A DNA stretch of 64,000 nt. Source: Octopus vulgaris (lineage: Eukaryota). The notes under the pieces are model-generated. The model searched no databases. It saw nothing but the letters and a program-made list of their open reading frames with translations, and was not told the DNA's origin. The translations under genes were made by a program, and so were the position numbers. This document shows, in pieces, positions 1 to 64,000 of this stretch; positions within the stretch are counted from its first letter, which is position 1, and every line of letters starts with the position of its first letter. The stretch lies in contig OX597819.1 in NCBI GenBank assembly GCA_951406725.2, forward strand, positions 37,014,001 through 37,078,000, read 5' to 3'.

Positions 1-502
1 GGTACTTATTTAATCGATTCCGAAAGGATGAAAGGCAAAGTCGACCTCGGCGGAATTTGAACTCAATGTAAGGACAGATGAAATACCTATTTCTTTACTA
101 CCCACAAGGGGCTAAACAGAGAGAGAACAAACAAGGACAGACAAAAAGATTAAGTCGATTATATCGACCACATTGCGAAACTGGTATTTATTTAATCGAC
201 CCGAAAGGATGAAAGGCAAAGTCGACCTCGGCGGAATTTGAACTCAGAACATAACAGCAGACGAAATACCTATTTCTTTACTGCCCACAAGAGGCTAAAC
301 ACAGAAGGGACAAACAAGGAGAGACAAACGGATCAAGTCGATTACATCGACCGTAGTGCGTAACTGATACTTAGTTTATCGACCCCGAAATTATGAAATC
401 AAAGTCGACCTCGGCGGAATTTGAACTCAGAACATAACGGCAGACGAAATACCACTAAGCATTTCGTCCGGCGTGCTAACGATTTTGCCAGCTCGCCGCC
501 TT
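1..502 (-). mobile_element. Head-to-tail multimer (at least 3 units) of tRNA-derived SINE family A
   Basis: Minus strand begins GGCGGCGAGCTGGCAAAATCGTTAGC (A-box-like) with GAGTTCAAATTCC B-box. The core GTCGACTTTGCCTTTCATCCTTTCGGGGTCGAT repeats at about 185-bp period. Confidence 0.9.
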
Positions 503-749
503 AATAAAGACTTTTATATTGACGAAACGTGTTTGTTGTCGATTATAGTAGGATAAAATCATAACAATAACAATACATATCATCGTTGTAAAATAAGGCA
601 TTTTGAAACAACATATACGTCAACAAGAAAAAAGCTAGCTGCGGGCACGTTGCTCTATGATGTTGATTCTTCGAACAGAGTGGTGACATTTAGTAGAGAT
701 GAACCGGAAGTTGTTCCTCTTCGATTACTATCGCAAACAGCAATAGCTG

Positions 750-959
750 TCTTAAACCGAATACACGTCGTTGATTGGTTGAAATTACCCAAATACGATA
801 ACTTTAACATGAAATAACCACTAAAGTAGGAAATTTTGTCAAAAACGTTCAGAATAAACCATGTTCTACGTGAGAAATTCTACCAGTATTCAAAGTTTCA
901 AACTGTTTAGTTAGAAAAGAAATTAATTAAAAAATCTGTGATTGAGATGGAATAGATCC
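750..959. mobile_element. Old right arm of the GGATC-TIR MITE/foldback family
   Basis: GATTGGTTGAAATTACC...TTCTACCAGTA...GTTTAGTTA...AGATCC matches the right arm of 36140-36405 and 28150-28342. Confidence 0.6.
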
Positions 960-1407
960 AAGCTGACTAATGTCATTAAAATATATTTCAGACCAGATAA
1001 AACCGAGAACGAATTGTCAAACTGAACTCTAAATACCCTTTGTCATCTGAACATATATTTTCATTCATATCAGCTGCATATTTATTTATTTATTTATTTT
1101 TCTGAATTTTCATAGCTTAAGCATCAAAGATACAAAATTATTAATGTTCTCAAACGTCTTTACCCTTTATCATTGATAAGCGTATGTTTGCTTTTCTCCC
1201 TCCCTTTTCCCATCCACACGTTTTTCTTCAATTAACATATCTCTGTGATGTCTCGTTTTCGAGTCGCAAGTGATAAGCGCGTGCTTCGTAAAAATGCAAA
1301 ACAGAATCGTCATAACCATGATTAGGATGAATTTTATTACCCCAGTCTAGTCAATAAACAATTGACACGAACTAAAAAGAGGTCTGGATTATATCTTTTC
1401 ACTCTCA

Positions 1408-1638
1408 GGCGGCGAGCTGACAGAATCGTTAGCACGCCGGGCGAAATGCGTAGCCGTATTTCGTCTGCCGTTACGTTCTGGGTTCAAATTCCGCCGAGGT
1501 CGACTTTGCCTTTCATCCTTTCGGGGTCGATAATTTAAGTGCCAGTTATGCACTGGGGTCGATGTAATCGACTTAATACCTATGTCTGTCCTTGTTTGTC
1601 CCTTCTGTGTTTAGCCCCTTGTGGGTAGTAAAGAAATA
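1408..1638 (+). mobile_element. Full-length SINE family A with imperfect TSD
   Basis: tRNA-like head, core, tail GTGGGTAGTAAAGAAATA; flanked by TATATCTTTTCACTCTC / TATATTTTTCCACTCTC. Confidence 0.92.
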
Positions 1639-1789
1639 TATATTTTTCCACTCTCTATAAAACCTTCTCTAAACTGTTCTTATGCTACTATAATAACGAT
1701 CGTAAAAATAACTAAGAGTATTATATAAGGGAAAGCTTAAATGCATGCATGTGTGTGTGTGTGTGTGTGTGTATGCATGCATGTATTTA

Positions 1790-1847
1790 TTTCAGGTAGC
1801 TCTTAAAGCTACTGGTAACATGTAACCCAGTACAGCCTGTTTCAATA
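1790..1847 (+). ncRNA. Degenerate class-1 xrRNA-like structure (second copy)
   Basis: UCAGGU...GCUACUGG-UAACAUGUAAC-CCAGUA-CAGCCUG-UUUC; P1 and P3 intact, P2 and pseudoknot eroded. Confidence 0.5.
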
Positions 1848-2120
1848 TTAGGCGGTACGAGACTACACTACATAAGCTTCCTTGGCAAGGATAGTTGTTT
1901 TCGTTGAACATCCTGCAGGACGAATAACAAAATTTGTAAAAGGTAGGATGAAGTCAATAACGTCAACGGCCAGCCATCAGTTGGGAGTGAGAGACAGCTA
2001 GACTTCGTTTATACATTTCAAGGACTACTCTACTGCAATACCTGCGGCTTCATATGCATCCCATGATGTAGACTAAGCTTTCTTTTCGAGCAAAACCATA
2101 TGTTATTTAGAGTGCTAGAT
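1790..2120 (+). mobile_element. Diverged 5' region of the RTE-related retroelement family, including the xrRNA-like head
   Basis: Collinear similarity to 14208-14600 and 53170-53615 (AAGCTTCCTTGG, CATCCTGCAGGA, GTCAACGGCCA, TTGGGAGTGA, ACCTGCGGCT, CTTTTCG). Begins right after a TG/TATG microsatellite. Confidence 0.75.
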
Positions 2121-2129
2121 TGCCCCTAT

Positions 2130-2527
2130 ACTCTTTTACTCTTCTACTTGTTTCAGTCATTTTACTGTGTCCATGCTGGAGCACCGCCTTTAGTCGAGCA
2201 AATCGACCCCCAAGACATATTTGTAAGCGTAGTACCTATTCTATCGGTATCTTTTGCCGAGCCGCTAAGTTACGGGGACGTAAACACACAAGCATCGGTT
2301 GTCAAGCGATATTGGGGGGTCAAACATAGACACACAAACATATACACACACAAGCATATATATATACGACGAGCTTCTTTCAGTTTCCATCTACCTAATC
2401 CACTCACAAGACTTTGGTCGGCCTGATGCTACAGTAGAAGACACTTGCCCAAGGTGGCACGCAGTGGGACTGAACCCGGAATCATATAGTTCGTAAGCAA
2501 GCTACTTACCACACAGACACTCCTGCC
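2130..2527 (-). mobile_element. tRNA-derived SINE family B (internal TG/TA microsatellite)
   Basis: Minus-strand head GGCAGGAGTG..TGTGTGGTAAG...GGTTCAGTCCC, CCTTGGGCAAG motif, tail GAAACAAGTA..AGAG; closely similar copies elsewhere in the window. Confidence 0.9.
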
Positions 2528-5500
2528 TTTCTTTAGTATATAAAAACTCAGATACAGGCATCACTTGACTGTGAGTTGCATACTATGGCTTACCGTAGCT
2601 GATAAAGACAAAACTCACTGAAAATGTGTATACACTGAAACCACGTACAGCAACATGAATATGTTGAGAATCAAAGCAAAGTTTCATGTCTATATTTTTC
2701 AAGGAAAGGGCACCGAAGCAGTCTAAGCAAAGGAAGTCCAGCTCCCAGACTTGTGCATGCTGCTTATGACTGGAAGGTTCTGGTGCATTTAAGGAAAGTG
2801 CTTATAATTCTAAGCCGTTTGGCAATAACTCACCGATGCTCTGACCACAGAGTGGTACATCGGGAAGATAACAGAAACTGAGAACTTGGAAGAAAAGGTT
2901 TAAAATATAAAGGACTTGAAAGGCGTCTTGTGAGGCACGCTAACAGTGGCAAAATTAATATAGATTTAACAGCTTTGTGTGTAATATTAATTCGCTCTTC
3001 CATAAAGCAGTTGCTTCAGTTTCAATACACGGTCTCAGATCAGCTCACTTGGTAGACAAGTACAACTCCGTATACATACGTACATATATGTATGTATGAA
3101 TTCATTAATGCATACATATACATACATATATACACACATACATATATCGTTATCAAGGCAAGTGCTGTCTCTTTCCTATTCGGTCATGCCAAACTTGTCG
3201 CTTTCACCCACATTTCACCAAATGCTAGAGGACAGAATACCTCAACTTGATCATAGCTTCTTCTTCAAGAGGGACTTAAAGAGGTGGAAAAGGGTGTCGT
3301 CGGAGAAGAAAAGACTACCTCACTGATAGAGGAAATTTCTTCATAGGCCAGCCATCGTTTGTTGCCAATGATGTCCATATGAAATGTCACGAGTCGTCGT
3401 ATATTATCAGAATTGAACTGATTTTCTCTCCTGGTTTAGCTTTGTTCGAAATGCGGGTATAATTTAGTCTTTTCATGCTGTTTTGTATCTGAGTCGAGGT
3501 CAAGCCTGATTTCTGGTACCAACAGACAATAACAGTCAGTAGAGTATTGGTTTTGACGATTTAGTTACCTCCATTCTTTTGAAATGGCCAAGCAAGCAGA
3601 GATTTCGTTGCACCAGTATCTCTCCAACACTAGAAAAGCCTGGCTTTCTCTAGAATGAATATTCCTGATCTGTCCTTATGAAGAGCATGGAGTGTGTTAA
3701 GTGAATCATCATGAAAGTTTGCAATTTTTGTACACCTATTTACGGTAAACGAAAATTATTAAAAGAACTACCTGCATTTATTTCTAGAAAGAAGAGGTGG
3801 GAAGATATTTACAACGGACTCGGACGAAAGTTCTATCGTCTCACACATAACAACAGACGCTTAGCTTAATTCCACCTGATAACAATCCTCAGATCCTGAA
3901 AGAATGAGTAGAGAATAGTACCGTCATTCTTCGTACACCTCAGGCAGCACAGAACATCCCCAGGCCATCTGCGGTCTTATTCACTTGTGAGATCTCTAAC
4001 AGTCGAAACACCTCTACGGTCATATGCGCATCATAACATTGCAGACCATGCTATGTAATTGATACTACACAAATGTTGTTAAACAACCTGTTGTTAATCA
4101 TTCACAAAAAATTGAGTTGAAATTTTAATTTCTTTAGACAACTTAATCGTATTGGGTCTATTTCGTAATTATTTTTTCTGGACGAATAGCATGCAAATAT
4201 CTCGCAGCAAATTTAATGTGAAAAATTATTTTTCTACGAAATCAAGAGGATATCGTTTTAAAATATTGGCACACATTTTCTGTCAATGTTTGAGTTACAA
4301 TTTAAATTTAGATTTAAAATTCATATCTCTTAAAAAGTAGTTTTCTATGATATTAATGGCATCATTATGGCAGTTTTGCGTTGACAGTCAATTAATAAGT
4401 TTTTACTGCGTAATACAGCTCAGACATTTTGTTTCCTATTATCTGAATATATTCCATTCAGTCATATTACATATTTAAATAACTTCAATTTGGTGGTAAT
4501 AATATCTTATATTTTTCCTTAAATTTCATACTATTCTGCATCAAAGAACTTATATTTCAGGAATATGTTTTTCCTATTATATTCTATACACTCCTCCCAA
4601 ATCTGAGCAAGATGCAATTTGACAAAATGTCATGTTACATCCAGTTTAGGAATTAAGCATACAAAAAGCATTGGGCTGTACAATGTAATCATTGTTTAAA
4701 AGCAATAAAATTGTTATGCTCATTTTATAGCAATCGACCATAAGAAATTGAAAATTTCCTTCAAACATTTATGTCTTCAAAAAACTAATAAAAAAATTAC
4801 AGAGGATTATTTTATTCCAGATACTTTATCAGAAAAAAAAAACTAAATGGTAATGGTTGAAATGTTGTTTATCATTGGTTTGTTCAATCATGGCTGACCT
4901 GGGTATAAACAACAACCTAAATGTTTTGTAATTCTTGCTCAGAAAGAGGAGTGCCCAAGATCCTTCAGGGTCTCCGACACTGATGGCAAGAAGGAAGGAA
5001 ATTACACTCAAATCAGAGACCAAGTTCGAATGTTTGCAACAATGAAAGTTTGTTAAAGGCATTTGAATCAGATGGTGGTGTTAAACCGGGCCACGTATTA
5101 AGTCTACCCCCAAAAAATTTGAATACAAAAAGTTAGAATGAATAGCAAAAGGCAACTTATCCAATGACCTAACTGTTCCGTTAATGCAGTCTTGGACTAG
5201 TCCTTTATACTATCAATCCCGAAAAGATAGAATGCAAAGTTGGCCTCGGCGTATTTTAAACTGCAAGATACTTATGTTTTAAAAAGCAGATGTGTTAAGC
5301 GTGTCTAAAAGACAACAACAATAACAAGGTGATACACAAGTTGACAAAATTATATTTTAAAACACAATGATTTCAATTCAAATATTAAAGATATTTAAAC
5401 ACAATTATTTTTCATTGGTTTCTTTTCCCCCTATTCTGAAGACTAGCATCACTGAAAATAACTTGCATTTCAGAACACACTATTACAGTGTATTTTTGTT

Positions 5501-8380
5501 TACTGCATCAAGAATGTGTTCACTTGTTGTTCCTTTAAAAATAATTACTTTACATCCTTTTATTTTTTTATTGAATTCTTTAGGCATGATGTTTGTTGTT
5601 GTACATTTGTTATAGAAGTTATGTGGATTTGTTCCAGCATTATGGATATCAGATCTAATAATATATTCCTAGCGGAAATATTATGGCCGTTGGAAGTTTT
5701 GTAGGGGTTACACTTTCATTATTATTTAAAGCAAAAACAGTACAAGAGATTTGTTTAGAATTCTTCGCATCAGTTTCTTATGAAATAAAGCATAATTAAT
5801 ACCAGTGTAAGTTGATCAAATCAATCTCAGTACTTGACTGGTGCTCTATTTTATTGATTTTTCAACTTAGATCCAGAACTAAATACAAGGTATTTTGTCC
5901 GCCGCCCTAAAGATTTTGCCAGCCCACCGTCCTCCTGAGATCGATACAATCAGTACAACAAATAATCTGAGATGTTATCAACTTTATCCATTCTGAGATA
6001 AACATATTTTGTAAAGCTTGAAGCAAATCATGATTTTGTTTTTGATTTATTTTTGTATAAATTTTCAAAACAGAAAGTTGTCGACATTATATATGGCATT
6101 CATAACCAAAGTTTTAATTTATACGCTACGAAACACTTGGCGAGGACACACCGGTTTGTGATGGTAATATATGTGCTGAACTAATCACCAGTCTGCTTAT
6201 ACTACATAAATAACTATTTAATCCAGCAGAAGAAATGAATATTGATACATCGCCAACATGAACGGAGAATGAAAACTGTCCAGTGTTAATGTAATAGCAA
6301 TACATTTCATTCTCACTAAATAAATATAAAAGCTAAGATTAATGGTGTTAAAATAGAAATAAAATTTAATTTCTAAAATTAGCGCTTGGCAGCAAACGTC
6401 ACGATGAGGAAATGGTATAGCTGATTTCATCACCACCATTTGTGAAAGAGGTGAAGTCGATTTCGGTGAGATTTGAACTCTGATCATAAATATCTAATTA
6501 ATTGCTGATGTTCTAACCACCGACAACAAAATGATTCGCTTCTAACATAGACCCAAGACCAGGATTTCGAGGGCGAAGATTGGTCGATCAAATCTGGCCC
6601 CAGCCCCGGAGATATGAAACGCAAAGTCTACCTAAGTGGATTTAAAGTCAAGCTCTATAGCTCCATAACTAAACACTGCGACTTTTGTTCGACTTCATTA
6701 ATAATTCTTCCAATCCAATTATAATATTTTGTAACATAAGCCCAAGGCCAAAAGATGTTTGGGAGAAGAAGTCGATTAAATTACTCCAGTAATTAATTGG
6801 TACTTTATTTTATCGTTCCTAGAAGAACGAAAAGTTAATTCAAATTCAAAATGTAAGGGTCGATAAAATAAACTAGCTACTAAATCTCAGCTCTTGTGTT
6901 TATAATAAGAACAATTTCAATATGGTTAATATCTGAATCGATAAAACTCAGGAAAATGTATCTTATGCAATTCAGTTACCTTCATCTCTTCATTTCTGAA
7001 TTCAAATACAGATTTTTACAGAGGCAAAATTTTGAGAAACGAAACGCTTATATTAAATTCTGTACTTGACTGATATTCAATTTTATCAACCTTAAAATAA
7101 TGAAAATGGAAGTCGACTTGACAGGATTCGAAATCATAAACTCAATTGATCACAACTAAATACCTTAAGGCATTAGTTAGCTCCTTCAGGTTCGGGGTTC
7201 AAATCACGCTGGAAGCATTCCTTGTCTTTCTTCTTTCCAAGATCGATAATGAATGTATCTGTAACATTCTAGAATGGATTTACCTTTAATATTATTACCA
7301 CGTCATCATTTAGAAAATTATTTGCAAACAATAAAATACAGCTTTACTTCTCGTCCGAAATTAGTCTACATCATCAGTCAAAAAAAATTCTAATTAAACA
7401 AATACACCACTGTTAAGATTTCTATTCTTAAGCGTTCTATTCTTGAGTAGTTTTTTTTTTAACAGCTCTATAGCTTAATAATATGTACGTAACACAACCT
7501 TAAAATAGCAGTAAAAGATCCCAACTAACGACTGCAATCTTAAATTTGATTAAATATTTTTGAGGATATATTTTTGAGTTACGTTAATCTTTCATTCAAC
7601 TATATATTTTTAAAGCTGAAGGTGTAACTTGATTTATTTCTCCAAGCAATTTTTGGGGGTAGACTTAATTTTGGGGGCAACGTTAAATGTCTAACATTGT
7701 GTCATTCCATGTGTTAAGTACAGGGAAATTTATAGAATATGCATTTCAATCTGCGTTTCAATTCATTTTCCACACTTAAGTGTATAAATGTTTGTGATTC
7801 TTTATACGTAAAAGAAATGCTTTTTGTACGCATAGAAACAGTAAACATAAACTGCGCATGGCTAAGATTGTCTACAGAATGAAAACCCTTTATATAACCA
7901 CATAAATTACCATAGAAAATTATTTTCCATCTATTTTCTTTTATTCTTATAAATTCGCAAGCGCATGACTCATTATTGAAATTCAATTATAAATATCAAA
8001 TAAGGCATCAATTTATGGTATTTTGCATATACTAAAATTGACATTACAAAGCAAATGAACAGCCTGCTAAAAGTAACTCCCTGCTGAGTTCACACGTCAC
8101 TACCGTAAAAAAATACGAACATCGCTAAAATTTTACAAGAAAATACGAAACGAGTTAATGTTTTGTTCAACGAATATATCACATGATACGGTAAACAAAT
8201 TGTGTTGTTATAGTGTGTGTGCACGCGCTTGTACATATATGTATGCATGTTTATATGTATATATGTGTGGGGGGGTGTTCTAATAAACATATGTGGTCTT
8301 GATTTTGCACAGCAACGCTCACTACATTTCAAAGTCGTACAGAATCATGCCGGCTCAATATTTATTTCAGAACATACATG

Positions 8381-8441
<61 letters not shown>

Positions 8442-8517
8442 ATATCGTATTCTATGTCGTGTGCCCATATACGCTGTCGTGTCGTGTGCCCATATACGCA
8501 CGTGTATATATACATAG

Positions 8518-8612
8518 AGTTAATCCAAACATGAAAACACAAGAACGCGAGGACGTGGAATAAGTATAGTGTTATTGGACGCTCAGGAAAAGGAAGATAG
8601 AAGGATTTAACG
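8518..8612 (-). mobile_element. Terminal fragment of Penelope-like pseudo-LTR family
   Basis: Reverse complement of 18780-18878 (CCTGAGCGTCCAATAA...TTTCATGTTTGGATTAACT), abutting TA-rich repeats. Confidence 0.65.
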
Positions 8613-8921
<309 letters not shown>

Positions 8922-8924
8922 AGT

Positions 8925-9258
8925 GGACGCGCAATGGCCCAGTGGTTAGGGCGGTGGACAAGCGGTCGTAGCATGGTGGTTTCGATTCCCAGACCGGGCG
9001 TTCTGAATGTTCATGGAGCGAAAACACCTAAAGCTCCACGAGGCTCAGACAGGGGGTTGTGGCGAACCCTGCTGTACTCTTTCACATCAACTTTCTCTCA
9101 CTCTTTCGTCCAGTTTCTGTTGTACCTCCACTGTGCGAACTACGTTAAGGGTACACGTGTCTGTGGATTGCTCAACCATTTGCACGTTAATTTCATGAGC
9201 AGGCTGTTCCGTTGATCGCATCAACTGGAACCCTCGTCGTTGTAACCGACGGAGTGCC
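8925..9258 (+). mobile_element. tRNA-derived SINE family C
   Basis: Head TGGCCCAGTGGTTAG (A box) and GGTTTCGATTCCC (B box). The 3' half recurs in reverse at about 51295-51430. Confidence 0.75.
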
Positions 9259-9259
9259 A

Positions 9260-9307
<48 letters not shown>

Positions 9308-10357
9308 AATTCTTTCCGTTAAATCATTCATTTATGTTTATAATTTTGTATGAAGTTCAATAGCGGAACTATCGAACAGTTTAATTCCTTCGGGAACAAA
9401 AACTTTTAAGGGATGTTAATTGTGATATTACCAAAATTTTGGGGGACTAAACTCTGCATATTTGTTTTTATTATAGTTTTGTTTTGTTTGGTGGGGTGGC
9501 ATTCTCGGAATAATTTATGAACAAAATTAACTTTTAACAGTGAATTAAGAAAATAACATTTGGAGAAAAGTTTAGCAATTAAAGTAAGAAGTTTTAATTC
9601 TTTTAATCTAAAATAAATGTTGAAACAATTTGTAACAAAGTTTTTCCAAAACTTCAAATTATTTTCAGTAAAAATTAAATTATTCTTTCTCTGCATGCCT
9701 ATATCAAATATATGTGATACATGTTAAGTTGATGTATTTATTATATATCATTGTTAGCTTGTTTTAAAATGTTTTATTACAGCACGTATATATTAATGTG
9801 TTATAATGGATATACAGTTGTTATATTAAAAGAATTTATGCACTTAGAGTAACTGCTACGTCTTGTGATGCTCAATAACAAATGACGGTAGCTGCAAACA
9901 CTATCAATGGTTTTGGTTAAGGCTGAAAATCTATTTACCTTACGCCTCATTTCATTTCATCACATTTGGGAAAACATTAGCTTTACAAAGTTCCATTCTC
10001 ATTTTCTTAAACTATGGGGGTTTTGTCTTTTAACTAATGACAGCCCCAAATGAAAAATAAGTAAATGATATTTACATTTTGATGTGAGGAAAGCTAACCA
10101 AAAATGGTTGCATACGGAAGTAAACCTAAACTGCTGAAAATATTTGTAAATAAAATTCTATTTTCTCAATACGAACTGCTGGTTCAATTACATTATTAAT
10201 GATGCTGAGCAATGAAATAAATGAAATGCATAGAAATCTTAATCATTGGAACCTAGAGTCGTTCTAATGTATAGAAAGGGTGTAGATGATATCATCGTGG
10301 TTTCGAAATACACTGCGATGGAAGTATGGGTAAAATAGATGAAAAATAGAGCCGGCT

Positions 10358-11097
10358 ATTCCTTTTCTACTCTAGGCACAAGGGCCGAAATTTTGGAGGA
10401 AGGGGACATTCGAGTAAATCGACCTCAGTACGCAACTGGTACTTAATTTATCGACCCCAAAGGCGATCTCGGCGGAATTTGAACTCAGAACGTAAAGACA
10501 GACAAAATACCTATTTCTTTACTGCCCACAAGGGTCTAAACACAGAGAGGACAAACAAGGACAGACAAACGAATTAAGTCGATTATATCGACCCCAGTGC
10601 GTAACTTGTACTTAATTTATCGACCCCGAAGGGATGAAAGGCAAAGTCGACATCGGTGGAATTTGAACTCAGTACGTAGCGGCAGACGAAATACCGCTAA
10701 GCATTTCGCCCGGCGTGCTAACATTTCTGTCAGCTCGCCGCCTTCTCCTTTCTACTAAAGGCACAAGGCCTGAAATTTTGGGGAGGGGATTAGTCGACCT
10801 CATCGAACCCAGTGTTTCACTGGTACTTAATTTATCGATCCCAAAAGAATGAAAGGTAAAGTCGATCTCGGCGAAATTTGAAATCAGAACTTTCACATGG
10901 ACGAAATACCGCTAAGCATTTCGCCCGGCACGCCAACAATTCTACAGTTCACCGCCTTAATTTTAAAATAAATATTCTTTTCTACTCTAGGCACAAGGCC
11001 CAAAATGTTTAGGGAGGGGGGGGCCAGTCGATTAGATCGATCCCAGTACGCAACTGGTTCTTAATTTATCGACCCCGAAAGGATGAAAGGCAAAGTC
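10358..11097 (-). mobile_element. Cluster of four to five SINE family A units
   Basis: Repeated core and heads ending near 10743 and 10957; contains the same internal junction as the 1-502 multimer. Confidence 0.9.
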
Positions 11098-11102
11098 GCT
11101 AG

Positions 11103-12297
11103 AAGCTACTTCATGCGACCCTCAGGCATCAGTCAAGTGACCGGCGGCGTCGGCTGTAGTCGTATTGCCACATTTGTTTTACAGTGCTTCCTTCTGTTCG
11201 CCGATTTTTGCGTTGGCTGAAACGAAGGAACAATGTGTTTCCGTGAAATTCTGTTTTCTGCTGGGGAAATCGTTGGCTGAAACATTTGCCAAGCTTCTGA
11301 CAGCTTACAAGGACGCTGCCATGAGCAAAACAGACGTTTACAAGTGGTTTTCACGCTTTAGGAATGGTCACTTGTCGCTTGAAGACCAGCCTCGTTCAGA
11401 GCAACCGTCGACCTACCGAACGAATGAAAACATCGAGAAAATTCATGAACTGATCTTGGAGGAACGTCGCCGAACAATTGACGAACGTGCTTATATGACT
11501 GGTGTGGTACAGAAGCTACTGCCAACGATTTTTGAGCGAGAAATTGCGAATGAAAAGAGTCGAAGCAAAATTTGTACCTTGTTTGCTCACGGAAGATCAA
11601 AAGCAGTCGCGATTGAATGCGTGTCGTGAACTGAAAGAAAAGTTGGAAGTTGATCCGGTCCATTTTTCCGAAGGTCATCACTAGTGACGAAAGCTGGTGC
11701 TACGACTCCAGCCCAGAAACGAAGCAGCAATCAAGCCAATGGAAGCATTTGATGTCACCACGCCCCCAAAAAGCTCGTCAAGTGAAGTCCAACGTCAAGA
11801 CGAAGCTGATTTGTTTCATCGATGACAAACGAATTGTCTACACATAATCTATTCTTCCTGGTCAAACTGTTAATCAGATATTTTACTTGAGGGTTGTGAA
11901 GCATTTGCGAAACGTGGTGAGACGAAAACGCCACAACCTGTGGAAAAGTGGAGAGTGATGGTTTCACATTACGACAATGTGCCTTTGCACACCGCTTACC
12001 CACCCTTCCTATTCACCCGATCTTTCTCCTTGCGACTTCTTTTTGTTCCTCTGAATGAAAAATGTCCTTAAAGGAAAACGTTTTGTAGATGTGAAAGATG
12101 TGAAGAAAAAAATCGACAGAAGCGTTAAAAGGCATCACTTCGCAAGAGTTCTAGACTGCTTCAAACAGCTGAAAACGCCTCTAGACCGATGAATTGCTTC
12201 AAATGGAGAACAGTTTGAAGGTGATAAAAGTGTAAACATGTACACCCAAGAGAATAAAATAATATTGTAAAATTCCGGTTTCTTTTGCGTATGCATG
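11103..12297 (+). pseudogene. Decayed mariner (DD34D) transposase; left end apparently lost
   Basis: Frames give KFCFLLGKS..ET, WFSRFRNG..LEDQPRS, FVPCLLT, ITSDESWCY, HYDN and a degenerate YSPDLAP..DFFLF region, with frameshifts and stops. Confidence 0.9.
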
Positions 12298-12318
12298 TAT
12301 GTGTATATATATGAGTGA

Positions 12319-12362
<44 letters not shown>

Positions 12363-13685
12363 CATATGATTCTTGTATAACTTAATTATTTACATTACTT
12401 CAAATTTGACAACAATCCATCTGCTAAGAACTTCAGTCGAAAAGTAACCAAATTATAATAGCAGTTTACTCTGCGTAACCTACTGTGTCCTATTTGCTAT
12501 CTGCTATTTCTTTTTCGTATTATGTCGGTTTTAATACAATCTTTACGCTATATATATATATATATATATGTATATGTATATATGCATGTGTATGTGTATG
12601 CGTGCGTGTGTGTGCGTGTGTGTGTGTGTGTGCGTGTGTGCGTTTGTGTGTGGGTATTTTGTATATACATATATACACATAAACAAATATGTATGTGTAT
12701 ATATGATTATTAAATTACTCGACAATTTATCTTTTCCTCGAAGCTTTCTAGATTATATTTCATATTTGTCGCTTCACAAAATTTTATTTTATTTTTCTTC
12801 TTTTGGTATTTAATATGTATTTATTTCATCTTTTTTTTTATCGATTATTGGTTTGTTTATGGGTGTCAGCTATTTTCTTTCAAATGTCACATCATTTATT
12901 TGCTTCTGTGAATTGCTGTTTGCTTGTTTATTCGTCTATTTATTGCAGTTTAAACAATTTCGCGAAATATGTTGCTATAATATAGCAGTATATTTATCAA
13001 CTGATCATCTAAATCCTGTGATATTTCTAGTTATTTACACAATAAAGTCAATTTAATTTCGCTGGGAAATGATCCAATTCAGTCATGGCTAGAAACGAAT
13101 AATGTTTTAGACAGTGTATCACGTCGTTTTTGCTTTCTTTTTGCCGGAAACCAGTTCCGAATCATTGTTTTCTTCATTGTCAGTTTCCGACAAGGCGTCG
13201 TTGGCAAATGGATTTTATGTCTGTCGCAACACATTAGAAACTAAAACAAATTCTAAACAAAATATAAACGTATTTTCTCACTCTTTTCAGTTTCGTTGTG
13301 TCCAACTTCCTGACAATAACATTGAAGAGGCCGAGGAGAGAACTTTTTTGAAAAGTTTTTGATATATCATCATGAATGTAATTATTTTATTGTATACATA
13401 CATACGCATTTGCAAAAGTAAAATAACACACTGTGATCTCGTTGATATTGTCACAGCTACACAATGTCAAGTATAATTATGGGAAGCTCAGGGCTGGAAT
13501 ACGTTTGGTCAATGGTCTACCCAGTCAAGGAACACCATGGATTCATCTCGAACAAAAACAATAAGTCTGCCAGCCAAAGGAGGCGGCCTCTTATTTGGTG
13601 ACTTTGTCTGCCTGAAATAGTGTCTAAATCTTCCTATATAAAAAGACGATCCAAATTCTCTTGATATCACACTCCGACATCGCAT

Positions 13686-13735
<50 letters not shown>

Positions 13736-14207
13736 TGAAAGAAGTATCTCATACTAAGTATTATAACACTATTCATAAATTTATTAATATATGTCTCATC
13801 CTACCATTTATTATAAATTACGTTTTGTCTGGGACTTCATATTTCATCTGACTGTATATTGAATCAGTTAATATTTCACATTACAATTAATCAAATTCCC
13901 GAGTTTTCCTTTTCTTTGTATACAGAAATCATTGTAAAGATAATGATTTATTTTCCTCACTACTGATGTATTTCAATTGACTAAAATGTCTTTTCTCTGC
14001 ACATGAGGTATTTTAGCGGCCAATTTTCTTTTGGCATTTGCTGTAAAAATTAATTGCTTGAAAACTGTTAGTGACTTAGCTTATATCCATATCATCTCTT
14101 TTTGATCATTTGATCTTGTATGTGCGTATGTATGTATGTATGTATGTATGTATGTATGTACGTATGTACGTATGTATGTATGTATGTATGTATGTATGTA
14201 TGTATGT

Positions 14208-14693
14208 ATGGTCGGGTCGTCGGTGACTAAACCGGCAACCCCACCAAGCTTGCTTGGTGAGGAGGGTGTTTATTGGACACCCTGCGGGATGAGAAACAAA
14301 ACCCGTCAAATGGCGGAGGAAATCTTGAAAGTCAACGGCCATCCAATAAATGTATTAAGGCTGTATCATGCGCGGGGACATAGAAATAATCAGACTGAAT
14401 ACCCGATCGCGCGGTTAAACGATTGGGAGTGAATGACTCCTAGCCTTTGTTAGGGCATCCTTCTAGGAGAAGATAGCTCAGGTAACTGGGATAACTCCGA
14501 CATAAAACCTGCGGCTCAGTGGTTACCGATGATGTTGACTTGTTCTTCTTTTCGGATTATGGCTGCTGTTGCTTAGTGAGTGGTATTGACTCAGTGCTCA
14601 GCCTTTACTCACTTCTTGCACAGGCATTGCACGATAACAATATTGATTAAGCTTCGTGCAATGGCCATACTCGATAACGAGGGGGCAGCCACC
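14208..14693 (+). mobile_element. RTE-derived bipartite non-autonomous retroelement, 5'-truncated, in (TATG)n
   Basis: Closely similar to the reverse complement of 53072-53560. The 3' tail equals the RTE LINE tail at 53734-53777. No tRNA head. Confidence 0.88.
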
Positions 14694-17385
14694 ATGTATA
14701 TATGTATGTATGTACGTACGTACGTTTTTATGTATTATGTATACGTTTATGCGTATGTGCAAGTACTACTAACACCAGGTCAGTTCTTACCGAAAGGTAC
14801 GATTGGCTGGTTATGATCCACATATTTATTGTTCTAGATATTGCATATAACTCTAATTCCCTGAAAAAGCATACTGCACACAACTACATGCGGTGTCGGA
14901 TTGTATGGGAATAAGCATGACAACCTGAACATATATTTTTTCCACCGTCTATGGTTGTAAATTGTGATTTTGGATACAGCAGCGATGAACAAGGCAGATT
15001 GAATCGGAGCACGATATTTGTGTCCTGCTTTTAATAGCATTCATACCTCGCGTTAATATTTTAGAATTCAATGCGTATTAACACCGCATCTGTGTGTTTT
15101 TGTGTTTTATATTTGCCGGGTTGAGAATCAAAGAGAGCATATTTTTGTAAGTTCCGGAGGCGATTGTGTTATAGTATGTTGCATATGGGTCTCTACGTTT
15201 TGAAAATGATTTTGCATGTGAGGATTGTGGTGGTTGAAGTTTGGTATGGCAAACGAGTGAACTATTTTTCTTACTATAACTGTTACTATTTTTTGTTTCG
15301 GTCGTCTTTATCTCCGATTTAACCTTGGGTGTTCTCTAAGAGACGACAATACTGCAATTTTAACCCCAGGAAGGCATCTTCTTAGCTAGTTTATTCAGTG
15401 CACTTTCCGCACTCGATTTTTATTGCAAGCGGGATATTTATTGCATGCCACTTTTGTTTCGTTGTTTACACTGTGTGTAAGTATAATTTGATGAGGTCTA
15501 CGAATGTATAAAACATTGTTTAGTGTATTCTTATAGTTTGTTGTGGTTTATTTTGTGTGGTACTGTACTCAATGAGGGATCTAATGTATTGCTTTTATGC
15601 TGTAATCGATGTTTCTGTCAGTCAAAAGGCGTAATTGTGAATAATCTGAGTGACTGAGCGTAGATTTTCCTTCTATACAATGACTTTTGTGTATGTTGCG
15701 GATGTTGTGGGAGCATTGTATATAACTCTTGATATTATTTACTATGACTATGGTATGTTTATGCTATTGAGGGTGGCAGCTTGTTGTAGTTGTTCCCTAT
15801 TATTCCTGGTAAGAAAGGAAACTTGGTCCGTCATGGAGCAAAGTTTCTAAGAGATTAATGTAGGTTTGGAGTTTTTCAAATGTATTTTCAGAAGAGTGAG
15901 AGGATGCCTGTGTGATGTCATGTGCTTATGAAGCTGGGCATATGCTTTCAGGAGCTGTGGATTATCATGTAGATATAAGTTGAATGACAGAATAAGTAGA
16001 TCCTTGTGATATTCTGTTCGAAAAATGAGAGATTCTAGAATTATAATTACTGCACATTACATAGTCCAGTCAGAATTATGGATTAGGATGAGACCTGCCA
16101 CTGGTACCATGTAAATTTGTACTACTTGTTCCATGATCGAGTGGTCGGCGATTAAACTGGCTCTCCCACTCGAGTACCTTGCTACTCCTGTGAGGAGGTT
16201 GCCTGGACTCCCAGTAAGACTAAAAACAAGACCTATTGAAGAGTGAATGAGCTCCTTGTGGGCCAATGGCCATTCAGCTGGGGAACGATCTCTGCCAAGA
16301 AAACACTACGAGAAAGTCAGAACTCAGTAAGGCTATGGTTTCATCCAGTGAGAATGTTCGCGCTTAATTGGGAAGTCTTTTGTTGGAATGTCATCAACAC
16401 TCTGCAAAAGCGTACGATATATGACATAACGAAAAACATTGCATAGGCTGGCGATCTTGCAAGTAGTTTGCTACTCAGGCCTTTGTGTAGTTTCTTAAGT
16501 AAATGTTAAGCATAACAGCATAATTGAGTGGGTAGCGGGGAATGGAGTGAAAAGTTTTCTTATTGTTGAGGGCAATTAGAATGGTACGTATGTGAGGATT
16601 TTCTGAAACTGTCATCTATTCTTGTATTCGACTCCTTTGTAGTTTGATTCAATGACAAGATTTAGAATGAAGGATTTGTGGGTTTGTAGTATCACGACTA
16701 AAGCGTCCTAAAATTGTTGAATATGTATATTTTAGTGCACTGGTATTGCGGTGCATGTTTAATTGGTTGGGTTTCGTAGGGTTTAAGAATTGCTATACGT
16801 TTTAATTTCAAAATTCTGGAAATTCGACGAAGTTTCATAGAATAGTTGTTGGAGAGCATATTGATTCCTTCGGGTCCTCAACGTTATAGGTGTATTTGTG
16901 ATTTTCGTAAACTCAGACGTTTTTGAATTTTTACATACCCTTATCACATTTCCGGGCACCTGATGGGCAGAAGGGGTTTACGTCATGGCAAAAGGTGCAT
17001 AGTGTTGTGTTCATGTCTTTATAGTGTTGTTTTTGACATGATATTTAAGAAATTCCTGATGAGTTCATTTCCTTCCTGTGCAAGTATTATGCCATTTAAA
17101 GTCAATGCGCCATGAGGTGTGATATAATTGCTGTTATTGTTGATAATGATTTTGCTAATAAATGTGGATAATGGCTCATAGTTCGTTGTGTAATTTATGT
17201 GGAATAACAAGCTTTCCTTTTTCCTAGTTTTTAATGTTTTATATTCTATATCTTATTGTTTTAAATTTTTGATTTTTGTTTTATTAAGTCATATGTCCTT
17301 TCATTGTTTTGTTTTATCAAGTTGTCTGTCTTGTAACTGCTTCTTTCTGAAGATGTAAATTTGCGGACAATATTCAGGTCAACAA

Positions 17386-17590
17386 GGGCGGCGAGCTGGC
17401 AGAATCGTTAGCACACCGGGCGAAGTGCTTAGCAGCATTCCGTCCGAGTTCAAATTCTGACGAGGTGGACTTTGCCTTTCATACTTTCATATTCGATGAA
17501 ATAAGTACCAGTTGAGAACTAGGGGTCGATATAATCGACTTATCTACTCACCTGAGCTTCCTGGCCTTGTGCCAAATTTTGAAACCAATA
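17386..17590 (+). mobile_element. SINE family A (GGCCTTGTGCCAAATTTTGAAACC tail)
   Basis: Head GGCGGCGAGCTGGCAGAATCGTTAGC plus core. Confidence 0.85.
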
Positions 17591-18335
17591 GCCAGGACGA
17601 CCTCTATATTTTCCTGATCACAGAGAAAAAATATTTAAGCTCAATAGCTACAGATCAGAATGAGACGGGAAATGTGTATTTATTAAATGTGGGTACATTA
17701 AACTTACATCGTTATTTATCATACAGCACTGTGTAGGTTCCAATTAATTAATCATATATACATACATATATACATCAATTAGGCGTTTATCCATATATAT
17801 ATATATATATATTCACTCTTTCTATCTCTCTCTCTCTCTCACACATCACACACACACACACACACACACACATACGATGACATAAGTTTGACGGTCTCTC
17901 GTGGAAAATCGCTGAAGTTGATGGAAATAATGACGCAGTATTTACGAACTTGAACTGAATGATAACATTTAAGTTGACTTCACATTGAATTATTTCAGCC
18001 TGTTTTGACAAAGAAGTGTGGATGTAAGAAGAAATAATAAAAAAGAAATTGATGTTAAATGTTAATTCTTATATTGTTGCATGGTATTTTCTTCTCCGAA
18101 ACATGAATATTTGCAACAGAAAGCATTGGTAAATGACAATAAACATCTCAAGTATCAATCTAAGAAAAAGTTTCATATGTTTCGTTTTAAAATGTAAACC
18201 TTCCTGGTAGTTTAATAAAACTAATCAATGGTTGTGTATCTATTTTATGTTTCAATATTTATATCTGTGGTAATTTAGTTTGTTTTCGAAATCACGTGAA
18301 ACGCGCACACACTCACACACACACGCATAGTTACG

Positions 18336-18421
<86 letters not shown>

Positions 18422-18689
18422 TGTTTGTGTGTGTGTATGAAGGCACGTACCTTAGACGTTAGGCTCTTGTACTCACGATCGCAAGAACGCGGTTTCCATT
18501 CCCATAATGGCGGTGAGTTGTGTTCTTCCGTAAAACACTTAATTTCACGTTGCTCACTCGTCTCAGCTGTGAATAGGTCACAACACGACGGACTACCATT
18601 CTAGCGAGTGGATTGGTATGATTTGAAAGCTACAACAGTATCAAGAAGCGCATTGTGACTGCTTATAATACGTATGTAAATATGACCGC

Positions 18690-19047
<358 letters not shown>

Positions 19048-19139
19048 TCTTCTAGCTGCTCTTTGATAATTGGTCATCAATTCTTAGTTATCCCTTATTT
19101 GTTAGTTAGTTAGTTAGTTAGTTAGTTAATTAGTTAATT

Positions 19140-19915
19140 TTTTGGCTCAAAAAGCAAAAAGCAAGGCCATGTAGGGGGACATGGAGTTATGTACAGGTTG
19201 GTGTTCATGTAAAGAGTTCAGGCCACTTGTGGTCAAGAGAGAATTTGAACCGAGCGGTCGTCGGCATCTTCACTATCTCGTCCGGCAGCTTATTCCACGG
19301 ATCCGCAACCCGGACGGAGAAAGCCCTCTCCTTCGATTGAGATGAAATCGTCGGAGATAGAGCTTTTCGGAATGACCCCGCAGCCGACGCTCTGGAGCAG
19401 GAGTGAAGAACAGCTCTTTCGAGAGGTTACATTTTCCGCTTATGATGTTGTGAGCAAGAATGAGATCACCACGGCGTCGTCGTTTTTCTAGAGAATAAAG
19501 GTCAAGCGTCTTCAGCCTTTCTTCATAAAACAAATTCTTGAGACCAAGAACCATACGGGTAGCCAGCTTCTGGACTCTTTCGAGATGCTGTATGTCTTTG
19601 AGGAGATAAGGAGAAGAGGCTTGAATCCCGTACTCCAATATGGGTCTCACCAGCGTGACGTAGAGCGGTAGGAACATGGCTGCTGTGAGCATTCCGAATG
19701 ACCGTCGAATCAAGAACAGAACTCCGCGTGCTTTGTTGGCAGCATGGACTCACTGGGCCGAAGGCGAAAAGGAGGAATCCATCAAGATACCCAGGTCCTT
19801 TACCTGATCGGTCCTCTCCAGCAGCAGACGACCCGGTTCGAAATCAAGTTGAGTTGCAGGAGGAGAGCCAACAGGCAGATGACAGCACTTTGACACGTTC
19901 AGACACAGGTCCCAT
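19140..19915 (-). pseudogene. 3' fragment of CR1-clade LINE (RT C-terminal region plus 3' UTR)
   Basis: KDLGIL, LYVTLVRPILEYG, LERVQKLATRMV, YEERLKTLDLYSLEKRRRRGDLI; 3' end runs into (CTAA)n. Confidence 0.93.
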
Positions 19916-20804
19916 TCGTTTCAGTGGATTGCTGTTGATTCCTTTCTTTTTCCTGTATTTTGTACAATCACTCTGCTGACATTACCAAGAGGAATCCAAG
20001 CTTTTCTGCATTATCAAGCTAGCTAAGTTTACCATCAGATTGATCCACAATAGCCCTCTTTGAAAATCAGATAACACTTTTACTTCTAGTGTTTATGGCA
20101 TGACTAGTTCACATATATAAGATACTTCGCTTAGGCTTCGCAATACTAATAATCTGGAGTAAAACTCAATATACTATGCTTCAGAACGAAGTGTTAGTCA
20201 CACACCAGTAATAAGAAAATTAGATGACAAAGTAATAAGCAATTATCTGATGAGCTTCATTAGTTTCTAGTGGACTCATAGTTAAATGCCTGAGTAACAC
20301 TTAATAGCTTCATCGGAGCCTCAAATATGAAGTGCAATTTATTTGCGGAAAATAATTACATTTACGCATATACAGAGAAAACATTACCAATGAGACAGCA
20401 TATATGGGGTGAGGAAATCCAGAAGCCCCTCCCATAATTAGAATAAGATTAATGTTAAAGTGTGCATAAGGACAGGTATAATTAGATGGCGAGAAAACAG
20501 TAATTAGGTCTATCAGTAAAACTATATGTATACATATACATACACATACGAACATACAGTAACACAGATGTATCAACATACAATATATGTCAGAAGGTCT
20601 GCAAATCTAATGGAGGCCTCAAAAGACATTTTAAGATCCACAAAGATCAGAACTTGACTGCAGCTCTTGGTGGTCGAAATCGGATATGCAATCTATTGGG
20701 TCTCTCTTCAAAACATCGTCCTGTTTAAAAAGTCTCATCAACCGCCATGATGGTTCTAAGGTGTAGGTACGGGAGGTGATGAAACTCAGCATGAGTGGAA
20801 ACCA

Positions 20805-21071
<267 letters not shown>

Positions 21072-21371
21072 TGAGGGAAAATTTAGAAGGAACAAATCCA
21101 GGCAATCAATAAAAATTCACAGCATATTTTAAGCACACAACCAAATAAATATATATATAAATTTATAAATCATTAAACAAAGTTACATGTAAAAATCATA
21201 TGTGAAAACTATGCACCGTTGGGTTCAAGTACCGAATTGAGGAGTGACAAATAAAGAGATAAAAATTCGAGGTAAGGGCTTCCGAAGGGAACTGTAATTG
21301 TAGGGTCCCTAACTCCTGTCCACTTGCAGGCTCATGTCGCCGCCATAACGTTGTCTATAAACGCGTGATTT

Positions 21372-21552
21372 TGATAGATCGGTAGCCACTACACACACTT
21401 TCTCTCCTTGTTTCTCTCCTTGTTTTTTTTCTGTGTCCTTTTCTGTAGGATCGAAACGTAAAAGACTTTTTCTATTCCTGAGCGTTATACTAATACATCT
21501 GTTTGTTTTGTACACCACCTGTCTTCGTCTTATGTTTTTTTCGTGAACTCTC

Positions 21553-21555
<3 letters not shown>
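21372..21555 (+). mobile_element. Penelope-like terminal repeat fragment
   Basis: Near-identical to 61447-61642; the hammerhead region is partly deleted (CTGTAGGATCGAAACGTA); ends at (TA)n. Confidence 0.6.
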
Positions 21556-21604
<49 letters not shown>

Positions 21605-21672
21605 TTATATTTATATATTATATATATATATATATTATATATATATATATTATATATATATTTATATATATA

Positions 21673-21761
<89 letters not shown>

Positions 21762-21900
21762 CATATATCTATATTTATATATACATATATATATATATAT
21801 ACATATATATATATTTATATATACATATATATATATACATATATATATAGATATACATATATATAGATATACATATATATGTATGTATGTATGTGTGCAT
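21556..21900. repeat. Degenerate (TA)n microsatellite
   Basis: Direct reading. Confidence 0.96.
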
Positions 21901-23284
21901 GTATGTGCTTATGCACATGTGTATGTACAAATTAATTCTGACAAATTTAAATGTTGAAATGAATATAACGGTTTTGGTGCGTTTTAAATGGATTATAAAC
22001 ACCTTCCACGCTGCAATTGTTTTTGTTTCAGCACAAGATCTCAGGTCAGGTTACTTGCTATGCAAGTACATTTCCGTAATATATATATATATATATATAT
22101 TACTGAATGGTTCAAAAGTTATTTACCATTTTTGTGATACAACCAGAGGAACAAGCGCAACACCTAGAATCCTTTTGAAGGATTCGGTGGAAAGGAGGAA
22201 CGAAGGAACGAACGAACGAATGAGTTTCGCAAAATCCCACAAGGTGTACGATGGTTGCATTAAATTCAGAGATGGATTAGTTTTATATTACACTCCAAAA
22301 TATGGGACAGTTCTTCTCGCCAGACTTCCGTACAGCTACTGTCTATCGATCACTCGGGGCTATAGTAGCAGACATTTACAGAAGATGTCGCGCATTAGGA
22401 TTGAAATCGATAACTCGTAGTTACTAGATAAACTTCTTAACCTCACAGTTATTCTATTCCACGTTTCCCAGTTTGTTCATTTGATATAAGGAGAAATGAT
22501 CCCCAGGTTATAAAGACTTGCTTTTAAATATGTAAGAAAAGCAAACTTGAAAAAAAAAACAATTTAAGCAAATTTGTTATAAAATATTATCTCGTTTTAT
22601 GTAGTCTAATTGTCCAAGGAATCTTCAGTTATTTCTGTTTGTTAGTATTTACATTTATTCCGCCACCAGAACCAAACTTTAATCCGGATTACACTACTTA
22701 TATTCTCTTTACATGAAATCTCTAAGAATGTATGGACTGAATAAACTCTTAAGAGAATTGTAATTAATACCGAATCCCAGTTTAAAAGATTGGATTACTT
22801 ACGCGATAATGTGTCATTGGTTTTACTGCATTTATGTCCCACTGAATACACAAAGAATTGCAAAGTGAAACTTCGGCCATAAACATAGCTTAGAATTATT
22901 TTACTTTCCGAAATACAACACCGTAGAGATTATAGTATAGTGAAAATGTGAAGCTCAAATATAAATAAATGTATACATGAATGATAACGTCTGTGACTTG
23001 TGGGAAAGGATTCGAGTTGTAGGAAGCTTATCTTGAGATGAGAAGACGTCACGATTTGGTGAGTTTCTTACTAATCTCAGTAGATTAGGCGATAAGCAGA
23101 TATTTGCATAATTTTTTTTGTAAATAAACCAAGTTGCTTGAAATGTCACAGAACTGTCTCAGACATAAAGGTCAAACAGAGATTAAGCTTGTACTAGCAT
23201 CTAAAATACCAGTCTCTAATCGTCCATCCGTACATACTGCGATGTTATTGCAAATATACAGTCACACACTCACGCACACACACA

Positions 23285-23329
<45 letters not shown>

Positions 23330-24397
23330 TTTCTACACACACACACACATATATATATCTATATATGCACATTCCGAGGTAGAGAGCGGAGAAATGCAAC
23401 GACAATATTATAAGTCCTATATGTCTACCAAAAACACAGCGTCATAGTTCTTATTTCAGCTTAATTATAATTTTCAGCACATTTGAATGGAAGCGATTTC
23501 TCTGGTTTCAGTAATAATGGGATACAAGTTAGTCACTGACATTATATGACTTCAAATAATAAGGTACCGATAAGGTATCGGTAATGGATTTTAGGGAATA
23601 ATCCAAATGTCAGGTTTAAAATAAAATAAAATCACTTTCTGACAAACGTCACCCAGAACTAGAACCCGGAGAGATAGCTTGATTGATTTTTTTTTTATTC
23701 TAAGAATTATAGAAATATAATCGAAGCCAACCAAAAGATACCGAAATAGCCGTTAGCAATTACTGATGCAAGGTGCAGAACTGTAGCTGATTGGAGCAAA
23801 AGTCAAACGAACGACATCTTTTTATGGTAATCGGTTTCTTTTTGGTTCTAAGTTTAAATTGATACCAAAATAGAATTTTTATGTCTGGAGTTGAATAAAT
23901 ATCAATGCAGAAATCTGCCGGGACATTTGAAGACACTGTCCCGTTCTGAATTAATATCACACTTGGTCTTTGGGCGTCTTTGGAGAAGTACATCTTGTTT
24001 CAAGCATTCGAGCCAGTCACTCCTTTATTAATTAATGAATAATGGTTAAAGATAGAAAAGAAGAGAAGTAGCAGAATTGGTAAAGCAACGAACAAAACAC
24101 GTAAATGCGATATTTAATCATTCTCTTCAAATTTCATGGAGACCAGTTCTGTTTTTCAAATTCATTAGCTATCCCAAATTTGGGTAATATAGATATATAT
24201 ATATATATAGTAAGATACTTTAGAATTCCAGCTGTGGGAAAGTGGAGCGCACTGCAAAGTGTCCTGGGCGATATGCTTGTTGTTATGTGAGAGTTCAGAC
24301 GATCATATTTTAAAGACCTTCCTTCAGATATTCATTCTTTGTTCTCACATTCTGTCCAAGAATATTTACGTTGCTATGCATTCATACGTACGTACAC

Positions 24398-24576
24398 ATG
24401 TATGTATGTATGTATGTATGTATGTATGTATGTATGTATGTATGTATGTATGTATGTATGTATGTATACATGTATGTATGTATGTATGTATGTATGTATA
24501 CATGTATGTATGTATGTATGTATACATGTATGTATGTATGTATGTATGTATGTATGTATGTATGTATGTATGTATG
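24398..24576. repeat. (TATG)n microsatellite
   Basis: Direct reading. Confidence 0.97.
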
Positions 24577-25049
24577 TTAAAGAATATATGTACGTATGCA
24601 TGTATTTATTCTTATACAATATTTATAGGGTACCTAAAATTCTTCATTAAAATAATTCTGGTATTGAAGAAAACGATACCAGAAATAAATCGAGACCGAC
24701 TGTTTCAATTTTATGCTATTTACTAATAACCCTCTTTCATTTCTTTACACATACGCGATTATAGACAGCCAAAAGAGACGAAGAGTCGAGAAGTTTGACT
24801 TTATTGCTTTTTTTATGGAAGTCAAAATGTTTTCTTTATCAAGTTTGTTCAATACCTACAAGAAATTAAATATATATTTTATATATCGTATATCCTTAAA
24901 ATCCTTTAAAATGTTTTAGCCCGAAGGCCGCGGCCATGCTGGGGCACCACCGCTGAATGAGCTTCACTAATATGTGAATCCACCTCTGATACGTGGCACT
25001 TGATCAACAAGTATATATGTATATATGTATGTATGTGTGTGTGTATGTA

Positions 25050-25258
25050 TGTGTGTGTGTATGTTTGTGTGTCTGTGTTTGTCCCCCAACATCGTTTGGC
25101 AACCGATGCTGGTGTGTTTACGTCCCCATAACCTAGCGGTTCGGCAAAACAACCCGATAGAATAAGTACTAGGCTTGCAAAGAATAAGTCCTGTTGTCGG
25201 TTTACTCGACTAAAGGCGGTGCTCCAGCATGGCGACAGTCAAATGACTAAAAGAATAG
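25050..25258 (+). mobile_element. 3' half of SINE family B
   Basis: CAACCGATGCTGGTGTGTTTACGTCCCC...GGCGGTGCTCCAGCATGG. Confidence 0.85.
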
Positions 25259-26521
25259 AATATAATTTAGGTGAAATAAAATTTAATGCTATATATAGAT
25301 TTCTATTGGTCAATAGAGGAATTTCATTGCCGAGAACTTACTGTAGTCTTTAGACTTACAGCAGCTGGGATAATTAAGCACACTGAATTTCTACTAATTC
25401 TCTGAATTATTGTATTAATTTCATCAGCTTATCCACGCGGCGAACTGGAAGAGTCGTTTGAGACATATTTGTTCCCATTCTCTATACTCTGAGTTAAAAT
25501 CCCGCTAATGTCAACTTTGACCTTTTGTTTTTCGGTGGGGGTAGTCAAGAATAAAAAGCACCTGTCTAGGACAATGATGTATGGATGTGCATAACCGATT
25601 CCTTGTGGTATCAGCACAGGCTCTTTGCATTTTGTGCTCAAGTCCTACCACCACCAACTTAAGTGATGGCTTAATCCGTCGTCCGGTTGACGACCACCAC
25701 CTGACATTTTAGGCGCCCTAAGCGGATTCCACTTTGATGCAAGCAACCGGTCCTGGTCTTCGGTTTAAGGATAGCTTCATCGCTCGCTCGTTCAAGTCTC
25801 CGAGGCCTTGGAGTAAGGTTAGGAGTACCGGCTTTTCTCCTTGACTAAAACATTACAAAAAGCATGTGACATCATTATCGCTATGGAACCTATCACAGAT
25901 ATATCCCAAGAAAAAAGTGAAAATTATCTTGAATTAAAAGAGAACTGACTAAATTTAGATCAAGTGACATGTTTTTTTTCCCTATGGAATAGACTAATGT
26001 AACTGACACCGCGAGAGCTAGCTGAAATATCTGTAGACAACGCGACGAGTCGTATGAGGCTCAACAGCCAAGTGATGAGAAACCAGTGTTAATGATTATA
26101 ATACGAGCTGCTTCTGGTTGCAGATTATTATTTATTTTACTTATTACTGGCGATCATCTTTTTTTCTTTTCTGAAAGAAATATGTCTCTTCTAAGGTAGG
26201 ATAAAATGCTGTCACAGCAGAAATTTACCTCCAACAGAAAATAAATAGGCAAGTTGTTGATTTTACTACGCTGCCCGTTTCCAATGTCTGCTATGATTTA
26301 TCATTAGGTAAATAAATCTCCTAGTCAATTCCATTCCTATGTTCTCTCGAAACGATGACATCGAATCTAACTGTTGCTTAGTGCCGTACATTTAACTTAC
26401 TCATGCATGTCCAAATTGGTAGTCGTCGTTTTTCTTAACAGCAATAACGCAGGTTTCTCTACAAGAATTGTATTACCAGGAGTATGTTTCTTCAGATAAC
26501 ATAATTTGGTTCGTTTCCTCT

Positions 26522-26595
<74 letters not shown>

Positions 26596-27900
26596 TCTCT
26601 TCCAATTAATCGGAATTTACTGGGATCTTTGAGGGTATAAACTGTAGATTTCGTAACATTGGCACGAATTACTAACTCAAGTAGGTGAAAATATCTTTAA
26701 ATGTTCTTGTACGTGTCAGCTATTACACAGAAATCTTGGAGAAAATAACTCAGACTGCTTAAACACATGTTGAACATAAAATTTAGGTTGCTTAAGCACG
26801 TATTGAAAATGAAACTATGAAATTAAGGCATATAATTTGTTTGTTATTCTTTGACATGTCTGCTGTCCTGTTTGATTTCTTCTTTTGGCACATGATAATA
26901 TCAAGGTTTCTGAGATAAGTCGGCAGCAGGGTGTGGCACCTACATTTTTGAAGGGTCTTCAAACGGTAGAAAAATGAAAGTAGGTCATCCTCAGACCGAA
27001 GGCCTGGACCAAATACATACTGTAAGGTGAACTCTGCTAACAATATCTAAGGTATCTAGTTTCTGACACCAAACTCTATTCACAAGACATTAGTCAACCT
27101 GCAGTAGAAAATGCGTATTCAAAATTCTGTATAGCTGAACCAAGAGTAAAACTGCGTTGTTAAGAGTCTAACTTCTTTACCACACAGCTATGTCTGTGCC
27201 TCCATTATCATTCACATGTACATTATTACGATTGCTATCAAAATAGTTTGTTTTTTTTAATTCGGAGTAAATTCAAATTACCAATTCATACAAGACGATC
27301 GTGTAAAATAAAACTAAAGATAACATCTTTCCTGCATTGTTTTTCTGTGACAATATGAGAAAAAGATAGATAGAAAAGACAGAAAGTAAGTAAGGAGGAG
27401 AGAGAGGGAAAGAGAGAGACAGATAATTGAGCTAAGAATGCAAGATGTGTATAACTTTTCTATTGAAGAAGGAGAAAAAAATTGTTCATTTGGAAGTGGC
27501 TTAAAAGTAAATAAAGAATTTAAATAGGAATAAATATTAAATGCCACGAAGATATTTTTAAAATATGCAGTTAAAGAAAAATAAAAACAGCGTAAATCGC
27601 CTTTTTCACAAGCAAAATTTGGATCAAAGAGTTAATACATTTCTAAGTGAAAACATTAAATATGGAAGGAAATTATGATTAAAGAAAATAGGAGCCATTT
27701 TAGCCACATTAAAATTTTAATCATAGCTACCACACCCTTTCCTTAAATTTTTCTTACCTTCCTCCACCCTTAACTCATATTTTTATGATATTTCAAAACC
27801 ATGGAGGATAAGTGAACACCAGCAACATATTTCTTTCCTTGTCTTCACGAATAAAGAAAAATTGCAAAATGTAATTTATATTTATAAGAGTAGGTATTTC

Positions 27901-28342
27901 GGATCTTTTCGGCTTGAACGGCAGTTTTTCTAGCGGTGTCATATGAAATTGTCACCCATAATTATGACCCTAGTATCGATCTATTGCATTTCAATCTGTT
28001 TTAGGGTTAGGGCTAGTTAGGGTTAATTAGGGTTAGGGTTAGCGGTGGGAGGAAAGGTATCTTTTTTTCTTCACAAATGTAAATAAACCCAATCTGTTTC
28101 TTAAACGAGGGACATATTCATACAGCACAGAATGTTTTCACCTCAATAGACGGTCATTGATTGGTTGAAATTGCCGAAATGCAAGAAATTAAAGACCAAA
28201 TATCTTACAAACTATAGAATTTTCTCAATAAGGCCAAGAGAAAAAGATGTTTTATAAATACATTCTACCAGTATACGAAGTTTAAAATGTTTTAGTTACC
28301 TAGAAATTATGTTAAAAACTGCCGTTCAAACCGAAAAGATCC
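27901..28342 (+). mobile_element. MITE with about 29-bp GGATC TIRs, 8-bp TSD and internal TTAGGG repeats
   Basis: TIR GGATCTTTTCGG(C/T)TTGAACGGCAGTTTTT; TSD GGTATTTC on both sides. Confidence 0.95.
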
Positions 28343-28519
28343 GGTATTTCTGTATTTGTATGGTTATGTTGTTAGTCCTCTCAGTCGGTATCGGTCAACT
28401 AATCAGATATCTATACCTTTGACTGTGGAAATAGTAAAACATAATAAACTCGGTCAACGCTAATAATGTTGGCAAAATTTCACACACTGAGTTGTGAACA
28501 GAATATCATGGTAGAAAAA

Positions 28520-28732
28520 AGCGGCGAACTTGCACAATCATTAGCACGCCGAGCAAAATGCTTAGCGACATGTGGTCCATCTTTACTTTCTGAGTTCAAA
28601 TTCTGCCGAGGTCGGCTTTGCCTTTCATCCTTTCGAGGTCAACAAAATAAGTATTAGTTGAATACTGGGGGTAATATAAACGACTATCTCCCTCCCGCGA
28701 CATTACTGGCCTTGTGTTAAAATTTGAAACCA
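28520..28732 (+). mobile_element. SINE family A, diverged
   Basis: Head, B box, core and AAATTTGAAACC tail. Confidence 0.8.
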
Positions 28733-30186
28733 GTTTTATGATAGGAAACATTTATCTAAGGTACTGACCACTGAAATCGAATCAGGAAATACGTAATTAG
28801 AAAGCAAAATTCTTAATCATACAGGCATGTCTATGCCAATCGAGGTTTTATAGATAGCTTGGTCATATTCATATTAGATGAAGACCAATTCTCCAAATTT
28901 ATTCATCAAAAATCCAAGCTAATAAATACCTAAATGTTGAACCTTGTAACCACGTCTTTATTAATGGTATATATATATCTCGTAACAAACCCAACGATAA
29001 ACAATACAGAATAGCTTAGACGGAGAAAAAGAGTAGTGGCTTCACAGAAATCTTGAAGAAATTTACTCAGATTAGGTATATAATCAGTTTATCATTTTGC
29101 AACATATTTGGTGTATCCCCAAGGAAAATGCTACCAATTACTCGAAAGCAATCTTTTGTCTTTTCGAGCCATCCATATTAGACGCTTTAATCTTATCAGC
29201 GAAAAAGTTTGTTTAGATTTAGAACATAAATATAAAAGTATCAAGTATTAATAAGTCTTTATATTATGATGCGAACTCAGCTATAAATACAGGTTTACAA
29301 TACACTGAAGTTTTTTTTTTATTTAAAAAAATAATACCTTGGATGGAAAAAAGTCGGAAAACTGTCTGCCTGCGTTAAAGGAGACATGTGGATCAACTCC
29401 TGCAGATAGAATTCTGCCCGTTTCTTTTCATCCAAGAAATTTTTGACCAAAAATATCACATATATTTTATCATAATTATTATAACTGACTTCGCTTTCAC
29501 ATACATCGTTACTAAAGACGTCCTCACATGCCATTTATATCTGTTACTGTTCACAATATCTTCTGAAAGTCGCAGTATAATACACTCAAATGATAATTTA
29601 TATAATTTTTCTTCTTTTATCATAAACACCTGCTCAGCTTGTCACAATACAATATTTTATTATCTCTGTTAATGTGTCATGCAATTTTTATGGCAGTCAT
29701 AGTCTCAAAACAAGTTTGTATATATCTCTCAGCGTTTTCTTCCTTCAAAGATGCTAGCAAATGTGAGATAGTTTGTTAGTGCATCGATTTTTCTCTCGTT
29801 CCATGTTTTTACCTTTTCTGTGAGAATTCGCAAATTTAGAGCATATAATACATAAATCCAACTATATTTCTCGTTATATATTGTCCTTCTTAGTGTGACT
29901 GTTCAATGCACAATAAATTTACTGATATTTGCTTTTCATCCTTTCAATGTCAATAAAATGTACGAGTTGAGCAATGATGTCGATATAATTGAGTAATCTC
30001 CTCCCCTAAATTTACTAGCCTTGTTACAAAATTTGAAACTATTATTATTGCAGTAGATTGGTTAAAGCGTGCAACAAAATACGTTTCTCTATTGTTCTGG
30101 TTAATTCTCAATTCAAATCACGCCAAGGTCATATATGCCTTTCATACCCCCGGGGTACAATAAAATATAGTGTGTATAAAGGTATA

Positions 30187-30417
30187 TATTTCTTTACTAC
30201 CCACAAGGGGCTAAACACAGAGGGGACAAACAAGGACAGACAAACGGATTAAGTCGATTACATCAACCCCAGTGCGTAACTGGTACTTAATTTATCGACC
30301 CCGAAAGGATGAAAGGCAAAGTCGACCTCGGCGGAATTTGAACCCAGAACGTACCGGCAGACGAAATACGGCTACGCATTTCGCCCGGCGTGCTAACGTT
30401 TCAGCCAGCTCGCCGCC
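30187..30417 (-). mobile_element. Young full-length SINE family A with about 20-bp TSD
   Basis: Flanked by TATAGTGTGTATAAAGGTATA / TATAGTGTGTATAGAGGTATA. Confidence 0.95.
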
Positions 30418-31463
30418 TTATAGTGTGTATAGAGGTATATTAAGTATAATTTATATGAGGTGGGGAAGATCCACGTACTTTGTAATTTATATTTAAATTC
30501 AGAGGGTCCTACGTAGTATATGTGCAGTACTATTATTTTAATTTCCTGGGGAGATTTTCGCCTTGGATATTATAAAGATATTTCTCATACTTTTCTTATA
30601 ATACATATGGTCCCAATGACGGTTTGAACTGGTTCGTGTCAAGATACCGCTCTATTTCTATGACTTAGTATAGTATTTGTGTAGATTTTTTTTTTTTATT
30701 CATTTATTACTGAAATCTTCATCTGGAGAAACGCTTACTTAATTTATCTCATCTGACGTTGATGATGATATCTAGTCGGTTTCCCTGAATTTCCTGGTCT
30801 GTACTGACTGCGAAACCCCAAAATATAAGTGCATTTTTTTTGCATTATTTTGGGTAGTGTTCATTTTGCAAAGGTTGCATAGCTTCCGATGTAGGTAGGG
30901 TCTTAATTTCTTAATTTCTCCTGGCAGATCTTCTACTCATTTTGTGCCAGTGCCGGACAGTCTTAAATAAGATGGCCTATTGTTTGATCATATAAGTCAC
31001 AGAACTTGCACTTTGAGTTTACACCAGTTTTTAAAGATATAGGCTTGATTGTTCCTGATACCTTTATCGTAGCATGTTGTATACCATTTCGTTTATTAAC
31101 TCTTGAGTGTTTGTAGACCCCATCTCGATCTAGGTCTTAAATTTTTTTAGTCTATGTCCATCATCATCATCGACATTATTTTTGATTTGATTCAGGTTCG
31201 TTCTTATTCCTGGTAGAATTTATGTGGGTAGCGGGTTACTACCTTGGGTATCCGCAATCTAAGTGCTTAAGCCCTTCTCTATAATCTCTCCTTCCCTAAG
31301 CAGCAATTTTTCTGTAGAAGCTCTCTAGAGGACATTCTATTCCAATCTCCTTCAACCATTTGTCTATATATGCACCAATTATTATTGGCGCAAACTATAC
31401 AATTTTCATATTTCAAATTCTTGCAATATTATCATTATTATTGTTATCAATATCATTATTATT

Positions 31464-31676
31464 AAGGCGACGAGCTGGCAGAATCATTAGCACGCCGGGC
31501 GAAATGCTCAGCAGTATTTCGCCCGTCGCTACTTTCTGAGTTCAAATTCTGCCGAGGTCGACTTTGCTTTTCAGCCTTTCGGGTCGATAAAATAAGTACT
31601 AGTTGACAACTGGGGTCCAAGTGATCGACTGACCCCTCCCCACAAAATCCAGGCCGTGTGCCTATAGTAGAAAGGG

Positions 31677-31728
<52 letters not shown>

Positions 31729-31880
31729 GGCGGCGAGCTAGCAGAATCGTTAGTATGTCGGACGAAAGTTCAAATTCTGATTTTCATCCTTTCGAAGTCG
31801 ATAAATTAAGTACCAGTGAGGTAATCGACTAGCCCCTTTCCCCCAAAATCTCAAGGCCTTGTGCCTTCAGTAGAAAGCAT
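31464..31880 (+). mobile_element. Two SINE family A copies separated by (TTA)n
   Basis: Heads at about 31466 and 31729; tails GTGCCT..AGTAGAAAG followed by TTA repeats. Confidence 0.85.
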
Positions 31881-32049
31881 TATTATGTAATATTTCAGTC
31901 TTGCTTTAATTTATACGAATAGTATCCAAGTTTCAAACGTTAAAGGACAAGGTTTTGCATCTGAAGAGGCTAATAGACGTGGTACCATGCAATTGAAAAT
32001 ACTGATGTCTGTGGGACACAAAAAACACAGAGTGAGTAAGGTTGCATTT

Positions 32050-32200
32050 ACATGGAGAGGAACTTACATTGAATATATGAGGTACACTTAAGTACGACCT
32101 TTTGTAATTCGCTTATTTTGGGGCTGCTAATGATTTGACCTACATACTTGTTTGCTCCTCTTGATATCATTCCAAGTACCCCAATAATAATAAGTACACC
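32050..32200 (-). pseudogene. C-terminal scrap of RLE-type (R4/Dong-like) non-LTR ORF
   Basis: IIIGVLGMI...ELQKVVLKCTSYI resembles the PVVIGALG...LQK..LLGT terminus of R4-clade ORFs. Confidence 0.6.
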
Positions 32201-32724
32201 AGGCACATGCATCACAACCATAAGTGCGTGACATGGTGATCTCATACAAATATATCTTTCTAGCCACGCAGAGCCGAACACAGAGGAGACAATACAAAGT
32301 AGAACTTTTTTTCGAAAGAAAGAGAAAAAACAGCACATGACCTTGCAGGTGGAGCCCAGTTAGAATTTTCTTCAGGTCGAGTAACCCATCCTTCTCCAAA
32401 GGTCCCTAAATAAGGGTTCTTTGAAGATGATGAACAAAACACCCCTAAAGTATTCATCTCAAGACATGGCCATGATGCTCCCCCACTACTTCTGCTCCTG
32501 ATCAGAAATGCATATATCGTCAGCCAATAAGGTCAAGCAACTGACAAGCAAATCTGTGGTATTGAGCAGAATATTTGCTGTAGCCCCTCTTTTATACCAA
32601 GACAAAATAATGTACATGATAACACTTCCAATCAGTTAAGATCAGAAGCCATGACAGCCACTGCTTGGCACTGCATCAGGGCATTTATTATTATTATTAT
32701 TATTATTATCACTATTATTATTAT

Positions 32725-33748
32725 ATATTTGGCTTTTGCTTTGTGTTTGTACAAATTTGCTCTAAGTCTCACCCAGAGACCTCGGTAGACAATAAGTTCA
32801 AAGTTCAAGTTGATGTTACGACTAGCGTGCCATATTTTTTGGTTTTGCAGTGTTGTTCTGAAAAACATTTGTCAAAACATAAGTAAATTAAAAGTTTGTT
32901 TTAAAAATAATTTCATTATAAGACGATAGCGGGATGTTACAATAACAGTAAAATGTGTTTGTTATTATGTATATGTCAAAGTATTTTAACACTGTTTACA
33001 GATTAAAATGCTTTTCTGATTACATAGATAATATTTTATGTAGGATATGAGCAGTTCCCATAAGCACTTCTTTTTTCAATCTCTTCCATTTTGGGATTTC
33101 CTGGTATGTGAGCTAGATAGCAATCAGCCCATTTTGTTATCATTCCCAGGGCACCTATGACAATAGTAATTGTTTTAATCTTGGGGTTTCACATTTTGCT
33201 AATTTCTATTTCAAGATCTTTATACTTGCTCAGATCTTTTTAGGTCTTAACAGATATATTTATGTCGGTTGAGACAGTCAAATCGATGGGGAGGTACGAT
33301 TTTTGTCTGAATTCCTCCAATATAATGTCTAGCTTATTTGCATCTATCTCTCTGTCAGTTTGAACGTTGAAGTTCCAAAGGAGTAAGATGTGGTCATTTC
33401 CAAGCACTGGCGGTGGTTCGTGTTCCCACCAGTTTTTATTATGGAACAAGTCTATGTCTTTGAAAATTACCCAGTGAATATACTGTACTGCTCTATCATG
33501 CCTGCTGAAATACTCTGTAGGCGCAAGAAAACTGCACATGGAGATATGATCGATGGTTTCGTTTTCTTGTTTACATACACGACATGTTGGGCTACTGCCG
33601 TTCTTTAAGATGGTGACCCGGTAGCTTCTTGTAGGTAGGTATTGATCTTAGACTGCTATAAATCCTTCCGTCTGATTTTAAGCCAGAAAACACTAATTAT
33701 TGATGGGTAAAAGTTTTGTCAATATACCCAGTATTTGTTCTCTTTGGA
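32725..33748 (-). pseudogene. 3' fragment of R4/Dong-like RLE non-LTR retrotransposon bounded by (TAA)n
   Basis: ETIDHI..C zinc-knuckle remnant, RHD..V.YIHW, WWEHEP..V, LWNF.VQTD, NK.DI, KYKDLEIE, IVIGALG; TAA repeats at both ends. Confidence 0.85.
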
Positions 33749-33749
33749 T

Positions 33750-33763
33750 ATTATTATTATTAT

Positions 33764-33830
<67 letters not shown>

Positions 33831-33843
33831 GGCGGTGGTGGCG

Positions 33844-33884
<41 letters not shown>

Positions 33885-34036
33885 GGTGGTGGTTGTGGTG
33901 GTTGTGGTGGTTGTGGTGGTGGTGGTTGGCGGCGGCGGTGGTGGTTGTGGCGGTGGTGGTGGTGGTTGTGGTGGTGGTTGTGGTGTTAGTAGTAGTAGTA
34001 GTAGTGGTGGTGGTGTTGGTGGTGGTAGTGGTAGTG

Positions 34037-34074
<38 letters not shown>

Positions 34075-34099
34075 TGTTGTTGTTGTTGTTGTTGTTGTT

Positions 34100-34133
<34 letters not shown>

Positions 34134-34145
34134 CAGCAGCAGCAG
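33750..34145. repeat. Compound trinucleotide microsatellite (TTA/TAG/TGG/TTG/CAG)
   Basis: Direct reading. Confidence 0.97.
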
Positions 34146-34782
34146 TTCATTTGTTTTCAGAATCATTCGCATGTTTCTCAAATAGCACCAGGAAAATCAG
34201 ATTATTTATTACCAGGTTTTATTGTAGGATATTTTTTTCTTTTTCAATTATATTGCAAACAAATGACATCGAAACCTGTAAAAATCTAACTCAATACTTA
34301 GGGTAGACAAAATGTCCACCTGTTATATATTGTTATATTTCCTCCTGAAAATTTTCTTGCCTTTACAAACTTTTCAATATGGCATCTACCAGAAGAGCAG
34401 TAAGCAGTATTAACACGAAAGAGCGTAGCAGCACTGAATACACTTCTCTGAAATAAAAGCAACTGAAATAATTTTCGAAGACATGATAGCAAATGAATAA
34501 AGAGAATTTTTAAAAATAAGTACAGTAAAGAAAACAATGAAGTAGAGTTACTCTCACAAATATGATTAGACACAATTCTCTACCGGAAAATGCAAATTTG
34601 CACAACAGCAAAGCATTACCAATACTAACACTGCAATCTTGTACGGTAACAAGATTTTTGACAACTGTTTTGCTTATATGATAAAAAAAAATTAAATTGA
34701 AACAGAGGCTGAGCCCTTCTGAAAGAGCTATTAAAGCATAAGACGGTTTGCAAAGGCTGGTCTTAATCTAGAGAATTCACTC

Positions 34783-34811
<29 letters not shown>

Positions 34812-34813
<2 letters not shown>

Positions 34814-35005
34814 TTGGTTTCAAATTTTGGCACAAGCCAACAAGTTCGAAGGTGAGAGTAAGCACATCGACCCCAGTGCTTAACTGCTATTTATTTATCG
34901 ACCCCGAAAGGGCGGAAGTCAAAGTCGACCCTGGCCGCATCTGAACTCAGACCGTAAAGATGGACAAAATGCCGCTAAGCATTTTCCCGGCGTGCTAACG
35001 ATTCT
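34812..35005 (-). mobile_element. SINE family A
   Basis: Core and head in reverse orientation. Confidence 0.8.
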
Positions 35006-35237
35006 GAAATATTACCGTATAAAATAGCACGTTAATCTGAAGCTAATTTTTTCTTCTAGTTAGTAGTTAGTATTGTTATATTGTTTACCAAAGTATTCTT
35101 GAAAAAGTTTGAATAGTGATAAGAAACACTGTCAAATCAACAGCTGCTTTGGCGAAACATACTTGATTCTAACCAACAATATATATTTTCACGAATAATT
35201 GGGTATGTCATTTTGCTAATAATTGTCTGTAAAACAT

Positions 35238-36482
35238 CGAGCTGACAGAATCACCAGAACACCTGGCAAAATGCTTGGTAGCATTTAGTCTGTCTTTACG
35301 TTCTGAGTTCAAATTCTGCAGAGGTCGACTTTGCATTTTTTTTTCGGGTTATTTGCAGGTTTTCTTTCGGGATCGATAAAATAAGTACCAGTTGAGGAAT
35401 CTTTTCCGCTTCATGGACAACTCGATTATTTTTTTTTTAAATAAACATTTTGATACTAGTAGAATGTGTTGTATAGAACATTTTTTATTCTTGTTGAGAA
35501 AATTCTGTATTTTGGAAGTTCTTTTTGTTAAAGTTGTCGTATTTCGGTAATTTCAACCAATCAATGACGTGTATTCAGCTGAATAAAATTACTGCTGTTG
35601 TTTGTCAACAACAACTTCCGTTTGTCACTTTTATTTATGGCATATTTCATTTCAGTTACGTTCGTATGAATAAACGAGTGTATGACCCACCATAATCGTT
35701 CGTGTATTTCTACTGCTTTTAGTTTTTTTCTGTTTTTGAGATATTTTCGGAAAGACTTCCTCCTGCCCCCCAAAAATTTTCTCGCAATTTGTTTTTGTTT
35801 TTTTTTAGTTTTTTTTTTTTTGCCAAAAACCCTACTTTTCGGATACGGTGATTCCAGAAATTGCCAAAAATCGGAATTTTGACATTTTTTGCCTCCCCTT
35901 ACCCCTGCCCCACCAATTTATTCATTTTTCACTTTTTTCCGTAACTCTAACCCTAAAACCCTAACCCTAAATCCCTAAAACCCTAACACTAACCCTAAAA
36001 CCTGAACCCTAACTCTAAATCCTTAACCCTAAAACACTAATCCTAACCCTAAAACCCTAACCCTAACCCTAACCCTAAGTAGAAAAATCGTTGTAAATTT
36101 TTTTAAAGGTAAAACCAGCACGAACGGTCATAAATAACAGTGACATACGAAATATACACCGCCGGTAGTTGTTGTTGACAAACAACAGCAGTAATTTTAT
36201 TCAGCTGAATACATGTCATTGATTGGTTGAAATTACCGAAATACGACAATTTTAATACGGATTAACTTTGAAAATAGAAACTTTTCTCAACAACGCTAAA
36301 CGTAAAAGCTGTTCTATATGACACATTCTATCAGTATACGAAGTTTCAAAGTGTTTAGTTAAAGAAAATTAATTAATCGAGCTGCCCATGAAAAAGAAAA
36401 GATCCCAGTTGAGCACTGGGGTCGCAGTAAGCGATTTATTCGCTCCTTCGAATTTGCTGGCCTTGTGACAAAATTTGAAATC
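35238..36482 (+). mobile_element. SINE family A split by a foldback MITE
   Basis: Head and core end at ...GTACCAGTTGAG (35396) and resume CAGTTGAGCACTGGGGTCG (36406). Confidence 0.85.
35397..36405. mobile_element. About 1-kb foldback element with roughly 250-bp inverted arms, (CCCTAA)n core and 8-bp TSD
   Basis: Ends GAATCTTTTC / GAAAAGATCC; TSD CAGTTGAG; arm block CTGAATAAAATTACTGCTGTTGTTTGTCAACAACAAC is inverted at about 36165-36210; CCCTAA-type array at 35945-36078. Confidence 0.9.
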
Positions 36483-36792
36483 AATAATAATTGTCTGTTT
36501 CAACAATTACTGAATTTTTTGACCATCAACTTTTGATCACTCATTCTGTTATTAATGGTGAATAACTGATATCTAGAGTAGCAGAAAAAAATAAATACAT
36601 TTCAGTATTTAGTGGTAGCCATTTACGTTCTGAGTTCAAATCACTCGCAGACCATTTTATCCTTTCATCTTCCGATTGATAAACTATTCCAGTACAGAGC
36701 TAGGCAAAATCGGCTATATACTACCCCAGCAAACTTCAGCCTTCAGACTATATTAGAAATTACTATTCGATCAATTCGAAAATAGTGAAATC

Positions 36793-37248
36793 GGATCTTT
36801 TCGGTTTGACCGGCAGTTTTTTAAAATAATTTCCACGTAACTAAACACTTTTAAACTTCGTATACTCGTAGAATGTGTTTATAAAACATCTTTTTCTCTT
36901 GGCTTTATTGAGAAAATTCTATAGTTTGTAAGATATTTGTGGGCTTTTTCTTCAATTTCTTCAATTTCAACCAATCAATGACGTCTAATGAGGTGAAAAC
37001 ATTCTGTGCCGTATGAATATGTCCCTCGTTTAAGAAACAGATTGGGTTTATTTACATTTGTGAAGAAAAAAAGATACCCTTCCCCCCTTAAACCTAACCT
37101 TAACTCTAACTAACCCTAACTAACCCTAACTCTAACCCTAACCCTAAAACAGATTGAAATGCAATAGCTCGATACTAGGGTCATAATTATGGGTGACAAT
37201 TTCATATGACACCGCTAGAAAAAACTGCCGGTCAAACCGAAAATATCC
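36793..37248 (-). mobile_element. GGATC-TIR TTAGGG MITE, reverse orientation
   Basis: TIRs present; TSD GTGAAATC/GTGAATTC. Confidence 0.95.
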
Positions 37249-37372
37249 GTGAATTCGTTTAGTTAATATTAATGATTTGTATCAACAGTTACTGAAATTT
37301 TCACTCTGTATTTATACTTTATGCCCCAACATGGTATGTTCTTTCAATCTTATTAATATATATCAATGCATA

Positions 37373-37580
37373 AGGCGGTGAGTTAGCAAAATCATTAGCA
37401 CGCTAGGCAAAATGTTTAGCAGCATTTCGTCCGTCTATTCGTTCTGAGTTCAAATTCCGCCGAGGTCGACATTTGCTTTTCATCCAATCGGGATGATAAA
37501 ATAAGTACCAGTCTGGATTACTGTAATCGAGTTGTCCCCTCCCCTGAAACTGATAGCCTTGTGCCAAAATTCGAAATCAA
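37373..37580 (+). mobile_element. SINE family A
   Basis: Head, B box, core and tail. Confidence 0.82.
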
Positions 37581-38587
37581 TTGTAAAATTAGCTTCAATC
37601 TGTATTTATGATATCGGGTAACAAGGAAAATATGTTTGCAATCGTATAGATTGTTTTTGGTTAAATGCATCAATCATAGATATGTGAAATACTCGTAGCA
37701 TGAAAAACTTACATCTACATAATACACATGACAGTCGTGTGTAAATGACGCATCCAGTTTAGTGTCAATTATTTTTCTGATCTTTCTACATTTCTATGCT
37801 TACAACAATGTGTGTGTATGTGTGTTTCTTTCATCAAAATTTTTGAGTGCAAATTCCATCCACTTCGACCTTGCCTGTCATTCTTTCAGGGTCGATTAAA
37901 TAAGTATCACACGAACACTGAGGTCAACCTATTCGACTTAACCCAAACTCCTAAGTTCCTGGCCTTGTGCAAAAATTTGAAATTATTATACCGACTTTTG
38001 ATATTATGTTATATTATATTATATTATATCAAAAGTCGACATTATATCAAAAGTCGACATTTGATCCTATCATGTGTGTGTGTGTGTGTGTGTGTGTTTG
38101 TGTGTGGCTTGTTTCAATATAATATTTTAAAACTCGAGTTTCGCATTTCTGTAATCACAAGGCAAAAATTATTACAACTAGACATGGTCGTTTTTTACGT
38201 CCGTTGGTGTGTTAACTATTATTTACCAGTTCATTTTAGTTTGCCTTTAAGCGGGGACGAGCGTCTGCATATTGATTGTTATTTATGTGTCTCTTGAATA
38301 ATTGCTTTTAGATTTTGTGGTTCAATGCTTAATTAACTCGAATTTATTGGTTTAAGGCATTTGAAGGTTATAACATTTTGTATTAGAAGGCATGATAGTA
38401 TATCGACATTTTGATTGAAAATTTTAAAGTTATTCCTAGAATGTTAAAATTTAGCGCCCATGCACAGCAGACTTCAAGGTCACTCTATGCCAAGCGGTTT
38501 CATTCTGCGTGTTTTAGCTTCGTTACTATGACAACAGACCGTTTACTTATTGATCAGACCACGTATTTATTTCATAGCAATGATTGT

Positions 38588-38854
<267 letters not shown>

Positions 38855-39132
38855 CAATTGAGGGTAAAATTAATTAATTATTAATCAATTTCACCAAGTA
38901 TTCAGTATGTAAAGGGACCATTTTAGGCGAATTCAAAATATTACATTATATATAAGGGCTTAGTAAAATAAATTACTTTGCCACATACTGAACTCATTAG
39001 AAATAGCAGCTAAAGAAATTTCTTTAGCTATTTCTAATACTTAAAGAAGATCTCTCTCAGATAGTGTTTGCTCAAACCAACTCACAAAGGTATGGGGGAA
39101 AAAACATTAAAAAATCAAGTGCAAAGGTTATT

Positions 39133-39184
39133 TGAGAACGTACGTTTCTAGATTAGTCAAATCGACATTTCTTTCGTCAGCTCA
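39133..39184 (-). ncRNA. Minimal type I hammerhead motif (left arm)
   Basis: UGAG-CUGACGA-stem II-GAAAC-GUAC-GUU^CUCA, with palindromic ACGUACGU at stem III. Confidence 0.6.
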
Positions 39185-39449
39185 GAACTCCTTGATTCGG
39201 ATTTGGGAACACTGAAAGTGGGAGCATACCCTTATGGCTTCTTATCACCTCTAGAATTCTGCTTTCACCGATAAAACATAGTGTTTATCAATTTCAACCC
39301 ACGCTGGTGGAAAGGGGAGAGCAGAAATTCTTCGCTTGCATATTTTGAATTTGAAAGCACTTTTAGTTCGAGCAGAATTCTAGAGGTGATAAGAAGCCAT
39401 AAGGGTATGCTCCCACTTTCAGTGTTCCCAAATCCGAATCAAGGAGTTC

Positions 39450-39501
39450 TGAGCTGACGAAAGAAATGTCGATTTGACTAATCTAGAAACATACGTTCTC
39501 A
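39450..39501 (+). ncRNA. Minimal type I hammerhead motif (right arm)
   Basis: UGAG-CUGACGA-AAGA..GUC(GAUUU)GAC..UCUA-GAAAC-AUAC-GUU^CUCA. The first stem II pair is an A-A mismatch. Confidence 0.55.
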
Positions 39502-39702
39502 AATAACCTTTGCACTTGATTTTTTAATGTTTTTCCCCCATACCTTTGTGAGTTGGTTTGAGCAAACACTATCTGAGAGAGATCTTCTTTAAGTATTAGA
39601 AATAGCTAAAGAAATTTCTTTAGCTGCTATTTCTAATGAGTTCAGTATGTGGCAAAGTAATTTATTTTACTAAGCCCTTATATATAATATATATATATAT
39701 AT

Positions 39703-39745
<43 letters not shown>

Positions 39746-39767
39746 CATACATACATACATACATACA

Positions 39768-39803
<36 letters not shown>

Positions 39804-39809
39804 TATACC

Positions 39810-39857
<48 letters not shown>

Positions 39858-40024
39858 CACCTGCGCATAACTCTTTTCATTTAGGTAATCTCGAAGCACT
39901 GCTGTGACTTCCGTCTCAAGCTTACACATTTGACCAGGTGTATAGGATAAATTCCATCGTCTATGAGACGGAAGTCATAGTAACGCTTCGAGATTACCTA
40001 AATGAAAAGAGTTATGTGAAGGTG
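39858..40024. mobile_element. Small MITE-like inverted repeat (about 60-bp arms)
   Basis: CATAACTCTTTTCATTTAGGTAATCTCGAAGC...TGACTTCCGTCTCA is inverted at 39965-40024. No clear TSD. Confidence 0.65.
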
Positions 40025-40635
40025 TTTTCAAAAACGTTACTCAAACCACCGAACCTCTTTCCAGAACATAGACAAATGTAAAGCTATTAAGTGGGCTAGC
40101 CACATATGGGATTTGACGACCAATTGCTCACCACATACAATCTAGTGGAGAATCTTTGAGAATTTCATGCCATATGTAAATGAATCTAAGGAATGCAACT
40201 TTGCACATTCTGTTTCGATCTAAGCATTCCTCCACACTGCTCAATTTTCAGCAAATGCAATCATATGGACAAGTATCTGTCGGTGAACTGAAGGAGCCCA
40301 TCCTCTCCGGATTGAGCAGCTGCCTCGCAGACTTTGAATCCCTCTCGGTTCAATTGTGCGACAACGACTATTTCTATTGTGACTTTTACGGACAAAGGGG
40401 ACATAACTTTAATTTACTTTCTTTTCTTTTCTTTTCTTTTTCCAATATTATTCTTACTTCCGTCTGATACATCAACTTTCTGCTAGATTTTTGCTCGTGA
40501 TTTCTTAAGAAAAAAAGCATAAAATTTTTTAAAGGATAGACTGTGTTTTTAAAAATCTGCCTAGACACATGTTTCAGCAGCAAGAAAATTTTAGTAGGTC
40601 ATAGCTTATAATGTGCACATTAAATGATATATACA

Positions 40636-40698
<63 letters not shown>

Positions 40699-40713
40699 CT
40701 CTAAGATATAGAT

Positions 40714-40764
<51 letters not shown>

Positions 40765-40814
40765 TATAAATAAGGGTATCTGAAATAGTAGTCAGAACCC
40801 TGATCCTAAAAATC

Positions 40815-40895
<81 letters not shown>

Positions 40896-41317
40896 GGAGT
40901 AAACACATAAATGTGAAACAAGGTGGAAAAAAGAGTACTCAAATACCGAGGTAGAGTAATATGCTTTATTTAAAAGCAGCAGTAATTCAACAAAACCTGT
41001 TACTCCGAGTAACAGGTTTTGTTGAATATATATACTTGCGTTTATCTCCCGCTACCGCTTGACAAATGGTATTTATTTGTTTACGTATCTTTAACTTAGC
41101 GATTCAGTATAAAAGGAAGATAGAAAGAGTAAGTGCCAGGCTTTAAGAAGAAATAATTACCGGGGTTGATTCTTTCCACTAAAATCCCTGCAAGGCGGTA
41201 CCCCAACTTGGCAGCAGTCCAAAGACTCAAACAAGTGAAAGATTAAAACAGACACACACACAGCACATGCACACAGCACATACACACATACATGCATACA
41301 TACATACATACAAATAA

Positions 41318-41391
<74 letters not shown>

Positions 41392-41393
41392 GC

Positions 41394-41574
41394 ATGCTAA
41401 TCAAAGTATATTGGATTATAAATCGATTTCAATCGGTCTTACCAATCGGTTTCGCCCAGGATATTAGATAATTAGGCAATTTTAGGTAATCACTTAATTA
41501 CCTAATATCCTGTACGAAAGCGATTGGTAAAATTGGCTGAAATGGTTCTGTAATATGTATACTTTGATTAACAT
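41394..41574. mobile_element. Degenerate palindromic MITE-like element
   Basis: AATCAAAGTATA/TATACTTTGATT, TTACCAATCG/CGATTGGTAA and CAGGATATTAG/CTAATATCCTG pair symmetrically. Confidence 0.6.
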
Positions 41575-44146
41575 ATCCATTTTATTGACAAATATTCATG
41601 CGCCAGTCTACATCTGTATATATATATATTTGTATATACAAGCATATGCCTATATGTGTGTGTTCGTGTGTGTGTGCATGTGTGTCTGCCTACCTGCCTA
41701 TGTGATAAAAGGTACTCTCAGTATAGCACGTAGTGTTAGCGAAACCCGGACGTCAAGACTGCCGAGCGTACTTCTTAACCACTTTTCTATGCTTGTATAA
41801 GTCTGTGTGTGCGCGCGCTTGTAATAACAGGAATACATTCTTCCCAGTAGACAGACAAACAATTGTAAATCAACATTCACGGATCCAAGCACTTAAATGT
41901 TCAGAAAATTTGGACTGACTGCAACCATGCTATATAAACAGTCATGTAAGTTGTAAGATACCACAAATTTCTTCCCTGATTTAAATTCGTTTTGGCGTTT
42001 ACAAAATTGCAATTTCTCGAATGTGATGTAAAATACAAATGGAAAGAAGAAACAAAATCGAAAGACATAAGTGTCGAAATAGCTCTTTATTCTAATGATG
42101 ATGTAACAGGAAAGAATACATTGACAAAAACACCACAAATATAAAAGAAATATCACTCAGAATGTTCCAGAAAATTAAAGAGAATGGACAGTAGGCGTCT
42201 GTTTGAGAAGGATTCAGCCTCACAGCAGCGGATGGTGAATAGAGAATAATTATCGAAGCAAGAATGTTTTAGAATGAAGATTTCAGTTATAAAAGGAGAG
42301 GGGCAAAAAAAATCTGTTATTTGATAAAGAATTGTTTATTAAAATGATACATATTCTTTATATATCTAAATGTATGTGTACGTATATAAATGTGTGTGTA
42401 CACGCGCGCGTGTATGGGTGCATGTGTATGTGCATGTATGCATGTGTGTGTGCATGTATGCATGTGTGTGTGTGTGCATATATACACACATACACACATA
42501 CTTTTAATATTAATAGTGGCTGTTTTCTTCGGGGTTTAGCCGTTGAAACTTGCTAATAAAAACTGTGCATGTTGAAGGCATCAACAACACAAACCTATTA
42601 AACAAATGTATGTATGTGTGCGTGTGAGAGAGAGAGAGGGGGGTAAAGAGAAAGAGAAAGAAAAGGGAAAAGAATGAAAGAGAAAGAGTGTGTGTATGTA
42701 TATGTATACGTATGTGTATCAATATGCATTTGTATAACTTACTATGTACGTATTTATACATGTATGCATGTATGTATGTAGCCATCCATGAATGGATGGA
42801 TGGATGGATGGATGGATTGTGGATGGAAAGGTGGCTGCCAAACAAAATCGTGCAATATTAATGAAAAGCAGTACAAATCAGAGACATTAAAATAATAGCT
42901 TTCTGTACTTAAAGCAAGAGGAATTGCCCTCACTTGAGCAAAGCATTCGAAAATTGAGCAAAGCATTCCAACATTCGAAAATTATCAATAGGAACAGGGA
43001 ATCGGTACAAACAAATTTGCACACGCAAAAAATTTGTTGGTGGTTGAATACTGAAGCATTGTGAGGAAGATGAAGAAGGCGGAATGATGTCATATTGGTA
43101 TTACTTCAATTTTTTCCATTTCAAATTTTCTAAATTTACTCGCGGTTGACTGCTGATTAGTTACCTTGGTTGAAACGCCGGCTCGATGTCCTGAGCTACA
43201 GTGAGCGGTTTGATTTACCGATTCTTGAATACTTTCTCCTTTACCTGTTGACTGTTCATAATCTACCCCCAGCAGAGAGCACTGGTTCTCTCGTTTAGCC
43301 AAATAGTTTAGCAAATAAGCTGAAGAAATAAGGAGAAAAATAAAGAATAAAAGCAATAAAATTCTATGTAAATGATCCACGAATAGAATGTATAGGACAG
43401 TTAAACTTATATTGAATGTATGCGCCACAATGCCATCTAAAATCAAACAAGTGAGAATATATCATTCCCAGGCTTAATGTTAAAATGAGGTAAAGAAATA
43501 TCAATTTGAAGCGCAAAATACATTTTTGTAAGCTCACATTGTCTTGTTTTGTTGCTTTGCTGATTCTTTTCGACGAGCGTGTGTAAAGAGAAAAAATTTC
43601 GAAGTGAAAAATCTAATGCTGTAGAAATTGTAAGAGTTTGCTCAGCAATTGTTGAGTAAAGGTATTGGGGAATATCTCTTGAGATGTCGACCGAGAGATA
43701 GAAAACTGTGTTGCAAGAAACCGTATAAAAACTGTGAATAAAAGTGAAACGAGTGAAATGACGCGAGTTATTTACATCCAACAATACGAATATCATTTAT
43801 TTGAACGGAAACAAAATTCTGCCGAAGGAAACTACGAGAAAAACTAACTTGAAAAAAAAAACAATAAAAAGGAAGAAACAATAAAAATTGAACAAAATAT
43901 GAACTGAGAAAAATAAATAAATGAATCAAAACAATGCAAAGTGACACAAAATAGAAATGAGTGAATAGAATAGAGAGATAGACGGACATACTTAGGTTTA
44001 TAGGTGGGGGGAAGTATAGAAGATAGAAGAGCAATTTCAAACATGTAGAAGGAAGAGGTGAATACATGAAAATATTAAATATATCAGAGGAATAGATTTA
44101 ACTCTTTGTCTACCTTTTAATTGATAGAATCACTTAGACAAAAGTA

Positions 44147-44302
<156 letters not shown>

Positions 44303-45180
44303 GGGTAGGTAATATAATATTGTATTATGCATTATATTTTTAATTTATTTTGCAACAATTTCTTTTTTTTTCTGAAATCGTAAGTTTATATTACATTATA
44401 ATATACTATACTAATATTATATTATATTACATTATATTATATTATATTATATTATATTATATTATATTATATTAAATACATATTTTTTTATTTCTTTTAC
44501 AAGAATTTTTATCTGAAATCATATTGTGAAACCAATCTTGGAATATTTTGGAAGAAACAGTTAATTAAAGCTTATAAACACACTCGCAAGTTGTTTGTCT
44601 ATATAAACAAGTGTGCTTATCGGGCTTCACTTATATGACTATTCAAGAATATAATAATATGTGTTACTGTAAATAACTGGATATTTTATCTTTATAGTAC
44701 AACTAGCGGTTTCTACATTCGCATGAACATTCTTTAAATAAGAAGTCTTTGTTTCAGTGATGGTCTTTAACTGGCTGCTGTGTATATAAGCGTTGGTGTA
44801 CGAATTTCAGTGAGTCTTTCACAAAGTGTTTGTGCATGTTTTAGTGTCTTTTGAAACTGTCTGATGGCGATTAATGTGAGGTGTGTTATTTTTGAAAACA
44901 GATATATGTTGCTAGCATTCCATCTAATCTTCTTAGTGATGTTCTAAATGTATAAGCATGTTGATATAATCTATCCTTAAATTATCAGTCAGTTCAGTTT
45001 AATTTTATATATAATGTTAGATGTAATGATACCTACATACAAAACTATTTTTTCTTCAGCAATTACCATTGATTGAACATGTAATTTTAGGATGGAATTT
45101 GCATTTCTTACCTGTAACTGATGTCTAAGTTCTGATGGATACCAATAGCCATTTCTTTTTTATTATTAACGGCTGCTAAA

Positions 45181-45395
45181 AGGCGGCGAGCTTGCAGAAT
45201 ATTTAGTATGTCAATCGAAGTGCTTAGCGGCATTTCGTCCTTTTTTATGTTCTGAGTTCAATTTTCTCCGAGGTCTACTTTGCTCTTCATATTTTCAGAG
45301 TCGATAAAATAAGTACCAGTTGAGCGCTGGGTGTTTATGTAATCGACTAGCTCCCTTCCTCATAATTTCAGACCTTATCCTTACAGCAGAAAGAA
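45181..45395 (+). mobile_element. SINE family A, diverged
   Basis: Head and core recognisable. Confidence 0.8.
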
Positions 45396-46022
45396 TTATT
45401 TATGGCTGCCAGTGTATAGCAAAGTGTTGTGCAATTTATTTTGAGGGAGTTCGCCTTAAAGATATCCTGCACGTATGGTGTCTAGGCATACGAGAGAAGT
45501 TTTTCCTATCTCACATTTATGCTTTCATTTATCAAATATAGTGAATTAAACTACGTAGTTTTTCTTTGGCGCTTCGTCCTATTGATTGTGTGTATGTTCA
45601 TGATATTTAAGGGTTTCTTCGAAATCGCTACGTATCAGTACGTTATTACATGTATTTGCTACACTACTAATTGATGAATCGTCGTAGAAGTTGCCAAATT
45701 CACATGCTCAAAGTAGTTGCTAGCTTTCTAATAATGGACGGTGGATAATTTGAATGAATTTATATGCAAATAAGTTGCTAGATATAATGTAAAGTAAATG
45801 TATTTCCGCGGTAAATTCGAATGTTACATCGAAGACGTTGGCTATTCTGAGTGAGCTACTAAATTAAGTTTTAAGATTCAAGTTACTGAATAGCTTATTT
45901 AGGTTAACTTGAATTTATCTATTTATTGATAGTTTATATTTTCAGAGATTAATAGACCATCTTCTCTATAGATTCTACTGTTAATGGTGTAAATATTTTG
46001 TGCATTAAGCTTAAAATATATA

Positions 46023-47291
46023 TCAGGTCATCCCATAAGTTCTGTCCGAATTTTGAATAAAGAAAACAAGTTATATTTAATTGAAATTTAATCATCAATG
46101 TACTTTCCCTGATTATCTACAACTTCCTTCCATCTATTTACAAGCTTTTTAATCCCATCAATGTAAAACTCTTTTGGTTTCAAAACGAAGAACTCTGAAA
46201 TGTCAGTTTCGACCTCCTCCTGGCTTGTGAAAGTTATGTCCCCCAAATGATTCTGTAAACTACGAAACAAATGGACGTCTAAGGAGCAAGGTCGGGAGAA
46301 TAAGGTGGATGAGGATTTTTTCCCAAGCTCTTCGATCTTCTGTGATGTGCTCTTTGCAGTGTCAGATCGCGCATTGTCCTGATGAAACATCACTCTTTTT
46401 CGATTCACTAAAGCGGTTCTTATTTTCATCAAAGCTTGGTTCAAACGCTCTAATTGCTGACAGTAGGCTTGAGCGTTGATTGTTGCATTAGGTGGTAACA
46501 ATTCAAAGTGAATTACTCCTTTGCAATCCCACCAGATAGAGAGAAGAACCTTTTTCCCATGAAGTTCCCTTCTCGGTTGTGGTTGAGCTTTTTCCATTTT
46601 ACCAAGCCACTATTTACGACATTTAACATTTCGATAGAAGATCCACTTTTCGTCACCAGTCACAAGTCTATCGAAAAAGGGTGAAATGAGTTCGCGAGAA
46701 TGGAAAGAAGAGCAGATGTCAACTCAGGTTTTGTGGTTGCTTTCAAACAATTCATGAGGCACCCATTTTCCAAATTTAGGAACCTTTCCAAGTTGTTGAA
46801 GATGTCGATGAACAGTTGTATGGTTTGAACTGAGCTTTATTGCCAATTCTTCAACTGATAATGCAGCAGGATCTTCTTAAAGTAATGCCCCAAGGAGCTT
46901 ATCATCAAACTCGAATGGACGTCCTGTTCGACCTTTATCTTCAAGGCCGAAATCTCCACTTCTGAATTTTGCAAACCATCTTCTAGTTCTTTCATTCAAG
47001 CATTCTTCCCCATAAACTGAGTGTATGTTTCGAGTCGCTTCGGCTGCAGAGTTACCTTTTTTGTACTCATATGCATTTGTACTCAATTGCTCTTTGGATA
47101 TTTCCATGTTAGGAAGGGTTTTAATCAAAGAAATTTAAATTCTATCATTCTGTAAAATGATATTTAATTAGTTTAAATGTACACAAATACATAAATATAA
47201 TTTTTAATTCCATTAGATATTCTAAAATACTATTAAATTTCATTCAATTTTAAAAAAGGTAAAATCGGACAGAACTTATGGGATGACCTGA
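46023..47291 (-). mobile_element. Full-length mariner element with TIRs, TA TSD and disrupted DD34D transposase
   Basis: TIR TCAGGTCATCCCATAAGTTCTGTCCGA at both ends, flanked by TA; WFAKFRSGDF.LED, WVPHEL, VTGDEKWI, HQDNAR, PPYSPDLAP; several frameshifts. Confidence 0.96.
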
Positions 47292-47731
47292 TAATTAAAT
47301 CATTAGTTTCTAAACTTAAATCGAAGAGGTCAGTGCTATATGTTTTCACCAATGCGGTATTGTTAGAGAAAAGTACCGGTTTTCTGGCAAGGATTTTATA
47401 TTTAAGTCGTTTTTTTGTGATTGCAAAATAGTGCTTTGTGAAATGTAAAGCCTACTGCCCGACTTTCACTACTAGGTGTTTAGTGATGGATGCGTAGTAG
47501 TCACTAATATCAAATTAAGTGAATGTGTGTTCGTGTTTATATAGGATATGTGCAAACCAGCTTATAATTAATACACTGCTGATTCCAAAGTGCTAATCTA
47601 GGAATTTTTGGATAATGTTGTTGAATTTATCTAATATTTTTTTATCGGTTGCTCTAAATTAAGCTTTCGTCCAGTGCGAACATTTTCTGTATCTGCTTGA
47701 GGAGGTTATTCATTAAGTAAGAATTGAATTA

Positions 47732-48345
47732 CACTGGGCAACAAAGTTTTTTTTTGTCTGTTGCCTGGAATATTTCAATGAATTCCTAAGTGATTTTGCC
47801 TGCTAAATTTAAAATAACTTCAGTTTTTCTCTGTCAGGTCTTGTTTTCTAACTAGACCTGATAGAGCAAGTATTTTATTATACAAGAGGCATATAATATG
47901 AATCAATAAAGAGAGCGTAACACAAAACAAAACAATACAAATAAAAATTCAAAATTGAAAACGCACATTAACAAAGAATTTTGTTAGAAAATTCAAGGAA
48001 TAAATTTACGCTTCTTTGTGCACCATGAATGTTGAGCAACAGGAGTATCTTGTTTTAAACACCAGCAATAGTGTGCCATCATCACAGTATCCCAACGTCC
48101 TTGGTACCGAGTTTACGTCTCCTTGATGTCTTTGTTTATCACTAACACCGAGATTTTCAGGAAACGATCAAGATGACTAAAAAGATATTGCATTTTGATG
48201 TTCATATTCGTGCCAATATCACGAAAAGTTGATATCAAGGTAGTAACAAGGTCTTTATAGTTTTCACTTTTGTATTTCTCAAGGAAATTTTACACTACTT
48301 CTGCAAATGCTAGCCAAGCTGATGCATCATTTTCGCTCATCGTTT
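47732..48345 (-). pseudogene. 3' fragment of Chapaev3-like (CMC) DNA transposon
   Basis: MNIKMQYLFSHLD..PENLG.SD...DIKE..TRYQGRWD..MMAHYCW; terminus CACTGGGCAACAAA. Confidence 0.8.
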
Positions 48346-48566
48346 TAATTCCTTTGTCTGTCCTTGTTTCTCCCCCTCTATGGGCAATAAAGAAATAAGA
48401 ATCGTTAACATCTCGGGCAAAAAGTTTAGCGGTATTTCGTCCGTCTATACCTATACTTTGCCTTTCATCCTTTCGAGGTCAATTAAAATAAGTTCTAGTT
48501 AAGTCGATGTAATTGACTTGCCAACTTCCCCGAAATTGCTGGCCTTGTACCAAAATTTAAAACCAA
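48345..48566 (+). mobile_element. SINE family A tail fused to a head-truncated unit
   Basis: ...CAATAAAGAAATA|AGAATCGTTAAC... then core and tail. Confidence 0.75.
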
Positions 48567-48960
48567 TTTACATTAGGTATTTTGGTTACAGTTTTCAATA
48601 ATGCTGTCTGTCAGTATTGTATTTAAAATATTATAGTTTATTTTGTATTTGTTCTTTGTTATGTATACAAAATGTTGCTGAAATTACTTCAGATTCGCGA
48701 TCTTCGCAATTTTAAAGACGTTCATTTATAAATGATCCTGTAGTTTATTGCTTTTTAAGAATCTTCACAAAGAAGTGCAACATTGTTCCACTTCTTTGTG
48801 GAAAAAGAAAGCCTTGCGCATTGTTTTAATTAAAACTGCATTCCAGTTATTGTTGATATCAGCTGCTACTATTCAAAAGCTCCACTCTCTTACGAAATAT
48901 TAACAGAAATGTAAACAATAGTGAGCAAAAGATCTCTAGATGTTGGCTTGTAGAGAACTA

Positions 48961-49399
48961 GGATCTTTTCGGTTTGAACGGCAGTTTTTTCTAGCGGTGT
49001 CATATGAAATTGTCACCTAAAATTATGACCCTAGTATCGATCTAGTGCATTTCAATCTGTTTTAGGGTTAGCGTTAGGGTTAGTTAGGGTTAGGGTTAGG
49101 GGTGGGGGAAGGGTATCTTTTTTTCTTCAGAAATGTAAATAAACCCAATCTGTTTCTTAAACGAGGGACATATTCATACGGCACAGAATGGTTTTTTTTA
49201 CCACAATGGACGACAGTGATTCGTTGAAATTGCAGAAATTGAAGAAAAAACAACGAATATCTTACAAACTATAGAATTTTCTCAATAAAGCCAAAAGAAA
49301 AAGATGTTTTATAAACACATTCTACCAGTATACGAAGTTTAAAATTTTTTAGTTACCTAGAAATTACGTTAAAAACTGCCGTTCAAACCGAAAAGATCC
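48961..49399 (+). mobile_element. GGATC-TIR TTAGGG MITE
   Basis: Perfect TIR; TSD GAGAACTA on both sides. Confidence 0.96.
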
Positions 49400-49639
49400 G
49401 AGAACTATATCTCTGTGTATGTCATTCGTTCATTGTTCAATATCTATCTATCTGACTGTCTGTCTGTCTGTTTCACACATGCTTACTATATATACATATT
49501 TATATAACATTCAAGTTCCTTTACAGAAAACGTTTAAGAGTGTGAGCATAAGAGCTCCTATATTATTTTGTTGGTAACGGCCTAGTGATTCAAACTTACA
49601 AGAGGAGTTTTATGGGATTGTACCGAGCTGTTCTGACAC

Positions 49640-49800
49640 AGTTTCTCTCCTTGTTTCTTTCTGTGTTCCTTTCTGTGGAAGAGCCTAGGCTCGAAACATT
49701 AAAGACTTTTTTCATTTCCCGAGCGTTAAACTAATACATCTTTTTGTTGTCTACACCACCTGCTTCGTCTTTTGTGGGGTTTTTTTTGTGAATTCTCCCT
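49640..49800 (+). mobile_element. Penelope-like terminal repeat fragment
   Basis: CTGTGGAAGAGCCTAGGCTCGAAAC...ACACCACCTG...AATTCTCCC then TA. Confidence 0.6.
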
Positions 49801-49810
49801 ATATATACTT

Positions 49811-49845
<35 letters not shown>

Positions 49846-50106
49846 CACATACTCACACACATATATATACATTTATGCATGCATGTATGTAAGTATATAT
49901 ATAATGTGATGAACATCCAACACAAATCAAGAGATATGGAAATGTGCTATTTCTTTTACATCGCAGTTTATTAATTCTAAAGTATATTATTACAATCAGA
50001 TCATTTCAAAATACAATAACGTATTGAAAAACAGATTATCAAAATCAAATTATTTCAAAATACATTATTACATATTCCCAAACATCAAGTGTGTATGTGT
50101 ATGTGT

Positions 50107-50145
<39 letters not shown>

Positions 50146-50699
50146 TATGTATATATGTACGTACGTATTAATGTGCATACGGCGTGCGTTTGAGAATCTG
50201 AATTTCATTTAATTGTAATTAGGGTATTTAGCATCCACTCAGTTTAGAAAATAAACAGATATTAAAACATCTCATTTTTCTCTTACACGCAGTAAAATAA
50301 GGATATTGCCCTGGCATGTTTCATAACTAATCGGTTATTCTTCAGAGGACATCCACCCTCATTATTCTGTCTACGAGAGAAATTTTGACAAGCGCGTGCG
50401 CACACACACATACACATATATATACATACATATGTGAATGTATATAAGTATGTATACGCCTGTCTATCTATCCCGTCATGCAAACTCAAACATGAATACA
50501 TGTCATTATGCTTATCTCTATATCTATTTACTTCTGATTTGCAAATATAGAGAATTCCTCTGATAAGAAACTGGTAGTTCGCTGTCTTCATTCCAAAGAC
50601 ATATTACACCCATGTTTCCCAGTACACACAAAACTGGGTTTTTTTTAAATTTCTAGTTCCTTTGACGAAGGAGTTAGACTTGTCCTGAATACTCTACTC

Positions 50700-51095
50700 T
50701 CTCTTTTACTCTTTTCTCTTTTACTTGTTTCAGTCATTTGACTGCGGCCATGCTGGAGCAACGCCTTTAGTCGAGCAAATCTTTGTAAGCCCAGTACTTA
50801 TTCTATCGGTCTCTTTTGCCGAACCGCTAAGTTACTGAGACGTAAACACACCAGCATCGGTTGTCAAGCAATGCTAGAGGGACAAACACAGACACACAAA
50901 CATATACACACACACACACATATATATATATACGACAGGCTTCTTTCAGTTTCCGTCTACCAAATTCACTCACAAGGCATTGGTCGGTTCGAAGCTATAG
51001 CAGAAGATACTTGCCCAAGATGCCACGCAGTGGGACTGAACCCGGAACCATGTGGTTGGTAAGCAAGCTACTTACCACACAGCCACTCCCACGCC
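50700..51095 (-). mobile_element. SINE family B
   Basis: Same structure as 2130-2527. Confidence 0.9.
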
Positions 51096-51294
51096 TATAT
51101 ACTTGCATAGATGCATTTAAGTTTTCAGTTAAAGTAAGAGTCCAGTTTATTTGGATTCTGTCTTTTTTTTAAATCTGTATAGCAAGGAAAAAATGTAGGA
51201 ATTTTCAAAACTATCACCATAACCCTAACTCCTTACTGTTTTTATGTAAGTAATGTTGGAGATTTGCTTCGTTCTTTAAAGGTGAAAGAGATAC

Positions 51295-51590
51295 TGGCAT
51301 TCTGTCCGTTATAAAGACAAAGGTTCCAGTTTCTCCGATCACTGGAACAGCCTGTTCATGAAATTAAAGTGTAAGCGGTTGAGCAGTCCACAGACCCTTA
51401 ACGTATGTACGTAACCTTAACGTAGCTCTCAGGGAGAATCAGTGTGACAAGGAATGTGACGAGGCTTGCCCTTTGAAGAACAGGTACTACTCATTTTTGC
51501 CAGCTGAGTAGACTGGAGCAACGTGAAATAAAGTGTCTCGCTCAAGGACACAAGGTGCCGAACACCCTAGCCACTAAGCCGTGCTCCTTC
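51295..51590 (-). mobile_element. SINE related to family C (shared 3' half)
   Basis: GGTTCCAGTT..CCGATC..GGAACAGCCTG..CATGAAATTAA is the reverse complement of 9185-9232; CCTTGAGCGAGACACTT motif near the head. Confidence 0.65.
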
Positions 51591-52269
51591 ACTCTGAAAG
51601 TGATACACATCTAAAACTGATACATATACACACATGGATGCTTATATACATACATACATACATACATACATACATACATACATACATACATACATACATA
51701 CATACATACATACATACACATACGTAGATGTGTACATACCTACATACACACATACAGACCTGAAATTTGGTGGGAGGGTACAATTCGATTACATTGACCC
51801 CAGTGCTTCACAGGTACATATTTTAAGTCCACCTGAGCGGAATCTGAACTCAGAACGGAAAAAAACGGACGAAATGCCGTTAAGCATTTTTCCGGTATGC
51901 AAACGATTCTGCCAGTTTGCCGTGCTGAAATTTAAAGCTAGCAGCTTGCACGACACCGCTAAGACAAGCTAGAGCAAGATCTTCATCTTCGCAATAAAGT
52001 GGGTGTTATTTTGGACTTTCCTTCCGTTAGAGAGATGTATAAACAAACAACTGGGGTCCCTTACTTTCGGCTGTTAATTGGTTGTTGACTCCACTGAGTT
52101 CCTCAGTCATTTTACAGTTTTTGTTTTTCGCTTTGTAGGGTGTCTAATGAAAAGCACATACAACCATGTATGTATGTATACATACTTAAGTACGTATGTA
52201 CATGCATACAATGATACACACATATGTACATACATAAATATGTGCACACATACATTTGTATCTACTTGC

Positions 52270-52790
52270 ATGGCCACTGCGCTTCATCTTCTCAAACGAC
52301 TCCCGTCTCTGTGTGCTTCCTCGTCCTCAGTAGCTTTCCGCCCATAACTCTCATGATTGTTGCAGGCCTATATGGTTTAGCACGTTGGTGACAGTAGAAA
52401 GTTGTCATTTACTGTGCACTTTCAACGGGTTGGGTCTGAACATGTCGCCACTCTTCCATTGCCATGGGACATTCAGTAGATGGAATGTTGTATAAGGTTA
52501 CCATCAAAAAACATTTGTACGTCTTTGGATTATAGTGACAAACGCTTGTACAACACGAATACCACTAACTGAACCACTGTGATTAGTACCTAGCAACAAG
52601 CTGAAGCATGACCAGTAACCATGTGAAATTTCTCCTAAAAAGAAGTTGTGACAACAGCTAGGGATTCCTCACACCCAGTGGTTTAACTGCGCGACCTGAG
52701 ACAAACCAAGGGTATTTCTACATACCGGCGTTCAGTTGGGTTGCCATCATATATGCTGGTTAACCCATAGCTGGAACCCTGGTGTTTTAC
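52270..52790 (-). mobile_element. Distant relative of the RTE-derived bipartite element
   Basis: TCGCGCAGTTAAACCACTGGGTGTGAGGAATCCCTAG...TAGGAGAA aligns with 14407-14471. Confidence 0.5.
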
Positions 52791-53071
52791 CCCGGGTCAG
52801 AATAGAACAAGGAACAATAATAGTTAAGATTCGGTTTCACACTTCTCAAAATCTCGAGAATCCTGAACCAGAGCACCACTACAGGATGCAATTTAAATTC
52901 ATACTCAGGACGTACGTACATACGTAAATACTTACACATACACACCCACATACACACACATGCACACACATACCCAAACACACACATACATATATATATA
53001 CATACACATACATACATACATACATACATACATACATACATACATACATACATACATACATACATACATAC

Positions 53072-53615
53072 ATGGTGGCTGCCCCCTCGTTATCGAGTAT
53101 GGCCATTGCACGAAGCTTAATCAATGTTGTTATCGTGCAATGCCTGTGCAAGAAGATTATTTTTAAAGTGAGGAAAGGCTGTGCACTTAGTCAATCCCAC
53201 TCACTAAGCAACAGCAGCCATAATCCGAAAAGAAGAACAAGTCAACATCATCGGTAATCACTGAGCCGCAGGTTTTATATCGGAGTTATCCCAGTTACCT
53301 GAGTTACCTTCTCATAGAAGGATGCCCTAACAAAGACTAGGAGTCCTTCACTCCCAATGGTTTAACCGCGCGATTGGGTATTCAGTCCGATTATTTCTAT
53401 GTCCCCGCGCATGATACAGTCTTAAGACATTTATTGGATGGCTGTTGACTCTCAAGAGTTCCACCGCCCTTTGACGGGCTTTGTTTTTCATCCCACAGGG
53501 TGTCCAATAAACACCCTCCTCACCAAGCAAGCTTGGTAGGGTCGCCGACGACCCGACCATGCAACAGGTTGTACTGGGTTACATGCTACCAGTAGCACTC
53601 GAAAGTGACCTGACA
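53072..53615 (-). mobile_element. Apparently full-length RTE-derived bipartite non-autonomous retroelement in (TATG)n
   Basis: Homologous to 14208-14693 plus an extra 55-nt structured 5' head; RTE LINE tail; CATA repeats on both sides. Confidence 0.9.
53558..53615 (-). ncRNA. Class 1a xrRNA-like three-way-junction pseudoknot at the element 5' end
   Basis: UGU-CAGGU-CACU(UUCG)AGUG-C-UACUGG(UAGCAUGUAAC)CCAGUA-CA-ACCUG-UUGCAUG; P1, P2, P3 and L3/3' pseudoknot all pair by manual folding. Confidence 0.72.
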
Positions 53616-53730
53616 TATACATATGCATACATACATACATACATACATACATACATACATACATACATACATACATACATACATACATACATACATACAT
53701 GCGTGCATGCATACATACATGGTGTATGAT

Positions 53731-54062
53731 GATGGCTGCCCCCTCGTTATCGAGTATGGCCATTGCACGAAGCTTAACTGCTACTGGTGCTTTGATCGAA
53801 TGTGACTTTTTAGCCCAGCTAAAGATCTACAATGTCTTGTACAGAATTGGCAACTAAAACCTTTACCGGTAATAGCCGGCTGTAGTTGTAACTGGGCTTC
53901 ATGTACCTTTGCATGTCGTTTAAGTCCTCCTGCCGAATTACACTCTCTTCCACATGCTCGACAGATATGATTAGTATGGTGTGTTACACCACCACCAGTG
54001 GCCAGGTTATCACTCATCTGTCTCGCTTTATGACTACGAAGATGACACTTGAGTCCAGCTTT
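53731..54062 (-). pseudogene. 3' end of RTE-clade LINE with tandem C2H2 zinc fingers and short 3' UTR
   Basis: CRACGRECNSAGGLKRHAKVH and CQFCTRHCRSLAGLKSHIRSKH, stop, then the tail GCCATACTCGATAACGAGGGGGCAGCC; flanked by CATA repeats. Confidence 0.85.
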
Positions 54063-55213
54063 ACATACATACATATAGAAAAATACGTATGGTTATAAAG
54101 TTAAGTTTCTCCATAGAAGTGAACATTTCATTCAAAATCAGAGGCAGAGTATATTTATTGACAATTGCTTCTCCACCCAGATTTGCGATTTAATTGTAAT
54201 AATTGTGCACTTGATTATCTTACTAAATTCGTGAATTGTAGTTCTAAAAATCTGGAGTAACCAAACAAGGAAATGTAGCTAATGATACACTTCACAAGTA
54301 CAACCTATTATTGGAACAGTGAAAATATGCAAAACATTTCTAAAATTCAGCGATTAAATTCTTATTCTTATCATTTAAATTCCAATGATTTTATGAGAAA
54401 CTACCCACTCACTCTTCTTTATGGAATGAATTAATAAAATTTTGAAAACAAGAAGACATACATGCGCAATATGTGCATGCATGCATACATATTTGTGGCT
54501 GAACTCTGATCATCCGCATTAAAATTATACTTTTCTCATATGTAGAATCTCTGCAACATTTCATGTAAGTATTGCTAGTGGTAACTAAAGAGGTATGCGC
54601 AAAGAAAGCATGTGCTTTTCTAAATCTCTCTCGAGTTTATTGTAAACCAGATTGTTACTGTACAGAAGATTCCGCTAGTTCTAATGTAATATAATCACAT
54701 TAGTTGTAATCTAACTGTAATAGTTTTAATATTTAGTTACAAAAATAATACATAATAATCTACACAGAGCTTCAAAGCCATACTATACGGAGGTTTTGTT
54801 ATTATCTTATCCTTCTGTCGATGTAGCGAATAAAAGGAAAATACAAAAAGCTATTTTGGGTTATATAAAAACAGGGTGAGCACCACGTGTACGCGCGGTT
54901 ATGCTTAAGGTTCAGGTATGCGTATATATTGTAATAAAGTAATGGAGGAGAAAAATATAGACATATGTGCGTTTGTGTGTATGTGTACGTATATGTGTGT
55001 GTGTGTGCGTGTGTGTGTGTTTGTATGTATGTACGCATGTATGTGTACATATATATATAGATATATGTTTGCCTGTATTTATGTCCGTATGTCCGTATGT
55101 ATGTGTATGTATGCATATGTGTATATGCATGTGTATGTGCGTGTGTATGTATGTGTGTATGTAATAGAAACTATAATAAAATATTGAAAACTAGGTAAAT
55201 GTTTATACATACA

Positions 55214-55256
<43 letters not shown>

Positions 55257-55285
55257 TTGTTTCAGAAAGAAAAGATTTTATTCTA

Positions 55286-55324
<39 letters not shown>

Positions 55325-55330
<6 letters not shown>

Positions 55331-55622
55331 GGAAATAAATCCAAACTTACAGGGAAAAATTAGATTTAGGATTAAATCCAATTTTATAGTATAAATATAT
55401 TATATTATGTTATATTAAATTAGAGATAAAACCACTATTAGGCAAATCAAACAGTGAAAAGCATAAGCCAATGCATAAAATTAATTTAAAAATATAAAAG
55501 TTAAAAATAAAAAATTATTTCAATAATTTAAACTTATAAATTTTATATATATACAAATATATATATGTATATATGTATATTTTTATATTTATATATTATT
55601 TTATTTATTAATTTATTTATTT

Positions 55623-55655
<33 letters not shown>

Positions 55656-55970
55656 TATATATCAAAAGTATTAAAAGTTTAATAAAAGATAAATAAGTCT
55701 TTTATTAAACTTTTAATACTTTTGATTTATATAAAAAGAAATAAATAAATAAATAAATAAATTAATAAATAAAATAATATATAAATATAAAAATATACAT
55801 ACATACATATATATATATATTTGTATATATATATAAAATTTATAAGTTTAAATTATTTAAATAATTTTTTATTTTTAACTTTTATATTTTTAAATTAATT
55901 TTATGTATTGGCTTATGTTTTTCACTGTTTGATTTGCCTAATAGTGGTTTTATCTCTAATTTAATATAAC
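55325..55970. repeat. AT-rich long inverted repeat (arms about 280 bp) embedded in (TA)n
   Basis: 55409-55690 pairs with 55698-55970, with a very short central loop. Confidence 0.85.
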
Positions 55971-55971
55971 A

Positions 55972-56046
<75 letters not shown>

Positions 56047-56057
56047 TATATATATTA

Positions 56058-56422
56058 TATAAAATCCGTTCTGTGTGTGTGTGTGTGTGGCTTCTAGGAT
56101 CTCGGGTATCCTCCATCCGATTGTGCTCAAATTTGATTTGTAGATATCGACGGTATCAGGGCGTATATAAGTCTTGAAAAAATTGCAAAAATCGATTCCA
56201 AGTGAGAATGCGATCGATAAAGCCGTGAGAAATCGATTTTCTTTGGAATAGAAAAGAAAGTCTATCTTTATTTCTTCTTTTGCTGGTGTCTCAAATTTAG
56301 GTAAAATCAATATTTCTCAAAAGGGAGGCCTCTGGGACGGTCGGACAAGTTGTTTTGAGAAAATTTGGTTTAAATGTTTGACAACTCAGCACCTTGCATT
56401 GGACGGGGGGGCGTTTGCTCGT
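56058..56422 (+). mobile_element. Possible non-autonomous Helitron/Helentron-like element
   Basis: TATAAAATCC start, (TG)n, CCGATTGTGCTCAAATTTG motif and GC-rich end with CTCGT; degenerate. Confidence 0.4.
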
Positions 56423-56463
56423 ATATATATATATATATTGCAATTATAAAGAATAATCTTCTA

Positions 56464-57111
56464 CTAGTGGGACCCGTGAATATTTCACGGAATTAATGGT
56501 AAACCTACTGGGTTATTTCTGAAAACTTTATCCATAAAACCTGAAAGCGTAGCCTGTGTTGTGTCTGTATGGAAAGATAGTCACTCATCTGCTGACCATT
56601 GAAAAGTGAAGGAAATTTGAAATACGATGATTACTTAATACAATTTATATATATGCTTTATCTACTTTATGCACAGTTTTATAGACTTAATACACAGCAC
56701 TTATAAAATTAATATCCACTCACATTTTTATAAGCATAAAAAATATAAGCATAAAAAATATCCTGTACATATCATACGGCTTTTAGCTAAATTGCATATA
56801 TCTGCGACGTAAATAAGAGTGAATATGCGCATGCGTTAAGTGATAAGTGATATAAAAATACTTAATTCAATTTTTAAAATACACTTTTCACTATCCAATC
56901 ACCACCACCATCACCTCCACCACCACCAAATCCATCTCCACTACCACCAGCACCACCACCATCATCATCTCTCCCCCTCATGCAATTTCTGTCCCTCCTA
57001 TCTTCTTCCTGTCTCTCCTCTCCTATTCTCCACCTCTCTCTCTCTCTCTGCCTTTATTTAACCTCACATCTTTGCTAAAATTATCACGTTCCCCCTAACT
57101 CACATCGTAAA

Positions 57112-57151
<40 letters not shown>

Positions 57152-57278
57152 CTTTTCTATATCCGCTCTCTTTTCGCTCTCTCTTTGTCTTTCTTCCCTC
57201 TTTTTCTCTAATCACGCGAAAGCGTTACCGACGGGCTAAGTAACGTAATGGCAAGCAGAATTATTTTATGAATATAGA
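56464..57278 (-). mobile_element. Non-autonomous Helitron-like element
   Basis: Minus-strand 3' end: hairpin CCGTGAA-ATA-TTCACGG, 6 nt, CTAG|T. Putative 5' TCTATATTCATAAAA near 57278. Confidence 0.65.
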
Positions 57279-57470
57279 CTCACCAACTTAAAGATGGTGT
57301 ATGATTCAGAAACAAATATTGTGATCTACTGTTAAAGTTTGTTATCCTCCAGCTTCGTGTTATATTATTTATATATTAATCTTATGCATAGAAGCATTTC
57401 ACATATGTATCCAGCCCTTAGAGCTTTTACATGCACATAATGGCTTTTTAGCCGAATAATAGTATATCAG

Positions 57471-57565
57471 TCTCTTTTGCTGAAACGCTAAGTTACGGGG
57501 ACATAAACGCACCAGCATCGGTTGTCAAAAGATGGTGGTGGGACAAACACAGACACATACACACT

Positions 57566-57656
<91 letters not shown>

Positions 57657-57810
57657 ATGACGGGCGGCTTCCAGTTTCCGTCTACTGAATCCACTCACAA
57701 GACTTTGATCGGCCCGAGGCTATCGTAGAAGACACTTACCCAAGGTGCCAGTGGGACTGAACCCGGAACCACGCGGTTGGGAAGCAAGCTTATTACCACA
57801 CAGCCACGCC
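57471..57810 (-). mobile_element. SINE family B with expanded internal (TA)n
   Basis: Head and body match the other family B copies. Confidence 0.88.
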
Positions 57811-57857
57811 TACACACACACATATACATATGTATGTATATATATATACACACACAG

Positions 57858-58352
57858 ACATGCAGGAAGTAAATAGACACCTTTAAGTTCCAAAAATCTT
57901 TTATTTGATACGCAAAACGAACAATTGAAATGTAATCGATAGTCAGGACTATATACTTTAATATTTAGTTGACATTCCCTTTGCAGTTTTTAATTCAGAA
58001 ACTCTTTTTGGCATTGAACTGATCAGCTTTGTGATTTTCTCTTGTGGAATTTCTGCCCACTTTTCACGCAATAATCGAAACAATTCATCTTCAGATTAAG
58101 GAAGTAGTCCTTGCTTAAATATTTCGATGTATTTTTCAGAGTTTATGGTTCGATCAGCTCAGAACGACCATTGCTGGTGACAGCTCCCCATACCATTACA
58201 GAGATACCACCATGTTTCTCAGTTGGTTGTAGTCGTTTCAAATCAAATTGTTGATGGGGAATCCTCCAGTCCCAAACACGTTCACTGTCTGAAAATAATG
58301 CAAATCTGGATTCATCTGAGGAAATCACTCTATCCCAAAATGAACTAGATTT
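57858..58352 (-). pseudogene. Internally deleted Tc1-like transposase 3' fragment
   Basis: SDESRF, QPTEKHGGISVMVWGA, W..IPQE.I.KLISSMPKR. Confidence 0.85.
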
Positions 58353-58363
58353 ACATAAATATA

Positions 58364-58779
58364 TAGATAGATAGATAGGTAGGTAGGTAGGTAGGTAGAT
58401 AGGTAGGTAGGTAGGTAGGTAGGTAGGTAGGTAGGTAGGTAGGTAGGTAGGTAGGTAGGTAGGTAGGTAGGTAGGTAGGTAGGTGGGTAGGTAGGTAGGT
58501 AGGTAGGTAGGATAGATATAAGCAGGAAGGTAGGTAGTAGGTAGGTAAGTAGGTAGGTAGGTAGGTAGGTAGGTAGGTAGGTAGGTAGGTAGGTAGGTAG
58601 GTAGGTAGGTAGGTAGATAGTTGGGTAGGTAGGTAGATAGGTAGGTAGGTAGGTAGGTAGGTAGGTAGGTAGGTAGGTAGGTAGATAGGTATGAAGGTAG
58701 ATAGATAGGTAGGTAGGTAGGTAGGTAGGTAGGTAGGTAGGCAAGCAGGCAGGCAGGCAGGCAGGCAGGCAGGTAGGTA
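58364..58779. repeat. (TAGG)n/(CAGG)n microsatellite
   Basis: Direct reading. Confidence 0.97.
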
Positions 58780-59849
58780 ATCGTAGCTCAGAGAAATTCT
58801 ACAATGTCGTAGTAAAGAGAATTCAGCTCTTATAGTTGGATATAGATACTGGTTTGTTGATGTTCGTGTACTTATCTATGAGACTAAATAGTTTAAAGTG
58901 CAATAGCTTTGTTCCATATTGAATAATGAATGGGTAGTAATTACTTGTCAAAGCATCTACATCAATGACCCCGGAGCTACTATAGTATAGTAGTGGTTTG
59001 CGATCAGAAATAGGATTTTTTTGTTAAAATTCTAAAGCTTAAATAAACTCTGGCATTTATTTTTGTTTTGAACTCTTTTGAAATTGTCCACAAATTTGCT
59101 AATTCTTCGACGAAGGAAATATAACTGTCACCTACTTATTGACTTCATCTTGACTTTTTTGCCTTCTAATGACTTTCCCGGGGCACTAGGGCGTTGTTAT
59201 AAATATGGGGAAACCCTTCACCTTCTACATTTAACCAAAGCTCATTCCTTTCAGATAAAAGGATAGAAACGTGAGAAAACAGAATTGATCCAGTTACAGG
59301 ACTATTACTTCATTTATCGACCGTAAAGGTCGAAGTTGGCCTTCACATTTACAAATATAGCATTATAAAAATGGATAAAATATTGAATAATTTAGTTCTG
59401 GATTGGTACACTTATCCTGAATGAAAACTGAACGCTGGTCATAGCGTAAATGACTTTGATAATAGATCTACTTGATTGAGGTTATCTTGGCGCTAAACAA
59501 CAATTATACATAAAGTAACAGTAGAAGCTGAAGAAAGTAATGATGTACAACGTCAGTAAAAACTAATACAAATAGCTCAAACGATGGAATATGTTTTATG
59601 CACTGAGGAAGAAGATAAGTCAAGCATTTCGAACACTTATTTCATCTTCCATAGAAGAGAAAGAATAAAGGCCTTATCACCAGATCCTATCACTTGGCTT
59701 TATCACTAGTGAAATAGGGAGTTCAAATAGTGTTGAGGTCGATTTTGACTTTTATCCTTTCGGGGTCGATAAAATAAGTTCCAGTTGAGTAGATATGTCG
59801 ATGCAGTCGATTAGCCTCTCTCTTGAATAGTTCGAACCTTGTGCCTATA

Positions 59850-60258
59850 CTCTTTTTCTCTTTTACTTGTTTCAGTCATTTGACTGTGGCCATGCTGGAG
59901 CACCGCCCTTTGTCGAGCAAATCGACCCCAGGACTTGTTCTTTGTAAGCATAGTACTTATTCTATCGGTCTCTTTTGCGAACCGCTAATTTACGGGGACG
60001 TAAACACACCAGCATCGGCTGTGAAGCGATGCTGGGGGGACAAACACAGACACACAAACATATACACACACATATATATATATATACATATATACGACGG
60101 GCTTCTTTCAGTTTCCGTCTACCAAATCCACTCACAAGGCTTTGGTCGGCCCGAGGCTATAGTAGAATACACTTGCGCAAGATGCCACGCAATGGGACTG
60201 AACCCGGAAACCATGTGGTTGGTAAGCAAGCTACTTACCACACAGCCACTTCTGCGCC
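59850..60258 (-). mobile_element. SINE family B, full length
   Basis: Head GGCGCAGAAGTGGCTGTGTGGTAAG, B box GGTTCAGTCCC, body and tail. Confidence 0.92.
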
Positions 60259-60504
60259 TATAGTAAAAATAATTATTAGGACTACTGAATGTTTTCTTAA
60301 CGTGGTGTTTGTTTCCTCATGAATCTGCAATATCATTTTGCTGTTTCAAGCGTGCAAGACTTTAGACCTTTCCTCTTCTACTTCTCTGTTCTCCATATCT
60401 TGCTTTCTTTCTCCTCTCCCCCTCTTTCTCCCTTTGAATCTAATATTTCGCTTGCTCTTTCCATTTCTTTCTCCCTCTCTCTCGTTCTCTCTTTCTCACT
60501 CACG

Positions 60505-60538
<34 letters not shown>

Positions 60539-60983
60539 ATCCCTCTCGCAAAATTAACGCATTCAATACTCCTCCTTTCATTCTATTTTATTTTATTTCT
60601 TAAAATAAATGCAATAAACAGTAAATACAAATAGCGAGGAAATATCGTGCAAAACCCAAGAAACCCAGGAATCAATATAATTCTAATACGACCAATACTA
60701 GTTTGTTTCTGTTCGCTCAATGACTTTTACCGATACAATGACCACTAAGCGAAGGCTTATATTGAACATCATCACGTATAAAATGGTACGTTGCAAAGCT
60801 CTAATATCAGCTCCGCAGTGAATTTTTCGTTTTTTTTTTTTTTATGTCAATGATACGAATTTCAGTCTCTCATTTCGCTTTTCGTTTTTATCTTCTTTTG
60901 CATTTCTCAGATATTTTCCTATCCGCGATCCTGTAAAGCAAAAATCTTTCTATCAAAACACTATCCATCTTTCTCCATCATCC

Positions 60984-61019
<36 letters not shown>

Positions 61020-61024
61020 GTCTC

Positions 61025-61181
<157 letters not shown>

Positions 61182-61446
61182 ATAGATAGATAGATATGTA
61201 ATAATATATGTAATATATATATATTTTACACATCACATCACAACACACCACTCACACACCCATCCCCACATTTTCACACCTACGCATACATACACGCAGA
61301 CGCCATACCACCAGCCTTCTTTCACACGCACATACGTACTCTCTTATACACGCACGCACCTTTGTGTTGGGGGGGGGTCATCTTTACTTTGTTATCTCCC
61401 CTACTTTACCTCTCGTGTGTGATCCTTCTGTCCGAGTTAGACGCCA

Positions 61447-61642
61447 TGATAGATCGTTAGCCACTACACACATTGTTTTCTCTCCTTGTTTCTCTCCTTG
61501 ATTTTTTCTGTGACCCTTTCTGTAGAGGAGCGTAGGCTCGAAACGTAAAAGACTTTTTCTATCCCTGGGTGTATTATACTGATACATCTGTTTGTTTTGT
61601 ACACCACCTGTCTTCGTCTTTTGTTTTTTTCGTAAACTCTCC
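61447..61642 (+). mobile_element. Penelope-like terminal repeat fragment
   Basis: CTGTAGAGGAGCGTAGGCTCGAAACGTAAAAG variant hammerhead-like motif; ends at (TA)n. Confidence 0.6.
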
Positions 61643-61705
<63 letters not shown>

Positions 61706-61999
61706 TATGTATGTATGTATGTATGTATGTATGTATGTATGTATGTATGCATGTATACATATGTATATATATGATCAATATGTGTGTATAAATATGCGTG
61801 AGTGAGTGTGTGAAGTAAACAATGGAATGTGATTCGTATCCGCTAAACATATTCTTTTCTTAATCCCATTGTTCATATTTTCATTTTAATTTTCATCTCC
61901 AACTCCTTCTTCTTCCTTATTATTATTATTATTATTATTAGCATAGTTGCTGGCATTGTTGGTATTGTACAGTGTTTCCTTCTTGAATTTCCATCTTTT

Positions 62000-62176
62000 T
62001 TGTTGTTGCTGTTGTTGTTGTTCTTCTACTTCTTCTCCTTCTTCTCCCTCTTCTTCTTCCCCTTCTTCCCCTACTTCTCCTTCTTCTTCTTCTTCTTCTT
62101 CTTCCTCTCTCTTCTCCTTCTTCTTCTGTCTTCTCCTTCTTCTTCCTCTTCTTCTTCCCCTTCTTCTTCTTCTTCT
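62000..62176. repeat. (TTG)n/(CTT)n low-complexity repeat
   Basis: Direct reading. Confidence 0.9.
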
Positions 62177-62204
62177 ACATCCCTTTTCCTGTAATACTCC
62201 TACA

Positions 62205-62630
62205 ATCCACTCTACTCAACACCACTCCACACAACAACATCTCGACACTCCCTACCTCCGCCACTCAATTCTCCATCGCCCCTCCAACAACGCTTCACTC
62301 TACACCCTTCCAGTCTGCAGCACTCAACTCTACACTACTCAACTCTACACCACTCAATTCTACACCACTCAACTCTACACCACTCAACTCTACACCACTC
62401 AACTCTACATCACTCAATTCTATATCACTTAACTTTGCAGTATTCAAATCTACACCACTCAACTCTACACTACTGAACTCTACAACACTCAGTTCTCCAC
62501 CACTCAACTCTGCAACATTCACCTCTCCACGACCCCATTCTACAACACTCTACGCCACTGCCTTTGACATAATTCCGTTCTCAGTTCTACACTACCACTG
62601 CGTATACCACTCCATTATACAACGCACTAT
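62205..62630. repeat. 15-bp minisatellite (CTCTACACCACTCAA) decaying outwards
   Basis: Clean units at 62321-62430; built from 5-mer subunits. Confidence 0.9.
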
Positions 62631-62778
62631 CTCACACATGAATCACTAAAATATTTCTAGAGATATGAATATATTTTGCGAGAGACACAATATTTAGACA
62701 ACATTACCGAGCAGTGAGTATTTAATAATAATAATTGCTTCTCATGCAATTAACAGTATGTATACAAATATATATTTA

Positions 62779-62836
<58 letters not shown>

Positions 62837-63453
62837 ACTTCATACATACGTACGTATGTATGTATGCATGTATGTATGTGGTGGGGTGTATGTATATAAT
62901 ATTAGTTTTGCCAAAAATGGCTTCTTCAAACTGTGATGTTTTTAATTATAAATATGATCGACAAGAAGGAGTAAACTGGAAAAATGCTGCCTGTGTATAC
63001 TGCTAATGTGATTATTAAATTAGCTAAGGAAATGAGTTATAAGGAAAGATAAATGGTAGGTCATAGCTGGATGCTTTCCATTTAGAACCCCCACCCAATC
63101 AAAACTTTTTTCTGCCACAGTCTACATCACACTTATACATCACAGTAGTGATTTATAAGAGAAATATATATTTAGACACATCGAGTAATCTTTCGACAGA
63201 AGTTGAAATATTGTCATTCATGTTAACTATGTTTGCATATCTCTCCGTATTTACATCTTAACAACACTGATACAAATAAATTAACGATTCATCGTCAACT
63301 CTCCCTTTTCTTACCTTATTAATTTTATCCATTATATTATAATAATCCATAACACATCATGGAGATTTTCTGCTAATGTGATGGAGATTAAACCAGTGAA
63401 ATTTTGGATTTATCAATCCCTAATGAGTATATGACACTCTTGAATTGACTGCG

Positions 63454-63502
<49 letters not shown>

Positions 63503-63913
63503 ATTCTTTTATATTTCTTTTTACTTGTTTCAGTCATTTGACTGCATCCATGGTGGAAAACATGTATGTATATACACATATATATTCGTATATACATATG
63601 TGTGTGTGTGTGGTGTGTGTGTACACATGCATACCTGCACTCGGTCAGCCTAACGAGTTACACCCATCACAAAACTATATCGATGGTTATCTCAAAAATC
63701 CAGAAGATGCCGTCACACTTCAAAATGAGCTAAACTTCATTCATTAATGGGAAGATTAAAAAGAAAATCTGAAATCCAATGCGTCAAAGTTTCGGATCCT
63801 TCCGATGGAAAGTTGTCAGGCTGAAACTCTGATGTCAATGTCACCCCTTTGCTTGTAAAAGTTTAATAAACAAGTGCGCTTTTACATTGGTACACTAATG
63901 AAGGAAGGAGGAG

Positions 63914-64000
63914 ACCCCCTTCGGTCATGAATGACCATGGGACTGCAACTAGAAAGTTACCCTCCGAGGCACAAGTCAGGGCAAGATTGTTTGTGGAAGG
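63914..64000 (-). mobile_element. Probable 3' end of another RTE-tailed element, running off the window
   Basis: CCCATGGTCATTCATGACCGAAGGGGG stem-loop resembles the RTE-type tail seen at 53734-53777. Confidence 0.4.

What the first reader, a model, noticed from the sequence alone, without database searches (positions are those of the whole stretch)
1790..1847. Second, diverged xrRNA-like head with a conserved core
An older relative starts UUCAGGUAGCUCUUAAAGCUACUGGUAACAUGUAACCCAGUACAGCCUG. P3, its loop and the CA junction are almost identical to the 53.6-kb copy, while P2 (the variable arm in viral xrRNAs) and the downstream body have diverged far more. P1 is kept via CAGGU/GCCUG. It again starts directly after a TG/TATG repeat, so two subfamilies share the same 5' boundary and fold. 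This argues for selection rather than chance. The 5' G and the pseudoknot are damaged in this copy.
Basis: partly seen in the sequence, partly recalled or inferred. Interest (0 to 1): 0.7.

Follow-up and report, generated by a model that had tools for sequence, protein, structure and literature searches.

The report
Virus-style RNA knot heads animal retrotransposons
This is a worn-out copy of the very start of a jumping gene whose family, here and in related repeats from other sequence sets, keeps through compensating mutations a small RNA fold matching the exonuclease-blocking knot of flaviviruses, which likely sets and protects the front end of the element's RNA and would, if the assay confirms it, be such a knot native to an animal genome rather than a virus.

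Summary
The stretch is real, but this copy is not itself evidence of selection. It is the decayed first 58 nt of an RTE-clade LINE 5' UTR, about 21% off its subfamily consensus in head and body alike. That consensus restores the 5' G, P2 and the pseudoknot core.

The family is the finding. Its head starts full-length RTE copies and more than 1,100 young heads, mostly on short derivatives. Nine subfamily consensuses fold as a flavivirus subclass-1a xrRNA three-way junction. A metagenome scan found the same head on nine further repeat families (four loci with an RTE ORF downstream), with compensatory changes in P2, P3 and the loop pseudoknot (swap tests p 2e-4 to 4e-3). One sub-lineage with changes at both predicted base-triple U's carries extra upstream sequence.

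Best reading: an Xrn-resistant knot that sets or protects the RNA 5' end, the job HDV-like ribozymes do in other LINEs. Resistance is untested, Rfam scores are sub-threshold (15-24 bits), and the core bases in metagenome hits were fixed by my pattern. My literature searches and this scan's notes showed no such report.

The parts
1741..1790 (+). TG/TATG microsatellite flank (insertion target context)
   Evidence: sequence; most heads in this genome follow such repeats
1791..1848 (+). Decayed xrRNA-like head of an old RTE subfamily (OldB): P1 1793-1797/1835-1839, damaged P2 1798-1808, junction C 1809, P3 1810-1815/1827-1832, loop 1816-1826, CA 1833-1834, broken pseudoknot strand 1843-1846
   Evidence: no Rfam xrRNA hit for this copy
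1849..2124 (+). Rest of the OldB 5' UTR fragment, cut off where an unrelated repeat begins near 2125
   Evidence: alignment to OldB consensus; self-BLAST
53074..53614 (-). Young bipartite non-autonomous copy: intact head plus about 490 nt of 5' UTR joined to the last about 42 nt of the RTE and an ATGT-repeat tail
   Evidence: Rfam Flavivirus_SLIV 15.4 bits
53730..54065 (-). 3' fragment of the autonomous RTE LINE (zinc-finger end of the ORF, short 3' UTR shared with the short element)
14207..14706 (+). Young bipartite copy that lacks the head (5'-truncated); start approximate
16096..16280 (+). Heavily decayed copy resembling the short-P2 subfamily (F198)
52044..52159 (-). Headless fragment of old subfamily OldA

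Best explanation
The stretch is a decayed copy of the first 58 bases of an RTE-clade LINE 5' UTR, and the family's intact head keeps a three-way junction plus loop pseudoknot matching flavivirus subclass-1a xrRNA, which likely blocks 5'-to-3' exoribonucleases and so likely sets and protects the 5' end of the element RNA. Shown: position at the element start, family structure, covariation. Inferred: RNA made by read-through from an upstream promoter, or decapped, would be chewed by Xrn1/Xrn2 until the knot stops it a few bases before the first G. That would leave a stable template of defined start, which reverse transcriptase can still copy from the 3' side. Short bipartite derivatives keep the head because they need the same protection. 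The window copy has lost the 5' G, P2 and half the pseudoknot and is predicted to be non-functional.
For: Position: 8 of 20 long RTE copies picked by an RT-region probe align from position 1-3 of the head; RVT_1 domain; 1,151 exact young-head matches vs 0 control. Fold: RNAalifold on 9 subfamily consensuses gives P1 (5 bp), P2, single C, P3 (6 bp), CA. Rfam Flavivirus_SLIV has the highest bit score for 4 intact heads (15.4, 19.6, 22.6, 23.8 bits); xrRNA sites of two 10.8-kb flavivirus-type contigs score 24-30. Covariation: P2 pair 2 is A-U, G-U or G-C across subfamilies and two subfamilies insert 6 more pairs in P2. Across 10 families, swap tests give P2 p 2e-4, P3 p 4e-4, pseudoknot p 4e-3. 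7 of 10 P3/pseudoknot pairs change on both sides, 0 of 500 shuffles reach this, and slid controls pair at most 45% vs 92%. Only 1 of 58 background hits has both stems. Four metagenome loci have an RTE ORF downstream on the same strand. Natural experiment: the only lineage with shared upstream sequence (up to about 0.9 kb, staggered starts, different 3' flanks in the two compared) has 3 lineage-wide changes in 194 nt, two at the predicted triple U's (post hoc P 5e-4 to 0.02). Precedent: 5' HDV-like ribozymes process and likely protect LINE RNA (PMC5786205, PMC12222951, passages); reverse transcriptase passes xrRNAs from the 3' side (PMC4829329, passage).
Against: No nuclease assay and no RNA 5'-end data: only assembled contigs were available. 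All Rfam scores are far below the 54.5-bit cut-off (E 0.06-1), the general Flavi_xrRNA model gave no hit on the heads, and a genome search with the SLIV model found nothing (64 of 84,788 candidates scored). Single-sequence folds are not unusually stable (z -1.6 to +0.2; a viral control gives +0.7) and often prefer other structures. In metagenome hits the 5' GU, P1, junction C and first three P3 pairs were fixed by my pattern, so their conservation there is circular. P1 never covaries among the retroelement heads. 2 of 10 families (L475, L534) have only 2 contiguous Watson-Crick pseudoknot pairs, and 17 of 58 background hits reach 4 or more. The next 130 nt are also conserved and structured, so the head is part of a larger leader. 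The extension lineage is a single event; copy L398 has both changes but no extension, and L413/L414 have one change and start at the head. Family J shows no conserved upstream bases beyond -1 T in 21 of 41 and a purine at -2 in 32 of 41, so the TAT before this genome's heads is probably target-derived. One paper's legend places the triple's pair in P1 rather than P3 (PMC4829329).
Confidence: 0.68

Rival explanations
1. The element is transcribed from an internal polymerase II promoter starting at about the first G. The head is a real xrRNA but acts only as a stabiliser after decapping; it does not create the 5' end.
For: Insertions start at or within a few bases of the first G, as any fixed start site would give. 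About 195 nt of leader are conserved across subfamilies while bodies are swapped. Acquiring an upstream promoter would also relax the head in the extension lineage. Bipartite RTE derivatives are proposed to be Pol II transcripts (PMC5786205, passage).
Against: Relaxation alone does not predict that 2 of 3 fixed changes hit the predicted triple. In family J, 5 of 6 candidate target-site duplications end 2-5 nt before the first G (2 ambiguous; 14 copies examined), which fits leftover leader, though non-templated addition fits too.
Confidence: 0.2
2. The fold is selected as RNA but for another job (binding of the ORF protein, second-strand or 5' junction formation, or translation initiation) and does not resist exonucleases.
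For: The downstream 130 nt also covary in several hairpins; the pseudoknot is weak in 2 of 10 families; free energies are unremarkable.
Against: In subfamilies found through body similarity, the positions known to matter for Xrn1 resistance (5' GU, junction C, A-U second pair of P3, junction C after P3) are invariant, while P2 length varies from 2 to 10 bp. P2 length also varies (3 to 7 bp) among the viral hits.
Confidence: 0.09
3. The resemblance is chance, or a non-functional relic of a captured virus fragment conserved only as DNA promoter sequence.
For: Sub-threshold Rfam scores; P1 invariant without covariation; this copy has no hit.
Against: Compensatory changes in P2, P3 and the pseudoknot across 10 families cannot arise from DNA-level constraint; the match starts at the element's first base.
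Confidence: 0.03

Closest known systems
Flavivirus subclass 1a xrRNA (mosquito-borne flaviviruses; Rfam RF01415 Flavivirus_SLIV, RF03547 Flavi_xrRNA)
   Same: 5' GU before a 5-bp P1, variable P2, single C between P2 and P3, P3 with A-U as second pair, CA junction, loop-to-downstream pseudoknot of 4-6 bp (features from PMC8374639, PMC8571300, PMC7749634).
   Different: Lies at the first base of a cellular retrotransposon 5' UTR, not in a viral 3' UTR. Last P1 pair is U-A (viral hits C-G) and first P3 pair U-A (flavivirus hits C-G). Scores below Rfam cut-offs; activity untested.
HDV-like (and twister-variant) ribozymes at the 5' ends of RTE, R2, Ingi and other non-LTR elements
   Same: Structured RNA at the exact 5' end, retained in bipartite non-autonomous derivatives, proposed to define and protect the RNA end (PMC5786205, PMC12222951 passages; PMC8501958 listing and start of abstract).
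   Different: No ribozyme family in Rfam scans of heads or a whole 5' UTR. A home-made HDV descriptor finds none at the 5' end (no positive control). The end would be made by a host exonuclease, not self-cleavage.
Bipartite non-autonomous RTE LINEs (Bov-A, RTESINE1/2, WALLSI3; PMC5786205)
   Same: 5' UTR start joined to the extreme 3' end and a microsatellite tail.
   Different: No xrRNA or other RNA fold for their heads appeared in the passages read.
RTE-2_OV, a transcribed octopus RTE (PMC9115989, passages)
   Same: RTE clade, single EN-RT-C2H2 ORF of similar size.
   Different: Reported 5' UTR about 600 nt and microsatellite directly after the ORF, versus about 780 nt and a roughly 50-nt 3' UTR here. 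Motifs not found in the supplements searched (files 5-8 of 8 not searched). Identity not established.

Membership tests
Subclass 1a xrRNA | Three-way junction with 5-bp P1 and 4-8-bp P3 | tested here: met
   RNAalifold on 9 consensuses; P3 5-7 bp with covariation. The window copy keeps P1 and P3.
Subclass 1a xrRNA | Single C between P2 and P3 | tested here: met
   Invariant in 9 subfamily consensuses; fixed by pattern in metagenome hits.
Subclass 1a xrRNA | PK1: 5' G pairing with the junction C after P3 | tested here: inconclusive
   Both bases invariant in consensuses but no covariation; G lost in the window copy.
Subclass 1a xrRNA | U-A-U base triple (5' U with an A-U pair) | tested here: inconclusive
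   All three bases invariant in consensuses; no covariation. Placing the pair in P3 is recalled and inferred from the G25-C39 numbering in PMC7749634; a legend in PMC4829329 says P1.
Subclass 1a xrRNA | PK2: L3 loop pairing with downstream strand, 2-7 bp | tested here: met
   4-6 Watson-Crick pairs in 8 of 10 families with compensatory changes, swap p 0.004; all 4 pairs change on both sides. Not met in the window copy.
Subclass 1a xrRNA | Rfam gathering score (RF01415 54.5 bits; RF03547 37 bits) | tested here: not met
   15.4-23.8 bits on RF01415, no RF03547 hit; some viral sites also fail at 24-30 bits.
Subclass 1a xrRNA | Halt site 5-6 nt before the base of P1 | tested here: inconclusive
   Would be -3/-4. 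T-A-T is enriched at -3..-1 in this genome (126, 128, 147 of 162) but is confounded by microsatellite targets; family J shows 0-5 extra nt.
Subclass 1a xrRNA | Ring-like 3D fold and structure-dependent Xrn1 resistance | not testable with these tools
   Needs assay and structure.
RTE-clade non-LTR retrotransposon | Single ORF with endonuclease, RT and C-terminal zinc fingers; microsatellite tail | tested here: met
   homologues carry the same domain set. Clade name from this anatomy and recall; no tree built.
Bipartite non-autonomous RTE | Only the 5' and 3' ends of the autonomous LINE | tested here: met
   Young element positions 1-488 match the 5' UTR and 487-528 the 3' end. The window copy's 3' part is missing.
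HDV-like ribozyme | Nested double pseudoknot with catalytic C at the 5' end | tested here: not met
   No Rfam ribozyme hit; descriptor negative in 10 of 11 sequences, one internal hit in OldA (no positive control).

The most novel reading that the evidence does not exclude
A widespread group of animal RTE LINEs and their short derivatives use a true subclass-1a xrRNA, in place of a ribozyme or a fixed promoter start, to let host Xrn enzymes carve their RNA out of read-through transcripts. These would be native cellular xrRNAs present in thousands of copies per genome, sharing ancestry (by capture in one direction or the other) with the same motif in flaviviruses and in noda/tombus-like RNA viruses.
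Probability: 0.45. Interest if true: 0.95.

Novelty: new variant of a known kind. Interest (0 to 1): 0.85.

Why it matters
A 2021 review states that xrRNAs had been characterised only in viruses and names cellular xrRNAs as an open question (PMC8374639, section 7); a 2024 review table still lists them as viral (PMC11499389, passage). Here is a concrete, 60-nt, directly testable candidate family with natural variants and a natural loss-of-function lineage. If active, it adds a third route, besides internal promoters and ribozymes, by which LINEs define their 5' end. It also implies that thousands of genomic copies could create stable 5'-phosphate RNAs inside host transcripts, raises a virus-retrotransposon exchange question, and offers natural 5' stabilisers for RNA-templated gene insertion, where 5' stability may be limiting (PMC12222951, passages). 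The window copy itself is only a dead member.

Tried and rejected
Rfam scan of the whole window: only microsatellite-driven matches, no xrRNA or ribozyme. Rfam on the 1790 copy: nothing relevant. Genome search with RF01415: no match, with only 64 candidates scored. 800 kb of random genome held family fragments in only 2 loci, so sampling was replaced by targeted searches. Selection on individual copies: rejected; head and body decay equally in Y, OldA, OldB and F198. The head excess in LP2a, LP2b and G1 is explained by how those copies were picked. A C at P1 position 5 as a compensatory subfamily trait: rejected; these are sporadic changes with an unchanged partner. MAFFT misplaced the long-P2 insertion, so the head-vs-body count was redone with structure anchors. 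Single-strand folding z-scores were uninformative; the L291 row had wrong coordinates and is ignored. HDV-like and hammerhead readings: no support (hammerhead judged by eye and Rfam only). Initiator-like reading of the first bases: a start at the A would drop the first three bases, which copies keep (inference). RNA run contigs hold the head but cannot show ends or strand. Unassigned metagenome hits (L464/L468, L457/L524, L519, L459) and virus hits were left out of the covariation counts. Literature searches for a prior report returned none; subscription journals and Repbase/Dfam notes were not searchable.

Full report
Observation. The quoted sequence is at 1790-1839 after a TG/TATG repeat and is homologous to the minus-strand copy starting at 53614 (70.6% over 170 nt). 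P1, the junction C, P3, its loop and the CA junction are intact; the 5' G, three of four P2 pairs and two of four pseudoknot bases are not. The genome (2.8 Gb, 227 contigs) looks octopus-like; this is inference from size and repeat landscape, not tested.

What the element is. The 53.6-kb copy is a roughly 540-nt repeat whose head has 1,151 exact matches against 0 for the reversed control. Its first 488 nt match the 5' UTR and its last 42 nt the 3' end of a roughly 4.1-kb LINE with endonuclease, RT and zinc fingers. Of 20 long copies fetched through an RT-region probe, 8 align from position 1-3 of the head, 5 start further inside the UTR and 7 start later. So the head is the first sequence of an RTE-type LINE, and the short form is a bipartite derivative as described in PMC5786205 (passages). 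The clade name rests on anatomy and recall; no tree was built.

The window copy. It has no close sibling among the 40 scored matches (next-best match 71%; 66-80% over all others) and clusters with 17 others by body sequence (OldB). It differs from their consensus at 13/62 head, 32/130 next and 23/122 further positions; the P3-versus-P2 contrast is within chance (P 0.10 and 0.28) and its P2 changes are private. Among the 8 head-bearing OldB copies found through the window query, 7 have the 5' G. Copies of Y, OldA, OldB and F198 decay equally in head and body.

Subfamilies in this genome. Targeted searches gave nine consensuses from 4-26 copies each (G1-G3 and part of OldA/OldB were picked by head patterns). 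RNAalifold returns the three-way junction. With structure anchors, 41 of 51 core columns are invariant against 71 of the next 132 (P 0.001, lineages not independent). P2 pair 2 is A-U, G-U or G-C, P2 runs from 2 to 10 bp, and a loop change extends the pseudoknot from 4 to 6 bp in two subfamilies; the same change is the majority letter in one invertebrate RNA run (X20). P1 and P3 do not vary here, so this genome alone could not exclude a DNA-level constraint. The next 130 nt are also conserved and contain covarying hairpins.

Other genomes. One metagenome pattern scan returned 121 stretches (120 delivered; stopped after 12 of 64 parts, about 650 estimated). I sorted them by eye and regex into family J (41), other structured hits (21) and background (58). 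J is a roughly 235-nt repeat that starts at the head, has unrelated flanks and ends in a CAA-type tail. L425, L454, L443 and L496 have RTE ORF matches 400-800 nt downstream on the same strand. L425, L454, L475 and L505 match this genome's leader at 72-82% over 79-197 nt. With one representative for each of 10 families, swapping 5' and 3' strands among families gives P2 pairs 2-5 39 vs 29.4 (p 2e-4), P3 pairs 4-6 29 vs 24.8 (p 4e-4) and pseudoknot 40 vs 31.9 (p 4e-3). These positions were free in the pattern. On an alignment of 12 real copies, 91.7% of cells pair, 7 of 10 pairs change on both sides, 0 of 500 shuffles reach this, and slid controls give at most 45% (relatedness inflates this control, and three P3 pairs were fixed by the pattern). 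Against: two families have only 2 contiguous pseudoknot pairs, 17 of 58 background hits reach 4 or more pseudoknot pairs, and only 18 of 41 J copies individually keep both stems; 1 of 58 background hits does. Hosts of these contigs were not identified.

Comparison with viral xrRNAs. Flavivirus_SLIV has the highest bit score for four intact heads, at 15.4-23.8 bits with E 0.06-1 and a cut-off of 54.5. xrRNA sites of two 10.8-kb contigs with Flavivirus_DB elements score 24-30, others 56-71. Element by element the heads align with these viral sites and show the subclass 1a features listed in PMC8374639 (parts 1-3 of 5 read), PMC8571300, PMC7749634, PMC8078501 and PMC5760640 (passages). The location of the triple's A-U pair in P3 is recalled and consistent with the numbering in PMC7749634; a legend in PMC4829329 (passages) says P1. 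The same motif occurs just after ORFs in three small RNA-virus-like contigs, with the U-A first P3 pair seen in the LINE heads.

5' boundary. In this genome 126, 128 and 147 of 162 heads have T, A, T at -3 to -1; among 29 with non-microsatellite flanks the counts are 17, 20 and 22, with no bias at -4. That equals the 5-6 nt between halt site and P1 in PMC5760640, but target preference explains it as well, and family J lacks it. In J, 6 of 14 copies with an intact 3' end had a 7-10-nt candidate duplication, ending 0, 2, 2, 3, 4 and 5 nt before the first G, two of them ambiguous. This is weak support.

Natural experiment. Only 3 of 162 heads shared upstream sequence, all of one lineage. A search for its diagnostic change gave 23 loci; 9 carry the shared extension of 59 to about 935 nt with staggered starts, two of them probably one duplication, and 3' flanks differ in the two compared. 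In 11 lineage copies, 194 nt hold three lineage-wide changes: position 42 (11/11; 9 of these selected on it), position 2 (9/11) and position 83 (9/11). Positions 2 and 42 are the two U's of the predicted triple (post hoc P 5e-4; 0.004 with 8 critical sites; 0.02 counting only unselected changes). This fits loss of trimming, but it is one event, and L398, L413 and L414 carry one or both changes without the extension.

Mechanism. Shown: location, fold potential, covariation. Inferred: Xrn resistance (about 0.8), and a role in making or protecting the template's 5' end (0.68 overall; 0.45 for trimming from read-through RNA specifically). Precedent for the job comes from 5' ribozymes of LINEs (PMC5786205, PMC12222951, passages). 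No ribozyme was found here. A 5'-phosphate RNA would need internal initiation or a capped pool for translation; this was not tested.

Novelty. Searches for xrRNA with retrotransposon, LINE, transposon or cellular terms gave no such report in the listings. PMC8374639 calls cellular xrRNAs open; PMC11499389, PMC13161572 and PMC10520033 (passages) and PMC13282606 (part 1 of 3) add none. PMC9115989 (passages) describes an octopus RTE without a 5' fold in the passages seen; four of its eight supplements were not searched. The library lacks most subscription journals. This scan's notes hold no xrRNA finding. Verdict: a known viral fold in a new cellular setting; interest 0.85 for the family, with the window copy as a dead member.

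Noticed in passing
L386:4078-4121, L387:1497-1540, L393:1-43 (minus), L437:2703-2755 and 3039-3082: Subclass-1a-like xrRNA motifs just after ORFs in small RNA-virus-like contigs (RdRp- and capsid-like ORFs judged by eye), tandem in L437; L387/L437 have the same P2 stem as the old LINE subfamilies.
   Followed up: partly
window 53420-53557 (minus); leader positions about 60-195: The 130 nt after the head form several hairpins with compensatory changes between subfamilies and are conserved in distant RTEs; a candidate translation, promoter or protein-binding module.
   Followed up: partly
L405, L409, L415 upstream 0.9 kb: The longest extensions end at about the same point, suggesting an acquired upstream start site for that RTE lineage.
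   Followed up: partly
L418-L537 (family J, 41 loci): A roughly 235-nt SINE-like repeat with an xrRNA-like head, no obvious tRNA part and a CAA tail; partner LINE not identified.
   Followed up: partly
L464, L468, L457, L524, L519, L459: Well-paired xrRNA-like motifs with a C-G last P1 pair, in contigs of unknown kind; upstream sequence is shared within pairs, so they are not at a repeat boundary.
   Followed up: no
window 1-64000 vs L061-L140: The window holds 5 relatives of the family in 64 kb, whereas 800 kb of random genome held fragments in only 2 loci; insertions cluster, often in ATGT-repeat tails of earlier copies.
   Followed up: partly
L030:1483-1990: Chimeric copy: young head and leader joined to the body of the long-P2 subfamily, suggesting template switching near position 195.
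   Followed up: no
window 1-505, 1400-1660, 2125-2526: Abundant unrelated short repeats, one in a 183-bp tandem array and one truncating the studied copy.
   Followed up: no
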